Under the pieces are notes generated by a model, which was given only the letters and a program-made list of their open reading frames with translations, had not been told where the DNA came from and did not search any database. From an uncultured Candidatus Saccharibacteria bacterium (lineage in GTDB: Bacteria > Patescibacteriota > Minisyncoccia > Phycocordibacterales > CAZTPW01), in assembly GCA_964615725.1 (NCBI GenBank), contig CAZTPW010000002.1, forward strand, positions 5,656 to 69,655: 64,000 nt of DNA. Direction: 5' to 3'. Positions 1-64,000 of this stretch are shown piece by piece; the first letter of the stretch is position 1, and each line of letters opens with the position of its first letter. The position numbers were made by a program, and so were the translations under genes.

Positions 1-110
1 TTCGAACTCCACCGGCTTCATCAGTGGATTGCTTCAATCGGAGGCACCGCCTACGGTCTTCCTTGGTGGCCTTCTGCTCCAGTATTCGCCACCTCGTAGT
101 TTGCATGGTT

Positions 111-138
111 TCAAAAAGGGCGCCCACTGCGGGCGCCC
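111..138 (-). terminator. rho-independent terminator downstream of CDS 161..679
   Basis: GC hairpin GGGCGCCC-ACTGC-GGGCGCCC (118-125/131-138); on the minus strand it is followed by a U-run (complement of A113-117). Confidence 0.6.
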
Positions 139-160
139 TTGATCATATTGTCAAAATTTG

Positions 161-679
161 TCAGAAAACCACCGCATGAGCCGGAGGCTTTTCCAAACCC
201 TCGAATGCATTTTGCAGATCATACATGGTGATATGGTTGATGTCTCGGTTTCCCTCACAATTCCAGTGGGTGTGGGAACTCCCAATAGTTCCATAGACCA
301 TCGCCGCTTGCGTTTTGAAGGTGAGGTTGAGGACGGTACCAACAACGAAATCATTTGTTGAGGGTGAGTCACCGATAATGGTGCGGGTGAGGGTGATCAC
401 CGAGCTCGATGATTGAAAGTGTACAGTGATAGTCTTGCTTTGTTGGAAACACATCACCATTCCATGGCTTGTCTGCCAAGCGATACGGTTCGGTCGAGCC
501 ACATGGTTTGTGGCCTCAGTACTTTTTTCAAGCAACGGCAATTGAGCCTTGCTTCCATGTGACCACTTTGGTAGGAGTACGAATGTTAAAAGGCCTAATA
601 TGGCCAAGGCCATAAAGCCAGCGACAAAAAGGCCGCCATTTCCACCGGTTGGGACACTGCCCATGGTATTTCGATGCAT
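161..679 (-). CDS. hypothetical membrane-anchored protein
   Basis: 172-aa ORF with an N-terminal hydrophobic segment (LFVAGFMALAILGLLTFVLL) and a terminator immediately downstream. No recognisable catalytic motif. Confidence 0.5.
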   Translation of the reverse strand: MHRNTMGSVPTGGNGGLFVAGFMALAILGLLTFVLLPKWSHGSKAQLPLLEKSTEATNHVARPNRIAWQTSHGMVMCFQQSKTITVHFQSSSSVITLTRTIIGDSPSTNDFVVGTVLNLTFKTQAAMVYGTIGSSHTHWNCEGNRDINHITMYDLQNAFEGLEKPPAHAVVF

Positions 680-783
680 ATCAGTAGTTTTTGGTTTTGA
701 GTGTGCGAAAGGTCATTAAAAACAATACCACACTTTTTTATAAAAGCAAGTATTTTGGAGAACTATAGCGCTTTTTTAGAATT

Positions 784-1365
784 CTAATCTTTTCTTAAAT
801 CAGCCACCATAACATGCCATTTCAATCCTGAAGTTGCGGTATAGGTCCCAATATCACTTAGATATTTATGTACCGCGCGCGACGTGGTATTTGTGTCTTC
901 AATTTCACCCACACCAAGTTCAAACCCAAAATCTTTGAGTGCGGATTGCGCACTTACATGAAGTCGATTGAAAGTCATTCCATTTCTGAATTTTTTAGCT
1001 ATGCAAATCTGTGCAAGTATTGCGTATCGATAGTCCCCAAGAGGTTTTTCCTCATAGGTCATCCTCTCTGCATTTTCCACAAGTTCACGTTCAAAGGGGA
1101 TTGATAGCGCGAGTTCTTTACTCATGGTCATGAGATATCCTTTTAGTTCAGTTCCTTGAAGACTTAGATAAATTCCTGTGTCATGAATAATTTTTTCTAA
1201 CTCAACAGTGGTTGGTTCATAATAAAGAAAACCATCACTTTTTTCTTCTTGAGTTAGGTTTTTTGCAAGATTTTCTCTTAACAAGGAAAATATAATCGGG
1301 ATATCATGTATCTCAGCTTTTCTTAAAATGTTTTCGTTAGGTTTTTTAGACTCAAATGAATTCAT
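784..1365 (-). CDS. hypothetical protein, possibly GNAT-like acetyltransferase; AT-rich, likely horizontally acquired
   Basis: The ORF-track entry 784..1488 begins inside the tRNA at 1465..1538, so the start was trimmed to the in-frame ATG at 1363-1365 (MNSFESKK...). The gene is ~35% GC versus ~46% for its neighbours. A GNAT-like core (YRYAILAQICIAKKFRNGMTF) is only weakly recognisable. Confidence 0.45.
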   Translation of the reverse strand: MNSFESKKPNENILRKAEIHDIPIIFSLLRENLAKNLTQEEKSDGFLYYEPTTVELEKIIHDTGIYLSLQGTELKGYLMTMSKELALSIPFERELVENAERMTYEEKPLGDYRYAILAQICIAKKFRNGMTFNRLHVSAQSALKDFGFELGVGEIEDTNTTSRAVHKYLSDIGTYTATSGLKWHVMVADLRKD

Positions 1366-1383
1366 AGAATTTATCAATATTTT

Positions 1384-1424
1384 GTCCGCCCTCTTGGATT
1401 CGAACCAAGGACCGCCGAGGTATA
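1384..1424 (-). repeat. 41-nt duplicate of the 3' half of tRNA-Ile (att-site-like remnant)
   Basis: 1384..1424 (gtccgccctcttggattcgaaccaaggaccgccgaggtata) is 40/41 identical to 1464..1504, the 3' part of the adjacent tRNA. The upstream flank cannot form an acceptor stem, so this is a fragment and not a second tRNA. Confidence 0.7.
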
Positions 1425-1464
1425 CTTCGTATCGGCTCTGCGCTCGCACCTCTGAAAAATCACG

Positions 1465-1538
1465 TCCACCCTCTTGGATTCGAACCAAGGACCGCCGAGG
1501 TATAAGCTCGGTGCTCTAGCCAACTGAGCTAAGGGTGG
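1465..1538 (-). tRNA. tRNA-Ile, anticodon UAU (TAT)
   Basis: The minus-strand read folds as a canonical cloverleaf. Acceptor stem CCACCCT/AGGGTGG. D-arm TAGCTCAGTTGGCTAGAGC. Anticodon stem CCGAG/CTCGG with loop CTTATAC (U33, anticodon UAU, A37). T-arm CTTGG-TTCGAAT-CCAAG. Discriminator A. CCA is not encoded. Confidence 0.8.
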
Positions 1539-1647
1539 ACGTCATTTTTCAAGGCGCTCGTTTGAGCCAATAAGCTCGTTGCGTAAGCCACCATCGCTAA
1601 GGCGGATATGGCTACAAACTATCGCAATGTAAGCCTACCGTATTTTC

Positions 1648-1780
1648 TTGACACCGTCTATTCTGCCGACTAGCATTGGGTTACCATGGTAGCCTTTCAT
1701 GTTGGGTAATGGCCGATTGGTCCTGGCACTGTTGCCTTGTAGGAGGGTGGGTGATACGTCACCGCCCTCTATTTTTTTAT
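1648..1780 (+). ncRNA. candidate small RNA: sigma70-like promoter plus intrinsic terminator with no ORF
   Basis: TTGACA (1648-1653), a 17-nt spacer and TAGCAT (1671-1676). About 100 nt downstream is a hairpin AGGGTGG...CCGCCCT (1744-1768) followed by a T7 run (1772-1778). The unit is convergent with the recG 3' end. It contains an internal hairpin GGTTACCATGGTAGCC. No coding potential. Confidence 0.25.
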
Positions 1781-1785
1781 CTAGC

Positions 1786-3942
1786 TTATTCAAAATGAAT
1801 CTCGTCTTTTTGATGGGCGATATGTGAAGCCAACTTCGGATAGTCTGAGAGGGTAGGGTCTTCATGAATAATGCGTGCAGCTTCGGTCCTTGCGGCTTCT
1901 ACCATTTTAATATTTTTGATGCCTTCCATCGCAAGGTCGGAGAGACCCCATTGTCGACGACCATAGAGTTCGCCTGCGCCACGAAGCATAAGGTCTTGCT
2001 CAGCAAGCTCGAAACCATTTTTTGCTGTGATGAGTGCCTTGAGACGGTCGACAGTCTTCTGACTTTTTGTCTCTGCAAAAAGATAACAGTAAGGTTGATG
2101 CGTTCCTCGAATCACTCGACCGCGAAGCTGGTGAAGTTGTGAGAGGCCAAATCGCTCAGCGCCCTCGATAACGATTACGGTGGCATTCGGTACGTTTACA
2201 CCGACTTCAACCACTGATGTGGCAACGAGAATATCTGTCTTGTGTGCAGAAAAATCAGCCATAATCTCATCTTTTTCTTTTGCCGACATTTTGCTGTGAA
2301 GAATGTCGATTGTGTATTCTTTGAAAATATCACGCTGGAGTCGTTCTGCTTCTTCGGTGACTGATTTTGCATTGAGTGAACCTTCTTTGTCGGGATCGGG
2401 TTCGTAAATGCGAGGGCAAATGATATATGCTTGTCGACCTTCTTTGAGAAGTGCTCGAATGTGTTCGTAGACTTTTTCACGGTTATTAGGCCAGACCATT
2501 TCAGTGATGACAGGTTTTCGTCCGAGGGGCATTTGGTCAAGTAGGGTAATATCAAGATCGCCGTACACCGTCAGTGCGAGCGTTCGCGGAATCGGAGTCG
2601 CCGTCATCGAAAGGAGGTGTGGTGCTCGCCCGTCTTTGCGGGCGAGCTTCTGTCTCTGTGCTGTTCCGAAACGATGTTGCTCATCAATCACTACATACGC
2701 AAGATTTTTAAACTTCACTTCTTTTTGAATGAGCGCATGCGTCCCAATCAAAATCGGAATCTCGCCATTTGCCACCCATTTCAAAAGCTGAGTCCTCGAA
2801 ATATCAGTGAAGCCCTCAGGATTTACCTTTGAAGGAAATTTCTTGCAACCACTCCCAGTAATCAGTCCAATCTGAATCGGCAAATGACGGAAATATTTTA
2901 TAAAAGACTCATAGTGTTGCTTTGCGAGAATCTCAGTCGGCGCCATGTATGCGACTTGGAGTGTCCCAAAATCCTGACCACGCGGTCGAGTGGTGACAAT
3001 AGCGAATGCGGTCGAAGCAGCCACCGCAGTCTTTCCTGAACCGACATCCCCCTCGAGAAGTCGCGACATTGGCGAACTTTTTGAAAAATCAGCGAGGATC
3101 GTCTCAATCGCTCGTGCCTGCGCAGGTGTTTCTTTGAAGGGGAAGCGATCGACAAATTCGCGAATATCTTCGGGTTGTTTCTCAATCGAAAACGCATTCT
3201 GTTCTTCGTAGATCCGACGTTGCATTTGCTTGCGAAGCTGGATCATAAAAATCTCCTCAAAAGCGAAACGTTTCCGTGCAACATCAGCGTCCTGCATTTT
3301 TTGCGGTCCATGAATCCAGACCAGTGCTGTGCGGAGTGATGGTAAGTGATACTGCTCCAAAATCTCCGCGGGGATCGCATCATCTAAAGAATCCAAAAAA
3401 CTCGGCGTCAAAATCTTCTGAATCGCATGATAGATCCAATTCGACGTCACGCCCTTCGACTCCGGATACACAGGATAGAGAATATCTTTCTGACCTTCGC
3501 TTCCAAAGAGGGAATTACCAACACCGATCGGTAACGTCGTCACAACCTCGATCTTCGGATTGCTCATATAAAGCTCACCCTTTCTCTCAGAAATCTTACC
3601 CTCAGCACGCACAAAGCTCTCTTCAGAAATCATCTTCGCGAGATACGGTTGATGAAACCACACCGCCTTGATCGACGAGCTCTGGTCGGTGATCACTGCA
3701 TCGGCCATTGCGATCCTCGTGCGAAAGCCTTTCGATGTTTTGAGTTTGGTGATTTTTCCGAAAATAATTGCAGCATCGCCCTTCTTCAAAGAGGCAATAC
3801 TTTGCACTGAAGCCGTATCGCCATACCGGACAGGGAAATGATAGAGCAAGTCCTCGATCGTCTTGATACCGAGCTTGGTCAAGGCTTTGAGGTGAGCCTC
3901 ATCGAGTCGGCCGATTTCTTTGATAGGTGAATGCAGATTCAT
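1786..3942 (-). CDS. recG: ATP-dependent DNA helicase RecG
   Basis: Walker A GDVGSGKT, DEQH box (VVIDEQHRFG), helicase C-terminal motifs (HQLRGRVIRG) and an N-terminal wedge/helix-hairpin region (KLGIKTIEDLLYHFPVRY). The ORF-track entry 1786..4035 starts at a TTG; the ATG at 3940-3942 (MNLHSPIKEIGRLDE...) gives a typical RecG N-terminus and length (~718 aa). Confidence 0.9.
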   Translation of the reverse strand: MNLHSPIKEIGRLDEAHLKALTKLGIKTIEDLLYHFPVRYGDTASVQSIASLKKGDAAIIFGKITKLKTSKGFRTRIAMADAVITDQSSSIKAVWFHQPYLAKMISEESFVRAEGKISERKGELYMSNPKIEVVTTLPIGVGNSLFGSEGQKDILYPVYPESKGVTSNWIYHAIQKILTPSFLDSLDDAIPAEILEQYHLPSLRTALVWIHGPQKMQDADVARKRFAFEEIFMIQLRKQMQRRIYEEQNAFSIEKQPEDIREFVDRFPFKETPAQARAIETILADFSKSSPMSRLLEGDVGSGKTAVAASTAFAIVTTRPRGQDFGTLQVAYMAPTEILAKQHYESFIKYFRHLPIQIGLITGSGCKKFPSKVNPEGFTDISRTQLLKWVANGEIPILIGTHALIQKEVKFKNLAYVVIDEQHRFGTAQRQKLARKDGRAPHLLSMTATPIPRTLALTVYGDLDITLLDQMPLGRKPVITEMVWPNNREKVYEHIRALLKEGRQAYIICPRIYEPDPDKEGSLNAKSVTEEAERLQRDIFKEYTIDILHSKMSAKEKDEIMADFSAHKTDILVATSVVEVGVNVPNATVIVIEGAERFGLSQLHQLRGRVIRGTHQPYCYLFAETKSQKTVDRLKALITAKNGFELAEQDLMLRGAGELYGRRQWGLSDLAMEGIKNIKMVEAARTEAARIIHEDPTLSDYPKLASHIAHQKDEIHFE

Positions 3943-4025
3943 GTGTGGATATTGTAGCGAAAATACCTTTGAAAAGATATTCAAAAAAGTTGGAATTTGA
4001 TGGTCATATCGATTACAATGCATAT

Positions 4026-4499
4026 ATGAATTCAAAACGCATTATCGGAATCGTTATCGGTATTATTATAATTCTTATCGGAGTGGCGTTTGCGACTCGC
4101 AACCCACAGTCATCATCGACAGATTCTCGTGAGACGGTGCCGGTCATTCCAGCTACTAATGACCAAGCAACCACAACCACTCCTATCAAAGCAACAAGTA
4201 CTCCAGTAAAACCACCCCCAAAACCAACCCCTAAACCAGAAACTCCCGGCATGAATACACCCAATCCTATTACCATGGCAGAAATTGCACAGCACAACAC
4301 AAGCCAGAGCTGTTACTCAGCTATCAATGGTCGAGTCTACAATCTCACCGCATGGATCACGAAGCACCCTGGTGGGTCAGCTCGTATTCTCAAAATCTGT
4401 GGCAAAGATGGAAGTTCAGCATTCAATGCTGAGCACGGTGGTGAGAGCAAACCAGAGGCAATTCTTTCAGAGTATTTTATTGGCGTTCTTAAACAATAA
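4026..4499 (+). CDS. membrane-anchored cytochrome b5-like heme-binding domain protein
   Basis: Start trimmed to the ATG at 4026 (MNSKRIIGIVIGIIIIL...), giving a TM helix. This is followed by a Pro/Thr-rich linker and a C-terminal cyt-b5 HPGG motif (ITKHPGGSARILKICGKDGSSAFNAEHG). Confidence 0.7.
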   Translation: MNSKRIIGIVIGIIIILIGVAFATRNPQSSSTDSRETVPVIPATNDQATTTTPIKATSTPVKPPPKPTPKPETPGMNTPNPITMAEIAQHNTSQSCYSAINGRVYNLTAWITKHPGGSARILKICGKDGSSAFNAEHGGESKPEAILSEYFIGVLKQ

Positions 4500-4508
4500 A
4501 CAATCACA

Positions 4509-5045
4509 ATGAATAGTTCAAAAATTGGAATTATTGTCGCACTTCTCGTCATCGCACTTGGCGGCTGGCTTTGGTATCGTGGTGGAACACAAAAGACCAC
4601 GGAGCAAAATCTCGCTGGCGGTACAATGCTTGCGGGCGATGAATACCATGACAATGGCATGGTAGGAGGGGATGCAGTTGTTGATGATGAATATGTTGTG
4701 GATGACGATACTGATACAGGTGGCGATGGAAATGCAGTAGAAACGGTTGATCTCACTCAAGAGGTTGGCACGACAAAGACTGTCACGGTCAAGGGTGGTA
4801 ATTTCTTCTTTACTCCATCAGTGATCAAGGTGAAAAAGGGCGATACCGTCAAAGTTACCTTTGATAACGTTGGTGGCACTCATGATTTTAAGATTGATGC
4901 ATTCAAAGCATCCACAAAAAAGATTGGCAGCGGAGCGACGGAAACGATTTCCTTTGTTGCAAGCAAGACGGGAAGTTTCGAATACTATTGCTCGGTAGGA
5001 AACCACCGAGGAATGGGCATGAAAGGTACGCTTATTGTAGAGTAG
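4509..5045 (+). CDS. cupredoxin (plastocyanin/azurin-like blue copper protein), membrane-anchored
   Basis: N-terminal TM segment and an acidic linker. The C-terminal type-1 copper site has a His ligand in GGTHDF and the Cys-x-x-His-x-x-Met cluster in YYCSVGNHRGMGMKG. Confidence 0.75.
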   Translation: MNSSKIGIIVALLVIALGGWLWYRGGTQKTTEQNLAGGTMLAGDEYHDNGMVGGDAVVDDEYVVDDDTDTGGDGNAVETVDLTQEVGTTKTVTVKGGNFFFTPSVIKVKKGDTVKVTFDNVGGTHDFKIDAFKASTKKIGSGATETISFVASKTGSFEYYCSVGNHRGMGMKGTLIVE

Positions 5046-5069
5046 GGGCGCTTGGTGTAGCATTACACC

Positions 5070-5630
5070 ATGAATTCATACAATCGTTACATTCTCCCAG
5101 CAATCGGTATTATTGTTGTAATCGCAGTTATTTGGGGCGGTATTTACAGTTCTCGTGGCGGTGAGGTTGTTCAAACCCCCACAAATAATCAACCTCAGAA
5201 AAAAGTAACCTACAATCCACAAGTGAAAAAAGCGACGCCACCAGCGCCTCTAGCAAGTGGATGCGGACTTACTATTACCGCTCCTGAAAATGGTGCCCAG
5301 GCAGTTTTTCCTTTGACTATCACCGGCAAGGTAAACAATGTCATGGCAAAAACAACGGGTTGCGGCTGGACTATTTTTGAAGGTCAGGCTGGTACTGCTC
5401 AGCTCTATCTGAGCTATATCAATGACACATGGATTCCTGTCGAAGGCTCTTCAGCCGTAGTGAAGGTCGTTGGCGATGTTGGCACGACGACAAGTGTGAA
5501 GACGGTGATCAATTTTGATAATAAAAAATATGGCTTGCCAGCAAAGAGCAAGATGAGAATTGTCTTTTATGAAGAGGATGCGAAGGGGGATGGAAGTGGG
5601 GATCGGGTGAATCTGGATTTGATGTTTTAG
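5070..5630 (+). CDS. hypothetical membrane-anchored/secreted protein
   Basis: 186-aa ORF with an N-terminal TM/signal segment (ILPAIGIIVVIAVIWGGIY). No recognised domain. Confidence 0.5.
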   Translation: MNSYNRYILPAIGIIVVIAVIWGGIYSSRGGEVVQTPTNNQPQKKVTYNPQVKKATPPAPLASGCGLTITAPENGAQAVFPLTITGKVNNVMAKTTGCGWTIFEGQAGTAQLYLSYINDTWIPVEGSSAVVKVVGDVGTTTSVKTVINFDNKKYGLPAKSKMRIVFYEEDAKGDGSGDRVNLDLMF

Positions 5631-6223
5631 GACACTTTCCGAGCAATAAAATTGAGGTAGTTTTTTGAACCGGGCTTGAACTGCTCAAAGTAAATAATTT
5701 CAAAACCGTGATGTACTAGGGCCTGTTCGAGTTCGGCTTTAGTATAAAAAGTAAACCAACGAGGTAGATTTACTCCAGAACTCTCACGGTAGCCTTCGAA
5801 ATCTCCCTCAATCATTCCAAGACCAAAAATCCCCTGGGGCGCGAGCACTCGATGAATCTCATCAAGCGCTTTCGATAGGTCTTTTTTAGGGATGTGAAGA
5901 AGTGAAGTGTAAGCCCACACACCTTGAAAGGTGGTGTTGGGAAACGGAAGCGCCAGAAAATCACCCTGAATTGCTTTGAGACCTCGCTCGGCGCAGAGTC
6001 TCACCATTGTCTCTGAGGCATCGATGCACGTAACACTGAGCCCTCTCGCTTGGAGAAGGAGGCCGTCACGACCAGGGCCACTTCCAAGGTCGAGAACTGA
6101 TCCGGTGGTTTTCTGTGTAAAGGTGTCGAGAATAGTGTGGGGGAAGCGCTCCCAGAAGTCGATCGTTTCTTGGTCGTAGTCGTGTGCGAGTTTGTTGTAG
6201 GTGGTTATGGTGAGGGGGTCCAT
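5627..6223 (-). CDS. class I SAM-dependent methyltransferase
   Basis: Motif I VLDLGSGPGRD and downstream motifs; ~200 aa, typical of small-molecule methyltransferases. Confidence 0.8.
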   Translation of the reverse strand: MDPLTITTYNKLAHDYDQETIDFWERFPHTILDTFTQKTTGSVLDLGSGPGRDGLLLQARGLSVTCIDASETMVRLCAERGLKAIQGDFLALPFPNTTFQGVWAYTSLLHIPKKDLSKALDEIHRVLAPQGIFGLGMIEGDFEGYRESSGVNLPRWFTFYTKAELEQALVHHGFEIIYFEQFKPGSKNYLNFIARKVS

Positions 6224-6259
6224 TTTTATCAGTGATACGTATAGAGTTTTTAATCGATA

Positions 6260-6685
6260 TTATTTCTTTGGATTAAATTCCACCGTCCACTCGATGCCAT
6301 ATTTGTCTCGAAACATTGCAAAGTAAGTGCCCCAAGGACTTTCTCCCATTGGCATTTCGACTGAACCGCCCGCTGAGAGTCCGTTGAAAATCTTTTCAGC
6401 TTCTTCTTTGCCGTCTGCGGTGACTGCGATTTTAGATCGATTTTCGTTTTCGTTGACTCGGCCCATTGCTTCTGGGATGTCATTTGCGATCAAGGTGTTG
6501 TGGCCGATAGGGAGGGCGATGCGGAGGATTTTCTCTGCTTCCTTTTCAGGTACGGGGAAGTCAGCGCTTGCGATATCTTTGAAGTGAGTGATGTTGGAGA
6601 ATTCGCCGCCAAAAACGGATTTGTAAAAAGTGAAGGCTTCGAAGGCGTTGCCGTTGAAGTTGATGTAGGGGTTTATTGATGCCAT
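6260..6685 (-). CDS. VOC-family (glyoxalase/PhnB-like) protein
   Basis: 141 aa. N-terminal INPYINFNGNAFEAFTFYKSVFGGE and C-terminal YGIEWTVEF are characteristic of PhnB/3-demethylubiquinone-methyltransferase-like VOC folds. There is a paralog at 43862..44275. Confidence 0.7.
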   Translation of the reverse strand: MASINPYINFNGNAFEAFTFYKSVFGGEFSNITHFKDIASADFPVPEKEAEKILRIALPIGHNTLIANDIPEAMGRVNENENRSKIAVTADGKEEAEKIFNGLSAGGSVEMPMGESPWGTYFAMFRDKYGIEWTVEFNPKK

Positions 6686-6853
6686 AGTTGAAAGTATAGA
6701 CTGGTTTGATAATTAGACAAGGCTAAATCATGAAAGGGATTCGGTCACGGATAATTTTCTCGCCGTCGCTCGAAAATTTCCGCGACCCCGCCTCGCGGTT
6801 CGTCCTGCTAGACTCACAATCGCTGCGGCTTTCTCATCTACCCCCTCTTCTCG

Positions 6854-6899
6854 ACGAACAAAAAATGTCTCACAATTTTGTGAGACATTTTTTGTTCGT
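6854..6899. repeat. perfect 46-nt palindrome (23-bp stem, AATT centre) abutting the tRNA-Ser 3' end
   Basis: acgaacaaaaaatgtctcacaa|ttgtgagacattttttgttcgt is perfectly self-complementary. On the minus strand it begins at the encoded CCA of tRNA-Ser. It is a likely transcript-end hairpin/terminator or a protein-binding palindrome. Confidence 0.6.
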
Positions 6900-6988
6900 G
6901 GCGGAAGGGGGGGGATTCGAACCCCCGAGGCCGTTTAAAGCCTACAGCTTTAGCAAAGCTGCACGATAGACCGCTCTGACACCCCTCC
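6899..6988 (-). tRNA. tRNA-Ser, anticodon GCU (type II, long variable arm)
   Basis: Minus-strand read. Acceptor GGAGGGG/CCCTTCC (one G-U pair). Anticodon stem CAGCT/AGCTG with loop TTGCTAA (anticodon GCU). Long variable arm AGGC...GCCT. T-arm GGGGG-TTCGAAT-CCCCC. Discriminator G with encoded CCA. The D-arm pairing could not be resolved unambiguously by eye. Confidence 0.75.
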
Positions 6989-7023
6989 ATGGGCGTTAGA
7001 TTATCACAATTTATATGATTATT

Positions 7024-7782
7024 CTAGTGCGCGAGACAGAGTGCAATAACACGCTTGGCGCCAGCGCGAATGAGGGTTGCACGCATTTCATGGACCGTAC
7101 TTCCTGTAGTGTAGACATCATCAACAAGCAGAATTGTTGCCCCTGTGATTTTCTGAGAATTGGTGACGGTAAACGCACCCTTGAGATTTTTGAGCCGTGC
7201 TTCTCGGGTATCGGTCTGAGATTGTTTTTCAGTATCACGATTTTTCCGAAGAATGGTGGTGTCCACAAGATACGAATGCTCTGCACTAGGATCGCACCAT
7301 TGGCGGGTGAGCAAAAAATGAATTTGATTGTAGCCTCGCTCGCGAAGCCGTGAGGTGGAAATGGGCGCGGGTATGATGACGGTAGTACCAGCGAGATCGA
7401 AATGTTTTTTGAGGGCAAGAGAAAAACACTGAGCCAGAAGCTCTGCGATGGCAGGATTTTTCATGTATTTGAGCTGGTGGATGGCTTCTGCTCCGAGTGG
7501 AGCTCGATAAGGGAAAAGCACGAGCACATCATCTTCAAGTGCGAGCCTCTCTTGCTTGTCTTGCCATTCGAGAAGGGCTTGGGGTGATACACCAAGCATT
7601 ACCTCTTCCAAAAACCGCGAGGCTTTGAGCGACTGGAGGTACTGAACAAGGAAAGGTTGCGGAAAAAGCAGGTCGAGAGCAAGCTTCCACAGTGTTCTGG
7701 ACCATTTCACGAGCCATGCACCAGCTTTTCCAGGCGGGGTGGGGAAAGACAGCGTCATATATTGTTGATATAATTGTTCCAA
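7024..7782 (-). CDS. comFC: ComF family protein (ComFC-like phosphoribosyltransferase, DNA uptake)
   Basis: C-terminal PRTase motif ILLVDDVYTTGST. ~245 aa. Divergently adjacent to pilM. The ORF-track start is a TTG; an ATG lies at 7756-7758. Confidence 0.75.
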   Translation of the reverse strand: MEQLYQQYMTLSFPTPPGKAGAWLVKWSRTLWKLALDLLFPQPFLVQYLQSLKASRFLEEVMLGVSPQALLEWQDKQERLALEDDVLVLFPYRAPLGAEAIHQLKYMKNPAIAELLAQCFSLALKKHFDLAGTTVIIPAPISTSRLRERGYNQIHFLLTRQWCDPSAEHSYLVDTTILRKNRDTEKQSQTDTREARLKNLKGAFTVTNSQKITGATILLVDDVYTTGSTVHEMRATLIRAGAKRVIALCLAH

Positions 7783-8897
7783 TGCAAAATCCGTTCAAAT
7801 TTATTTTTAATAAAGGCACGGAGAGCGCCCTCGGTATTGATATTGGTCCATCATCAGTGAAGGTGGTGCAGATTGAGAAGCAGAAGGGGCGAGCCGTACT
7901 CAAAACGTACGGAGCTTTGTCGCTCGGACCCTATGCGGGAGTAGAAGTGGGGCGAGCCACACGACTACCAGTAGAGAAAGTCGCTGAAGCGATCAACGAC
8001 ATTTTGCGTGAAGCTAATACTACCACAAAACGCTGCGGTCTTTCTATTCCGATGTCGTCGAGTTTGGTGACCGTGATTGAAGTTCCTTCGGTTGATGAGA
8101 AAGAGCTTGCACAGATGATTCCTCTCGAGGCTCGAAAATATATTCCGATCCCTGTAGGAGAGGTGACACTCGACTGGTCTATCATTCCTCGGCAGGAAGT
8201 GGGTGTGTCAGAATTTGAAATGCCAACCGCAGACGGAGCTAAGCGTCAGCAAAAGACCACGGTGCTCCTCGTCGCTATTCACAACGAAGCCATCAGCTAC
8301 GCCCAGGAAATTGTGAAGCTCACTGGGCTTGAAGCGAGTTTTTTTGAAATTGAAATTTTCAGCACCATCAGATCTGTTTTGAATAAAGAAGTGGACCCTG
8401 TAATGATTCTCGACATGGGTGCGGGTTCGACAAAAATTTATATTATTGATCGGGGCGTATTGCGGGCGTCGCATATTATTGCGCGTGGAGCGCAGGATCT
8501 TACCTTGGCAGTGTCGAAAGCGTTGAGTATCACAGTGGACGAGGCAGAAAAAATTAAGCGCATGAAGGGTCTCACTGTAGGTCTCGACAACGAAGACGCC
8601 ATGGGTGTGATGAGCACCACTATCAACTACACCTTCTCAGAAATCAATCGCGTCCTTTTGAATTATCAGAAAAAATACAATAAAGGCATTTCAAAGGTTA
8701 TTTTGACCGGAGGTGGGGCAGTACTCAAAGGCTTTCTCGAAGTTGCAAAGCAAGAGCTTCAAGCTGATGTGGTCCTCGCAGACCCTTTCTCAAAAGTAGA
8801 AGCCCCAGCCTTTCTCGATAAAGTTTTGAAGCAATCAGGTCCTGAGTTTGTAGTCTCAGTAGGTCTCGCTCTCCGTCGCTTGATGGAGGAAAATTAG
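7782..8897 (+). CDS. pilM: type IV pilus assembly protein PilM
   Basis: Actin-like ATPase fold (GIDIGPSSVKVVQIE... ILTGGGA). Start trimmed from 7692 to the ATG at 7782 (MQNPFKF...) because the upstream part overlaps comF. Confidence 0.85.
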   Translation: MQNPFKFIFNKGTESALGIDIGPSSVKVVQIEKQKGRAVLKTYGALSLGPYAGVEVGRATRLPVEKVAEAINDILREANTTTKRCGLSIPMSSSLVTVIEVPSVDEKELAQMIPLEARKYIPIPVGEVTLDWSIIPRQEVGVSEFEMPTADGAKRQQKTTVLLVAIHNEAISYAQEIVKLTGLEASFFEIEIFSTIRSVLNKEVDPVMILDMGAGSTKIYIIDRGVLRASHIIARGAQDLTLAVSKALSITVDEAEKIKRMKGLTVGLDNEDAMGVMSTTINYTFSEINRVLLNYQKKYNKGISKVILTGGGAVLKGFLEVAKQELQADVVLADPFSKVEAPAFLDKVLKQSGPEFVVSVGLALRRLMEEN

Positions 8898-8952
8898 GAT
8901 ATTCACAGGCTTTGGTATATACCACTTTCCTTGACTGTACTATAATGGTGGG

Positions 8953-9564
8953 GTGCCTCCGACCATTAATACAAAAATGCAGTCGTCGTTCATTCCCAAG
9001 AAGCCAGTTGGTGCGGCTCCGCATCGCGCTTCTTCATTGAACATCCTTCTCCTTCTCGGTATCCTTATTTTTCTCGCTTCGGTAGCTCTCGCAGGAGGAT
9101 CATTTTTCTACCAAAAGAATCTTCAGCAGACGATTGATTCCAACAACCAAAAGCTCGACAAATTCGTCAAAGATTTTGGCTCAGGTGCTGAGGAGTTTGT
9201 TCGCCTCGATCAGAAGATTCGCACGGCTCAGACGGTACTCGAAAATCACCTCGCTGGCTCTCTTGCTTTTCGTATTTTGGAAAATATCACTGCAAAAAAT
9301 GTGCGATTTAGCCATTTCAGCTACTCTATCAAAGGTGATGACAAGATTGCCTTCAATCTCAAGGGCGAAGCTCGAACCCAAAACTCACTTGCATTTCAGT
9401 CAGATCTTTTCAGTGGTGGTGTGATTGGTGTCGATCCTGTGGTAAAAAATCCGATTTTCTCGGATATTAAAGTAGATGAGAAGCTCGGAGTAGTCTTCTT
9501 CACCGTTGACGGAACCCTTGATAAGTCTGACATCCTTTACAAGAATAACTTTACTGCACAATAA
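8953..9564 (+). CDS. pilN: PilN-like type IV pilus assembly protein
   Basis: A single N-terminal TM (LNILLLLGILIFLASVALAG) followed by a coiled-coil/periplasmic domain. Position directly after pilM. Confidence 0.6.
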   Translation: MPPTINTKMQSSFIPKKPVGAAPHRASSLNILLLLGILIFLASVALAGGSFFYQKNLQQTIDSNNQKLDKFVKDFGSGAEEFVRLDQKIRTAQTVLENHLAGSLAFRILENITAKNVRFSHFSYSIKGDDKIAFNLKGEARTQNSLAFQSDLFSGGVIGVDPVVKNPIFSDIKVDEKLGVVFFTVDGTLDKSDILYKNNFTAQ

Positions 9565-9565
9565 C

Positions 9566-10144
9566 ATGACATCAAATATCATTGCAGTACTTTTTGTGAT
9601 TGCTTCAGTCGGACTCTATTTTGGTTATACAAGTGATGCAATCACTCACATCAAAGATTTGCGTTCTCAGGTGACAAGCCAGGATGTTGCTTTCGACCAC
9701 ACACGACAGATTACAAAAAAGAAGCAGGAGCTTATTGAAAAGCGCAATAGTATTTCTGCTGATGACCAAGCTCGACTTTCTCATCTTATTCCAGACAGTG
9801 TTGATACGGTACGCCTCATCTCAGAGGTAAATCGTATCGCCGCTCAAAATGGAGTAGAGGTGAAGAGCCTCGACATTAAAGGTGGTGATGCGTCACGTGC
9901 CGGCAAGCCTATCGGTCCTGATGATTCACCAGTTGGAGCAGTCCAGATCGATCTTGCGGTCAATAGTACCTATCCACGATTTTTTAACCTTATGAATGAC
10001 TTGGAGCGAAGCCTCCGAATTATGGACATTACTTCAGTGAATGTAGTAGCGGCTCCAAGTAGTGCCGGGTCTGGTGCGCGTACTCCAAATACTGGTGTCT
10101 ATCAGTACACCATTAGTGCAAAGACTTATTGGCTCAAGCAATAA
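9566..10144 (+). CDS. pilO: PilO-like type IV pilus assembly protein
   Basis: Start at the ATG at 9566 (MTSNIIAVLFVIASVGLYFG...), a single TM plus a coiled coil. Gene order pilM-N-O. Confidence 0.55.
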   Translation: MTSNIIAVLFVIASVGLYFGYTSDAITHIKDLRSQVTSQDVAFDHTRQITKKKQELIEKRNSISADDQARLSHLIPDSVDTVRLISEVNRIAAQNGVEVKSLDIKGGDASRAGKPIGPDDSPVGAVQIDLAVNSTYPRFFNLMNDLERSLRIMDITSVNVVAAPSSAGSGARTPNTGVYQYTISAKTYWLKQ

Positions 10145-10150
10145 AATTCT

Positions 10151-10447
10151 ATGAAAAATAATCTTTCTGCAATTGCATATTTTGTTCTCGGCGCGGTAGT
10201 TGCGTCTGTTATTGTTCTTTCTTCATCGAAGTCTTTTGCCCAGATTACGTCTACCAAACCAAGCGATCTTCGTGATTCTGATCGACGCACTCAGCTTATT
10301 CTCCAACAGCTTAAGTCTGTTGTGATGGATACGAATTTCTTTACATCTCCTCTCTACAAAAACCTCGAAGATTTCAGTGTTACTGTGCAGCAGGAACCAT
10401 TTAAACGAACTAACCCATTCGCTCCTATTGGAGTTGATGCAAACTAA
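10151..10447 (+). CDS. small secreted protein in the PilP position
   Basis: 98 aa with a signal/TM segment (IAYFVLGAVVASVIVLSS). Located between pilO and pilB. Confidence 0.45.
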   Translation: MKNNLSAIAYFVLGAVVASVIVLSSSKSFAQITSTKPSDLRDSDRRTQLILQQLKSVVMDTNFFTSPLYKNLEDFSVTVQQEPFKRTNPFAPIGVDAN

Positions 10448-10449
10448 GC

Positions 10450-12204
10450 ATGAATCCTCTCGAAGCCTTGCTTCAAAAAGGAATACTCACATCGGAACAA
10501 GCTACGGAAATTCAGAAGGAGATTACAGAAAGTGGCGCTTCGCTTGAATCTGTTTTGGCAAAAATGGGGATCGGCCCAGAAGTCCTTTTGTCTGCGAAGG
10601 GGGATTTTTACGGCATCCCTTATCGAGCTATTGGCAATGAACCTATCCCGTATGATGTACTCCGCTATGTACCACAGGAATCTGCCGATCATTATCACTT
10701 CACACCACTGGCGGTAAAAGACGGTGTGCTCGATGGGGGTATTGTTGACCCGGACAACATGGATGCGCGCGACGCCATCAGTTTTATTGCGTCGCGCGCC
10801 AACCTTCCCTTTAAAATTTTTCTTATTACCGAAGATGACTTCGAGCGAGCGATGAATTCATACAAGGGTATGACCGGTCAGGTCGACAGTGCTCTGAAAG
10901 AGCTCGACACAGAATCTTACACCCTTCCCAAAGAAGCTCAGGATGAAGTTTCAGAAGCAGTCAATGAAGTCGATCCATCACAGGAAAATCTTGGTATGGA
11001 GCCGACTCAGGGTGGTCGCATTATCGAAGACGCACCAGTCACCAAAATTGTGGCAACCATCCTCAACTATGCGAGTGAAGGTAGCGCGTCCGACATCCAC
11101 ATCGAACACATGGGGGAGAGTGTTCGTGTTCGATATCGAGTGGATGGTGTTTTGAATACCAGCCTTGTCCTTCCACCAAAAGTGCACTCAGCGCTCGTTG
11201 CACGTATCAAAATTCTTTCGCAGATGCGACTCGATGAAAAGCGAAAACCACAAGATGGCCGTTTTTCTGCAAAAATTAATACTCGCAAGATCGATTTCCG
11301 AGTTTCTACCTTCCCAGCATATTACGGTGAAAAAGTGGTGATGCGATTGCTCGATTCTACTCGAGGTGTGAAGGCGATCAACGACATGGGTCTCACCGAG
11401 CGAAATCTCAAGCTTATTAGAGAAGCAATCAAGAAACCCTACGGTCTTATCCTTATTTCAGGTCCTACTGGTTCCGGAAAATCAACAACTCTTTACTCTA
11501 TGCTCACTGAAGTCGATAAAGAGCAGAAAAACGTTTTGTCACTTGAAGACCCAGTTGAATACAATATTCCTGGTATGAACCAGTCTCAGGTTCGACCTGA
11601 AATCGGCTACACCTTTGCCAACGGTCTCCGAACAACACTCCGACAGGACCCAGACATTATCATGGTGGGAGAAATTCGAGACAAGGAAACTGCGCAGCTC
11701 GCCATCCAAGCGGCGCTCACAGGTCACCTTGTGCTTTCAACCATTCACACCAACAACGCAGCGGGTGTTATTCCTCGACTTGTAGACATGGGTATCGATC
11801 CATTCCTTATTGCGCCAACCCTCGTTCTCGCAATTGCACAGCGCCTTGCACGTAAGCTTGTTCCAAATACCGGCAAGCCGCTCAAGGTGGAAGGGCGAGT
11901 AAAAGACATGATTGATGCTGAGTTTAAAGATGTTCCAGAAGAATTCCGTAAAAAAGTCCCATGGTCAGATGTGGTCTATGAGGCGGTACCTACACCAGGC
12001 GCTCCGACGGGTACCAGTGGTCGTGTTGCGGTCATGGAGGTGATTGAAATGAGTCCAGAACTCGAGCGTGTTATTTTGAAAAACCCAATCGAAGATGAAA
12101 TCATGAAGGTGGCACGAGCGCAGGGTATGCTTACCATGCGGGAAGATGCTATGATAAAGGCATTCCAGAAAGTCATTCCAATTGAAGAAATTAACGGACT
12201 CTAA
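10450..12204 (+). CDS. pilB: type IV pilus assembly ATPase PilB (GspE family)
   Basis: N-terminal GSPII_E_N-like domain. Walker A ILISGPTGSGKSTT. Asp and His boxes (LRQDPDIIMVGEIRD; HLVLSTIHTNNA). 584 aa. Confidence 0.9.
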   Translation: MNPLEALLQKGILTSEQATEIQKEITESGASLESVLAKMGIGPEVLLSAKGDFYGIPYRAIGNEPIPYDVLRYVPQESADHYHFTPLAVKDGVLDGGIVDPDNMDARDAISFIASRANLPFKIFLITEDDFERAMNSYKGMTGQVDSALKELDTESYTLPKEAQDEVSEAVNEVDPSQENLGMEPTQGGRIIEDAPVTKIVATILNYASEGSASDIHIEHMGESVRVRYRVDGVLNTSLVLPPKVHSALVARIKILSQMRLDEKRKPQDGRFSAKINTRKIDFRVSTFPAYYGEKVVMRLLDSTRGVKAINDMGLTERNLKLIREAIKKPYGLILISGPTGSGKSTTLYSMLTEVDKEQKNVLSLEDPVEYNIPGMNQSQVRPEIGYTFANGLRTTLRQDPDIIMVGEIRDKETAQLAIQAALTGHLVLSTIHTNNAAGVIPRLVDMGIDPFLIAPTLVLAIAQRLARKLVPNTGKPLKVEGRVKDMIDAEFKDVPEEFRKKVPWSDVVYEAVPTPGAPTGTSGRVAVMEVIEMSPELERVILKNPIEDEIMKVARAQGMLTMREDAMIKAFQKVIPIEEINGL

Positions 12205-12217
12205 AAGAAACACTGCT

Positions 12218-12607
12218 ATGGCACAAGAACAAAAAACCTACAAAATACTTTTGGTTGATGATGATCATTTCCTCCTCAATATGTACTCAATCAAGTTCAA
12301 AGCATCAGGTTTTGATGTGGAAGTCGTCGCTGGCGCCGAGGAGGCTCTCTCAAAAATCAATGACGGCTATGCACCAGACGTCATGATGGTGGATGTGGTC
12401 ATGCCAGGTATGGATGGAATGACATTTCTTGAAAAAATCCGCAAGGAAAAGCTTATCCCAAAAACAAAAATCATCATGCTCTCAAACCAAAGCCAACCTC
12501 AGGACATCGATCGAGCAAAAGCACTCAACGTGGCCGGCTACATCGTAAAGGCAACCACGATCCCATCGGAGGTTGTAGCAGAGACGCTTCGCATTATTCA
12601 AGGATAA
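12218..12607 (+). CDS. CheY-like response regulator receiver protein (PilH-like)
   Basis: Receiver motifs KILLVDDD... DVVMPGMDG... with no output domain. Start at the ATG at 12218, just after the pilB stop. Embedded between pilB and pilT. Confidence 0.8.
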   Translation: MAQEQKTYKILLVDDDHFLLNMYSIKFKASGFDVEVVAGAEEALSKINDGYAPDVMMVDVVMPGMDGMTFLEKIRKEKLIPKTKIIMLSNQSQPQDIDRAKALNVAGYIVKATTIPSEVVAETLRIIQG

Positions 12608-12617
12608 ATAAACAATT

Positions 12618-13685
12618 ATGCACATTGATTACGCACAAGATTTGAATGACATTCTCTCCACGGTAGAAAAGGAGGGTGCTTCTGATATTCATATTGGAGA
12701 AGGGAAGCACCCCACTATGCGAGTATCAGGCTTCCTCATTCCTATGGTCAAAAAGCCTATCCTCACCAAGGAAATGATGCTTGGCTACGTAGATGTGCTT
12801 TTGAGTAAAGAGCAGAAGGAGCGTTTTTTCCAGTACAAAGAAATTGACGTTTCTTATGAGCATGAAAAGACTGAGCGATTCCGAGTCAACGGCTACTTCC
12901 AGCAGGGTCGGATTACGTTTGCGATGCGTCTCATTCCCAAGAAGATCAAAACACTCGCTGAACTCAACCTTCCTCCAGCACTTGAAATGTTTGCAGAAAA
13001 ACCTCAGGGCTTCTTCCTCGTAGTGGGTCCGGTAGGTCAGGGAAAGACCACAACGCTTGCAGCAATCATTGATCACATCAATCAAGAGCGAGCGGAGCAC
13101 ATTCTCACCATTGAAGACCCGATCGAATATATTTACGAACCAAAGAAGGCAATTATCAACCAGCGAGAAGTCGGTATTGATACCCATGACTTCCACACCG
13201 CCTTGAATGGTATGTTCCGCGAGGATATTGATGTATGTCTTCTTGGAGAAATGCGAGACCCAGAGACGATGGCGACTGCGGTGACTGCGGCAGAAACAGG
13301 ACACCTCGTATTCTCAACCCTTCACACCAACAACGCAGCTCAGACTATCAACCGTATCATCGACAGCTTCCCAGCACAGCAACAGGATCAGATCCGAGTG
13401 CAGCTCGCTTCATCGCTCACAGGTATTTTCTCCCAGCGTCTTATTCCTCGAGTATCAGGAGGACTCATTCCTGCGTATGAGCTTTTGATCAATAACAATG
13501 CCGTAGCAAACCTCATCCGAGAAAAGCGAACTCACGAAATCAACACTGTGATCGAGACAGGTCTCGAGCAGGGTATGATCAGCATGGAACGCTGCCTCGC
13601 TGACCTTGTGCGAGCGGGCGAGATTACGGTTGAGAACGCCTATCTCCACTCACAAAATTCAAAGACGCTTGAGCGAATGCTATAA
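12618..13685 (+). CDS. pilT: twitching motility ATPase PilT
   Basis: Walker A VVGPVGQGKTTT. His box GHLVFSTLHTNNAAQTINRIID. 355 aa, typical PilT/PilU retraction ATPase. Confidence 0.9.
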   Translation: MHIDYAQDLNDILSTVEKEGASDIHIGEGKHPTMRVSGFLIPMVKKPILTKEMMLGYVDVLLSKEQKERFFQYKEIDVSYEHEKTERFRVNGYFQQGRITFAMRLIPKKIKTLAELNLPPALEMFAEKPQGFFLVVGPVGQGKTTTLAAIIDHINQERAEHILTIEDPIEYIYEPKKAIINQREVGIDTHDFHTALNGMFREDIDVCLLGEMRDPETMATAVTAAETGHLVFSTLHTNNAAQTINRIIDSFPAQQQDQIRVQLASSLTGIFSQRLIPRVSGGLIPAYELLINNNAVANLIREKRTHEINTVIETGLEQGMISMERCLADLVRAGEITVENAYLHSQNSKTLERML

Positions 13686-13702
13686 TCTAAAGACTCCACA
13701 CT

Positions 13703-14914
13703 ATGCTATTTACATATAAAGGAATTGAAGGAAGCGGCACACCGGTACAGGGAAGTATCGAGGCTATTAATATTGATGTCGCTATTAGCTCGCTTCAAAA
13801 GCGTGGCTTCAGTATCACTACGATCAACCCTGTTGAAGCAAAGAGCGATTCTCTCCTTTCAAAGAACCTCACATTCCTTTCTCGAGTAAAAAACAAAGAT
13901 ATTGTCATCCTTTCTCGACAGATGTCGACGCTTTTTGGTGCGCAAGTCTCAGCACTTCGAGTGTTCCGACTTCTTGCTGGTGAGACAGAAAATCCCATTC
14001 TTCAAAAGACCCTCAACGAAGTCGCTGAAGATTTGCAAGGTGGTAGCGCTATTTCGAAAGCGCTTGCAAAGCATCCAAAAATCTTTTCAAGCTTCTATGT
14101 AAACATGGTCCGATCTGGTGAAGAGGCTGGTAAGCTCGACGAAATTCTTATTTACCTTGCTGACTACCTTGATCGAAGCTATGAAGTTACCTCAAAAGCG
14201 AAGAATGCCCTCATCTACCCAGCCTTTGTTGTGTTTACCTTCGTGATTGTGATGATTTTGATGCTCACGATCGTGATCCCAAACATCAGCAAAATACTTA
14301 CTGAATCTGGTCAAGAAATTCCTTTCTATACAAAAGTTGTCCTTGGTATTAGTGACTTCTTCGTCAATTTTGGTCCATGGCTTATTCCTGTGGTCTTGGT
14401 TGGAGGATTCTTTCTCTTCCGATATGCAAACACCGATCAAGGAAAAACAAACATTTCTCGACTCAAGATTACGGTTCCTTATGTAGGAAATCTCTATCGA
14501 AAGCTTTACCTGGCCCGAATCGCTGACAACATGAACACCATGCTGGTAAGTGCGATCCCCATCATCAAGGCACTCGAAATCACTTCAACGCTTGTGGGAA
14601 ATGCTGTCTACGAGAAGATTCTCAACGAAACGCTTGATGCGGTGAAGTCGGGAAGCTCGATGTCCGAAGCTCTTGGTCGCCACCCTGAAATTCCAGGCAT
14701 TATGATCCAAATGACCAAGGTAGGAGAGGAGACTGGTGAGCTTGGCGAGATTTTGAAGAGCCTCGCGAAGTTCTACAACCGTGAAGTTATCAATGCCGTC
14801 GACACCCTCGTCGACCTTATTGAGCCTGCCATGATCGTCTTTTTGGGCGTAGGCGTAGCTATCCTCCTCGCATCGGTCCTTATCCCTATCTACAACATCT
14901 CAACTGCTATCTAA
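13703..14914 (+). CDS. pilC: type IV pilus platform protein PilC (GspF family)
   Basis: 403 aa with two GspF repeats and three TM regions (e.g. ALIYPAFVVFTFVIVMILML). Confidence 0.85.
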   Translation: MLFTYKGIEGSGTPVQGSIEAINIDVAISSLQKRGFSITTINPVEAKSDSLLSKNLTFLSRVKNKDIVILSRQMSTLFGAQVSALRVFRLLAGETENPILQKTLNEVAEDLQGGSAISKALAKHPKIFSSFYVNMVRSGEEAGKLDEILIYLADYLDRSYEVTSKAKNALIYPAFVVFTFVIVMILMLTIVIPNISKILTESGQEIPFYTKVVLGISDFFVNFGPWLIPVVLVGGFFLFRYANTDQGKTNISRLKITVPYVGNLYRKLYLARIADNMNTMLVSAIPIIKALEITSTLVGNAVYEKILNETLDAVKSGSSMSEALGRHPEIPGIMIQMTKVGEETGELGEILKSLAKFYNREVINAVDTLVDLIEPAMIVFLGVGVAILLASVLIPIYNISTAI

Positions 14915-15074
14915 TATCCACAGGACCCCTATTTACAAGGCTTTTTGTACGATATAATACTTGAAGCTCTCAAGAAGAAGCAGACTTCCTGGCTATAGAC
15001 AGTAAGGGGTCGGTACTATTCTTCCGGGGTTAAAAATTATTCGAATAAAATCTTTTAGTAAGTAATATACGTAT

Positions 15075-15524
15075 ATGAAGAAAACATCACGAGGTTTTAC
15101 CCTTATTGAACTCTTGGTCGTGATTGCTATCATCGGTATCTTGGCTGGCGTTGTGCTCACAAACTTGAGCTCAGCTCGAGACAAGGCAAAGGTTAGCGCT
15201 GTGAAGGAAGCTATGAGTGGTATCCGAACCTCAATGGAGGACTACAACACTTCTGGTAACTATGGTGCTATTACTGATGTAGCTTCGGCTTGTACAGGTA
15301 CCAACGCGGGTGGAGGATTTGCTTCTAACGCAGTGGTAAATGCAATTGCAAACATTACTAACAACGGTGCCACAGTTATTGAGTGTACAGGTGATGCTGC
15401 AACAGCAAACGCATGGGCACTCTCTGTGACACTTCCTGGTTCAAACGGATCATGGTGTGTTGACTCAAGTGGTGCTGCCACATCAACAGTTGATACTGGT
15501 GATGATGGAGACTGCGGAGCGTAA
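15075..15524 (+). CDS. pilA: type IV major pilin (prepilin, N-terminal cleavage/methylation domain)
   Basis: Class III signal peptide: MKKTSRG|FTLIELLVVIAIIGILAG with the conserved G-1/F+1/E+5. 149 aa. Strong terminator immediately downstream. Confidence 0.85.
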   Translation: MKKTSRGFTLIELLVVIAIIGILAGVVLTNLSSARDKAKVSAVKEAMSGIRTSMEDYNTSGNYGAITDVASACTGTNAGGGFASNAVVNAIANITNNGATVIECTGDAATANAWALSVTLPGSNGSWCVDSSGAATSTVDTGDDGDCGA

Positions 15525-15542
15525 TCTACGCTTTGTAAAAGA

Positions 15543-15577
15543 AAAAAACCGTCCACAGGGCGGTTTTTTCTTTTGTG
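15543..15577 (+). terminator. rho-independent terminator after pilA
   Basis: aaaaaaaccgtccacagggcggttttttctttt: GC hairpin flanked by an A-run upstream and a T-run downstream. Confidence 0.8.
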
Positions 15578-15621
15578 TGATTTTGTTACAATAAGAGGGA
15601 ATTATTATTTACCTTTTTACT

Positions 15622-16173
15622 ATGAATATATTCCTATCAAGACGAAATAAAGGCTTCACCCTCATCGAGCTTCTTGTGGTGATCGGTATTATTGGTGTAT
15701 TGACCGCAATCGTCCTTCCAAACCTCATCAGTCCCCGCGCAAAATCTCGTGATGGAAAGCGTGTTGCTGATATCAAGCAGATTCAGCTCGCACTCGAGCT
15801 TTACGCTGATCGTAACTCAGGTAAATTCCCAGCTACAGATTCAGCAGGTCTTTCTGCTGCACTCACACCTACTTATATCCAAACACTACCGAAGGACCCA
15901 ACAACAGGTGCAAACTATCAGTATATTCCACGTGGTTCAAGCTCTTCATTGTGTTACGGCTACCACCTTGGTGCTGCTCTTGAAGAGGGGACAAATACCG
16001 CACTTCGTGAGGATGCAGATTCTGCGGTCAGTGTCGGTGGTTTTTGTGGACAATCCGTCTCTGATTTTGAAGGGACAAGTGCAACGGCAAGCAATCTTTG
16101 CGATTCAACCGCCGGAGTTGCCCAAGGCCAATCAAACCCAACAGAAAAGTGTTATGACGTCGTAAACAATTAA
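15622..16173 (+). CDS. type IV pilin-like protein (second prepilin)
   Basis: Prepilin leader MNIFLSRRNKG|FTLIELLVVIGIIGVLTAIVL. 183 aa. Confidence 0.8.
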   Translation: MNIFLSRRNKGFTLIELLVVIGIIGVLTAIVLPNLISPRAKSRDGKRVADIKQIQLALELYADRNSGKFPATDSAGLSAALTPTYIQTLPKDPTTGANYQYIPRGSSSSLCYGYHLGAALEEGTNTALREDADSAVSVGGFCGQSVSDFEGTSATASNLCDSTAGVAQGQSNPTEKCYDVVNN

Positions 16174-16176
16174 TCT

Positions 16177-17037
16177 ATGGAATATATCATCGCGCTCATC
16201 GTATTTGCTTTCGGCTCAATCATAGGAAGTTTTCTGAATGTTGTTGCTCTCCGCTACAACACCGGCATGACACTCGGTGGTCGCTCGGCGTGTTTTTCTT
16301 GCGGTAAAAAACTTTCATGGCACGAACTCTTTCCGATTCTAAGCTACCTTTTTCAGTTGGGCCGTTGTCGTGGATGTAAAAGCAAAATTTCTCTTCAGTA
16401 TCCGATGGTAGAGGCGCTTACCGGACTCCTTTTTGTGGCAGTCTTCTTTAAAGAGCTTGGTGTGGGCTTTGATATGATTCAGGCAACATACGGCGCCATC
16501 GTACTTGCTGCATTTGTTGTGATCGTGTTCTCACTTCTTATTGTCATTTCTGTCTATGACCTTCGCCATACGATTATTCCAAACGGCATGGTCTATTCAT
16601 TCATCGCTCTTTCTTTTATCGGTCTTTTTATATCAACATCACCGACGCTCTCATTCAATGTCCCATCATATGCTGAGCTCGCATCGGGCCCCATCTACGC
16701 ACTCATCTTTGCTTCACTTTGGTTTTTCTCACGAGGAAAGTGGATTGGCTTAGGTGATGCAAAGTTGGCGCTCGGTATCGGATGGCTCCTGGGGCTTGTG
16801 GGCGGCGGGTCCGCACTTATGTTTGCGTTCTGGCTTGGTGCACTTGTGGGAATTGTTCTTATTATCGGTACAAAAGTTGGAGTACTTATCACCGGTCGAA
16901 AGATCGACATTCATAGCGAAATCCCATTTGCGCCATTTATGATTCTCACTGCATTCTTCGTTTACTACACAGGATTTACCATGGTTGATTTCCTCAATCA
17001 TCTCCAAGCATTCCTTACGCTCGTTACGTGGTCATAG
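16177..17037 (+). CDS. pilD: prepilin peptidase PilD (A24 family aspartic peptidase/N-methyltransferase)
   Basis: N-terminal tetra-Cys CxxC...CxxC zinc region (CFSCGKK... CRGCKSK) and multiple TM segments. Confidence 0.85.
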   Translation: MEYIIALIVFAFGSIIGSFLNVVALRYNTGMTLGGRSACFSCGKKLSWHELFPILSYLFQLGRCRGCKSKISLQYPMVEALTGLLFVAVFFKELGVGFDMIQATYGAIVLAAFVVIVFSLLIVISVYDLRHTIIPNGMVYSFIALSFIGLFISTSPTLSFNVPSYAELASGPIYALIFASLWFFSRGKWIGLGDAKLALGIGWLLGLVGGGSALMFAFWLGALVGIVLIIGTKVGVLITGRKIDIHSEIPFAPFMILTAFFVYYTGFTMVDFLNHLQAFLTLVTWS

Positions 17038-17062
17038 GTAGGGGGTTGATTCAATTATATTC

Positions 17063-17713
17063 ATGAAATTTCTTCATTCAAAACCACATACCCAAAAAGG
17101 CTTCACCCTCTTCGAGCTTTTGGTTTCGATTGGAATTTTCACACTCCTCACAACAACGCTTCTTGTTAAAAACTCACAGTATAAAGGGAATACCGTCATC
17201 ACCAATCTCGCATATGAAATGGCACTTATCGTCCGTCAGGCTCAAGTCTACGGAATCAATGTACGTCAAGTTGGTACGGGCAACTTCGATTATGCGTATG
17301 GTGTGCACTTCAGCTTTGATCCTGCCAACAAGGACTCAGACGGGCATGTGACCAGTTTCAAACTTTTTTCTGATAGTCACCCAACTCCTGTCGATGGTAA
17401 GTATGACCACCCCAACGAAGATGTCGAGCTTTTCAATCTCTCGCCCGGCAACTGGATCGAAAATATATGTCTCGATGTTGGTGGGGTTCCGAAGTGTGTA
17501 AAGGATGGTGATTTTACTACACTCGATGTGATGTTTAAGCGTCCAGACCCATCAGCTATCTTTTTCACATCGGGCGGTACTACCAACTTTTCTTATGCCT
17601 CAACCGCTCACGTGTACATCCTCTCAAGTAAGGGGATCTGTCGACAGATCGATATTAACAAAACTGGCCAAATTTCAGTGCCGGACGTAGACCCATCATT
17701 CACATGTTCTTAA
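17063..17713 (+). CDS. minor pilin / pseudopilin (prepilin-type N-terminal domain)
   Basis: Leader ...HTQKG|FTLFELLVSIGIFTLL. 216 aa. Confidence 0.7.
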   Translation: MKFLHSKPHTQKGFTLFELLVSIGIFTLLTTTLLVKNSQYKGNTVITNLAYEMALIVRQAQVYGINVRQVGTGNFDYAYGVHFSFDPANKDSDGHVTSFKLFSDSHPTPVDGKYDHPNEDVELFNLSPGNWIENICLDVGGVPKCVKDGDFTTLDVMFKRPDPSAIFFTSGGTTNFSYASTAHVYILSSKGICRQIDINKTGQISVPDVDPSFTCS

Positions 17714-18324
17714 ACCACTTCTCTCCAAATCAGCGATATGGTCAGAAAGGCTTCACGCTCATTGAGGTGATTGTTTCGATCTCGATTTTTATTGTCGTTA
17801 TGGTTGTTGCGGCTGGGGCAGTACTTTCGATCATTGATGCCAATCGAAAATCTCATGCTACAAAATCTGTGATCGATAGCCTCAACTTTATTCTTGAGGA
17901 TTTCGCGCGAAACGTGGTGACGGGTTCTCTTTATTCATGCAGTACAACGCCTTCGTCGGGTACTATTTCAGGTGCGTTACCTACGGATAATTGTCCAACC
18001 GGATGGACCAACAATTTCTCATTCAAGGACCAAAACGGTAAAGTGGTTGTGTATTCATATGATCCAATCAGCCACCAAATTACTGTGTCGCACGATGGAG
18101 GAGTTTACCTTCCGGTCAATTCACCGGAGGTCTACATCACCTCATTTGATATTTATGTGATGGGGGTTGGTCGTCAGTCTCCAAACCCTGAGCAGCAGCC
18201 TCGTGTATTCGTAACGATCCGTGGCTACGGGGCATTTGGTGATCCAACCAATCAGAAATACCGCACTGAGTTTAACGTTCAGACATCAATTACCCAGCGT
18301 AATATCGAACGCCTTGAACCATAA
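17704..18324 (+). CDS. minor pilin / pseudopilin (GspH/FimT-like)
   Basis: Leader ...YGQKG|FTLIEVIVSISIFIVVM. 206 aa. 10-bp overlap with the previous gene. Confidence 0.7.
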   Translation: MFLNHFSPNQRYGQKGFTLIEVIVSISIFIVVMVVAAGAVLSIIDANRKSHATKSVIDSLNFILEDFARNVVTGSLYSCSTTPSSGTISGALPTDNCPTGWTNNFSFKDQNGKVVVYSYDPISHQITVSHDGGVYLPVNSPEVYITSFDIYVMGVGRQSPNPEQQPRVFVTIRGYGAFGDPTNQKYRTEFNVQTSITQRNIERLEP

Positions 18325-18328
18325 TCCT

Positions 18329-18934
18329 ATGAAAATTTCCTTTCCAAAAATGAATACCAAAAAAGGCTTCACCCTGATTGAAACATTCATTGCGATTTCT
18401 ATTTTAATGATTGCTGTGGTTGGTCCAATCACTATTGCTCAGAGAAGTCTTTCATCTGCAAAATTTTCACGAGATCGAGTGATTGCATACTACTTGGCAC
18501 AGGATGCTGTTGAGTATATTCGAAGTATTCGAGACGACTCCTACCTTCAGGGTAAATATTGGGACGATGCTGATGGTTTCTTTTCTCGAATCTCTCAATG
18601 TCGCAGCAATTCCACTGTTGCTACCCAGTGGTGTTATCTCGATACTCAGCGCACGTATGATGAAAACAAATCTCTATTCCCGGGAGCCTCAAACCCTGCA
18701 TCATTCCCAAATCTCAACTACAATACTGTCACTGGGGTATATAATTATGACAACCTGTCGTCCGATAACCAACCAACTTCATTTACTCGATCGATAAGTA
18801 TTCGTAATGCTTCCACACAAAATGGTGAAGATGAGATTGTGATTCAGGTTGATGTGCATTGGGAGTCAGGTCTCTTTGGAAGTGGTGGGGGATCATTTAC
18901 TACATCAGAGCATCTTCTTGATTGGCAAATATAA
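18329..18934 (+). CDS. minor pilin / pseudopilin (PilV/PilW-like)
   Basis: Start trimmed to the ATG at 18329 (MKISFPKMNTKKG|FTLIETFIAISILM), which follows the upstream stop. Confidence 0.7.
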   Translation: MKISFPKMNTKKGFTLIETFIAISILMIAVVGPITIAQRSLSSAKFSRDRVIAYYLAQDAVEYIRSIRDDSYLQGKYWDDADGFFSRISQCRSNSTVATQWCYLDTQRTYDENKSLFPGASNPASFPNLNYNTVTGVYNYDNLSSDNQPTSFTRSISIRNASTQNGEDEIVIQVDVHWESGLFGSGGGSFTTSEHLLDWQI

Positions 18935-18936
18935 GT

Positions 18937-19479
18937 ATGAAATATCTTTTTTCACAATTTCATAGTCTCGGAAAAGGTGGCCAAAAAGGTTTTACCGTAC
19001 TTTACGCTGTGCTGATAGCAAGTCTCCTCCTGTCGATTGGTCTCGGTATTTACTCTGTATCGCTTCGTGACTTCATTCTCGCATCATCAGCGAGCGAATC
19101 TCAGAAAGCAATTTATGCCGCCGATAGTGGAGTAGAATGCGTCTTGTACTGGAACATCTATGAACTTTTTTCACCACCAGCGCACGCACCAGCGGGGACA
19201 CCGTGGGTAGGAGATGCATATTGTGCAAACACCAAAATAAACTCAAACCCAGATTCTGGATGGACTGTCGTACAGACACAAAATACTGCAACTTCAACCT
19301 ACACTATTCACTTTGGCTCAACCGATGAAGCTCCGTGTGCTGTTATTAATGTAGGGAAATGGAATACTGAAGCAGCAACAACCACCATCTATACTCTTTT
19401 TGAATCTCGTGGGTATAATACCTGCAGAGTAGAAAACCCTCGCCGAGTAGAACGCGGTTTGAAAGGTGCATTCCACTAA
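18937..19479 (+). CDS. PilX-like minor pilin (prepilin-like N-terminus)
   Basis: Start at the ATG at 18937 (MKYLFSQFHSLGKGGQKG|FTVLYAVLIASLLL). Confidence 0.6.
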   Translation: MKYLFSQFHSLGKGGQKGFTVLYAVLIASLLLSIGLGIYSVSLRDFILASSASESQKAIYAADSGVECVLYWNIYELFSPPAHAPAGTPWVGDAYCANTKINSNPDSGWTVVQTQNTATSTYTIHFGSTDEAPCAVINVGKWNTEAATTTIYTLFESRGYNTCRVENPRRVERGLKGAFH

Positions 19480-21519
<2,040 letters not shown>

Positions 21520-21690
21520 AAAATGCTGGGCACCTGTTCAGGCCCCAGCACGGGAAAAGTGAAGTTGAAGGGTTACGCTGCCGCCAGTTCCACGAAGGAC
21601 GCAGCACCAGAGGTCCACGAGCGAAGGAGCTCTTTGAGCTTGCGGCGATGACGCCGGCGGGTGGTGGCCGGATCCTCCCGATGTTGCTTG
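21520..21690 (-). ncRNA. ffs: candidate signal-recognition-particle RNA (ffs); strand and ends uncertain
   Basis: The ~390-bp intergenic island 21520-21907 is ~60% GC versus ~46% background and has no credible ORF. It contains an SRP domain-IV-like core: minus strand GGTGCTG-CGTCC-TTCGT-GGAAC...GCAGC, read on the plus strand as TTCC-ACGAA-GGA-C-GCAGCACC. A minus-strand intrinsic terminator (GCTGGGCACCTGTTCAGGCCCCAGC plus ATTTTTTATTT) sits at 21522-21552. Class assignment needs a covariance-model search. Confidence 0.3.
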
Positions 21691-21925
21691 ACCCTCATGA
21701 AAGTGCGTTTGCAAGGTTCGATCAAACCTTGCCCATGATGCGTTGATGTGTTCGGCATGGACTATGATGTTGTATCTGCGGTTGTTGTTTTCCGACACAA
21801 TCTGCTCTACCACGAGCAAACCGTAGTGCAAAGCTTCACTTTTTGATGAATTTTAGAGAGCCAGCACCGGGGTCTAAGTATACTGATATTTTCCAAAATG
21901 GCAAGGGGTGTGCTATGATGACCGC

Positions 21926-22219
21926 ATGAATCGAGATATTGATTTAAAGCAGATAGAACGACTCGCTGAGCTCTCACGAATTTCGCTTACTGATACCGAA
22001 AAGGTGGCTATGCAAAAGGATATTAGCTCAATTTTGGGTTATGTAGAACAGATTCAAAATGTCTCAGAATCAGCCCCCGCACGGAAGCCTCAAAAGGTCC
22101 GAAACGTTATGCGTGAAGATGCCCCCCGCTATGAAAGTGGCACGTATACAGCCGACATTATCGCAAACGCCCCAAAGCACAAGGACGGCTACGTCGAAGT
22201 TAAGAAAATCCTCGGCTAA
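21926..22219 (+). CDS. gatC: Asp-tRNA(Asn)/Glu-tRNA(Gln) amidotransferase subunit C
   Basis: ~97 aa, conserved GatC sequence (IERLAELSRISLTDTEKVAMQKDISSILGYVEQ). Start at the ATG at 21926. Immediately upstream of gatA. Confidence 0.85.
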   Translation: MNRDIDLKQIERLAELSRISLTDTEKVAMQKDISSILGYVEQIQNVSESAPARKPQKVRNVMREDAPRYESGTYTADIIANAPKHKDGYVEVKKILG

Positions 22220-22228
22220 ATACATTTT

Positions 22229-23653
22229 ATGATTGATCTCCAGACACTTACGATTCGCAAAGCTCATGAAGCCTTGAAAAAAGGTGAATATACAGCCGTC
22301 GATCTCGCGAAGGCCTACCTTGATGTTGCTACGAAAAAAAATCCAGACACAAACGCTTACCTCGAAATCTACGCTGACGTTCTCGAGCAGGCAAAAAATG
22401 CTGACGCACTCATCAAAGCAGGAAAAGCAACACTTCTTACCGGCATCCCTCTTTCTATCAAAGACAATATTTTGATCAAAGGACGATCGGTGACTGCTGC
22501 TTCAAAGATTTTGAAAGGATATATTGCTCCGTATGATGCGACCGCAGTTGCAAAGCTCAAAGAGCAGGGTGTCGTCTTCATTGGCCGTACCAATATGGAT
22601 GAATTTGCTATGGGAGGCTCAAATGAAAATTCTGCATTCGGCCCCGTAAAGAATCCTCATGATCTAACTCGAGTATCGGGTGGTTCGTCTGGTGGGGCAG
22701 CGGCATCAGTAGCGATGAGTGGGGCACTTGCGGGGCTTGGCTCAGACACTGGTGGCTCGGTGCGTCAGCCAGCAAGCTTCTGTGGAATCGTTGGATTCAA
22801 ACCAACCTACGGTGCGATTTCTCGTTACGGTCTTATGGCTATGGGTTCTTCACTCGATCAGATTGGAACGCTTGGAAAAACAGTCGAGGACACAAAAATT
22901 CTTTTTGATGCAATGAAGGGCAATGACATCATGGACGGTACAACGCTTCCTGCTGGCTCCCTCGACAAAGCTCACACAAAAAAGCACTACACCATCGGTG
23001 TGCCACGACATTTCATGAAGCAGGGAATCGACAAGGATGTTCTTGAAAATTTCGAATCGTCATTGGAGAAACTCAAAAAGGCAGGACACACTATCAAGGA
23101 GGTGACACTTCCTCATATCGACTATTCACTCGCGGTGTACTACGTCATTATGCCCGCTGAAGTTTCTTCAAACCTCTCACGATTCGATGGTGTGAAGTAT
23201 GGAGCGCTCAAAGAAGGTGACACACTCCTCCAGGATTACCTCAAGACCCGTACCGAAGGTTTTGGAAAAGAAGCTCGACGACGAATCATGCTTGGAAACT
23301 ATATCCTTTCTGCCGGATATTATGATGCGTACTACAACAAAGCGCAGACTGTGCGTGAGCTTTTGAAACAAGACTTCGAAACAGCATTCAAAGATGTCGA
23401 TTTTATTCTTACACCCACATCACCAATCCCAGCATTTAAAATAGGAGAGAAATCATCGGACCCACTACAGATGTATCTTGCGGATATCTTTACCGTAATT
23501 GCAAACCTCGTAAGTGTGCCCGCAATTTCAGTCCCATCAGGCTTTGCGGATCGAGAAGGCAAGAAACTTCCGCTCGGAATCCAGTTTATGGCACCTCAGG
23601 AATGCGACGATACCCTTTTTGACATTGGCGCGCAGTTCGAGAACGTGAAATAA
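22229..23653 (+). CDS. gatA: Asp-tRNA(Asn)/Glu-tRNA(Gln) amidotransferase subunit A
   Basis: Amidase signature (GGSSGGAAASVA; Ser-cisSer-Lys triad region). 474 aa. Classic gatC-gatA arrangement. The displayed line 22201 appears shifted by 1 nt relative to the ORF track. Confidence 0.95.
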   Translation: MIDLQTLTIRKAHEALKKGEYTAVDLAKAYLDVATKKNPDTNAYLEIYADVLEQAKNADALIKAGKATLLTGIPLSIKDNILIKGRSVTAASKILKGYIAPYDATAVAKLKEQGVVFIGRTNMDEFAMGGSNENSAFGPVKNPHDLTRVSGGSSGGAAASVAMSGALAGLGSDTGGSVRQPASFCGIVGFKPTYGAISRYGLMAMGSSLDQIGTLGKTVEDTKILFDAMKGNDIMDGTTLPAGSLDKAHTKKHYTIGVPRHFMKQGIDKDVLENFESSLEKLKKAGHTIKEVTLPHIDYSLAVYYVIMPAEVSSNLSRFDGVKYGALKEGDTLLQDYLKTRTEGFGKEARRRIMLGNYILSAGYYDAYYNKAQTVRELLKQDFETAFKDVDFILTPTSPIPAFKIGEKSSDPLQMYLADIFTVIANLVSVPAISVPSGFADREGKKLPLGIQFMAPQECDDTLFDIGAQFENVK

Positions 23654-23663
23654 TAGGGCATAT

Positions 23664-24287
23664 ATGATGCCATTCGTTTTGACACTCATTGCACACGCTC
23701 AATCTTCTCCAGAAGGTGTCCCACCCACACCATCGCTTCCACTCGAGGATATTTTCTACGCGTTTTTCTCGTTTTTCTTTTCGATAGATTACTCGATATT
23801 TCCAGCAATAGGTCGTGAGGTGTGGACGATTGCCCAGTTTGTTGGCACGTTTGTTTCACTTGCGCTTGTGTTTTTGATTTGGCATATAGGCAGGAAGACC
23901 GCTGATTATGAAGCACTCATTGAGATGAAGTCTGCACCAGCCATGAATGCTCCGTCTACGAAGCAGGTTCATGGCAAAAAATGGCAGCGAGTCCTCGATT
24001 ATCTCGAGTCATTAAATCCAAATGATTGGCGCCTCGCGGTACTCGAAGCAGATATTTTGCTTGATGAAATGCTTGAGGAGCGTGGAGTGCCAGGTGAAAG
24101 CCTCGGGGAACGACTCAAAGCCACAACACCAGCAATGTTTTCAACGGTCCAAAAAGGTTGGGAGGCACATATTGTGCGTAATCGTCTTGCACATGAAGGT
24201 GCAAATTATGAACTTAATCAACGTGAGGCGCGCAGGGTGGTAGGTCTTTTTGCTGAGATGCTTCGGGAAGGAGGTTTTATTTCATAG
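23664..24287 (+). CDS. membrane-anchored protein with C-terminal HEPN/DUF86-like domain
   Basis: Two N-terminal hydrophobic segments. The C-terminal ~110 aa carries RNRLAHEG, matching the DUF86/HepT R-N-x-[LI]-x-H-E (Rx4H) HEPN motif. Confidence 0.45.
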   Translation: MMPFVLTLIAHAQSSPEGVPPTPSLPLEDIFYAFFSFFFSIDYSIFPAIGREVWTIAQFVGTFVSLALVFLIWHIGRKTADYEALIEMKSAPAMNAPSTKQVHGKKWQRVLDYLESLNPNDWRLAVLEADILLDEMLEERGVPGESLGERLKATTPAMFSTVQKGWEAHIVRNRLAHEGANYELNQREARRVVGLFAEMLREGGFIS

Positions 24288-24374
24288 ATGGTTGGGGATA
24301 AGGGGGTGATTGAGAGGCCTTGATTTTTGCGCGCTTTTCAGGTATTATTTTTTTACTCGAAATCGGGTATATAT

Positions 24375-24445
24375 CGCGGGGTAGAGAAGCAGTAACTCGC
24401 AAGGCTCATAACCTTGAGGCCTGGGTGCGATTCCCAGCCCCGCAA
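24375..24445 (+). tRNA. initiator tRNA-fMet, anticodon CAU
   Basis: Ends match E. coli tRNA-fMet: CGCGGGG.../...CCCCGCAA with a C1xA72 mismatch. A11:U24 in the D-stem. Anticodon loop CTCATAA. T-arm CTGGG-TGCGATT-CCCAG, with an unusual G at position 55. Confidence 0.75.
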
Positions 24446-24568
24446 CAAGAATTAGTTGGTGGATAGGGCGGTTATATGATATAAGACATATATATCAGCG
24501 TAGCTGATTTGGTTAGATAACGTCAGTGTGGTACATTTTCAAAGTCTTTTAAATAAGCCAATAAACAT

Positions 24569-24642
24569 GTCGGCGTAGCTCAGTTGGCTAGAGCGTGGGA
24601 CTCATAAGCCCAAGGTCGGAGGTTCGATTCCTCCCGCCGACA
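24569..24642 (+). tRNA. elongator tRNA-Met (anticodon CAU; a lysidine-type Ile2 cannot be excluded from sequence alone)
   Basis: Acceptor GTCGGCG/CGCCGAC. D-arm TAGCTCAGTTGGCTAGAGC. Anticodon loop CTCATAA. T-arm GGAGG-TTCGATT-CCTCC. Discriminator A. Confidence 0.8.
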
Positions 24643-24748
24643 CAACTTTTCGTATCTTTTTGCAGTGCTATACTTATAGTCAGAGTATTTAGGGTCGTTT
24701 GGCACGATCCGCTCTTCAGAAAACCAAACACTTAGCACCCACAAACGC

Positions 24749-25273
24749 ATGAAAACATTAGCTACAGCGCTCGTGTTGTTCGTACTCACGGTGAATGCTT
24801 GGACTCAGAGCACAGTCTCGAGCCTAGCTTCACTTTTTAACCCACTCACCGACATTCGTCAGGCGCCGCCCCCACGCTTCACCTTCAAGGCTTCGGCTCC
24901 GCAGCCAAGCCAGGTGACAAACCTTACCCAAGTCACCCTCTCCGGACCACTCCTGACTTCGAACGATCCGTACTGGAAAACCAATACGCGTATTGCTCGC
25001 GAAATCGCTGCGTCGCTCGAATTGCCAACCCGTGATAACTTCTGGGAACGCATCGAGATGAATTTGAATCAGAAAGATGCGAGTGGTCGGTCCGCTCAAG
25101 ACGTCTATTCTCAGCCCCTTTGGGGGTTCGGGAAGGGGAAGCACAAATACGACACATGCTTTGGAGCTGGTGGTGCCTGTCACTATGTTTCGAGCGTCAA
25201 TTACGTCTCAGAAGTTCCGGCGCGAACAGGTGACACGTACCGCCTCTTCGCTTTCTTCCGTCACACGTTCTGA
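24749..25273 (+). CDS. hypothetical secreted protein
   Basis: Signal peptide MKTLATALVLFVLTVNAWTQS. 174 aa. Terminator downstream. Confidence 0.5.
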   Translation: MKTLATALVLFVLTVNAWTQSTVSSLASLFNPLTDIRQAPPPRFTFKASAPQPSQVTNLTQVTLSGPLLTSNDPYWKTNTRIAREIAASLELPTRDNFWERIEMNLNQKDASGRSAQDVYSQPLWGFGKGKHKYDTCFGAGGACHYVSSVNYVSEVPARTGDTYRLFAFFRHTF

Positions 25274-25297
25274 GGAAGCAACGATGGTTTCGATAGT

Positions 25298-25325
25298 GGC
25301 GGCCCGCCGCGGGCCGCCTTTTTCG
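25298..25325 (+). terminator. rho-independent terminator
   Basis: ggcggcccgccgcgggccgcc hairpin followed by TTTTT. Confidence 0.75.
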
Positions 25326-25413
25326 TCCCCCAACTTTTTCGATAAAGAAGCAAATAAAGGACGATGGGGGAGGGATTGCTTTCAACCAAAAAATCTGATA
25401 CATTTCACCCCAT

Positions 25414-25487
25414 GCAGCCATAGCTCAATTGGCTAGAGCACTCCCCTGTCACGGGAGAGGTTGCCGGTTCAAGCCCGGTTGGCTGCG
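25414..25487 (+). tRNA. tRNA-Asp, anticodon GUC
   Basis: Acceptor GCAGCCA/TGGCTGC. Anticodon stem CTCCC/GGGAG with loop CTGTCAC. T-arm GCCGG-TTCAAGC-CCGGT. Discriminator G. Confidence 0.85.
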
Positions 25488-25500
25488 CAGATTTAGACTC

Positions 25501-26271
25501 ATGCCTTCTCATAAAAACTTTTGGAATAAAGAGTACGCGAACCCTGAACACCTCACACTTTCAGACGAACCGTCAGAAGACCTCGAGAAATTTACTCGAT
25601 GGATAGAACGTCAGTACAAGGGAGCCGTCTTGAACCCAACGACCAACGTCCTTGATCTAGGATGTGGTAATGGACGTAACCTTGTATATCTCTCACGAAA
25701 TTTTGGCTGTCATGGCACCGGCTATGATATTTCCGGTGAGGCGATTGCTCAGGCCAAGCGCGCCGCCCGTGGTGAAGTACTTATCGACAAGTGGCGACCG
25801 TATGTGCATGGCACAGCGGGGAATACCCGAAAGAAGCATGGGGCCCAAGTTTTACCTCTCACATTTGTCGAGCGACCAATTCAAGGAAAATTTGATCTCG
25901 AAGATGAGTCTGTTGATCTCGTACTCGACATGATGTCTTCCCATTTCCTCAAAAAATCAGAACGCGAGGCGTGGCGCGACGAGATTGTCCGCGTCCTCAA
26001 ACCTGGTGGTTGGTTTTTCCTCAAAACATTTCTCGATGAAGAAGATCTCCATGTGAAGCGTCTTCTCAAGGAAAACCCAGCTGACGAAGAGCATGCTTAC
26101 ATTCACCCGAAGCTCGGTGTTTACGAGTATGTGTGGTCAGAAGAGCGCATAGAAGAATTTTTCAATCCTTATTTCATCATTCATAAAGTAGAGAAGTCCC
26201 ACAAACATCTTCTCAAGGGTAAACCCTTCAGGCGCCGCACTATTTCCGTGTATTTGGAAAAAAATTACTAG
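25501..26271 (+). CDS. class I SAM-dependent methyltransferase
   Basis: Motif I VLDLGCGNGRN. Start trimmed to the ATG at 25501 because ORF-track 25429 (TTG) lies inside tRNA-Asp. Confidence 0.75.
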   Translation: MPSHKNFWNKEYANPEHLTLSDEPSEDLEKFTRWIERQYKGAVLNPTTNVLDLGCGNGRNLVYLSRNFGCHGTGYDISGEAIAQAKRAARGEVLIDKWRPYVHGTAGNTRKKHGAQVLPLTFVERPIQGKFDLEDESVDLVLDMMSSHFLKKSEREAWRDEIVRVLKPGGWFFLKTFLDEEDLHVKRLLKENPADEEHAYIHPKLGVYEYVWSEERIEEFFNPYFIIHKVEKSHKHLLKGKPFRRRTISVYLEKNY

Positions 26272-26288
26272 CGTTATACACTAATTCC

Positions 26289-27086
26289 ATGACATCAAAG
26301 ACCAAAATCATCATTACCATCATTGTAATCGTCATCCTTGCAGGAATTGGCTATGGATATTACTCATGGAAAATGAAAAGTGGGGAAGCTGACCGCCCCC
26401 TCTTTAGTCCAACATCAAGCTCTATCACCACTCTCGCAGAGGAGGTGACTAAATATCTCAATGCTGGCGGTGAAGACGTGGTTGCTCGTGTGTCTGGCGA
26501 GCCACAGCTTTACACCATCCAACCGATTGCCTCAAAGGATCTTGCACAGATGCGCACCACCTCAGTACTCGGTGTATCTTTCAAAACACCGCTTGGACCA
26601 GCAACTGAGAATGAAGCAACAAAAAAATATGAAGGTGTGCGCGAGGTGAGTTACACCAATGGTAATAGCATTTTGGTCACCAATAATCGCAATAAAATCA
26701 TTGATGAGATTCGTGAGATGACGAATGCATCATCTACGGATGTCTTCACCCCCGTTCTTGGTGCTAAGGTTGCATCAAACTACGACATGTTGTCATTCAT
26801 TTTGCATTCAACACCAAGTCGTGTTGCACAGTCAAAGACTATCGAAGAGGCTCGTGCTCGCGCTCAAGCTCTCGTCATTAAAGATCTCAGTGCATTCGGT
26901 CTTCAGTCAAAAACCTATGAAATCAGCCGCCCTGGCATCAAGGCATTCATGACCCAGTTTATCGACCAAGATGGGGGAGCGATCCTCGAAGTATTTTTTG
27001 ATAATGGCGCATGGTACTCAATTCTCATGAGTCAGACCGACCTCCCAGCAATGGATGCAATTATCCAGACTATTAAACTTCAGTAG
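26289..27086 (+). CDS. hypothetical membrane-anchored protein
   Basis: N-terminal TM (KIIITIIVIVILAGIGYGYY). 265 aa. No known motif. Confidence 0.5.
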   Translation: MTSKTKIIITIIVIVILAGIGYGYYSWKMKSGEADRPLFSPTSSSITTLAEEVTKYLNAGGEDVVARVSGEPQLYTIQPIASKDLAQMRTTSVLGVSFKTPLGPATENEATKKYEGVREVSYTNGNSILVTNNRNKIIDEIREMTNASSTDVFTPVLGAKVASNYDMLSFILHSTPSRVAQSKTIEEARARAQALVIKDLSAFGLQSKTYEISRPGIKAFMTQFIDQDGGAILEVFFDNGAWYSILMSQTDLPAMDAIIQTIKLQ

Positions 27087-27172
27087 GTCGTTTCCTCGCA
27101 GTATCAAATTGAAAATATCCACATTTCGTGTATGATGGCTCCATTGCACATCATGAGCGATGTGTGGTGAGT

Positions 27173-27247
27173 GCCAATGTAGCTCAGTTGGTAGAGCACG
27201 TCCATGGTAAGGACGAGGTCATCGGTTCAATCCCGATCATTGGCTCC
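27173..27247 (+). tRNA. tRNA-Thr, anticodon GGU
   Basis: Acceptor GCCAATG/CATTGGC. Anticodon stem CGTCC/GGACG with loop ATGGTAA. T-arm ATCGG-TTCAATC-CCGAT. Encoded CCA. A TTGAAA-N17-TATGAT promoter lies at ~27117-27146. Confidence 0.85.
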
Positions 27248-27257
27248 AGTAAATTGT

Positions 27258-27333
27258 GCCAAAGTAGCTCAGTTGGTAGAGCACAGCTTTCGTAAAGCTG
27301 GGGTCGCGAGTTCGATCCTCGCCTTTGGCTCCA
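27258..27333 (+). tRNA. tRNA-Thr, anticodon CGU
   Basis: Acceptor GCCAAAG/CTTTGGC. Anticodon stem CAGCT/AGCTG with loop TTCGTAA. T-arm GCGAG-TTCGATC-CTCGC. Encoded CCA. A hairpin plus T-run terminator lies at ~27360-27390. Confidence 0.85.
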
Positions 27334-27430
27334 CTACGAAGATCATAGTCACCATAAGCAAAACTTTTCAACAGTTTTGTGTTTTTCTCGTACATGAGCG
27401 TGATAAAATAAGTGGAAATTATAATCCCTT

Positions 27431-30400
27431 ATGCAAAAAAATATTTTTGAGAAGATAGTAATGTTCGGCGCACCCCTTACTGTCCTCGCTCTCCTTACTG
27501 TTGTTGTGACTCAGTTTCAGGATGCGCGACTCGTTCGTCGTTCTACCGCTTCGATTGTCGATGCTGGTGGCACCTCACTCGTACTCCATTATCCATTTGA
27601 TAGCTACACTTCTGGAGTAACAACACTTCAGGATAGCTCTGGAAATGGTATCACCGCTTCATTTCTCGGTACTTTACCAACTTCTATCGCAGGCAATGTG
27701 GGTAGTGGTGCACTCTCAATGAAGAGTGGCGGTTTCTTGCGAGCCAATTCATCACTTGGAATCACTAGTTATCCTTTCACAATCTCAGCGTGGGTACGAC
27801 AGCCGTCGAGCGTAAAAGGCCTTACACCAATTGCAGGCTTCTATGACACGACCACTGGTACCGACATGAAGGGTATTAGTATTAACAATTCAGGAAAAGC
27901 AGGAATCTTCTTTTCAAATACTGAGGGATATGAGGGAACATCACCTTGGCTGCGAAATAATGCATGGCATCATATCGTAGGAATTTTCACATCGACAGGT
28001 ATATCACTCTATGTTGACGGGACTTCAGTCGCAAACCTCCCATCCCAATTTACATTTCCAACAACACTTCAGAAATTCACAGTAAGTGGTTTTGATCGAT
28101 ATGCTGCGGACATTGTTGACTATCCATACACAGGCGACATTGATGACGTACGAGTATATAAAACAGCACTTACAGCAGATGACGTGCAGGCACTCTTTAG
28201 CCTCGGTCAGTACACCGGAGGTGGTACTGGTGGTCCTGACACGCAAGCACCAACCATTTCTATCACTTCTCCAACGACTGGCTCATCACCAACTGGCTCC
28301 GTAACACTTACCGCTCAAGCGACAGACAATGAAGGGGTTGCTGGTGTACAGTTTTATATCAATGGCGAAAAGTACGGCCAGGAAATTCTTTCTGCGCCAT
28401 ACTCGGTATCATGGAACACCACAACTGTTTCAAATGGTACCTATACAATTACTGCGGTGGCGAAGGATTATAGTGATAACACCACCACATCAAGCGCCGT
28501 ATCAGTGTCTGTCACCAACCCGGTCATAGCGCCAAAGCCTCATAAAGTCATTAGTTGGAACGCTCCGATTGGAATCCCAGAACCATCATTTGGTATTCGG
28601 GAAGATGTAAGTCACTTCATTTTGCGCAGTGGTGAGACATGTGCAACACAACCACAAAAATGCTTCGACTATGGAAATGGTCAGCAGGCTTACAAGCTCA
28701 ATTCAGTCGGTGAGCCATATACCCACTATGTTGAACCTACCAATCCCAATAGTACAGATTCTGATAACCCATTCGGAAGTCCTGCAAAGCCACGTGTGAC
28801 GCTACCAACACTTTTTACTCCCGGAATGATTGTAGAGCTTCATGGAACCTACAATAAAGCACGAGTACCAGTACACTACTACACATCAGGAGGTGGTACG
28901 AAGGAGCGCCCAGCATTTATCCGTGGGCTTGATACGAATGGTCAGAAAGCAGTCTTTGCAGATTTGAACTTCGAGATTGCCTCATCGTATTTGATTGTTG
29001 AAAATATTGAATTCCGTAATACTGCACCTCGATTCTATCCTTGGGCGCCAGGTCTTTCTATCCATCACAACGCATTACGCTACTGCGACCTTCATACCGG
29101 CACCGTGGCGGCAAGCTATACCCCTGGAATTACTGTCAGCAATATCGTGATATTCGCAAATAACATTCAGACTGACAAGAATGTGTTTGATTATGACGCA
29201 CCTGGAGAAATTTATGAGAATGATATAAACGGTGTCTACATAGGACGGCAATCAGAGGATGTGTGGGTGCTCGACAATACTATCCACGACCTCCCGGGTG
29301 ACTCTGTGGGCGGGGGACATGATGCTGATTATACTGCGAAGCGATACTATATCGGGCGAAATGATCTCTATCGAACGGGCGAAAACGCAATCGATATTAA
29401 GGAAGTTGATACCGTGATTGTGTCTCAGAATAAAATGCACGACTTCAAAGGTGGCTCAGAGGGTTCAGATGGTACTGCAACGGTCGTTCACTACGGTCCT
29501 ACCTATTCACCAAAAAATGTTTGGTTCCTCTTCAACGAAATTTATAATGCTTCTGATACTGGATTCCAAGTCGGCGGCGATCAACTCTTTGACGTTAGAT
29601 TTATTGGTAATATTGTACGCAATATTCACAATTCATCCGGGAATGCATGGGGTTATCGAGCATGGAACTCAAATGACGTATATCTCGTTAACAACCTCTT
29701 CTACGATGTCGACAATGGAATTTACTCAGATACCGGTGATGGCTCAAAACTCACCGTCGAGAACAACATCATTGCCAAGGTAAAAGATGGCGGTTATCAT
29801 GTGTCGCTTGCAGGATCAAGTCATATGAATCTCTCTCAGTTTGCGAATAATATTTTCTATCAGCCGGGTGGCAACGCTCGAATTGCATGGGGAGGCGTAA
29901 ATATTATCAACCTCACACTCTACGGTTCTCTCCTTAATGTCGGTCAATTTATGAGCTCAACAGGAAAGTGTGTGGGATGTCTTGAAGCAGATCCAAAGTT
30001 CAACAATAGCGCTCAAAATGATTTCAGTCTCCGACAGGATTCTCCAGCAATCAACGCTGGTAGCTCAGCGGTCATTGATCGACTTGCTGCTCTCTATCCA
30101 ATCCCAGGTATTTCTATCAAAAAAGATATTTCTGGTGGTACACGACCAGCGTCGGGTGTTTGGGATATTGGCCCTCATGAATACCTCGGCACCATTGATT
30201 CGACTCAGAAAAATCTTACTGTTGTTCTTGGTGGACAGGGGCAAGGTAGTGTTACCGTAACAGCATCGGGTTCAGTCCTTCAAACTGCTGAATCATCTGC
30301 GGCATCGAGCTATACCGTGTCAGGGGTCGTGACGTTGACCGCAGTACCTGAGCCGGGGTCAACGTTTGGTGGATGGCAAGGTGCCTCATGTACTGGTACT

Positions 30401-31402
30401 ACTTGTGTTATCTCACTCGTGTCTGATCTATCGGTGGTCGCACTCTTCAATGCAAATCAAGGTAGTGGACCTGCAATTATTTCACCTAGTGTTACCGTTG
30501 GTGCTGGACGAGCTACGATTTATTGGACTACCGACGTGGCAGCAACTGGCCAGGTGCAGTATGGACTTACCACATCATATGGAAATGTATCTCCACAAAG
30601 CACAGCAAAAACAGTCCACAGTCACACACTCACCGGTCTCAACCGACTCACCACGTATCACTACCGAATTGTCGTAACTTCTGCTGATGGCACAACACAG
30701 TCTGCAGATGCGGTATTTACAACTCCAAATAGTCCACCTCCTCCTGTTGTAGGGGCACCTTTTGTCCCAGGTAATGGCACAACAACACCTCCAGTTGTCA
30801 TTACTCCATCAAGTACACCGGTAGTGTCTCCATTTACCCGAAACCTTCAGCTTGGTGCGCAGGAGCCACAGGTCGCAGTCCTCCAGGATGTGCTCGTTAA
30901 GGAAAAGGTTCTCGATGCAGGTGCCTTTAAAAAGGGAATCTTTGATACCAAGACCGAAAAAGCAGTTCAAGCATTCCAGAAAAAATACGATATTGTGCGT
31001 TCAGGAAAACCACAAACTACAGGATATGGTTCAACCGATGCAAAAACTCGTTCGATCCTCAATGAAATTGCTAGTCAGCAAGCCCAGACCAACGCCATTG
31101 TTCAAAGTATCCCTCGAACATTCACTTTTACACGATCGCTTCAGATTGGCTCGGTTGGTGAGGATGTTCGATATCTCCAAATATTTTTAAATACCCACAA
31201 TTTCCCTGTGGCGAAAAGTGGTGCTGGCTCACGTGGCAGAGAGGGAACTGTCTATGGAACAGCAACAGCTCAGGCCTTGGCGAAGTTCCAAGAATTATAC
31301 AAGGATGAAATTCTAACACCAATGGGTAAAAAGAAAGGAGACGGTGTGTTTGGAAAGACAACACTTGCAAAGGTAAATGCTTTGCGAGCAGCGGGTAAGT
31401 AG
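27431..31402 (+). CDS. 1323-aa multidomain cell-surface protein (LamG-like, Ig-like, parallel beta-helix, FN3, 2x peptidoglycan-binding domains)
   Basis: N-terminal signal/TM (FGAPLTVLALLTVVV). A concanavalin/LamG-like region (ISAWVRQPSS...DDVRVYKTALTADDV). An Ig-like region (TGGPDTQAPTISITSPTTG...YTITAVAKDYSDN). Repetitive N-rich right-handed beta-helix repeats (NNIIAKV, NNLFYDV, etc.). An FN3-like region (TTYHYRIVVTSADGTT). Two C-terminal PG_binding_1-like repeats (FTRNLQLGAQEPQVAVLQDVL...; FTRSLQIGSVGEDVRYLQIFL...). Confidence 0.8.
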   Translation: MQKNIFEKIVMFGAPLTVLALLTVVVTQFQDARLVRRSTASIVDAGGTSLVLHYPFDSYTSGVTTLQDSSGNGITASFLGTLPTSIAGNVGSGALSMKSGGFLRANSSLGITSYPFTISAWVRQPSSVKGLTPIAGFYDTTTGTDMKGISINNSGKAGIFFSNTEGYEGTSPWLRNNAWHHIVGIFTSTGISLYVDGTSVANLPSQFTFPTTLQKFTVSGFDRYAADIVDYPYTGDIDDVRVYKTALTADDVQALFSLGQYTGGGTGGPDTQAPTISITSPTTGSSPTGSVTLTAQATDNEGVAGVQFYINGEKYGQEILSAPYSVSWNTTTVSNGTYTITAVAKDYSDNTTTSSAVSVSVTNPVIAPKPHKVISWNAPIGIPEPSFGIREDVSHFILRSGETCATQPQKCFDYGNGQQAYKLNSVGEPYTHYVEPTNPNSTDSDNPFGSPAKPRVTLPTLFTPGMIVELHGTYNKARVPVHYYTSGGGTKERPAFIRGLDTNGQKAVFADLNFEIASSYLIVENIEFRNTAPRFYPWAPGLSIHHNALRYCDLHTGTVAASYTPGITVSNIVIFANNIQTDKNVFDYDAPGEIYENDINGVYIGRQSEDVWVLDNTIHDLPGDSVGGGHDADYTAKRYYIGRNDLYRTGENAIDIKEVDTVIVSQNKMHDFKGGSEGSDGTATVVHYGPTYSPKNVWFLFNEIYNASDTGFQVGGDQLFDVRFIGNIVRNIHNSSGNAWGYRAWNSNDVYLVNNLFYDVDNGIYSDTGDGSKLTVENNIIAKVKDGGYHVSLAGSSHMNLSQFANNIFYQPGGNARIAWGGVNIINLTLYGSLLNVGQFMSSTGKCVGCLEADPKFNNSAQNDFSLRQDSPAINAGSSAVIDRLAALYPIPGISIKKDISGGTRPASGVWDIGPHEYLGTIDSTQKNLTVVLGGQGQGSVTVTASGSVLQTAESSAASSYTVSGVVTLTAVPEPGSTFGGWQGASCTGTTCVISLVSDLSVVALFNANQGSGPAIISPSVTVGAGRATIYWTTDVAATGQVQYGLTTSYGNVSPQSTAKTVHSHTLTGLNRLTTYHYRIVVTSADGTTQSADAVFTTPNSPPPPVVGAPFVPGNGTTTPPVVITPSSTPVVSPFTRNLQLGAQEPQVAVLQDVLVKEKVLDAGAFKKGIFDTKTEKAVQAFQKKYDIVRSGKPQTTGYGSTDAKTRSILNEIASQQAQTNAIVQSIPRTFTFTRSLQIGSVGEDVRYLQIFLNTHNFPVAKSGAGSRGREGTVYGTATAQALAKFQELYKDEILTPMGKKKGDGVFGKTTLAKVNALRAAGK

Positions 31403-31430
31403 GGGGTTGGTGAAAGTAAATTATTGACAA

Positions 31431-31477
31431 AAAGCTGAATTGGGGTATTGTTATACCGATTCAGCTTTTTTTGATTT
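31431..31477 (+). terminator. rho-independent terminator after the large surface-protein gene
   Basis: aaagctgaat...attcagcttt stem enclosing a GGGTAT/ATACC sub-hairpin, followed by a T7 run. Confidence 0.75.
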
Positions 31478-31883
31478 CGCGCAAGGAGGTGTTCCTCCAC
31501 ATGCCGCATAGGGTTGCGCCTTTGCGAAGACGGGAGTTGTTAACCCGTATCGGTTACCTCCTTGCGCTTCTTCCTTTATGCCACCCCTTGGCGGTGTCCA
31601 GATACATTCCTCGCCACCAACCCAACCTCCCATGGTTGAGTTCCGCGACGAACGGCCCTGCTCACGTCAAGAACAGGACTATCTGTGACACCCCTTGGGG
31701 TTGGCAGTTCATAAGGGAAAATTCTCCGCCCTTTGGTGGGGACAATAGACCGTGCTTGGAAACGTAGCCCCGATCAATTCGGCGTACAGCTGCTGAGGCA
31801 ACCTCGGCACCCAAGGACTCATTGTTCTCACTAGGGCGGTTTTTGTTTTATGCTATTTTGATATAGTATTTTCACATACATCC

Positions 31884-32777
31884 ATGGAGACAAATCCTCG
31901 CCATACCAAAATCAACGAACGAATCGCCGAAATCGAAGCACTTATGAATAGTGCTGATTTTTGGCAGAATCCACACAAGGCACAAGCAATGATAAAGGAA
32001 ATGCAGGACCTCAAAACCGAGCTTGAAGGGGGAGGTAAGTATGATAAAGGCGATGCGATCGTTACGATTTTTTCAGGGGCTGGTGGCGACGATGCCGAAG
32101 ATTTTTCAAGTATGCTTTTCCGTATGTACCGCAAGTATTCCGAAAAACGAGGCTGGTCACTTTCACTCATTCATGAAAACCAAAATGATCACGGCGGTTT
32201 TCGCAATGTCACTTTTGAAATTTCAGGAAAATCAGTATATGGCACCCTCAAAAACGAATCAGGCGTCCATCGCTTGGTCCGAATCTCCCCATTCAATGCA
32301 AAGCAGCTTCGGCACACATCGTTTTCAATGGTAGAAGTGATTCCAAAGTTTGAAAAAACAGACTCTGCTATCGAAATTCCCGAGAAAGACCTCGAAGTGA
32401 CTATGTCACGAGCAGGAGGTCCTGGCGGACAAAACGTCAACAAACGCGAAACTGCGGTACGAATTGTCCATCTTCCCACAAAACTTTCCGTGCATGTCAC
32501 CTCAGAGCGCTCACAGGCTCAAAACAAAGAAAAAGCCCTCGATATTCTCAAAGCAAAACTCTATAAAATGCAGGAGGAAGAGCGTATCGCAAAAGAAAAG
32601 GGAATGTATATTTCAAAAACGACTAGCATAGAATGGGGCAATCAAATTCGCTCGTATGTTCAGCACCCCTACAAGATGGTCAAAGACCACCGCACCGATG
32701 TAGAAACCTCAGATGTGGAGGCGGTCCTCGAGGGCGATATCGACCTCTTTCTCGACGCTGAAAAGAATTTGGGCTAA
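31884..32777 (+). CDS. prfB: peptide chain release factor 2 (no programmed +1 frameshift, short N-terminus)
   Basis: SPF tripeptide (RISPFNAKQ) and GGQ motif (RAGGPGGQNVNK). 297 aa continuous ORF. No CUU-UGA-C frameshift site upstream. Confidence 0.85.
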   Translation: METNPRHTKINERIAEIEALMNSADFWQNPHKAQAMIKEMQDLKTELEGGGKYDKGDAIVTIFSGAGGDDAEDFSSMLFRMYRKYSEKRGWSLSLIHENQNDHGGFRNVTFEISGKSVYGTLKNESGVHRLVRISPFNAKQLRHTSFSMVEVIPKFEKTDSAIEIPEKDLEVTMSRAGGPGGQNVNKRETAVRIVHLPTKLSVHVTSERSQAQNKEKALDILKAKLYKMQEEERIAKEKGMYISKTTSIEWGNQIRSYVQHPYKMVKDHRTDVETSDVEAVLEGDIDLFLDAEKNLG

Positions 32778-32802
32778 CGCGTTTGTTGGAGTATAATGGT
32801 GG

Positions 32803-33489
32803 GTGTCTATGATTTATTTCGATAAAGTCTCAAAGAAGTATTCCCCAAGTTCAGCGGCACTTCACGAAGTGAGCTTCAAGGTAGAGCCAAAGGAGTTTAT
32901 CTCGATTGTGGGCCATTCTGGAGCCGGCAAGTCGACTCTCCTCAAGATGATTCTCGCCGAAGAGAGCCCTACAAGTGGGGAAGTCTATTTCCAGTCGGTC
33001 AATATTCACAAGCTCCGTCGTAGTGATATCACGAAGCTTCGCCGTCGGATTGGTACGATTTTCCAAGATTTCCGCCTCCTCGCTGACAAGACTGCATACG
33101 AAAACATCGCTTTTGCTATGGAAATTGCAGGTCGGACCGACTCGGAGATTGCAGCGGATGTGCCTCATGTGCTCGACCTCGTCAATCTCAAAGACAAGGC
33201 ATCACATTTTCCTCACGAGCTTTCAGGCGGTGAGAAACAACGTGTAGCGATTGCCCGTGCCATCGTCAACAACCCCGACATTATTATCGCCGATGAGCCC
33301 ACAGGAAATCTCGACCCAGTAAACACCTATGAAATTATTCAGATTTTGAAAAAGATCAACGACCTCGGCACGACCGTCCTCATGACCACCCACAACAAGG
33401 GGGTAGTGGATGCAGTGGGCAAGCGTGTGATTACTATGGAAAATGGCCGCGTCATCCGCGACGATGCTTCAGGTAAATATATTTTGTAA
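32803..33489 (+). CDS. ftsE: cell division ATP-binding protein FtsE
   Basis: Walker [13 protein letters not shown] signature LSGGEKQR, Walker B IIIADEP. 228 aa. Confidence 0.9.
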
Positions 33490-33493
33490 TACT

Positions 33494-34396
33494 ATGTTCA
33501 TGAATCTTAAAAGAGTAATACGAGCGGGATTTGTCAGTTTTTGGAGAAATGGCTTCATCTCTATATCATCAGTCTTCGTGATGATTGTGACACTTTTCGT
33601 GATCGGCTCAGTCATTTTCACAAGCGCTGTTCTCAAGGAATCTCTCAATTCACTCCAAAATAAAGCAGACATCAATGTGTATTTCGTCACCAATGCCGAC
33701 CCAGCCGAAGTTATTAGTATTCAAAAATCACTCCAAAAACTCCCTGAAGTCGCATCAGTCAAATATGTCTCAAAAGAGCAGGTGCTCGAAGATTTCAAGA
33801 AGGACCCTACTCGTACTCAAGGCGATTTCGATGCACTTGATATCATTGGTGAAAACCCATTTGGCCCAAGCTTGAATATTTTGGCAAAGGACCCCGCAAA
33901 ATACACATCGATCGCACAATACCTCGCTGGCAAAAAAGATATCATTAGTGCCAATGACTATGATCGCAATGGCGCAGCTATTGCCAAGCTCAGCACCCTT
34001 ATCAAGGCATCCAACAAAGCAGGTTTTGGCATCGCTATCCTCTTGATCGCTTTTGCGCTTATTATTACGTTCAACACTATTCGCGTCTCGATTTTTGCTT
34101 CTCGTGATGAGATTGCGGTCATGAAGCTTGTCGGTGCAAGCAATCGTTATGCTCGTGGACCATTTGTGGTGAGTGGCATCATGTATGGTCTCATTGCCGG
34201 GATTATCACCTTGATTATTTTTGCGCCTACGACCTATTTCCTCGGCCCAGTCACCAAGAGCTTCTTTTCAAGTGTGAATCTCTATGAATATTATCGAGCA
34301 AACTTTGGTCAGATTTTCCTTATTATCGTGGGCTCAGGTCTCGCCATCGGTGCGATCTCAAGCTACCTCGCGGTGCGACGGTATTTGAAGGTGTAG
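33494..34396 (+). CDS. ftsX: cell division permease FtsX
   Basis: Start at the ATG at 33494, after the ftsE stop. FtsX topology: TM1, a large extracellular loop, then three C-terminal TMs. Confidence 0.85.
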   Translation: MFMNLKRVIRAGFVSFWRNGFISISSVFVMIVTLFVIGSVIFTSAVLKESLNSLQNKADINVYFVTNADPAEVISIQKSLQKLPEVASVKYVSKEQVLEDFKKDPTRTQGDFDALDIIGENPFGPSLNILAKDPAKYTSIAQYLAGKKDIISANDYDRNGAAIAKLSTLIKASNKAGFGIAILLIAFALIITFNTIRVSIFASRDEIAVMKLVGASNRYARGPFVVSGIMYGLIAGIITLIIFAPTTYFLGPVTKSFFSSVNLYEYYRANFGQIFLIIVGSGLAIGAISSYLAVRRYLKV

Positions 34397-34513
34397 GGAG
34401 TGAAAGGGTGGTTTCGTTGACTTTTGTCATCTAAAGAGCAGTATTATGAAGTACACCATACCCGGTGTGCTTTTTGAAAATAAACCTCAACAAAATCCTC
34501 ACATACCCGTGAG

Positions 34514-35719
34514 GTGGAGAATGCAGTTATGAGCCTTAAGCCGTTTCAACCACTCATCAAGTTCGATGGTGTCCATATTTTTCACGAAGATCAATGGACA
34601 AGGGAAGTCGGGAAGAATCCACTCGCCATGCTTCCCAAAGCGCAGACGATCAAGCAGCTCGAGTTTGTCCTGAGTAAAATGCCACGAATTGCCAACGCGG
34701 AAACTGAATTGGTGCTTTCATCACTCCTGACCATTTACCATGATCAGCGTCAGTTCGAAGCTTTTGACACGGTTGCTACGTGGGTGATGGGTACTGGCGC
34801 CAGACAAGGTTCCACATGGGAATACGACCAGGACCAATCTTTTCACTGGCTTCTGACTCACTACAAGCAAATGCTTGGTGCAGATGCTTGGAATGGAGCA
34901 ATCCTTCACAAGCCTTGGATCAAGGCAGGAATTTCCGAGTCACCGCGCCGCTATTGGCAAAATGGGTACTATCAAGATGTGTTGCTCCAAGCTATTGAGC
35001 GTCATGCTGAACAGATCCGACCTGAGATCAAGGCAAAAAAGCCTGGCTCAGCACTGGTGGATTGGAAACTCTTTGAGCACATTCTTCGGCGTGCAATGAA
35101 TTGCGGAGATACCGCTCTTTTGGACGCGCTTCAAAGGGTCACTGCTCTTCAGGATGAAGCTGGTCCCGAATTCTGGAGTGGTGACTTTGCTGGTGGGTCT
35201 GGTGTGCATGACCCACTCATTTGTGGAAAGTTTACTGGTATGACCAGTCAGGTGGTGGAACGCTTGACCGCCATTCGTATGAGCGAGACGCCGTTCGGCG
35301 ACAAATCAATCGAAGAGAAGATTCAGCAATTCTTCCGTACTACCGCCCCTGATCTTCAATCGTTACCTACGCGTTTGATTATCAAAAAGGGGACAGGTCA
35401 GAACAGTGGTCAGTACCACATCGGTTTCTACCTCAATGCAGAAAGTTGCAATCAGGCGATGCACGAGGCTTGGAATACAGCTTTGATGCGGGATTTTTGG
35501 TTTCGAATCCAACCCTCCGACACAACGATGTACTGCCTTCAACAATGCTCGCGTCGCCAGGAACCTTATCGCTTCAAGCAGTTTTGCTTCGGTGATCATT
35601 TCACAACTTCAAATGGAAGAAAGTATGTCGACATATCGATCTTCCGTGGTCGGTGGGATGAACATACACACAAGCTCGACTTGCGCATTCCTTTCACGGT
35701 CGCTGACATGGCGGAATAG
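34514..35719 (+). CDS. hypothetical cytoplasmic protein (401 aa, Trp/Cys-rich, unknown function)
   Basis: Long ORF with its own TTGACT-N18-TATTAT promoter (34419-34448) and a downstream terminator. No recognisable motif. ~52% GC. Confidence 0.55.
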   Translation: MENAVMSLKPFQPLIKFDGVHIFHEDQWTREVGKNPLAMLPKAQTIKQLEFVLSKMPRIANAETELVLSSLLTIYHDQRQFEAFDTVATWVMGTGARQGSTWEYDQDQSFHWLLTHYKQMLGADAWNGAILHKPWIKAGISESPRRYWQNGYYQDVLLQAIERHAEQIRPEIKAKKPGSALVDWKLFEHILRRAMNCGDTALLDALQRVTALQDEAGPEFWSGDFAGGSGVHDPLICGKFTGMTSQVVERLTAIRMSETPFGDKSIEEKIQQFFRTTAPDLQSLPTRLIIKKGTGQNSGQYHIGFYLNAESCNQAMHEAWNTALMRDFWFRIQPSDTTMYCLQQCSRRQEPYRFKQFCFGDHFTTSNGRKYVDISIFRGRWDEHTHKLDLRIPFTVADMAE

Positions 35720-35747
35720 AAGCGACTTTGCTCTTTTCGGTTTTCAG

Positions 35748-35786
35748 CCACCACGTTGCTCAAGTGACGGAGGTGGTTTTTCTTTT
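35748..35786 (+). terminator. rho-independent terminator
   Basis: ccacc...ggtgg hairpin followed by tttttctttttt. Confidence 0.65.
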
Positions 35787-35891
35787 TTAAAACAAATCGT
35801 AGCGGAGTAGCAATTCCTTGTCAGAATTTTTTGGAAGTGGTCGAATGTTGCGCGAGCTTTGACGTTCAAAAAAACCAGCCTAGAATGAAGT

Positions 35892-37592
35892 ATGTCACTC
35901 ACATCAGAAAAACCACGAGCCGGTAAGCAGAAAAATCATAAATTTATTTTCGTAATCGGCGGTGTTATGTCAGGAGTCGGAAAGGGGATCGCTACTTCAT
36001 CGATCGGTACCCTCCTTCAGGCAAAAGGCTACAGTGTTCACCTCGTAAAAGTTGACCCGTATTTAAATGTCGATGCAGGTACTATGAACCCCACTGAGCA
36101 CGGTGAGGTTTTTGTCTTAAATAGCGGACTCGAAACGGATCAGGATATGGGCAACTATGAGCGCTTCCTTGATCGCGATCTTTCAAATGACGACTACATG
36201 ACGAGCGGTATGGTCTACAAGCATGTCATCGATCGAGAGCGCAACCTTGGCTATCGTGGCAAGTGTGTGGAGGCGATTCCCCATGTGCGAGATGAGATTA
36301 TTGCACGGTTTAAGCGTTCGGCGGAGCAAAGCGGTGCTGATATCTCAGTAGTGGAGATCGGTGGTACCGTCGGTGACTATCAAAACATTATGTTCATCGA
36401 AGCGGCACGTGTACTCAAGATCTACAACCCTGACGACGTCCTTGTGGTGATGGTCAGCTACCTGCCGATTCCAAGCAAGATTGGTGAAATGAAGACCCGT
36501 CCGACGCAAAATGCCGTGCATCAGCTCGCATCCTACGGTCTCAACACTGATGTGATCATTGCTCGAAGTGAAGTACCGCTCGACATGAAGCGCAAGCAAA
36601 AAATCGCTGATGCGTGTAGTGTGCGACCCGATCACGTCATCTCTGCGCCTGATATTGATAGTGTCTATGATGTACCTATAAACTTTGAACGCGACAACCT
36701 TGGTGCAATCATCCTCTCATCACTTCATCTCAAGGAAAAGAAACTCACCAAAGACGGCCTCGCACCATGGCGAGCATTTGCTTCAAAAGTAAAAGAGGTG
36801 AAGGCGGGGCAGAAGGAGATCAATGTTGCAATTGTTGGGAAATATTTCTCGACCGGAGACTTCGTCCTCACCGATGCGTATGTGTCCGTGCTTGAGGCGC
36901 TCAAATATTCTGCCTACAAGCTCGGCGTGCGTGCCAACATTGCTACCGTAAATGCAGGGGATTTTGAAGGTGCGAAGCCTGATTTTTCAGTACTCAAAAA
37001 GTTTGATGCAATTCTCGTGCCGGGAGGCTTTGGTGAATCGGGTATCGAAGGAAAGCTTAAAGTGATCGAATATGCTCGTACTCACAAGGTGCCGTATTTT
37101 GGTCTCTGCTACGGAATGCAACTCATGGTCATTGAATACGCTCGCAATATCCTTGGCTGGAAGCATGCCAACACCGCTGAGATCAATCCAAAAGCTTCCC
37201 ATGTCGTCATCGATATCATGCCAGATCAAAAGAAGAAGCTCGCGGAGGGGAATTATGGTGGTTCGATGCGACTCGGCGCTTTTGAGGCAAAGCTCAAGCA
37301 GGGCACGGTAGCACAGCGTGCCTATGGATCGCAGAGTGTGATGGAGCGTCATCGCCATCGTTATGAGGTCAATCAAGAGCATATCGAAGCGATTGAAAAT
37401 GCTGGCCTCGTTTTCTCCGGCACATCACCCGATGGCAAGCTCATGGAAATCGCAGAGCTTCCAGAGTCCAAGCACCCATTTTTCGTCGGTACACAATTTC
37501 ATCCGGAGTTTTTGGCACGTCCTTTGCGCCCACACCCGCTTTTTTCTGCGTTCATCAAAGCTGGTATCGACAGGAAAAAGAGTCGGGGGTAG
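35892..37592 (+). CDS. pyrG: CTP synthase
   Basis: N-terminal synthetase domain (IFVIGGVMSGVGKGIATSSIG) and C-terminal class-I glutamine amidotransferase (GLCYGMQ; HPEF). 566 aa. Confidence 0.95.
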   Translation: MSLTSEKPRAGKQKNHKFIFVIGGVMSGVGKGIATSSIGTLLQAKGYSVHLVKVDPYLNVDAGTMNPTEHGEVFVLNSGLETDQDMGNYERFLDRDLSNDDYMTSGMVYKHVIDRERNLGYRGKCVEAIPHVRDEIIARFKRSAEQSGADISVVEIGGTVGDYQNIMFIEAARVLKIYNPDDVLVVMVSYLPIPSKIGEMKTRPTQNAVHQLASYGLNTDVIIARSEVPLDMKRKQKIADACSVRPDHVISAPDIDSVYDVPINFERDNLGAIILSSLHLKEKKLTKDGLAPWRAFASKVKEVKAGQKEINVAIVGKYFSTGDFVLTDAYVSVLEALKYSAYKLGVRANIATVNAGDFEGAKPDFSVLKKFDAILVPGGFGESGIEGKLKVIEYARTHKVPYFGLCYGMQLMVIEYARNILGWKHANTAEINPKASHVVIDIMPDQKKKLAEGNYGGSMRLGAFEAKLKQGTVAQRAYGSQSVMERHRHRYEVNQEHIEAIENAGLVFSGTSPDGKLMEIAELPESKHPFFVGTQFHPEFLARPLRPHPLFSAFIKAGIDRKKSRG

Positions 37593-37645
37593 TATTGGGT
37601 TAGGGTAGAGCACAACGCTCCGCCACAATCGAACTTCACAAATTT

Positions 37646-38236
37646 ATGAACACAGACCTGTCTAGGATACACACGTGGTACCTGATTCGTCTGCTGTTTA
37701 TGCGGGCGAATTTTCAATACCATTCCGGCGGTATTTCAGGCAACCGTCATCCAAACAGTCTTCTCCTTGAGGGGACGTGGCTTCTCCAGTTTCCCTATGA
37801 TGGGGGACAATTTCAGAATGTTGGTGATGATGAGTTCATTGCCGAGCTTGCCACCCGCGAGCCATTTGGAGGTTACTCGACCACCATCTCAAACATGCGG
37901 CCATTATCGGAATTTGACATGGTCCAGGTCACCGCACTTATGGCCTGGGTAATGCAGGATTTCCATACCCGCCTTGAAGGATTCACTCAGGCGCGAAAGG
38001 CGATTAATGCGATCGCGGCTTTCTTTCAGAGGGGAATTCCACCCACCTCTGGACTCTACCGTCGCTTCTGGAATTCAGATTGGGCGCAGTACTACTTTCA
38101 CTCACCGGGGGTTGATAAGAGGGAACGCTCGCACGGTCAGGTGAATGCCATCGTCCTAAGCATCAAAGGTCGTCGCAGAATGATTATTGATGTGAGTGGG
38201 TGCAGCAGGCCTGCTCCTGATGATGAGGTGGTCTAG
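37646..38236 (+). CDS. hypothetical protein
   Basis: 196-aa ORF, ~52% GC. Terminator follows. Confidence 0.5.
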   Translation: MNTDLSRIHTWYLIRLLFMRANFQYHSGGISGNRHPNSLLLEGTWLLQFPYDGGQFQNVGDDEFIAELATREPFGGYSTTISNMRPLSEFDMVQVTALMAWVMQDFHTRLEGFTQARKAINAIAAFFQRGIPPTSGLYRRFWNSDWAQYYFHSPGVDKRERSHGQVNAIVLSIKGRRRMIIDVSGCSRPAPDDEVV

Positions 38237-38262
38237 AGCGTTCTTTGGGTTTGTTTGGTGCG

Positions 38263-38295
38263 AAGCCACCGTCTGCGCGGTGGCTTTTCTTTTTG
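38263..38295 (+). terminator. rho-independent terminator
   Basis: aagccaccg-tctgcg-cggtggctt followed by ttctttttg. Confidence 0.75.
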
Positions 38296-38353
38296 ATGAA
38301 AAAGTGATAGTGTAGCAGTACGTTTTTTCACAATCCAATTGGTGGAAATATAT

Positions 38354-38424
38354 TGCCGGATCGTCTAAAGGTAGGACACCGCTCTCTGAAAGCGGTAATT
38401 TTGGTTCGATTCCAAGTCCGGCAG
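38354..38424 (+). tRNA. tRNA-Gln, anticodon CUG
   Basis: U1-A72 acceptor (TGCCGGA/TCCGGCA) typical of bacterial tRNA-Gln. D-arm GTCT-AAAGGTA-GGAC. Anticodon stem CCGCT/AGCGG with loop CTCTGAA. T-arm TTTGG-TTCGATT-CCAAG. Discriminator G. Confidence 0.8.
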
Positions 38425-38603
38425 CACGAAGCTCGTTGAAACGAGCGAGTTCGCAGGAAGCTTTATGCTTGAGCATAAAGCGGCTTGGAATCGAACGCCG
38501 GAGCGATGTCGAGCTAGTAAGCGAGACCGCGAGGCGGTGCCCAGCCCTCACTGAGCGTCGGCGAGGTGAGAGGCGAGGGCGATTCCAATTCTCACGAAAA
38601 TAT

Positions 38604-39113
38604 ATGGATACACTCTCAGAAAAAATATTAAATAGACGTATGGTTAAGCTTTTTATCAGATCATGTTTTGAATCGATGGAAATTCTTTCTAAACATCAAT
38701 CTAGTGCCAGTTACCATCTTCCTTACTATTACTTAGCACAAGCTATTCTTGAGTTGTGTCCAAAATTAATTCTTATATCAAAGTTAGAAGGTGAAGGTTT
38801 GTCTGGTGATAATATTAAAAAAGAATTAATGAAGTATGGACATGATCTTGAAAAACTCTTTTCAAATGTGGATATTAAATCAAAATATAATCAAGTTGGT
38901 GGTATAAAAGTTACTAAAGTTACCGAGGAGAATAAAAATTTTTATTACGAATTTGAGACGTTTTCCCCCAAAAAAAAGATTATGATCTATGATTCAGAAT
39001 CTCTTAAATACGGGCTTCTTTCAAACAAGGTTAATATCAGTTACGTTGGTTATCAGTTTAATGATCTTCTTGAACTCTGTAGTATGGTAAGCGATGCTTC
39101 TTTTATTAAATAA
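38604..39113 (+). CDS. hypothetical protein (AT-rich, foreign-looking)
   Basis: Start trimmed to the ATG at 38604 (MDTLSEKIL...). The ORF-track N-terminal extension from 38436 runs through the GC-rich spacer and abuts the tRNA. 169 aa, no confident domain. Confidence 0.5.
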
Positions 39114-39118
39114 TCTAC

Positions 39119-39469
39119 ATGCTTAAAGAAAACCTCTACGCAACAAGTTTCTCAAAAGTGTACCCATACTATATTGCCAAAGCAGAAAGGAAAGGTCGTA
39201 CCAAGGCAGAAGTTGACCAGATTATTTGTTGGCTCACCGGCTACACGCACAAGCAATTTGAAAAGCACTTGGAGAAGGGTACCGATTTCAAGACCTTCTA
39301 TCTCAAAGCCACAAAACCCAACCCTAAAAGGAAGCTCATTAAAGGTGTAGTCTGTGGCGTTCGCATCGAAGAAATCACCGACCGAGTGATGCGCGAAATC
39401 CGCTATCTCGACAAACTCATTGACGAACTTGCAAAAGGGAAGAAGATGGAGGCTATCCTGCGCGCGTAG
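39119..39469 (+). CDS. DUF2200 family protein
   Basis: 116 aa. The N-terminal sequence [32 protein letters not shown] matches the conserved DUF2200 core. Confidence 0.65.
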
Positions 39470-39523
39470 CCGCCTTGTATAATAGGGTTATCCGTAGCAA
39501 GATATGCTTTCAAAATCATTACT

Positions 39524-40195
39524 ATGAAAAATCGATACAACAACCTATTAAGTAAGTATAATAAGAAAATCTTAGCGCTTTGCCCCTATAACCCTTTTTT
39601 GTTTACTCTTAACGCGTTAGAGATTCAGAAGATTCATCACCCAACCATGAGAATACTTGAGGTTGGTTCTGGTGAAGGTGATTCAGCATTACCAATTCTA
39701 CAGACCACCACTGCAAAGCTCGATCTCCTCGATGTTTCAGAAGAGATGATTGCAACTTCAAAAAACACACTTCAGTCTTATAAAGAAAGGGTCAATTTTA
39801 TATGCGAAGATGCCCTTATTTATTTAAAAAAGGCAGATCCTTATGATCTGATCTATTCGGCTTGGACAATTCATAATTTTCCTCAGAAAGATAAGAAGGT
39901 TCTCCTCCAGGAAATGTATTCAAATTTAAAGTCAGGTGGCACCCTTATGATTTTGGACAAGGTGTATCAGGATAATAATCGTGAAGATTTTTTGCAGCGA
40001 CAAAATAATCGATATAAAAATTACCTCGATAAGGAACTTGCCAATGCGATTATTGAGCACGAGATCGAAGATGCTACAGATGAATATAGACTTGATGAAA
40101 CATCTTTTTCCACACTTCTCAAATCTATTGGCTTTCGAAGTGTCGATAGTATCGATCGAATTGAAAGAGATTGTTTGATACGAGCAGTCAAGTAA
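39524..40195 (+). CDS. class I SAM-dependent methyltransferase (AT-rich)
   Basis: Motif I ILEVGSGEGDSA. Motif post-I LDLLDVSEEM. 223 aa, ~33% GC. Confidence 0.7.
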   Translation: MKNRYNNLLSKYNKKILALCPYNPFLFTLNALEIQKIHHPTMRILEVGSGEGDSALPILQTTTAKLDLLDVSEEMIATSKNTLQSYKERVNFICEDALIYLKKADPYDLIYSAWTIHNFPQKDKKVLLQEMYSNLKSGGTLMILDKVYQDNNREDFLQRQNNRYKNYLDKELANAIIEHEIEDATDEYRLDETSFSTLLKSIGFRSVDSIDRIERDCLIRAVK

Positions 40196-40210
40196 CCTTA
40201 TTAAAAAACC

Positions 40211-40609
40211 ATGATCCACATACGCTACAAACTCAACATATCACCTCACCACGGAATCGGTCTCTTTGCAGATGAAGATCTCAAAGCTGGTCAACTCGTC
40301 TATACAGCAAGTCCTCTCCTTGATGTAAATATCACAGAGGAGCAATTTGCGTCACTTCACGAAAAAGAAAAGGAAGAAATTCGTTGGTGGGGTTTTAAAA
40401 TTGAAGACAAAGGAGTTTGGCATGTCGATTTTGATGTATCAAAATTCATTAATCACTCATACACACCAACACTCACGCAAAGTCCGGACCATACTGATGC
40501 ATATCTTGTTACAACACGTGAGGTGAAAAGTGGGGAAGAACTCACGCAAAATTATTTAGAATTCGAATCTCCTGAAGATTTGAAGCGTAGAGGCATACCA
40601 GTCAAGTAA
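40211..40609 (+). CDS. SET domain-containing protein (putative protein-lysine methyltransferase)
   Basis: 132 aa with SET signatures: an NHS[CY]xPN-like INHSYTPTL and a C-terminal GEELTQNY (compare GEELtfdY). Confidence 0.6.
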   Translation: MIHIRYKLNISPHHGIGLFADEDLKAGQLVYTASPLLDVNITEEQFASLHEKEKEEIRWWGFKIEDKGVWHVDFDVSKFINHSYTPTLTQSPDHTDAYLVTTREVKSGEELTQNYLEFESPEDLKRRGIPVK

Positions 40610-40645
40610 CACATCGCACCACCTCTCCCATGCTAAAATAAACCC

Positions 40646-41218
40646 ATGAAAGAAACGATTGCAATCATTGCGGCGGTTCTTGCTTTTATCGGCAATATTT
40701 CCTACCTCATTGATAGTGTGAAGGGTAGAATACAACCTCACCCGTATACATGGTTTATTTGGTCTATTGTTTCGATGACCACTTTTTTCGGTGGCTTGAT
40801 GAAGGGTGCTGGTATTGGTGCGCTTCCCACAGGCGTTGCCGAAATGTTTACCGTCATGATCTTTTTCTTTTCACTCAAAAATCTCTTCAAAAAAAGCGCT
40901 GGCCCTATCCGCAAAGTTGACCATTATTATCTCGCAGCCTGCCTCCTCGGCCTCGTGCCTTGGGTAATGACCAAAGACCCAACTGTATCAGTCGTGATCG
41001 TTGTCTTGATTGATATCGTCGCTTTCATTCCAACACTTCGCAAGACATGGGCAAACCCACACACCGAAAAGCCAACGCTCTATCAGATGAATGTTTTGCG
41101 TCACATCATGACGTTGTTCTCACTGCAAACCTACAACATTGCCACCACCATTCACTCAATTGCTATGATTTGCACAAATACTCTCATGACCTTTTTTATC
41201 AACCGAAAACGAGTATAA
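40646..41218 (+). CDS. hypothetical polytopic membrane protein
   Basis: 190 aa with ~5 hydrophobic helices. Confidence 0.5.
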   Translation: MKETIAIIAAVLAFIGNISYLIDSVKGRIQPHPYTWFIWSIVSMTTFFGGLMKGAGIGALPTGVAEMFTVMIFFFSLKNLFKKSAGPIRKVDHYYLAACLLGLVPWVMTKDPTVSVVIVVLIDIVAFIPTLRKTWANPHTEKPTLYQMNVLRHIMTLFSLQTYNIATTIHSIAMICTNTLMTFFINRKRV

Positions 41219-41227
41219 TGCTGATCT

Positions 41228-41758
41228 ATGAACTCACCACACCCAAAACAATTTCTCGTGATTATTGAAGGGCCAATGGGAGCCGGGAAGACTACGATCG
41301 GCAATTTTTTACGAAAAGACCTCAAACGCACCGCGATCCTCAGTACTGACATGATTAAGTATTTTCTCACTGATTTTGAACGAGGGGAGAGGGACAATGC
41401 AATCACAGCCGCCGTCCTTTTGAGTATGTGTCGAGAGTATGCAAGGCAGGGAATCAATATCGTACTTGCACAAGGTTTTTGGAACAAAGAATTCGTTGTG
41501 CCATACAAAAAACTCGCTGAAGAATATGGTATGAAATTTTTTGGGTATGAGCTCGAAGCACCAAAAGAATTTCTGATGGAGCGTGTAAAGAATCGACCCC
41601 GATCTGAATTTGCCAAAACACCTCTTACTGATGAAATCATCTTGCGGAACCTCAAGAACTGGGAAGATAATCGATATCACCTCGGCAAAGTTTTTGATGT
41701 TACAAAGATGAACTCTGAGGAGATTGCCAAGGTTATTCTTAAAGACCTCACATCATAA
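41228..41758 (+). CDS. P-loop NTPase/kinase (AAA_33 / chloramphenicol-phosphotransferase-like or zeta-toxin-like fold)
   Basis: Walker A IIEGPMGAGKTTIG near the N-terminus. 176 aa, the size of small-molecule/nucleotide kinases. Confidence 0.6.
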   Translation: MNSPHPKQFLVIIEGPMGAGKTTIGNFLRKDLKRTAILSTDMIKYFLTDFERGERDNAITAAVLLSMCREYARQGINIVLAQGFWNKEFVVPYKKLAEEYGMKFFGYELEAPKEFLMERVKNRPRSEFAKTPLTDEIILRNLKNWEDNRYHLGKVFDVTKMNSEEIAKVILKDLTS

Positions 41759-41760
41759 CC

Positions 41761-42132
41761 ATGAAAGCCCCGCATTCAATCCAAGACTATATCAGGCTCT
41801 ACCCGGTTGCCACTCAGAAAAAGTTGCGTGAACTTCGAGCTACGATCAAAAAGGTTGCACCGAAAAGTGTCGAATCAATCGCTTACGGTATGCCATCATT
41901 TAAACAGCATAAATATCTTGTGCATTTTGCTGCGTATAACAATCACATCGGATTCTACCCAACACCTTCCGCGATTAAGGTCTTTGCCAAAGAGCTATCA
42001 CGCTATGTAACATCAAAAGGGGCTGTGCAGTTTCCCCTCGATGAGAAGCTTCCGCTCGGGCTGATCAAGCGAATTGTGAAATATCGGGTTGGGGAGGATC
42101 TTGTGCAAGCTAAAAAACAAGAAAAACACTAG
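41761..42132 (+). CDS. DUF1801 (YdhG-like) domain protein
   Basis: 123 aa with the characteristic AYGMPSF...LVHFAAYNNHIGFYP core. Confidence 0.6.
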   Translation: MKAPHSIQDYIRLYPVATQKKLRELRATIKKVAPKSVESIAYGMPSFKQHKYLVHFAAYNNHIGFYPTPSAIKVFAKELSRYVTSKGAVQFPLDEKLPLGLIKRIVKYRVGEDLVQAKKQEKH

Positions 42133-42246
42133 GGTTTTTATATTGACAAAAATATAAAAATGTGCTAGGGTCTTTAGCAGCATGCTTACCCTCTAAGGTT
42201 TCTTGGTAGGGAGAAATAGGCATAAAACCGCACACTCAAAACCCTT

Positions 42247-43053
42247 ATGAAAAAGTTGTTTGCTGGGATCATCCTGGCTTTTCTCCTCTCGAATTCACTC
42301 ACTGCTCAGACCAACACCAACAGTCCGTTGAGTTACAACGCCGGTGTCATCTTGATGAGCAAATACTACGGGACGATTTTTGGGGGGACGTTTTACAACG
42401 GCCCCATGTCCTTCTGGGATGCCAACGCGGTGTACAAAAATCGCTTTGGTGATTTCACTGCCACAATCATGGCGGGGCAAAAGCTTGACCGCCTGAATAC
42501 CTACAACGTTGACGGCGGCACCGAGTACGATGCCGGCTTCGACCAGACCTTCACGTTCGGTGGGCCGAAATACCCAATCAAGCTCGACGTCGGCTGCTTG
42601 TATCTTTTTGTCACCGACCTCGGCAAGACTCACGACGACTTCTTTGACGAGACCATTCGCATCGACTTTCCCATTCGCGCTGATCGCAAGGATGGTCCGC
42701 TGGTCCAACCCTACTATCAGATTTTCCATTACCACTATGTGGGGGATGGACTGAAAGATGGGGGATGGATTAGCTACGCCGGACTCATCCGCGACCAGAA
42801 GCTCGGTCTCCATTTGTTTGGTAACGAGCTGAAGCTTCGCTTCGACTATCGCATGGGCATCAACCTCGGTGTCCTTGGAAGTAAACCGGGGATTGAATAC
42901 CATCGCTGGTCTTTGTCACTACCGATCACCAAGGGGAAATGGACATTCACCCCCGAGGTGCTCGCTCAGATACCGGGCGGTCGAAATCAAACTTGGGTGA
43001 CCGAGAAGAACGAAAACTTCTACGGGAACCTGAGCATTCGCTACAACTTTTGA
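42247..43053 (+). CDS. outer-membrane-protein-like beta-barrel protein (GC-rich, likely foreign)
   Basis: Signal peptide MKKLFAGIILAFLLSNSLTAQ. Alternating amphipathic beta-strand pattern. C-terminal ...LSIRYNF (aromatic-x-Phe beta-signal). ~57% GC versus ~46% background. Upstream TTGACA-N17-TAGGGT promoter-like element. Confidence 0.6.
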   Translation: MKKLFAGIILAFLLSNSLTAQTNTNSPLSYNAGVILMSKYYGTIFGGTFYNGPMSFWDANAVYKNRFGDFTATIMAGQKLDRLNTYNVDGGTEYDAGFDQTFTFGGPKYPIKLDVGCLYLFVTDLGKTHDDFFDETIRIDFPIRADRKDGPLVQPYYQIFHYHYVGDGLKDGGWISYAGLIRDQKLGLHLFGNELKLRFDYRMGINLGVLGSKPGIEYHRWSLSLPITKGKWTFTPEVLAQIPGGRNQTWVTEKNENFYGNLSIRYNF

Positions 43054-43073
43054 TAGCCCACATCTCGTGGGTT

Positions 43074-43099
43074 GCCACTCCGAAAGGGGTGGCTTTTTT
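43074..43099 (+). terminator. rho-independent terminator
   Basis: gccactcc-gaaa-ggggtggc followed by tttttt. Confidence 0.75.
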
Positions 43100-43157
43100 C
43101 ATTATCCTGTTACATTTTTGCTATACTATCTGTATAACACCTATCATCAACACAACT

Positions 43158-43832
43158 ATGAATACCAAAACTCTTTATATTGGCGGAGGAATTATTGTCT
43201 TATCGATTTTAGTTTCTTTGACACTTTTCATTAGTGCCCGAGATTTCTCAAAGCAGGGCTCGTATATTGAAGTGAAAGGTCTTTCAGAGAAAATCGTGAA
43301 AGCAGACAATGCGATTTGGTCATTAGGTTTTGAAACAAAATCAAATGATATCGACAGTCACTATGCAGATATCGATCGAAATATTAAAGCGGTCAAAGCT
43401 TTTCTCACCGAAAAAGGTTTCGATGAGTCAGAAATAAATGTCGCTCCTGTAAACATTTATCAGGACACCTACAAAGACGCAGCATTTCGATACAATTCAT
43501 CGAGCCAGATTTCGGTCTATACAAAGAAAGTTGATCTCGCCAAAACCGCATCGAATTCAACACTACTCTTGGTCAAAAAGGGCGTCGCCTTGAATCAGAA
43601 CTACATCTCATTCGAGATTTCGGATCTCAACAGTATTAAACCGGAAATGCTCGCTGAGGCTATCAAGAATGCCCGAGACACAGCATCGCAGTTTGCTTCA
43701 AGCTCGGGATCGACTGTCGGGGAAGTTGCTCGTGGCAATCAAGGGGTTTTTGAAATAACCAACAAAGATCCAGGATCACCCGAATACAAAAAGGTTCGAC
43801 TCGTTTCGACCCTCAGATTCCTTATTCAATAA
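43158..43832 (+). CDS. SIMPL (DUF541) domain protein, membrane-anchored
   Basis: Start trimmed to the ATG at 43158 (MNTKTLYIGGGIIVLSILVSL...). The periplasmic SIMPL-like domain is YIEVKGLSEKIVKADNAIWSLGFE... The ORF-track 5' extension overlaps the upstream terminator. Confidence 0.6.
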   Translation: MNTKTLYIGGGIIVLSILVSLTLFISARDFSKQGSYIEVKGLSEKIVKADNAIWSLGFETKSNDIDSHYADIDRNIKAVKAFLTEKGFDESEINVAPVNIYQDTYKDAAFRYNSSSQISVYTKKVDLAKTASNSTLLLVKKGVALNQNYISFEISDLNSIKPEMLAEAIKNARDTASQFASSSGSTVGEVARGNQGVFEITNKDPGSPEYKKVRLVSTLRFLIQ

Positions 43833-43861
43833 AGCATCAAAATATTTTTTAAAAAACAACA

Positions 43862-44275
43862 ATGGCAAAACTTAATCCATTCATTCGGTTTAATGGCGGA
43901 AAATGCGCAGAGGCGATGAACTTCTACAAAGGTATTATTGGCGGCGAGCTTTATTTCATGCCCGTCAAAGGGAGTGTAATGGAGAAAGACATGCCGGCAG
44001 ACAAGCAGGATTTGATCATGCATTCTTCTCTTACAAAAGATACTTGGACGCTTATCGGCTCTGATATGATGCGAGACACTGCAACAATCGGCGACCATAT
44101 GGGTGTGGCATACGAGGCAGAGACTGTAGAGGAAGGGCAGGGGGTGTTTGCAAAACTCTCAGAAGGTGGAGAAATCTTTATGCCCTTCGAGAAGCAGTTC
44201 TGGGGTACAATGTTTGGTCTTGTGACTGACAAGTATGGGGTAGAGTGGATGGTGACGTGTATTAAAACAATCTAA
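43862..44275 (+). CDS. VOC-family (PhnB-like) protein, paralog of 6260..6685
   Basis: LNPFIRFNGGKCAEAMNFYKGIIGGEL ... YGVEWMV; the same fold signature as the earlier gene. Confidence 0.7.
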   Translation: MAKLNPFIRFNGGKCAEAMNFYKGIIGGELYFMPVKGSVMEKDMPADKQDLIMHSSLTKDTWTLIGSDMMRDTATIGDHMGVAYEAETVEEGQGVFAKLSEGGEIFMPFEKQFWGTMFGLVTDKYGVEWMVTCIKTI

Positions 44276-44293
44276 CCTCGGTACTTTAGCTTC

Positions 44294-44854
44294 TTGAGCA
44301 TGAAGATTTCTATTGTTCGACACGGTGAAACTGACTTAAACAGAGCAAAAAGACTCATGGGGCAGCGTATAGATGAACCTTTGAATGAGGAGGGTATACG
44401 ACAGGCTGAGAGTCTTGCCCTGAATATTAATGATCACGAATTTGATCTCATCCTAACCTCTCCATTACAAAGGGCATATCAAACGGCTACAATCATCTCT
44501 CAAAAAACCCGCACACCAGTCATTAAAAAACAGGATCTCATTGAACGTGACTTCGGAAGTCTTACAGGAAAGACTTGGGAAGAAATGGATCAGCAAGTCT
44601 CCGCAGATGCAATCGACTTTAAGAAAACTGACCTCGATCAAAAATATGACTATCGTCCTTATGGTGGCGAATGTATTGACGATGTGAAGAAGAGATTCTC
44701 GAACTTCATTAAAGAAATAAAGAAGGATTACTCAGATAAGCGAGTTCTCGTAATTGCCCACGGTGGAATTATAAAAGTAGCGAATCTTGTTTTAAAAACA
44801 GAAATACTTGATCAAACCCCAGATAATATGACAGTTCATGAGTTTGAGATTTAG
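44294..44854 (+). CDS. histidine phosphatase family protein (phosphoglycerate-mutase-like)
   Basis: RHG catalytic motif at the N-terminus (ISIVRHGETDLN). 186 aa. Confidence 0.8.
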   Translation: MSMKISIVRHGETDLNRAKRLMGQRIDEPLNEEGIRQAESLALNINDHEFDLILTSPLQRAYQTATIISQKTRTPVIKKQDLIERDFGSLTGKTWEEMDQQVSADAIDFKKTDLDQKYDYRPYGGECIDDVKKRFSNFIKEIKKDYSDKRVLVIAHGGIIKVANLVLKTEILDQTPDNMTVHEFEI

Positions 44855-44877
44855 GTAACCATCATTTCAATAAAAAA

Positions 44878-44902
44878 GAGATCGAACAACATTCGATCTC
44901 TT
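44878..44902. terminator. bidirectional terminator between convergent genes
   Basis: gagatcgaa-caaca-ttcgatctc hairpin flanked by an A-run upstream and a T-rich tract downstream. Serves the plus-strand phosphatase gene and the minus-strand MFS gene. Confidence 0.7.
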
Positions 44903-44917
44903 GTGAGTTTATCAATC

Positions 44918-46093
44918 CTATTTTTTCCAAACGATCAGCGCACCTAGGATGAGTGCCGCGCCAGAGAAGATCCACGCAGTACTGATGCTTGTAGATTCCG
45001 CGAGTGCTCCACTTATGAGGAGGCCGAGCGCGCCACCGATATGTGGAGCGATGGAGCAGAACGACGATATGGTGGCGCGCTCATGCGACGGAATCCGATC
45101 GTGCAAGTAACTTGTTATAAGTGGCCCCCAACATCCTCTTCCAGCCTCATGAAGCAAAAAGAATGTCAGTGCCCACCCAAAGCTCGGAGCCAGCGCCGAA
45201 GCAATGACTGTTGCACCAACGTAGCACTGCACCGAAATGATCCATCCACGCTCTTTACCATGGCTTTTCACACGAGCAATGAAGACGTTTCCAAGAGCGA
45301 GCGCTGCCATCATAGTGACAAAGACATACCCGTAATGAACCTCCTTCACGCCATGGCTTTTGAAAAATGGTTGCCAGAACATGTTGAGTGCCATTACTGA
45401 GTAGATTTGAATTCCGCTGATGATGAGGATGAAGCGCACTGCCTTGTCATGAATTGCATAATGAATACTCGAGGTGGCAATCGCTTTCATTGCATGCCAT
45501 CCATTGTTCCAAGAGACATCTTGTTTTTTGAAGTATTCTTCTCGCATGACTGACCATGCAATACATGCGGTGGTTATCATTACAAACCCCGCAATGATCC
45601 ACGGCAGAGAAAGGCTCACTGCCATCAGGTAGGAACCCGAGACAGCACCAATTCCGCTCCCGATTTTGCAGATCAATGCATTTTTGGCGAAGATCGGTTT
45701 GAGATCTCCGTCGTGACCGTGGTGTTTCATACTGTCTACGAACCAAGCCTGGAAGGCTCCACTCATAAACGTACAGCCAATCCCGCCAATTACTTCAGCG
45801 AGGATGAAGCCATAGAAACTCGATGAGAGTCCATAGACAAACATACTCACCGCCAGGATCGCACACGAGATCACGAAGGACTTCTTCCTTCCGAATAGGT
45901 CTGCGAAAGCTCCTGTTGGTATTTCACAGACGAAGAGGGTAAGGAAGAAAGTGGCATTGACCACGTTGATCTGAAAGAGGTTGAGGCCGCTTTTCATGAG
46001 GTAGGTGGAGTAGATTGCCGCGATGAGGTCCATACCTGCCGCACTGAAGAGGAAGGAAAGGAGCATATACTGACGAACGATTCGTTTCTGCAT
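44918..46093 (-). CDS. MFS transporter
   Basis: 391 aa, ~12 TM helices. MFS signature around GRKKSFVISCAILAVS. Confidence 0.8.
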   Translation of the reverse strand: MQKRIVRQYMLLSFLFSAAGMDLIAAIYSTYLMKSGLNLFQINVVNATFFLTLFVCEIPTGAFADLFGRKKSFVISCAILAVSMFVYGLSSSFYGFILAEVIGGIGCTFMSGAFQAWFVDSMKHHGHDGDLKPIFAKNALICKIGSGIGAVSGSYLMAVSLSLPWIIAGFVMITTACIAWSVMREEYFKKQDVSWNNGWHAMKAIATSSIHYAIHDKAVRFILIISGIQIYSVMALNMFWQPFFKSHGVKEVHYGYVFVTMMAALALGNVFIARVKSHGKERGWIISVQCYVGATVIASALAPSFGWALTFFLLHEAGRGCWGPLITSYLHDRIPSHERATISSFCSIAPHIGGALGLLISGALAESTSISTAWIFSGAALILGALIVWKK

Positions 46094-46150
46094 AGGAGTA
46101 GTATTGATTTGTTAAGGAACTATTTCCCTGGACGAGGGAATGAGGAAAAG

Positions 46151-46375
46151 AAAAATCCCGACTTTCGTCCAGTCGGGATTTTTCTTCAAAGAATAGATGA
46201 TAGGAAATTAACCCTTCATAGAACAAGAACAATCACGACTAGGCGCAAGATACGCACATGGTGTATACGCAGAAAGAGATCCCTGAACGATAGTTCGGGC
46301 CTTTTTCCAGATATGCGTGATGTTCTTTGTGTTGTTCACGTGTAAAATAATAGCTTATTTGAGCCATTCTGTCAA
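46151..46375 (-). promoter_or_regulatory. long 5' leader of the MFS gene: strong sigma70 promoter plus intrinsic terminator (attenuator/riboswitch candidate)
   Basis: On the minus strand: TTGACA (complement of 46370-46375), a 17-nt spacer and TATTAT (46347-46352). About 150 nt downstream lies AAAAATCCCGACT-GGACGAAAG-TCGGGATTTTTCTTTT (46151-46186), a perfect intrinsic terminator ~60 nt before the MFS ATG. A second hairpin is at 46292-46320. Tiny ORFs MCVSCA* and MKG* lie in the leader. Confidence 0.5.
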
Positions 46376-46454
46376 TACTTTCCCATTTTAATCCGCTTTG
46401 CTACCATAGTGGGGTCTTATCAATAACGGGGCAATGCCCATAATTTTTTAAAAC

Positions 46455-46709
46455 ATGCCAAAAGCAAATTCCGCATTCATGAAACCAATGACCATCAGCG
46501 CTGATCTCGCTCCTGTCGTAGGAAAGGGTCCAATGCCTCGATCAGAAGTCGTAAAGGCTCTCTGGGTCTATATCAAGAAGAACAATCTCCAGGATCCAAA
46601 GAACAAGCGAAACATCAATGCTGATGCTACCTTGAAGAAGGTTTTCGGCGGAAAGGCTACTGTTACTATGTTTGAAATGACAAAGCTCGTTTCAAAACAC
46701 CTCTCATAA
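46455..46709 (+). CDS. SWIB/MDM2 domain protein
   Basis: 84 aa. RSEVVKALWVYIKKNNLQDPKNKRNINADATLKKVFG matches the SWIB core. Confidence 0.7.
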   Translation: MPKANSAFMKPMTISADLAPVVGKGPMPRSEVVKALWVYIKKNNLQDPKNKRNINADATLKKVFGGKATVTMFEMTKLVSKHLS

Positions 46710-46732
46710 GGAATCGCCAACCCTGGAAGACA

Positions 46733-46764
46733 AAAACGCCCATAAGAGGGCGTTTTTGTTTTGT
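46733..46764 (+). terminator. rho-independent terminator
   Basis: aaaacgccc-ataagag-ggcgtttt followed by tgttttg. Confidence 0.8.
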
Positions 46765-46807
46765 GTTATCCACGCCACAAAATACTCAGGTTTGGTATAC
46801 TAGCACC

Positions 46808-47434
46808 ATGAATCATCCATTGAAAAAAGCACTTGTAGTCCTTCTCGTCATTGTGGTAGGGCTGGTATTTTATTCATTTATAGCAAAATACACCGCGCTT
46901 CAGCTTCCTGATTTCTCATTCCAAAAATCTGAAACAGAGATTATTGAAATGATGGGGAATCGTGCCGTAAAAGCTCTCAAAAATCGAGATTCAAAGACGC
47001 TCGCTCTCATGATGCATCCTCAAGTACACCTTCGATTCTCACCCTTCCCATCATTCAGTGCAGATTCCATCTCATTTTCACAAGACGAAGTCCAGAAGCT
47101 TTTTGCTGACAACCACAAGTATCTCTGGGGCTACACCGACGGCAAGGGCGATCCGATTCTTATGACGCCTCAGGAATATTACACCTCATATCTCTATGCC
47201 GTTGATTTTTCAAACGCACCTCAGAAATATTTCGCCCAACCCCAAACCTCTCGTGGCAACAATGTAAATACCATCCTCCAAACATTCCCCGGAGCGCGTG
47301 TGGCAGAATTCTATTTCCCTGGATTCAATCCAGAATATGAAGGTATGGATTGGAAGAGTCTTCTCATCATCTTTGCTCCGTCGGGCGGTAAATGGTTCCT
47401 CGTCGGTATTGCCAACAATCAGTGGGGGATTTAA
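46808..47434 (+). CDS. hypothetical membrane-anchored protein
   Basis: Start at the ATG at 46808 (MNHPLKKALVVLLVIVVGLVFY...). ~208 aa. Confidence 0.5.
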   Translation: MNHPLKKALVVLLVIVVGLVFYSFIAKYTALQLPDFSFQKSETEIIEMMGNRAVKALKNRDSKTLALMMHPQVHLRFSPFPSFSADSISFSQDEVQKLFADNHKYLWGYTDGKGDPILMTPQEYYTSYLYAVDFSNAPQKYFAQPQTSRGNNVNTILQTFPGARVAEFYFPGFNPEYEGMDWKSLLIIFAPSGGKWFLVGIANNQWGI

Positions 47435-47450
47435 TAGCTCGTATATTTCT

Positions 47451-47963
47451 ATGAAAAAGAAGCATTTTCAATCAAAAAAACTTCAGTCATTCATCGCTTT
47501 GTGTGTCCTCGCAACAGTGATTTGGATAATTCCTTTCTTTATTGATCATACCCAGCCAGCCCCCGACCGACTTTGGTATATGCCAGGTGGACTTCTTACC
47601 AACACTTCGTGGGATATCTATGAAGTCCGTGGCGCCGGAGCACATTATTCTATCGTCGTACCAGGCAAGACACCAAAGCCACAGTTTTCACTTTCATTCG
47701 AAAAGGACAAGCTCACCGGCACGATGTGTAACATCTTCAGTGGCCCTTATACCTTCAACGGTATGGCGGTGCGCGCAGAGCCAATTACAAGCACAAAGCG
47801 TGCATGTATCAATGGCGGTCTCATGGAGGCAGAGCAAGCACTCTTTACAGCACTTTCTTCAGGTTCGCAGTACGCAATCATCGGTAACAAGCTCGAAATC
47901 ATTGATGTGAAAAACGATATTCATATCGTCATGATGAAAAAGCAGGGTGAGGATAAGCGCTAA
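47451..47963 (+). CDS. META domain (HslJ-like) protein, membrane-anchored
   Basis: Start trimmed to the ATG at 47451 (MKKKHFQSKKLQSFIALCVLATVIWIIPFF). The C-terminal META pattern is LTGTMCNIFSGPYTFNG...ACINGGLMEAEQALFTALSS. Confidence 0.6.
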   Translation: MKKKHFQSKKLQSFIALCVLATVIWIIPFFIDHTQPAPDRLWYMPGGLLTNTSWDIYEVRGAGAHYSIVVPGKTPKPQFSLSFEKDKLTGTMCNIFSGPYTFNGMAVRAEPITSTKRACINGGLMEAEQALFTALSSGSQYAIIGNKLEIIDVKNDIHIVMMKKQGEDKR

Positions 47964-48652
47964 GCAACAATATCACCTACCTCTATACGATAGCCACGTC
48001 CTGGTACATTGTGGATGAGCTTGGGCTCTCCTTTACGCTCTATTTTTCGTCGGAGATTGAGAATGTGAGACTCTAGGGTGTTTGAATAAGGATCATCTTC
48101 TTTGTTCCATACATATTCCATCATCATTCCTCGCGAGACCACATGACCGGCGTGACGCATAAGGTATTCGAGAAGAGAAAACTCTTTCTTGGTGAGATGG
48201 ATCGGGGTATTTGCACGAGATACTTTCATACTTCCGGAATCAAGCTTGAGGTCGCCGATTGTATAAACAGAGTCCTGGAGTGCCTTTGGTCTTCGGAGAA
48301 TAGCTTTCATTCTCACAAGAAGCTCCTCGAGGGCGTAAGGTTTGCAGATATAGTCATCTGCGCCAGCATTGAAGAGAGATAGCTTGTCGCCAAGCTCGTG
48401 CTGGACGGTTGTGACAAGGATCGGAACTGTCTTTCCTGATGCGCGAATTTCCCGGCAGATCTCTAGACCGCTTTTCTTAGGCAAAATATTATCAAGGATA
48501 ATCACATCAAAATTTTCTGTCCGAGCAACATACGAACCTTTTTCGCCATCTGCGGTAGCGGTAATAGTATGGCACTCAGCTTCGAGTGCTCGTTTGAGAA
48601 AGTCTCGAACATCAATATCATCCTCGACGATCAGTATCCGCATAGGGTTCAT
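47960..48652 (-). CDS. OmpR-family response regulator (orphan; no adjacent histidine kinase)
   Basis: Receiver domain (RILIVEDD...ILDNILP) plus a winged-helix trans_reg_C domain (LTKKEFSLLEYLM...VPGRGYRI). Confidence 0.85.
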   Translation of the reverse strand: MNPMRILIVEDDIDVRDFLKRALEAECHTITATADGEKGSYVARTENFDVIILDNILPKKSGLEICREIRASGKTVPILVTTVQHELGDKLSLFNAGADDYICKPYALEELLVRMKAILRRPKALQDSVYTIGDLKLDSGSMKVSRANTPIHLTKKEFSLLEYLMRHAGHVVSRGMMMEYVWNKEDDPYSNTLESHILNLRRKIERKGEPKLIHNVPGRGYRIEVGDIVA

Positions 48653-48791
48653 TATAGGGAATTGGAGGGGTAAGGTGAAGTATTTTTAGTAATCCTTGAA
48701 CAAAAATTGAACATTCCTTGATTTTTGACCCCAATTTTTTCGTAGATTTGGCAATTTCCCGTAGAAAGTAGCTCTGTGCTACTATTATGGT

Positions 48792-49106
48792 ATGGATACA
48801 TCATTAATACACGCAGACATTTTCTTCTTCATTACCAGTATTTCTGTGGTCGTTTTTACTATTCTTGGCATCATTGCCATGGTCTTTATTGTGAGAATTC
48901 TACGCAATGCCGCATCACTTTCTGATACTGTGCGCGCAGAAGGGGAGCTTCTCGCGGAGGATTTTTCTGAATTGCGTGTCGCCTACAAAGAAGAGGGTAT
49001 GAAGATTAAGTATCTCCTCCAGTTCATCACCAAAATGCTCGGTGCAAAATCTCCTACACCACGCAAGGCTCGCCACATTCATCCAGACGACCATACGAAA
49101 AAATAA
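48792..49106 (+). CDS. hypothetical small membrane protein
   Basis: 104 aa with one TM (IFFFITSISVVVFTILGIIAMVFIV). Confidence 0.45.
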   Translation: MDTSLIHADIFFFITSISVVVFTILGIIAMVFIVRILRNAASLSDTVRAEGELLAEDFSELRVAYKEEGMKIKYLLQFITKMLGAKSPTPRKARHIHPDDHTKK

Positions 49107-49120
49107 TCAAGATTTACACC

Positions 49121-49498
49121 ATGAAAAAACAAAACAATTCATCAAAAAAGGCACTTATCGCAGGGATTGGCGCGGTGACCATAGCAGCAGGAGCTATCGG
49201 CGCATACCTCTATGGCACCAAAGACGGTGCCAAGAAGCGTAAGCAGGCAAAAAGCTGGATGTTGAAAGCAAAAGCAGAAGTTCTCGAAGAGCTCGAAGCT
49301 CTCAAAGATTCTGTGAGTGAGGATACCTACAATTCCATTGTTCATTCTGTACTCAGTAAGTACAAAGACCTTTCTCATGTCGACCTAAGCGATTTTACCG
49401 ACCTCGCTCAAGAGCTTAGGGCGCATTGGGATGATATGAAAGCAGATTTCGGTGGCCATCATCCAAAAAAGAAGTCATCACGTCGTAAGGCAAAATAA
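49121..49498 (+). CDS. hypothetical protein (YtxH-like charged helical protein)
   Basis: 125 aa with an N-terminal hydrophobic stretch then a highly charged coiled-coil-like region. Confidence 0.45.
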   Translation: MKKQNNSSKKALIAGIGAVTIAAGAIGAYLYGTKDGAKKRKQAKSWMLKAKAEVLEELEALKDSVSEDTYNSIVHSVLSKYKDLSHVDLSDFTDLAQELRAHWDDMKADFGGHHPKKKSSRRKAK

Positions 49499-49503
49499 GT
49501 ACC

Positions 49504-50259
49504 ATGAAAGATACCTCGTGGGGTAATGTAGCAGATTGGTATAGTGATCTTCTTGAATCAACGTCGGACACTTATCAGTCCGAAGTTGTTGCACCCAACC
49601 TCGTCAGACTCATAAAACCGTCTGCTGGTATGAGTATTTTAGATGTTGCATGTGGTCAGGGTTATTTTAGTCGTATTTTTGCAAGCCATGGCGCCCAGGT
49701 TACCGGGGTAGATCTCGGAAGTGCTCTTATTGAATACGCAAAAGCTCACTCGCCACAAGAAATTCTCTATTTCAACGCTCCGTCACATACGATGGATTTC
49801 CTCAAGGATCGCTCTTTTGATGCTATTTCCATAGTTCTTGCAATCCAAAATATCGAATTGTTTCGAGAAACATTTCTTGAGTGTAGTCGGGTTCTCAAAG
49901 AAAAGGGAAGGATGTATCTCATCCTCAACCATCCCGCATTCCGCATTCCAAAGCAGAGCCATTGGGGCTTCGACGAAAAAACAAATACTCAGTATCGTCG
50001 TGTTGACGAGTACCTTGGCGAATCTACCGTCGAGATTGACATGCATCCAGGTACAAAAGATTCACCAAAGACCATATCATTTCATCGCCCGCTTCAAGTT
50101 TATGCAAAAGCACTTGAAAAATCCGGCTTTGCCATTACTCGCATCGAGGAGTGGACATCACACAAAAAAAGCCAGCCTGGTCCTCGACAAAAAGCCGAAG
50201 ACAAGTCTCGCGCAGAAATTCCTCTTTTTATGATGCTTGAAGTGCGAAAAATCGCATAG
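49504..50259 (+). CDS. class I SAM-dependent methyltransferase
   Basis: Motif I ILDVACGQGYFS. 251 aa. Confidence 0.75.
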   Translation: MKDTSWGNVADWYSDLLESTSDTYQSEVVAPNLVRLIKPSAGMSILDVACGQGYFSRIFASHGAQVTGVDLGSALIEYAKAHSPQEILYFNAPSHTMDFLKDRSFDAISIVLAIQNIELFRETFLECSRVLKEKGRMYLILNHPAFRIPKQSHWGFDEKTNTQYRRVDEYLGESTVEIDMHPGTKDSPKTISFHRPLQVYAKALEKSGFAITRIEEWTSHKKSQPGPRQKAEDKSRAEIPLFMMLEVRKIA

Positions 50260-50295
50260 ATTGCCAGCGCGTGTTGTTGGAGGTACAGTATAGAT

Positions 50296-50538
50296 ATGAA
50301 AATTATTGCATATATGAAAACGGGCTGCCCTTGGTGTATTGATGTCGCCAAGTTTTTTCATGAGAAAAAGATTACCTACGAAGAGCGAAATGTTACTGAG
50401 AATAAAGCCTACTTCGATGAGATGGTAAAAAAATCAGGACAAACAAAAGCTCCAACTCTCGATATTGATGGGGTAATCCTCGCAGATTCGGATAAAGAAC
50501 AAGTTGCAAACTACCTAACTTCGCGGATGAGCTCGTAG
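50296..50538 (+). CDS. glutaredoxin-like protein (NrdH/Grx family)
   Basis: 80 aa. CPWC redox motif (KTGCPWCIDV). Confidence 0.8.
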   Translation: MKIIAYMKTGCPWCIDVAKFFHEKKITYEERNVTENKAYFDEMVKKSGQTKAPTLDIDGVILADSDKEQVANYLTSRMSS

Positions 50539-51714
50539 AGCGATGACGTGGCGGATTCCATAGAGAAGGACGAATCCGAGCACGATGAAGATTCCATAAT
50601 AGCTTTCGGTAAAGTAGAGAATGATCGTTGCGATAATCGGCGCAATACAATACGCCCATGGTCGCATGGTTCGATATACACTCATAATATGAATGCTCGT
50701 TGGGTTGATGTGGCGGAAAAAATGAGCCTCCGATCCAATTTCAACAAGACTTGCACCAATTCGAGTGGCTACCAAAATAAGTGTCCACACTACGATGCTT
50801 TTTGATTGGATGTATGGAATGCTTGCGGTCGAGATCGCCATGCAAAGGAATCCGAGAGCGAGAATCCCTTTTTCTCGATGAGTGCGGTCGATGTATCGAC
50901 CCATCGGAATATCGAAAATAACAAAAGGAAGCAACATGATACTAAACATGATGCCAATCTGCTCCCAGCTAAATCCTATGTATTCGTGGAGATAAATAGG
51001 CGCATAGATAATCATCCACGCATAGAAAAACTGCTGAATGAATTGAATGATAAAGCTCCCCAAAACATCCTTGCTTCGCCAGATTTCAAGAACTGTTTTA
51101 AAGAAAGGGTGGCGCACATACTCAGGATCTTTGAATGTGTCGAAACGATACATAAGAATAAAAATCACGGGAATGATGAGCATTGCCGCGGCAATATAGA
51201 TGCGCCAATATTCGTCACCTTGCGTAAGGAGGAGACCAGCACCAACCTGACCCACAATCCATGCTGTATTGCCACTCGTAAGGAAAAAGCCACGAACGCG
51301 ACCCATTTCATTGTGGGTGCTCAGTTTTTCAAGAAATACGTCCATGTTGAAGTTGATCAGTGCAATCGCAATGAAACTCAACATAAAGAAGCCGATAAGG
51401 AGCCATGGCGCATCCAAGAAGGCAAGCCCCAAGAGACTTGCAAGCTCGAGAAGAAGTATGATCACGATGGTTTTGTAGTTTCCGATTTTTTTGAGAAGGC
51501 TCGGAATAAAAACAAAAGCAATGATTGTGATGACTGATGAGATGGTGTAGATCAAACCAACAGACTCTTCATTGACGAGCGTCTTGAGGAAGCTTGAGTT
51601 GATGTAAACCGGCAGGGCGCAGTGAAGGGAAAACAAAAACCCTAGGATGTACATCAAAAACTTTCCTGAGCTGAAGTGTTTATGAGTGTGGAGCTTGGAG
51701 CGATGGCCTTCCAT
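50515..51714 (-). CDS. MFS transporter
   Basis: 399 aa, ~12 TMs. Convergent 24-bp overlap with the glutaredoxin gene. N-terminal start uncertain. Confidence 0.7.
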   Translation of the reverse strand: MEGHRSKLHTHKHFSSGKFLMYILGFLFSLHCALPVYINSSFLKTLVNEESVGLIYTISSVITIIAFVFIPSLLKKIGNYKTIVIILLLELASLLGLAFLDAPWLLIGFFMLSFIAIALINFNMDVFLEKLSTHNEMGRVRGFFLTSGNTAWIVGQVGAGLLLTQGDEYWRIYIAAAMLIIPVIFILMYRFDTFKDPEYVRHPFFKTVLEIWRSKDVLGSFIIQFIQQFFYAWMIIYAPIYLHEYIGFSWEQIGIMFSIMLLPFVIFDIPMGRYIDRTHREKGILALGFLCMAISTASIPYIQSKSIVVWTLILVATRIGASLVEIGSEAHFFRHINPTSIHIMSVYRTMRPWAYCIAPIIATIILYFTESYYGIFIVLGFVLLYGIRHVIALRAHPRS

Positions 51715-51721
51715 CCCTCTA

Positions 51722-53656
51722 TTATAATTCGATAATCACCGGAATGACAATTGGCTTCTTGGCTGTCTGCTGGAAGAGGTACTTACCCACAGCGTCAGTA
51801 ATGTTGTCTTTTACGTAGTCGATGTTAATCGGCTTCATGCCACGAGTAGAATCCTCAACGGTTTTCTTGATGATGAATCGGGCTTCTCGGAGGAGTTCCT
51901 GAGATTCACGGAGATACACGAAACCTCGAGAGATGAGATCTGGGGATTTCTTGAGCTTTCCTGTCTGGGTGTCGAGGAGGGCAACGATGACGAACATACC
52001 ATCTGCTGAAAGCATTTGTCGGTCTCGAATCACTACTTCCTGCATATCACCCACAGAGAAACCATCCACCATCATATTACCAGCTGGAGCTGACTCTTTG
52101 AGGCGTACGAGTTTGGTTCCTTTGTCTCGAATTTCAACAATAGTACCGTTATCAGGAACAATGACGTGATCTTTTGGCATACCAAGGCTATATGCAAGGT
52201 CTGCGTGGAGCTTCAACATGTAGTGGTTACCGTGAATTGGCATGAAGAACTTCGAATTGATTTTCTTGTGAAGCCATTCAATTTCGCCTCGGTTGCCGTG
52301 TCCTGTTGAGTGGATGTAGACGTCTGACGTTCGGTAGTGGACGATTCGCACATTCTGACGAGCGAGATTGTCTTTGAGTTTCTGCACAGTCTTTTCATTT
52401 CCAGGAATAATTGAAGATGAAAGGAGGACGGTATCACGCTCGTTGAGCTTGATGTGCTTGTGTGACTTGGTAGCCATTCGCATAAGCGCAGCGAACTCTT
52501 CACCTTGCGCACCTGTTGAGAGGACAACCACTCGATCAGGCGGAAATGAATCCACTTCTGATGAATCAATGATCGTACCTTTTTTTACTTTCAAGATACC
52601 TGCGAGGGTAGAGATTTCGATGTTGGTCTTCATGCTTCGACCCTCAATCGCAATCTTTTTGTTGTACTTCTCACAAATCTCGATGATTTTGATCATTCGC
52701 TCGAGCTGTGAAGAGAAGGTACCAATAATGAGGCGTCCTTTGATGGTCTTGATAATAGTGTCGAGGTTGTCGTGCACGATTCGCTCTGGAGTAGAGAAGC
52801 CAGGGTTTTCGATGTTGGTTGAATCAGTCATCAAGAAAAGCGTCTTGCTGTTTGCAAACTGCTCGTATTCTTTTGCTTCCTCAGAGGTAGGCACGCCATT
52901 TTCGTGGTCGAGCTTGAAGTCTCCAGGGGTAACAATGTTTCCATACGGAGTCTCGATAATCACACCCATTGAGTCTGGGATGGTGTGGGTAACAGAGAAG
53001 AATCGCACAGGAAGGTTACCGAGTGTTACTTTGCTATCTTTCTCTACAATCTTGTAATCAATTTCTGGAAGGTGAGGGAATTCTGACTGGCGCTTTTTCA
53101 CCATGATTGCGGTGAGGTTTCGGGTGTACATTGGGGGATTTCCAATACGATCCATGATGTAAGGAATACCACCGATGTGGTCGAGGTGACCGTGGGTGAC
53201 AATAATTGCGCGAATCTTCTCCTTTCGCTCTTCGAGGTATTTTGTGTTGGGAAGAATATAGTCGATACCAGGAGTGTTGTCATCTTTGAACATGAAGCCG
53301 GCGTCAATAACGACGATGTCATTTCCATATTCAACGATAGTCATGTTTCGACCAACTTCTTCTACACCTCCAAGCGGAATGATACGAATAGCATCACCGA
53401 TTGGTGGAATGGTGTCGTTTGGTTTCTTTGGAGCGATCTTGTGATCGTTACGAGAGAATTTTCGGTCGTGGCGTGTTGATCGGACTTTGCTTGATGATCC
53501 GCCAGCTCCCGCGACGTGACCATGTGGACGTCGATCCTGGCGCGGGCCATGACCTCCACGAGTATGGTGGGGGTTGTGTGATGACGTGTGATGGCTTGTC
53601 TGTTTTGGCGCTTGTAGCGCTCCGTCTGTCTGATTGTTCTGTGTTTGTGGGTTCAT
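51722..53656 (-). CDS. rnj: ribonuclease J (metallo-beta-lactamase/beta-CASP RNase) with ~90-aa basic low-complexity N-terminal extension
   Basis: HxHxDH motif (THGHLDHIGG), beta-CASP and C-terminal domain. The N-terminus is rich in H/R/K/S/T/Q (MNPQTQNNQTDG...HHTRGGHGPRQDRRPHG...) ahead of the catalytic core. Confidence 0.9.
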   Translation of the reverse strand: MNPQTQNNQTDGALQAPKQTSHHTSSHNPHHTRGGHGPRQDRRPHGHVAGAGGSSSKVRSTRHDRKFSRNDHKIAPKKPNDTIPPIGDAIRIIPLGGVEEVGRNMTIVEYGNDIVVIDAGFMFKDDNTPGIDYILPNTKYLEERKEKIRAIIVTHGHLDHIGGIPYIMDRIGNPPMYTRNLTAIMVKKRQSEFPHLPEIDYKIVEKDSKVTLGNLPVRFFSVTHTIPDSMGVIIETPYGNIVTPGDFKLDHENGVPTSEEAKEYEQFANSKTLFLMTDSTNIENPGFSTPERIVHDNLDTIIKTIKGRLIIGTFSSQLERMIKIIEICEKYNKKIAIEGRSMKTNIEISTLAGILKVKKGTIIDSSEVDSFPPDRVVVLSTGAQGEEFAALMRMATKSHKHIKLNERDTVLLSSSIIPGNEKTVQKLKDNLARQNVRIVHYRTSDVYIHSTGHGNRGEIEWLHKKINSKFFMPIHGNHYMLKLHADLAYSLGMPKDHVIVPDNGTIVEIRDKGTKLVRLKESAPAGNMMVDGFSVGDMQEVVIRDRQMLSADGMFVIVALLDTQTGKLKKSPDLISRGFVYLRESQELLREARFIIKKTVEDSTRGMKPINIDYVKDNITDAVGKYLFQQTAKKPIVIPVIIEL

Positions 53657-53681
53657 AAATGTTATTAATTGTTATGTAATT

Positions 53682-55424
53682 TTATTTCCAAATATTTTCT
53701 GTTTCTATATACCATTTCTCAATATCTCCAAATCGTTCGTTCTGTTCGGTAATGTTTTTGAAGGTTACATTCTGAATCTTTTTTGGATAGAGATAGATGA
53801 TGTCTGGCGCGTAGAGGAAGAAGGCAGGAATATCTTTCTGGATTTCATCATCGAATTTGATGAGGAGGTCTTTCTGGGCTTTGGTACTTGAGGCTGAGCG
53901 GGCATTTTCGAGGAGGGTGTCGGCTTTGCTGTTTGCATAGAGCGCCATATTGAGTCCTGGATGATTGCGCTCCGATGAGTGCCAGAAACTATAGAGATCG
54001 AGATTTCTTCCAACAACTTCTCCAAAAAGGAATGCTTGATACTTTCGAGGCTGGAGGACGTTTTGATTGAGGTCGCCTTGCTCGAACACCTTGATGTCAA
54101 CTTTTGCACCGAGCTTCTTCCACTGATCTTTGAGAATGAGGGCGGTTTTTACAAGGTCAGAAGCGTTGGTGGTAGAGAGTGAAAAGGCGAGTGGTACTGT
54201 TTCTTTCTTGGCTTTCTTTTCGTAATATCCATCGACATTCTTCTTCCATCCAGCTTTTTCAAGAAGTGCCTGAGCTTTCTTCAAGCGTTCTTCTGGGGTG
54301 CTGGTACTGTGATGGGTAGCCTCTGTGTTAAAGAATGGATATGGAAGGGGGCTGTCGACGGGTACACCATAGCCGTTCAAAACCTCACTCACGATAACAT
54401 CTTTGCTGATAGTCATTTCGAGCGCCTGTCGCACTTCATGCTCAAGGAAAATTGGTGCCTGACTCTGATTGAGGAAAACTGCAAAGGTGCGAGGAAGGGT
54501 GCTTTCAATCACCATTGATCGGTCAAGGTTGAAATCTTTTGTATTGTCAGGTGATGGAGTGATAAAGCTATCAATTTCCTCTTTTTCATAGGCATCAAGT
54601 GCGGCGCTTTCATCACCAAAAAACTTCAACTCAATTTTTGAAATATAAGGAGTGCCGAGCGCGTATTCCTCAAAAGGTTTGAGGGTATATGAAACAGGAA
54701 TACCATCCGCATCCTTTTCCACGGATGAGATTCGATATGGTCCACTACCAACTTTTGGCTCGCTATTAGCGAGAGATGAGGTGAATTGCTCTACAGAAAG
54801 GTTGCCCCAGACTGCATGGGGGAGAATACCAAGGGTAGTGCTCTCAAGAAAGGGCGCGTAAGGTTGCTTGAGAGTAAATCGAATTTCTCGATCATCAACC
54901 CTTTCTACCTCAACACCTTCCCAGTGAGCTCGGCGTGGACTCTTGAGTGCAGGGTCGAGCACTTTTTTAATCGTAGATTCTACATCTCGAGTGGTGAGGG
55001 GGCTTCCATCATGGAAGGTGAGACCTGCTTTAAGTCTAAAGGTGTAGACTTTTCCATCAGGTGAAATGGTGTAGCTTTCAGCAAGCTCTGGTACAAGGTT
55101 GCCAAGTGAGTCGGCTTTCATGAGACCGGCATACACAAGGCTCGTAACGTCTCGATCCACATCAAATGATGCCAAAACCGGGTTTACTGCATGAGGAACA
55201 CCAACAATTCCCTCAATAAACGATCCTCCTTGAGCGGGTACAGGGGTGAGAAGGTAGCCATTGAGTCGCACAATGATAGCTGCAGAGACAATACAAAGCA
55301 CAATTACCGCTGTCCAAAAGACAGATTTTTCCGTGGTACTGAATGATTGTATAAGAGAGTCAATCTTTTGATTGAGAGAACGCCCGTAATGACGAGCAAA
55401 AAGAGAATTGAGAAATGCTTTCAC
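53682..55424 (-). CDS. ABC transporter substrate-binding protein (family 5, peptide/nickel type), membrane-anchored
   Basis: 580 aa with an N-terminal TM anchor and an SBP_bac_5 architecture. Confidence 0.8.
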   Translation of the reverse strand: MKAFLNSLFARHYGRSLNQKIDSLIQSFSTTEKSVFWTAVIVLCIVSAAIIVRLNGYLLTPVPAQGGSFIEGIVGVPHAVNPVLASFDVDRDVTSLVYAGLMKADSLGNLVPELAESYTISPDGKVYTFRLKAGLTFHDGSPLTTRDVESTIKKVLDPALKSPRRAHWEGVEVERVDDREIRFTLKQPYAPFLESTTLGILPHAVWGNLSVEQFTSSLANSEPKVGSGPYRISSVEKDADGIPVSYTLKPFEEYALGTPYISKIELKFFGDESAALDAYEKEEIDSFITPSPDNTKDFNLDRSMVIESTLPRTFAVFLNQSQAPIFLEHEVRQALEMTISKDVIVSEVLNGYGVPVDSPLPYPFFNTEATHHSTSTPEERLKKAQALLEKAGWKKNVDGYYEKKAKKETVPLAFSLSTTNASDLVKTALILKDQWKKLGAKVDIKVFEQGDLNQNVLQPRKYQAFLFGEVVGRNLDLYSFWHSSERNHPGLNMALYANSKADTLLENARSASSTKAQKDLLIKFDDEIQKDIPAFFLYAPDIIYLYPKKIQNVTFKNITEQNERFGDIEKWYIETENIWK

Positions 55425-55475
55425 AAATTTGAGGAAATGGCGAACATGCCAGTTCCGAAATTACACTAGAAATAA

Positions 55476-55709
55476 TTATCGAGTAAGCGCAAAGATTGCA
55501 CTTGCCACGAAGAGAACACTCAACACAATCGTGCCATTGAACAAGAATTTTTCGAAGCCTCGTCGAGTGTGGAATCCGGAGCCGAGGTTATTGTTTTCAC
55601 CGAAAGCACCGCCTAGGCCTGCGCTTGATCGCTGGAACAATACCGCTGCCACGAGAAGCACTGCCAAGACTATCTGTATGTACGGTAGTACGTGGGTAAG
55701 AGTATTCAT
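55476..55709 (-). CDS. secG: preprotein translocase subunit SecG
   Basis: 77 aa with two TMs around a Gly-rich loop (SAGLGGAFGENNNLGSG), typical of SecG. Confidence 0.8.
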   Translation of the reverse strand: MNTLTHVLPYIQIVLAVLLVAAVLFQRSSAGLGGAFGENNNLGSGFHTRRGFEKFLFNGTIVLSVLFVASAIFALTR

Positions 55710-55723
55710 TACTGATCAGTATA

Positions 55724-55843
55724 GCAGAATATAGTACAAAGGCAAGTTTTTCGAGCACGGATATTTTCTTGGTAGAAAATTCCTCGTGCTCGGCTCGACA
55801 GCCTCGCAAGTCTCTCAAAACTTGCCTTTGTACTATATTCTGC
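55724..55843. repeat. 120-bp nested perfect palindrome (MITE-like) in the secG/lemA divergent intergenic region
   Basis: The outer 27-bp arms are perfect inverted repeats: gcagaatatagtacaaaggcaagtttt (55724-55750) and aaaacttgcctttgtactatattctgc (55817-55843). Inside them are inner inverted repeats cgagcacg/cgtgctcg (55752-55759/55785-55792) and attttc/gaaaat (55762-55767/55775-55780). Confidence 0.7.
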
Positions 55844-55898
55844 ACCTGATCCCTTGGTTTTATTCATTGTTTTTATTATATTTGGTATAATTCTTTCT

Positions 55899-56459
55899 AT
55901 GAAGAAAACAACGATAATTATTATTGCAGTAGTGGTTATTTTAGGACTTTGGGTTGGAGTGAAGTACAACTCTCTCGTGACTGCGCGTGAGTCGATCGAC
56001 GCACAGTGGTCACAGGTTCAGGCACAATATCAGCGACGTTTCGATCTCATTCCAAACGTTGTAAATGCTGTAAAGGGTGCTATGAAGCAAGAGACAGCCA
56101 TTTTTACTCAGCTTGCAAATGCCCGAGCACAGTATCTTTCTGCTAAAACACCAGCAGATCAGGAGGCGGCAGCTCAGTCTGGCGATCAGGCACTTTCAAA
56201 GTTTTTGGCAGTAATTGAGAATTATCCTCAGCTTAAGTCTATTGATGCTGACCGCGACCTCATTGTGGAGCTTGAAGGTACAGAAAATCGCATTGGTGTT
56301 GAGCGAAAGAAATACAACGAGACCGTAAAAGAGTACAACCTTGGAGTTTCTCGATTCCCAGGCTCTATCATTGCGGGAATCTTCAACTTCGACATAAAGG
56401 AATACCTCAAAGCGGACGCGGCGGCGCAGACAGCACCGAAAGTTGACCTCACAAACTAA
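55899..56459 (+). CDS. lemA: LemA family protein
   Basis: Start at the ATG at 55899 (MKKTTIIIIAVVVILGLWV), an N-terminal TM followed by the LemA core (YNSLVTARESIDAQWSQVQAQYQRRFDLIPN). Confidence 0.85.
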   Translation: MKKTTIIIIAVVVILGLWVGVKYNSLVTARESIDAQWSQVQAQYQRRFDLIPNVVNAVKGAMKQETAIFTQLANARAQYLSAKTPADQEAAAQSGDQALSKFLAVIENYPQLKSIDADRDLIVELEGTENRIGVERKKYNETVKEYNLGVSRFPGSIIAGIFNFDIKEYLKADAAAQTAPKVDLTN

Positions 56460-56460
56460 C

Positions 56461-57399
56461 ATGAAGCTCGGAGCTCGTATCATTGGAGTCGTTTTTGGAC
56501 TTCTCCTCTTGGGTGCGGGCTCTTTGCCTGTCTGGGCCTATGAGATTCCACAAAATCCTACACAACCCGTCTATGATTTTGCCGGTGTCTTGAGCCCATC
56601 CCAAGAAGCAACCCTTTCAGAAAAACTCACCGCCTTGTATCAAACAGGGAAGGGTGTGATGGTTATTCTTACCATCCCTTCACTCGACGGTCAGTCAATC
56701 GAAGAGCTCTCACATTCGATTGCAACGAAATGGGGAATCGGTGACAAAAAAGAAAGTAACGGTTTTCTTATTCTCGTCGCCCCTTCCGACAAACAGATTC
56801 GCTACGAAGTTGGATATGGTCTCGAGCCTTATGTGACTGACATCCAAACAAGTATCGTGCATCGAGATATTGTTGTTCCGGCATTTCGAGCCAACGATTA
56901 TTTTGGAGGACTCAACGGTGCGGTTGATGCCTTTATTGCTGCTATCGACAAAGGAGTCCCTATTTCAGAAAAATCATCATCAAAGGCACCTCTCGACAGA
57001 AATACCATTCCCGGTTTTCTCTGGTGGATTATCGGAATTCTTTTCAGTCCAGTAGGGCTTTTTGTGGTCGTGTGGCTTTCGGTGGTTCTTGGTCGTTCAC
57101 GATCATGGTGGCTTGGTGGTGTGATTGGCCTCATTGTAGGTTTTGTTTTTGGTGTGTTCTTTAGTATCACAATGGCGATTATTGGTGCGGTGGTATATAT
57201 GATGATTGGTCTCATCCTCGACCTTTTTGTGTCAAAGGCACACCAGAGGAGTGTTGCGACAGGTAATCCGCTTCCTTGGTGGGCTTCAGGATTTATTTCT
57301 GGTCGAAGCTCAGGTGGCCGATGGGGTGGGGGTGGCGGATTTGGCGGTGGTTTCGGTGGAGGAAGCTTTGGGGGTGGCGGATCGACAGGGCGCTGGTAA
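56461..57399 (+). CDS. TPM domain protein (YgcG-like) with C-terminal Gly-rich tail
   Basis: Signal/TM, then a TPM_phosphatase fold (YDFAGVLSPSQEATLSEKLTALYQTGKGVMVIL...FLILVAPSDKQIRYEVGYGLEP), a TM region and a GGGFGGGFGGGSFGGGG tail. Often paired with LemA. Confidence 0.8.
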   Translation: MKLGARIIGVVFGLLLLGAGSLPVWAYEIPQNPTQPVYDFAGVLSPSQEATLSEKLTALYQTGKGVMVILTIPSLDGQSIEELSHSIATKWGIGDKKESNGFLILVAPSDKQIRYEVGYGLEPYVTDIQTSIVHRDIVVPAFRANDYFGGLNGAVDAFIAAIDKGVPISEKSSSKAPLDRNTIPGFLWWIIGILFSPVGLFVVVWLSVVLGRSRSWWLGGVIGLIVGFVFGVFFSITMAIIGAVVYMMIGLILDLFVSKAHQRSVATGNPLPWWASGFISGRSSGGRWGGGGGFGGGFGGGSFGGGGSTGRW

Positions 57400-57415
57400 T
57401 TTTTTTCATCAACCA

Positions 57416-57856
57416 ATGAAATTTATTCGCATTATCTACATACTTTTAGCAATCGTTGCGGTGCTTTTTCTAGCGCGCGCACTCTTTTTTAAGGGAGATG
57501 GCACAAAAACGACGATTTCTATCAACAATACCCCAATTACCCTTATGCTCGCTCTCACCGATGAAGCACGTGCACAAGGATTGTCAGGCAAACCATCACT
57601 CGATACAGATCAAGGAATGTGGTTTGTGTTTCCCGAGTCAGGAAAGCAGGGGATTTGGATGAAGGATATGAAATTTCCCATTGACATTGCGTGGATTGAT
57701 GAAAATTTTGTAATTGTCGATATAAAAGAGCACGCACAACCAGAATCATACCCAGAAATTTTCTATCCAAAAGCAAATTCGCGATATGTTTTGGAGGTGA
57801 ACGATGGTTTCCTTCAAAAACATGCGATTAAAATTGGAGACCTCGTCAGTTTTTAA
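57416..57856 (+). CDS. DUF192 domain protein
   Basis: Start trimmed to the ATG at 57416 (MKFIRIIYILLAIVAVLF). The conserved DUF192 segment is QGLSGKPSLDTDQGMWFVFPESG...PIDIAWIDENFVIVD. Confidence 0.65.
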   Translation: MKFIRIIYILLAIVAVLFLARALFFKGDGTKTTISINNTPITLMLALTDEARAQGLSGKPSLDTDQGMWFVFPESGKQGIWMKDMKFPIDIAWIDENFVIVDIKEHAQPESYPEIFYPKANSRYVLEVNDGFLQKHAIKIGDLVSF

Positions 57857-58163
57857 AATGCACGAGTCAAAACAGCCAGCATTTGAGTCATTTTCTGTCG
57901 ACCTATTTTACAGAAAAGAAATTTTGTTTCGCGCTCGATTGTCCACAGGAATTTTTTAAAAAAAATTTCAATGCGAGGAGTAAAATAATGATTAGGAAGT
58001 TCTCTCGGCATATCGATGCCGGGTTTTTATTCCGACAAACAAGGGTTGTGTGAATGTGTCGTGTATTCACCACATCTCGAGGATGTTGGAACGAGGGTCT
58101 GAAGCCCTTATTCATCAAATTATTCATAAATGTGTATTGCAAGAGAGGCACTCACCGTTCATT

Positions 58164-60509
58164 ATGACCAAAAAAACAAAAAAAGAGGGTTCTGAGCAGA
58201 AAATTTCAGCAAAAAAAGAGAGACCAGCAAAAGCTTCAACGCTTATCAAGCAGGTAAAGAAGAGAGATGGACGCCTTGTGGCGTTTGATTTTTCTCGAAT
58301 TACCGGGGCGATCCATAAAGCAATGATGGATGCTCAGGAAGGCTCACTCCAAGAGGCGGAGCTTGTTGCTTATAAGGTCTTGGCTGACTTGGTAAAAATT
58401 GCCAAGAACCATAAAGACTTTGTTCCGCAGGTGGAGGGCATTCAGGACATGGTCGAGTATCAGCTGATGATGAGTGAGTACTTGAAGACAGCAAAAGCAT
58501 TCATCCTTTTCCGACAGGAGCGAGCGAAACTTCGTGAAAAAGGTATCCAGGTGCCAGAGCATGTCAAAAAACTTGCAGCAGAAAGTAAGAAAAGCTTTCG
58601 AAATGCACTCGGTGAATTTATTTACTACCGAACCTATTCGCGATGGATTGATGCAGAGGGTCGCCGAGAGACATGGGTGGAGACCGTCGATCGCTACATG
58701 GCGTTCATGAAAGAAAATCTCGGAGACAAACTCAAAGCCTCTGAATACAAAGAAGTCCGCGATGCAATTTTCAAACAAGAAGCGATGCCCTCAATGCGCC
58801 TTCTCCAGTTTGCTGGCCCAGCGGCACGAAAGAGTAATGTAACTGCCTACAACTGCTCATTCATTGCACCGTCGTGCTTCCAAGATTTTGCCGAAATCAT
58901 GGTGCTCTCAATGTCGGGTGCTGGTGTTGGTTTCTCAGCTGAGTCAAAAAATATTCAGCAACTTCCTATCATTGCTGAGCAGACAGGTGAGCGGGTAAAG
59001 TATGTTATCGAAGACAGTCGTGAAGGATGGGCCGATTCACTCTCATTTGGTATGAAAGCTTGGTACGAAGGAAAGGATGTTGATTTTGACTACTCACAGC
59101 TCCGACCTGCTGGAGCCCGTCTCAAGACAATGGGCGGCAAAAGCTCAGGTCCTGCGCCTCTCATGGATATTCACCAGTTTACTCGAGCAAAAATTCTCTC
59201 ACGACAAGGTCGTCGTCTATCCAACCTCGACGCTCACGACATCATCTGCAAAATTGGTGAAGGTGTCGTTTCTGGAGGAGTTCGACGTACAGCGCTCATT
59301 TCATTGTCCGATCTCTACGACGAAGCAATTCGAGATTCAAAGAAGGGTCAGTTTTATATGAGTGAGCCGCAGCGTTCTCTCGCAAACAACTCAGCGGTCT
59401 ACAACACCAAACCATCAAATGCTGAGTTTATGCGCGAGTGGCTCTCTCTTATGGAGTCAGGTTCAGGTGAACGAGGAATCTTCAACCGAGGTGGCCTCAA
59501 GACCACGATGCCAGAGCGACGAATTGCTCTTTCTACAAAACAGTGGGACAAGTTTGGAGTGAATCCTTGCGGAGAAATTATTTTGCGCTCAAAGCAGTTC
59601 TGTAACCTCACAGAAGTTGTGGCGCGATACGAAGACACCGTTGAGTCTCTCAAGCGCAAGATTCGTGTTGCTACCATTATTGGTACCTACCAATCATCAC
59701 TCACTGATTTCCCATATCTTTCACCAGAATGGAAGAAGAACTGCGAAGAGGAGCGACTCCTCGGTGTGTCAGTGACAGGTCAGTGGGATTGTCCGGCATT
59801 TCGTAAGCCTGAGGTGATGAAAGAACTCAAGGAAGAGGCGATTCGCGTAAACAAAATCTTTGCAAAGCGATTCGGCATCAATGAATCAGCATCGATCACC
59901 TGTGTGAAGCCTTCAGGAAATCTTTCTCAGACTGTAGACTGTTCTTCTGGGGTGCACACACGATTTGCGCCGTACTATATCCGACGAGTGCGAATCTCTG
60001 CGACGGACTCACTTTTCAAGATGCTCAAGGAGCAGGGCATTCAGTATCACCCAGAAGTTGGCCAGACTATGGAAAACGCTACGACCTATGTCATTGACTT
60101 CCCAGTCAGAGCACCAAAGGGTTCTATCTTCCGCGATCACCAAAATGCAATTCAGCAGCTCGAATACTGGAAGATGGTCAAGGAAAATTTCACCGAGCAC
60201 AATCCATCAACGACCGTCTACATCAAGGAACACGAATGGATTGAGGTGGGGAACTGGGTCTATCAGAATTGGGAAATTGTCGGCGGTCTCTCATTCCTTC
60301 CACATAGTGAGCATGTCTATCGACTCGCTCCTTACGAAGAAATTACCGAAGATCAGTTCAATCAACTCTCAAAGCGTTATGCTCACATCGACTTCTCAAA
60401 GATTGTGACCTACGAGCGAGCCGATGAGACAGAAGTGAAGAAAGAATTGGCGTGTGCTGGCGGAGTCTGCGAAATCGAAGCGGTGCCGGTAGAGTCAAAG
60501 AAAGCCTAA
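58164..60509 (+). CDS. nrdJ: class II (adenosylcobalamin-dependent) ribonucleotide reductase with N-terminal ATP-cone
   Basis: ATP-cone (LIKQVKKRDGRLVAFDFSRITGAIHKAM...). Class-II active-site loop NPCGEI (VNPCGEIILRSKQFCNLTEV). No radical-generating partner is needed. Start at the ATG at 58164; the ORF-track 58050 start overlaps leader structures. Confidence 0.8.
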   Translation: MTKKTKKEGSEQKISAKKERPAKASTLIKQVKKRDGRLVAFDFSRITGAIHKAMMDAQEGSLQEAELVAYKVLADLVKIAKNHKDFVPQVEGIQDMVEYQLMMSEYLKTAKAFILFRQERAKLREKGIQVPEHVKKLAAESKKSFRNALGEFIYYRTYSRWIDAEGRRETWVETVDRYMAFMKENLGDKLKASEYKEVRDAIFKQEAMPSMRLLQFAGPAARKSNVTAYNCSFIAPSCFQDFAEIMVLSMSGAGVGFSAESKNIQQLPIIAEQTGERVKYVIEDSREGWADSLSFGMKAWYEGKDVDFDYSQLRPAGARLKTMGGKSSGPAPLMDIHQFTRAKILSRQGRRLSNLDAHDIICKIGEGVVSGGVRRTALISLSDLYDEAIRDSKKGQFYMSEPQRSLANNSAVYNTKPSNAEFMREWLSLMESGSGERGIFNRGGLKTTMPERRIALSTKQWDKFGVNPCGEIILRSKQFCNLTEVVARYEDTVESLKRKIRVATIIGTYQSSLTDFPYLSPEWKKNCEEERLLGVSVTGQWDCPAFRKPEVMKELKEEAIRVNKIFAKRFGINESASITCVKPSGNLSQTVDCSSGVHTRFAPYYIRRVRISATDSLFKMLKEQGIQYHPEVGQTMENATTYVIDFPVRAPKGSIFRDHQNAIQQLEYWKMVKENFTEHNPSTTVYIKEHEWIEVGNWVYQNWEIVGGLSFLPHSEHVYRLAPYEEITEDQFNQLSKRYAHIDFSKIVTYERADETEVKKELACAGGVCEIEAVPVESKKA

Positions 60510-60536
60510 GTCAAAATTAAAACAGGATTATTATAG

Positions 60537-60570
60537 AAAAAAGTGCGCCGAGAATTCGGCGCACTTTTGC
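60537..60570. terminator. bidirectional rho-independent terminator
   Basis: aaaagtgcgccga-gaat-tcggcgcactttt, a perfect 13-bp stem flanked by an A-run and a T-run. Sits between convergent nrdJ and the small minus-strand ORF. Confidence 0.8.
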
Positions 60571-60588
60571 GGCAATGAGAGTTTGTGC

Positions 60589-60798
60589 TCAGGGGAGATC
60601 TGTATCGTAGGGACCCAAGTCAATTCTAGCAGCGTTCTTTCGGTCTCGGTGTTGTATATGAGACCCCCACACAAAAATTGAGACAATAAGTAGTGCCAAC
60701 ATCACAAACACTGCCTTGCTGTTCTGGACTATTGCTGCGAAAAGCATGAAGGTGCCAAAAAGTGCAAAGAGGATGATGAAGCAAAAATCAAATAGCAT
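60589..60798 (-). CDS. hypothetical small membrane protein
   Basis: 69 aa with two hydrophobic helices. Bracketed by terminators on both sides. Confidence 0.4.
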   Translation of the reverse strand: MLFDFCFIILFALFGTFMLFAAIVQNSKAVFVMLALLIVSIFVWGSHIQHRDRKNAARIDLGPYDTDLP

Positions 60799-60849
60799 AA
60801 ACGTAACCTTTCAATTCCAATTGAATACTATTTATAGATTTTTGTAAAG

Positions 60850-60878
60850 AAAATCCCCGCGTTTGAAGCGGGGATTTT
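60850..60878 (-). terminator. rho-independent terminator of rnpB
   Basis: aaaatccccgc-gtttgaa-gcggggatttt. On the minus strand the hairpin is followed by a T-run, directly after the RNase P RNA 3' end. Confidence 0.8.
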
Positions 60879-60884
60879 CATATG

Positions 60885-61216
60885 CTTTGTATCTATAAGC
60901 CGAATTTTGTACTCGCAAAAGCGATGATCATTTATCTGGGCCAGCCGTTACCGTCTGGCTCAAGCGGCACTCTTCATCACCGAAGCGATGAAGCACGACC
61001 TTGCACGTGGGTAAGAATTTAGCCGTTGCACCCTCCGTATTGCTACGAAGACTCGTCTCTGTTCGCATCTCTTGGATTGCTCCAGACGGGCGTTACCCGC
61101 TACCTTGCTGATTCTGTGTTGCCACAGAGTTCACGTGTTCGGACTTTCCTCACGAAAGATAGGGAACTCGCTTGGGGCAAGCTATGTCTCACGCGCGATC
61201 ATCCAATACAAAGACC
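60885..61216 (-). ncRNA. rnpB: RNase P RNA (bacterial type A)
   Basis: The minus-strand read contains the P4 5' strand GAGGAAAGTCCGAAC. It also has CAGCAAGGTAGCGGGTAACGCCCGTCTGGAGCAATCC (compare the E. coli M1 segment GGTAACGCCTGGG). The P4 3' strand reads GGCCCAGATAAATGATCATCGC...ACAAAATTCGGCTTA (compare GGCCTAGATGAATGA...ACAGAACCCGGCTTA). P1 pairing joins GGGTCTTTGTAT (5') with ATACAAAG (3'). Length ~330 nt. Confidence 0.9.
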
Positions 61217-61221
61217 CTACT

Positions 61222-61250
61222 ATTATATCACGAATATTGCTAGTATGCAA
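61222..61250 (-). promoter_or_regulatory. sigma70 promoter of rnpB
   Basis: Minus strand TTGCAT (complement of 61245-61250), a 17-nt spacer and TATAAT (complement of 61222-61227). The transcript would start ~6-7 nt downstream at the predicted 5' end of P1. Confidence 0.75.
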
Positions 61251-61357
61251 ACGTGAGGGAAGTGCCGTTACCCACAAGGACTTATTCGTTGATGGAATAT
61301 GCCTATTTCTATATAATAAAGCCACTTAGTAGAGTATAGAGCGATAGCACATTAATC

Positions 61358-63691
61358 ATGAACACCATCGTAACAACCCGGCTTTTCAAAGTTTTCCTTT
61401 TATTCATCTTCCTTCTTCCAATTTTCATCATTCCTCAGAGTTCATTCTTTGTTGCGAAGGGTGTCTACAGTCTTCTTGGTGGAGGTATCCTCGCGAGTTT
61501 GTGGCTTTTTGAAAAGTGGAAAAAGCCAGTTTTTGAGATTCCAAAAAACATTTCATTCTGGCTTCTTTGGATCATTCCTGTTTTTGCTGCGTTTGCGTCG
61601 CTCGTACAAAAGACAGGTACGCTCGGTTTTTTTGGTCAGAGTTTCGAGCCTGGTACTGTGATCGCTCTTTTCCTCGGTGCGTGTATCGCAAGCGTTACGC
61701 TCGCACTTCTCAAAACACGTCAAAATATCGCAACCCTCTACTTCGTGGTGCTCGGTTCTTCGCTCGCTATCGCACTCTTCCAACTCGTCAAGATTCTCCT
61801 TGGCACTCATATGCCAACCTTCGGTATTCTTTCAGGTAATGCAGCCAATCTCCTTGGTAAGATCAATGAATTCTCAATCTTCTTCGGTCTTGCAACCATT
61901 ATTTCAATGCTCGTTTTCTCACTCCTTCCGCTTCGTAAGGGGCAGAAAATTCTCACGAGCATTTTCCTCGGCGTTTCGCTCATCTTCCTCGCTTGGGCAA
62001 ATTTTGCCTATGTAACTATTGCAGTCGGAGTTTTTGCAATTGTTTCAGCGGTCATTACTTACATGAAGACAAAGAAGATCTCGTACCCATCGCTCACTGT
62101 GGTGGTGGTGTCGATTCTTATTTTCTTCTTTGGTGCCACAGTTTTTGGATACCTAGGTACAAAAGTATCTGATCGCTTTATCGTATCGCAGGTTGAGATC
62201 TCTCCAACGATGCTCCAGACACTTTCGATTGGTTGGAACGTTGCAAAGAGTCATCCTCTCACTGGAGCCGGTGCAAATAGCTTCACCAACGCATGGCTTA
62301 TGCATAAGCCTGATTCAATCAATCTTGACCCACTCTGGTATCTCGATTTCGGATTTGGGAAAGGTCTTATTCCGACATACCTCACAACATTTGGACCAAT
62401 CGGTTTTCTTCTCGCAATTCTTCTCCTCGTTTCTCTAGCCCTCCTTGCCATCAAGGCACTTCGTCTCAAAGAGCTTGATGCAACCGCTCGCTTTATGGTT
62501 CTTGCTTCGGTGGTGACTGCTGTATACCTCTGGCTCTTCCATGTGATTTATGTGCCTACTCACGTACTCTTTATCCTCACCTTTGTCTTTACTGGTGTAT
62601 TATTTGCAACGCTCAAGCAACACAATCTTCTCTCAATCAAGACCATCGATCTAACAGGTGCACCCTCAGGTGAGGGGGTTGCTAAAAAATACTGGCCGAT
62701 CGGTTTGGTTGGCTGTGTTGTGCTGATCCTGACCCTTCTCATTACGTGGGCAGGAATTTCACGTGTTTCGGCAAGTTATTATTATCAAGCAGCACTCGCA
62801 CAGACCCCAAATACCGAAGGTGTTGTAAAAGCCGAGACTTACCTCAGAAAGGCAATAGCAAAGTATCCAAGCGATGATTATTTCCGTGCCCTTACCCAGA
62901 TTGACCTCGCAAAGATTTCTACTCTCGTTGAAACAGCAACTGCTCAAAAGAAAAAGAATGAAGAAATCGTTCCTATTATCAAACCAATTGTTGATGATGC
63001 AGTCTTGAATGCAAACAGTGCTATCTTTCAGAATCCAAAAAATTACCTGAACTATCTCAATATCGCTCAAGTCTATTCACTTGCTCTTTCTCCAGAAAAT
63101 AAAGAGGCATATGCCCAGACGCTCGATGCATATCAGAAGGCACTCGCAATCAACCCAAAAAACCCTTCAATTGTTTTCTCAATCGCTCAGCTCGATGCTT
63201 CAATGGGTGACGCTGCAAAGACAAAAGCCAACATTATCGAAGCTATTCGTCTCAAACCAAACTACTCTGAGGCTGTCTATGCTCTCTACCAGATTCAGGC
63301 TTCGGAAAATGATTCAAATGGAATGTTGAATTCCCTCGTGGCACTCGCTCTCATCAACCCTGGCGACCCAACAATTCACTTCCAGCTCGGGTATCTCCTT
63401 TACACCCTCAAGGATGACAAAAATGCCTCTCGAGCGTTTTCTGAGGCGATAAAGATTGATCCATCATACTCAAATGCTCGCTACTTCCTCGCTATTCTTC
63501 TCGCGCGAAATGGCAGCAAAGAAGAGGCGCTCAATCAGTTGAGTATTATTAAATCTCTCAACCCAGACAACAAGGAAATTGACTCGATGATTGCAAACAT
63601 CAAAGCCGGGCATGATCCACTCAACAAAGTCAAAGAACCAGCAAAGCCACCAGTACAAACTCCTAAAGCTCCAGTAAAGAAAAGGAAATAA
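61358..63691 (+). CDS. O-antigen ligase-like (Wzy_C) polytopic membrane protein fused to C-terminal TPR repeats
   Basis: ~12 TMs with the O-antigen-ligase loop motif (AKSHPLTGAGANSFTNAWLMH), then a ~330-aa TPR-like soluble domain and a Lys/Pro-rich tail. Confidence 0.7.
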   Translation: MNTIVTTRLFKVFLLFIFLLPIFIIPQSSFFVAKGVYSLLGGGILASLWLFEKWKKPVFEIPKNISFWLLWIIPVFAAFASLVQKTGTLGFFGQSFEPGTVIALFLGACIASVTLALLKTRQNIATLYFVVLGSSLAIALFQLVKILLGTHMPTFGILSGNAANLLGKINEFSIFFGLATIISMLVFSLLPLRKGQKILTSIFLGVSLIFLAWANFAYVTIAVGVFAIVSAVITYMKTKKISYPSLTVVVVSILIFFFGATVFGYLGTKVSDRFIVSQVEISPTMLQTLSIGWNVAKSHPLTGAGANSFTNAWLMHKPDSINLDPLWYLDFGFGKGLIPTYLTTFGPIGFLLAILLLVSLALLAIKALRLKELDATARFMVLASVVTAVYLWLFHVIYVPTHVLFILTFVFTGVLFATLKQHNLLSIKTIDLTGAPSGEGVAKKYWPIGLVGCVVLILTLLITWAGISRVSASYYYQAALAQTPNTEGVVKAETYLRKAIAKYPSDDYFRALTQIDLAKISTLVETATAQKKKNEEIVPIIKPIVDDAVLNANSAIFQNPKNYLNYLNIAQVYSLALSPENKEAYAQTLDAYQKALAINPKNPSIVFSIAQLDASMGDAAKTKANIIEAIRLKPNYSEAVYALYQIQASENDSNGMLNSLVALALINPGDPTIHFQLGYLLYTLKDDKNASRAFSEAIKIDPSYSNARYFLAILLARNGSKEEALNQLSIIKSLNPDNKEIDSMIANIKAGHDPLNKVKEPAKPPVQTPKAPVKKRK

Positions 63692-63706
63692 TACCGCCGG
63701 GTATAT

Positions 63707-64000
63707 ATGGTAAAGAGCATACTGCGATACTTCAATAAAGAGATAAACGGCCTCCACGAGGCCGCATATCTTTTGGCAATCTTTGCCTTTTTGTCGCAGG
63801 TGTTGGCGCTGGTGCGTGAGAAGCTTCTCGCATATACGTTTGGTGCTACTCATGCACTCGATCTTTACAATGCATCGTTTCGCGTACCAGACATTGTGTT
63901 TGTATCGATTGCCTCGCTTGTTTCTGTTTCGGTTCTTGTGCCATTTTTGACGGAAAAACTTGAGCAGGGGAAAGATGAAACAAAACGTTTTGTGAATGGA
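63707..64000 (+). CDS. murJ: lipid II flippase MurJ (MviN), 5' partial (runs off window)
   Basis: ATG at 63707. The MurJ N-terminus is conserved: LAIFAFLSQVLALVREKLLAYTFGATHALDLYNASFRVPD. Confidence 0.7.
   Translation, partial: MVKSILRYFNKEINGLHEAAYLLAIFAFLSQVLALVREKLLAYTFGATHALDLYNASFRVPDIVFVSIASLVSVSVLVPFLTEKLEQGKDETKRFVNG

Follow-up and report, generated by a model that had tools for sequence, protein, structure and literature searches.

Small intergenic repeats such as Correia (or NEMIS) of Neisseria, RUP and ERIC measure about 100-155 bp, end in inverted repeats of approximately 26 bp, form long hairpins and may carry outward promoter elements. Miniature inverted-repeat transposable elements (MITEs) of the Correia type make up families of tens to hundreds of copies and are accompanied by a target duplication, which is TA for Correia. 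In the hybrid promoters generated by insertion sequences (ISs), an outward -35 element is located near the tip of the terminal repeat and a resident -10 element at the tip. Quasipalindromes undergo template switching; in the Ripley model, studied in Escherichia coli, one arm serves as the template from which the other arm of an imperfect inverted repeat is rewritten. The invertible elements fimS and the Bacteroides invertons are bordered by inverted repeats of 10-30 bp, enclose a promoter in a segment of about 150-400 bp or larger and are served by a recombinase. The looping operators O1 and O3 of lac are spaced 92 bp. A literature search returned no description of MITEs, of cruciform or looping regulators or of leaderless promoter architecture in CPR bacteria that bears on the locus presented here.

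This locus is a palindrome located between the divergent genes secG and lemA in a 64-kb stretch of DNA, the whole of which was analysed and is referred to as the window. The palindrome is similar to Correia/NEMIS, RUP and ERIC in its size, terminal repeats, intergenic site, outward promoter element and hairpin. Contrary to Correia-type MITEs, it occurs once in the 64 kb, is not abutted by a duplication and was not encountered in the searched collections, and its arm is collinear with the native secG promoter of relatives. It also follows the geometry of IS-end hybrid promoters, with a -35 hexamer TTGCCT 16 nt from the arm tip and a -10 that begins at the tip, but neither an insertion sequence nor a transposase nor a second copy was found. 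The arm includes the TG of the extended -10 as well as the TCTGC that it has in common with relatives, which argues for one continuous native promoter and not for a junction. As in quasipalindrome template switching, a perfect block (27 nt) is flanked by diverged positions and could have been made locally without a mobile element; classical events, however, correct a few bases in short hairpins, whereas the copying would here have involved about 42-44 nt of promoter, over a 66-nt spacer. Inverted repeats in a promoter region are likewise found in fimS and the Bacteroides invertons, from which the palindrome differs by its 66-bp core, in which no promoter is predicted, by the lack of any recombinase found and by its single orientation in two assemblies. 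Finally, its two identical sites are 93 bp apart from centre to centre and one of them overlaps a promoter, as for lac O1-O3. In contrast to the lac operators, these sites are 27 bp long, not individually palindromic, inverted and not conserved, and have no known regulator.

Structure and genomic context of the palindrome

The perfect 27-nt inverted repeats reported in the initial annotation of this DNA were confirmed by reading the sequence, with a repeat finder and by pattern search. The arm sequence GCAGAATATAGTACAAAGGCAAGTTTT is read on the plus strand at the left arm and on the minus strand at the right arm (Table 1), and these two matches in the window compare with none in 100 shuffles of the window. 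The palindrome is the longest spaced inverted repeat of the 64 kb. Its extent had been given as 120 bp, which is exact for the perfect arms, while the symmetry is larger and reaches 55714-55851. The arms extend to 32 nt at 94% (55724-55755/55812-55843; repeat finder) and an outer 6-bp pair, GATCAG/CTGATC, is set off from them by TATA on the left and by AC on the right. The chance probability of this outer match is about 1.3% and the pair forms in all folds. The further inverted repeats claimed inside the core are both present (55752-55792) and consist of an inner stem, CGAGCACG/CGTGCTCG (55752-55759/55785-55792), and of a second pair, ATTTTC(T)/(A)GAAAAT (55763-55769/55774-55780). The description of the whole as a nested palindrome did not hold in the sense of one concentric structure: the core is asymmetric, since the inner hairpin is centred on 55772 and the arms on 55783.5. 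The element had also been said to fill almost the whole divergent promoter region. It does lie in the divergent control region but occupies 120-138 bases of an intergenic stretch of 189 (55710-55898).

The left and right copies differ in three places, all outside the 27-nt block. Neither of the arms is itself palindromic. Only spurious open reading frames (ORFs) overlap the palindrome, which is without coding capacity over its 120-138 bp. The GC content is 0.515 in the core, 0.33 in the arms and 0.21 in the flank. RNA folds of the region reach -70.3 and -75.1 kcal/mol on the two strands (z = -10.7 and -11.8 relative to shuffles), and the single-stranded DNA fold reaches -45.5 kcal/mol (z = -11.8 relative to shuffles). 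The inner hairpin was considered as an intrinsic terminator and rejected, the T-run preceding it on the plus strand and the A's following it on the minus strand; a search of IMG/VR with this hairpin gave no match. Elsewhere in the window, a 35-nt inverted repeat at 6841-6912 (86% complementary, 2-nt loop) is located directly beside a tRNA-Ser gene (6899-6988, minus strand). It has the appearance of a bidirectional terminator, its central stem being preceded by an A-run and followed by a T-run, and its outer arm extends into the tRNA-Ser end. A perfect 16-nt hairpin with a 7-nt loop (AAGAAAAATCCCGACT/AGTCGGGATTTTTCTT; 46148-46186), downstream of a minus-strand MFS gene, also looks like a terminator.

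Table 1. Position of the features of the secG-lemA region and of promoter-bearing genes in the window
Feature	Position	Strand	Basis
secG coding sequence, 77 aa	55476..55709	-	ORF; Pfam PF03840 on the identical Logan gene
Outer 6-bp stem, left half GATCAG; secG transcript start region on the minus strand	55714..55719		Folds
Predicted secG -10 hexamer TATACT	55718..55723	-	Promoter scan
Left 27-nt arm: TG of the extended -10, spacer, -35 and upstream AAAAC on the minus strand	55724..55750		Repeat finder, promoter scan
Asymmetric core, 66 nt	55751..55816		Sequence, composition
Inner hairpin: 8-bp GC-rich stem, 7-bp AT stem, 4-nt loop, off-centre	55752..55792		Folds
Right 27-nt arm, inverted copy of the secG -35, spacer and TG	55817..55843		Repeat finder, side-by-side print
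AC (TATA in the left copy), then outer stem CTGATC (55846-55851)	55844..55851		Side-by-side print of the copies
Possible distal promoter TTCATA, 17 nt, TATAAT	55875..55903	-	Consensus scan
Predicted lemA extended -10 promoter TGgTATAAT, 7 nt before the ATG at 55899	55883..55891	+	Motif search
lemA coding sequence, 186 aa	55899..56459	+	100% match to P0001; Pfam PF04011
Genes of the window with an extended -10 near the ATG	7782, 21926, 40646, 46808, 48792, 55709 (-), 55899		

The palindrome was partly recovered in a second and independent assembly, that of Logan run SRR11567528. Contig L001 agrees with the window at every position of the left flank and of the first 9 nt of the left arm, and contig L050 does so from 55784 onward, which takes in the core from its midpoint, the complete right arm and the flank. 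The 51 nt in between (55733-55783), comprising the inner 18 nt of the left arm and the core up to its midpoint, are left unassembled. An assembly artefact was rejected, as the second assembly reproduces the junction of left flank and arm and everything from 55784 rightwards. A fold-back artefact in particular is unlikely because the junction between left arm and core is unique sequence that could not be derived from the right side. The break in the Logan assembly is not a repeat problem, since the 27-nt repeat is shorter than the Logan assembly k-mer (31); it could correspond to a drop of coverage at the hairpin or to strain heterogeneity.

The genes on either side had been correctly named as secG (PF03840, minus strand) and lemA (PF04011, plus strand). 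The window also contains a type IV pilus cluster, ligA, gatCA, the genes for CTP synthase, RNase J and ribonucleotide reductase, the RNase P RNA and eight tRNAs. A tRNA-Gln gene (38354-38425) precedes the stretch of lowest GC content of the window (0.41; region 38354-42900, tRNA gene included), which holds small accessory-looking genes (DUF2200, a putative methyltransferase recognized by inspection and unassigned ORFs). This stretch may be an integrated island; no integrase was seen in it. The best protein matches of the window are to metagenome-assembled genomes (MAGs) of Parcubacteria/Paceibacterota and the host is a CPR bacterium of this group. Apart from the same strain in one Logan run, no close relative was present in the collections. 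The nearest relatives show 63% identity for LemA and 57% for SBP_bac_5, and their intergenic DNA is not alignable to the window.

Four relatives carrying secG (L045, L047, L048 and L049) were fetched via the neighbouring SBP_bac_5 gene, the product of which is 48-51% identical to that of the window. The order secG, SBP_bac_5, RNase J is kept in all four and is followed by the MFS gene in three of them, a TPM_phosphatase gene taking its place in L047. Gene order breaks exactly upstream of secG, where the relatives have groES/EL (3/4; a small ORF or an HTH gene is interposed in two of these three) or the homoserine dehydrogenase gene hom (1/4). The palindrome thus marks a gene-order break, the block being preceded in the relatives by groES/EL or hom and not by lemA. 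In the closest LemA relative (63% identity), lemA does not adjoin secG. In the window, the genes for MFS, RNase J, SBP_bac_5 and SecG (50515-55709) form the only multi-gene block of the minus strand among mostly plus-strand genes, and the palindrome is located at the right edge of this block.

The predicted secG promoter and its inverted copy

Promoters of the extended -10 leaderless type were defined by TGn followed by TAnnnT, a -35-like hexamer 16-18 nt upstream and a start codon about 6-9 nt after the -10. The predicted secG promoter has this extended -10 sigma-70 form and is composed of TTGCCT, 16 nt, TGcTATACT (55726-55718), 8 nt and ATG (in short form on the minus strand, TTGCCT...TGCTATACT). 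Its -35 occupies 55745-55740, its spacer 55739-55724 and its TG 55726-55725, all within the left arm. The left bulge of the palindrome, TATA at 55720-55723, corresponds to the first four bases of the predicted -10. We infer that secG is transcribed from the left arm, and its mRNA would be leaderless because the ATG is 8 nt downstream of the -10.

The promoters of the window and of the relatives were compared by printing them in an alignment anchored on the ATG. The succession TTGnnn, 16 or 17 nt, TGnTAnnnT, 7-9 nt and ATG was present upstream of secG in the four relatives, and a long inverted repeat was present at this promoter in none of them. The sequence TCTGCTATA, which spans the arm boundary, is common to the window and two relatives; TTCTGCTATACT is common to the window and L045, its counterpart in the secG promoter of L047 being CTCTGCTATAGT. 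Similarity of L045 and L047 to the window therefore extends without interruption from the -10 across the boundary between flank and arm and takes in outer bases of the left arm. The left arm is best read as native secG promoter DNA. At seven genes of the window (Table 1), an extended -10 (TGnTAnnnT) ends 6-8 nt upstream of the ATG and no Shine-Dalgarno sequence intervenes, which suggests that extended -10 promoters giving leaderless mRNAs are common in this Parcubacteria genome or lineage. Just upstream of one of them, that of the gene at 46808, TTATCCACG (46770-46800) resembles a DnaA box.

The gene lemA has a predicted promoter of its own in the window, and the extended -10 layout recurs at lemA of the closest LemA relative (63% identity), where TGCTATAAT precedes the ATG by 6 nt; no repeat was found upstream of lemA in this relative. 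Weak evidence, a consensus scan of AT-rich DNA in which 10 of 12 consensus positions were matched, points to a distal minus-strand promoter which, if real, would transcribe the whole palindrome into secG.

The right arm faces lemA with its own TTGCCT (55822-55827). Together with the outer CTGATC, it repeats the secG promoter in inverted orientation from about -47 to +1, the transcript start, and the two copies align as CTC[GA/TC]AAAACTTGCCTTTGTACTATATTCTGC[TATA/AC]CTGATC. The right copy is without a -10 hexamer, as AC stands in place of TATA, and the promoter scan returned no site at 55844-55851. The same scan returned no sigma-70-like promoter in the core (55751-55816).

Origin and possible functions of the palindrome

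We favour, with moderate confidence, the view that the palindrome is a single-copy and lineage-specific local inverted duplication of the native secG core promoter, placed 66 bp upstream of it. A fold-back or template-switch event would have copied the secG promoter in inverted orientation, at a place where the gene order upstream of secG was rearranged. The left arm would serve as the secG promoter, lemA would use its own TGgTATAAT promoter, and the right copy, its -10 replaced (TATA to AC), would be transcriptionally dead. Right copy and GC-richer core would most likely be a tolerated by-product. At most, they might offer RNA polymerase or a promoter-binding regulator an additional docking site or, alternatively, form a cruciform-prone stretch that could modulate secG. 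It is the collinearity of the left arm with the secG promoter of four palindrome-free relatives that argues for native DNA copied in inverted orientation and against a foreign insert. The relatives are distant, and the promoter similarity could reflect shared functional constraint, not descent. Moreover, an inverted duplication leaves the origin of the GC-richer 66-nt core unaccounted for. Counting further against it, the perfect 27-bp terminal repeat, the size of 120-138 bp and the outward -35 located 16 nt from the tip have the geometry of a MITE or of an IS end.

This geometry is part of the case for a mobile origin, in which the palindrome would be a solo MITE or an IS remnant, inserted upstream of secG, whose ends carry an outward promoter that now supplies the secG promoter. 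We regard this as possible but doubtful. Apart from its terminal repeats, size and intergenic position and from a -35 that is followed by a -10 at or just outside the arm tip, this origin agrees with a core differing in composition from the flank (GC 0.515 against 0.21) and with the absence of the element from the same position in the four relatives. The 6-mer CTGATC is found on both sides (55712-55717 and 55846-55851) as a target duplication might be, but 6 and 2 nt, respectively, separate its copies from the arms, to which no direct repeat is adjacent. The left copy moreover belongs to an 8-bp palindrome, CTGATCAG, and the match can equally be read as an inverted repeat. That no flanking target-site duplication is evident had already been stated in the initial annotation and was borne out, the flanks being CAGTATA on the left and ACCTGAT on the right. 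The label MITE-like given there was not sustained, with neither an abutting duplication nor a second copy in the 64 kb nor a transposase in the window to accompany it. The arm had no second copy in the window within three mismatches and the element left no fragment there longer than 11-14 nt. A 20-mer of the arm gave two single chance hits in 185,579 GTDB species genomes, and an 18-mer gave 31 single hits in JGI metagenomes and six in IMG/VR, which is close to chance expectation. When the whole element was compared by BLAST with all the fetched loci, the matches did not exceed 18-21 nt. BLAST at low stringency against plasmids and phages gave no match, and no cognate element with a matching arm was present in the searched collections, which do not include the source genome, as the genome scan did not return the window. 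Inspection of all ORFs, complemented by Pfam on ten unassigned ORFs, detected no transposase or recombinase in the 64-kb window. Finally, the similarity in TCTGCTATA crosses the arm boundary and the distance from the -10 to the ATG equals that of the relatives, both of which an insertion would need by coincidence. A 19-mer of the arm recurs in a hairpin of two JGI metagenome contigs, L018 (1975-2060) and L037 (3045-3135), which was rejected as a coincidence, nothing else being shared. In both contigs this hairpin is flanked on either side by telomere-like CCCTAA/TTAGGG repeats.

Another reading is that the palindrome acts on transcription at the DNA level, through paired regulator sites forming a repression loop or through a supercoiling-sensitive cruciform that would occlude the secG promoter and co-regulate lemA. 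This is unlikely in our view. The suggestion of a large cruciform or operator in the initial annotation stood as far as the fold, predicted to be stable enough for a cruciform (single-stranded DNA, -45.5 kcal/mol, z = -11.8), and the location in a divergent control region are concerned, the left arm overlapping the -35 and spacer of secG. It is also in line with the confinement of all three copy differences to positions outside the 27-nt block and with arm centres 93 bp apart, a distance that allows a repression loop. The element was not conserved, however: the comparison with relatives, proposed for detecting a conserved position, found it neither at the secG promoter of the four relatives nor at lemA of the closest LemA relative, which argues against an old conserved operator. 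Additionally, 27 perfect base pairs far exceed the need of a protein site, neither arm is palindromic, no further promoter of the window carries the arm sequence and no candidate regulator gene is adjacent. L045 has an inverted repeat of its own in divergent promoters upstream of its secG operon, which may be counted in favour of regulation. It is located between groES and the small ORF upstream of secG (L045:3241-3339) and has 17-nt arms (94% complementary) and a 65-nt spacer. Its left arm lies within the spacer of the groES promoter (TTGAAA, 17 nt, TATAAT) and its right arm overlaps a -10 of sequence TGCTATTGT. The repeats of L045 and of the window are alike in spacing and in their embedding in divergent promoters, and their sequences are unrelated. 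A more specific device, made of a promoter and a disarmed mirror copy of it, is decidedly unlikely. At a distance of 93 bp from the live secG promoter, the dead copy would attract RNA polymerase, a sigma factor or a repressor or, alternatively, the pair of copies would extrude as a cruciform.

Perfect inverted repeats of a typical switch length, in a promoter region between divergent genes, also evoke an invertible DNA switch, in which a site-specific recombinase would flip the 66-bp core between the 27-bp repeats. Such a switch is exceedingly improbable, as the scan detected no promoter in the core and as its flipping would change neither core promoter, that of secG being located in and outside the arm. 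Besides, 66 bp is very short for a recombination synapse and no recombinase was found in the window, Pfam having covered ten unassigned ORFs. L050 covers the right arm and continues for 33 nt into the core, uninterrupted at the junction; the orientation across the junction of right arm and core is identical in the window and L050, a comparison of two assemblies at the level of contigs. The very stable folds predicted on both strands, the GC-richer core and the distal promoter-like site (10/12 consensus), which could drive transcription through the element, speak for a structured RNA, either a small RNA gene or the 5' leader hairpin of a longer secG transcript started from the distal promoter (55903-55875). 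We consider this very unlikely. A scan of Rfam 15 at gathering and permissive thresholds gave no family match, and its best sub-threshold hit, the plant microRNA precursor model MIR841 (26.9 bits against a gathering score of 200), owes its score only to the long hairpin. The 27 uninterrupted Watson-Crick pairs, with no G-U pair or bulge and equal folding on both strands, are typical of a DNA repeat, and the predicted proximal promoters of leaderless type would exclude the element from the mRNAs of both genes. A 6S-like or other RNA was rejected in view of the perfect stem, symmetric on both strands, and of the lack of an Rfam signal. Likewise, a tRNA/tmRNA scan detected nothing at this locus.

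Implications for MITE annotation and for promoters of CPR bacteria

We class the palindrome with the intergenic inverted repeats or quasipalindromes of promoter origin, a kind already known. If the inverted duplication that we favour is right, it would be a clear example of a large perfect intergenic palindrome arising from native promoter DNA. A promoter-derived palindrome that can be mistaken for a mobile element would then call for caution in the annotation of MITEs in MAGs. If the palindrome were instead a MITE equipped with a promoter, or a regulator acting as a cruciform or by looping, it would join the very few described in CPR bacteria. If the device of a promoter and its disarmed copy were true, expression of secG, and possibly of lemA, would answer to supercoiling or to a regulator in a CPR bacterium with a minimal genome. 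Finally, a recurrent promoter layout is documented here for a Parcubacteria lineage, namely an extended -10 located 6-9 nt before the ATG, which would imply leaderless mRNAs.
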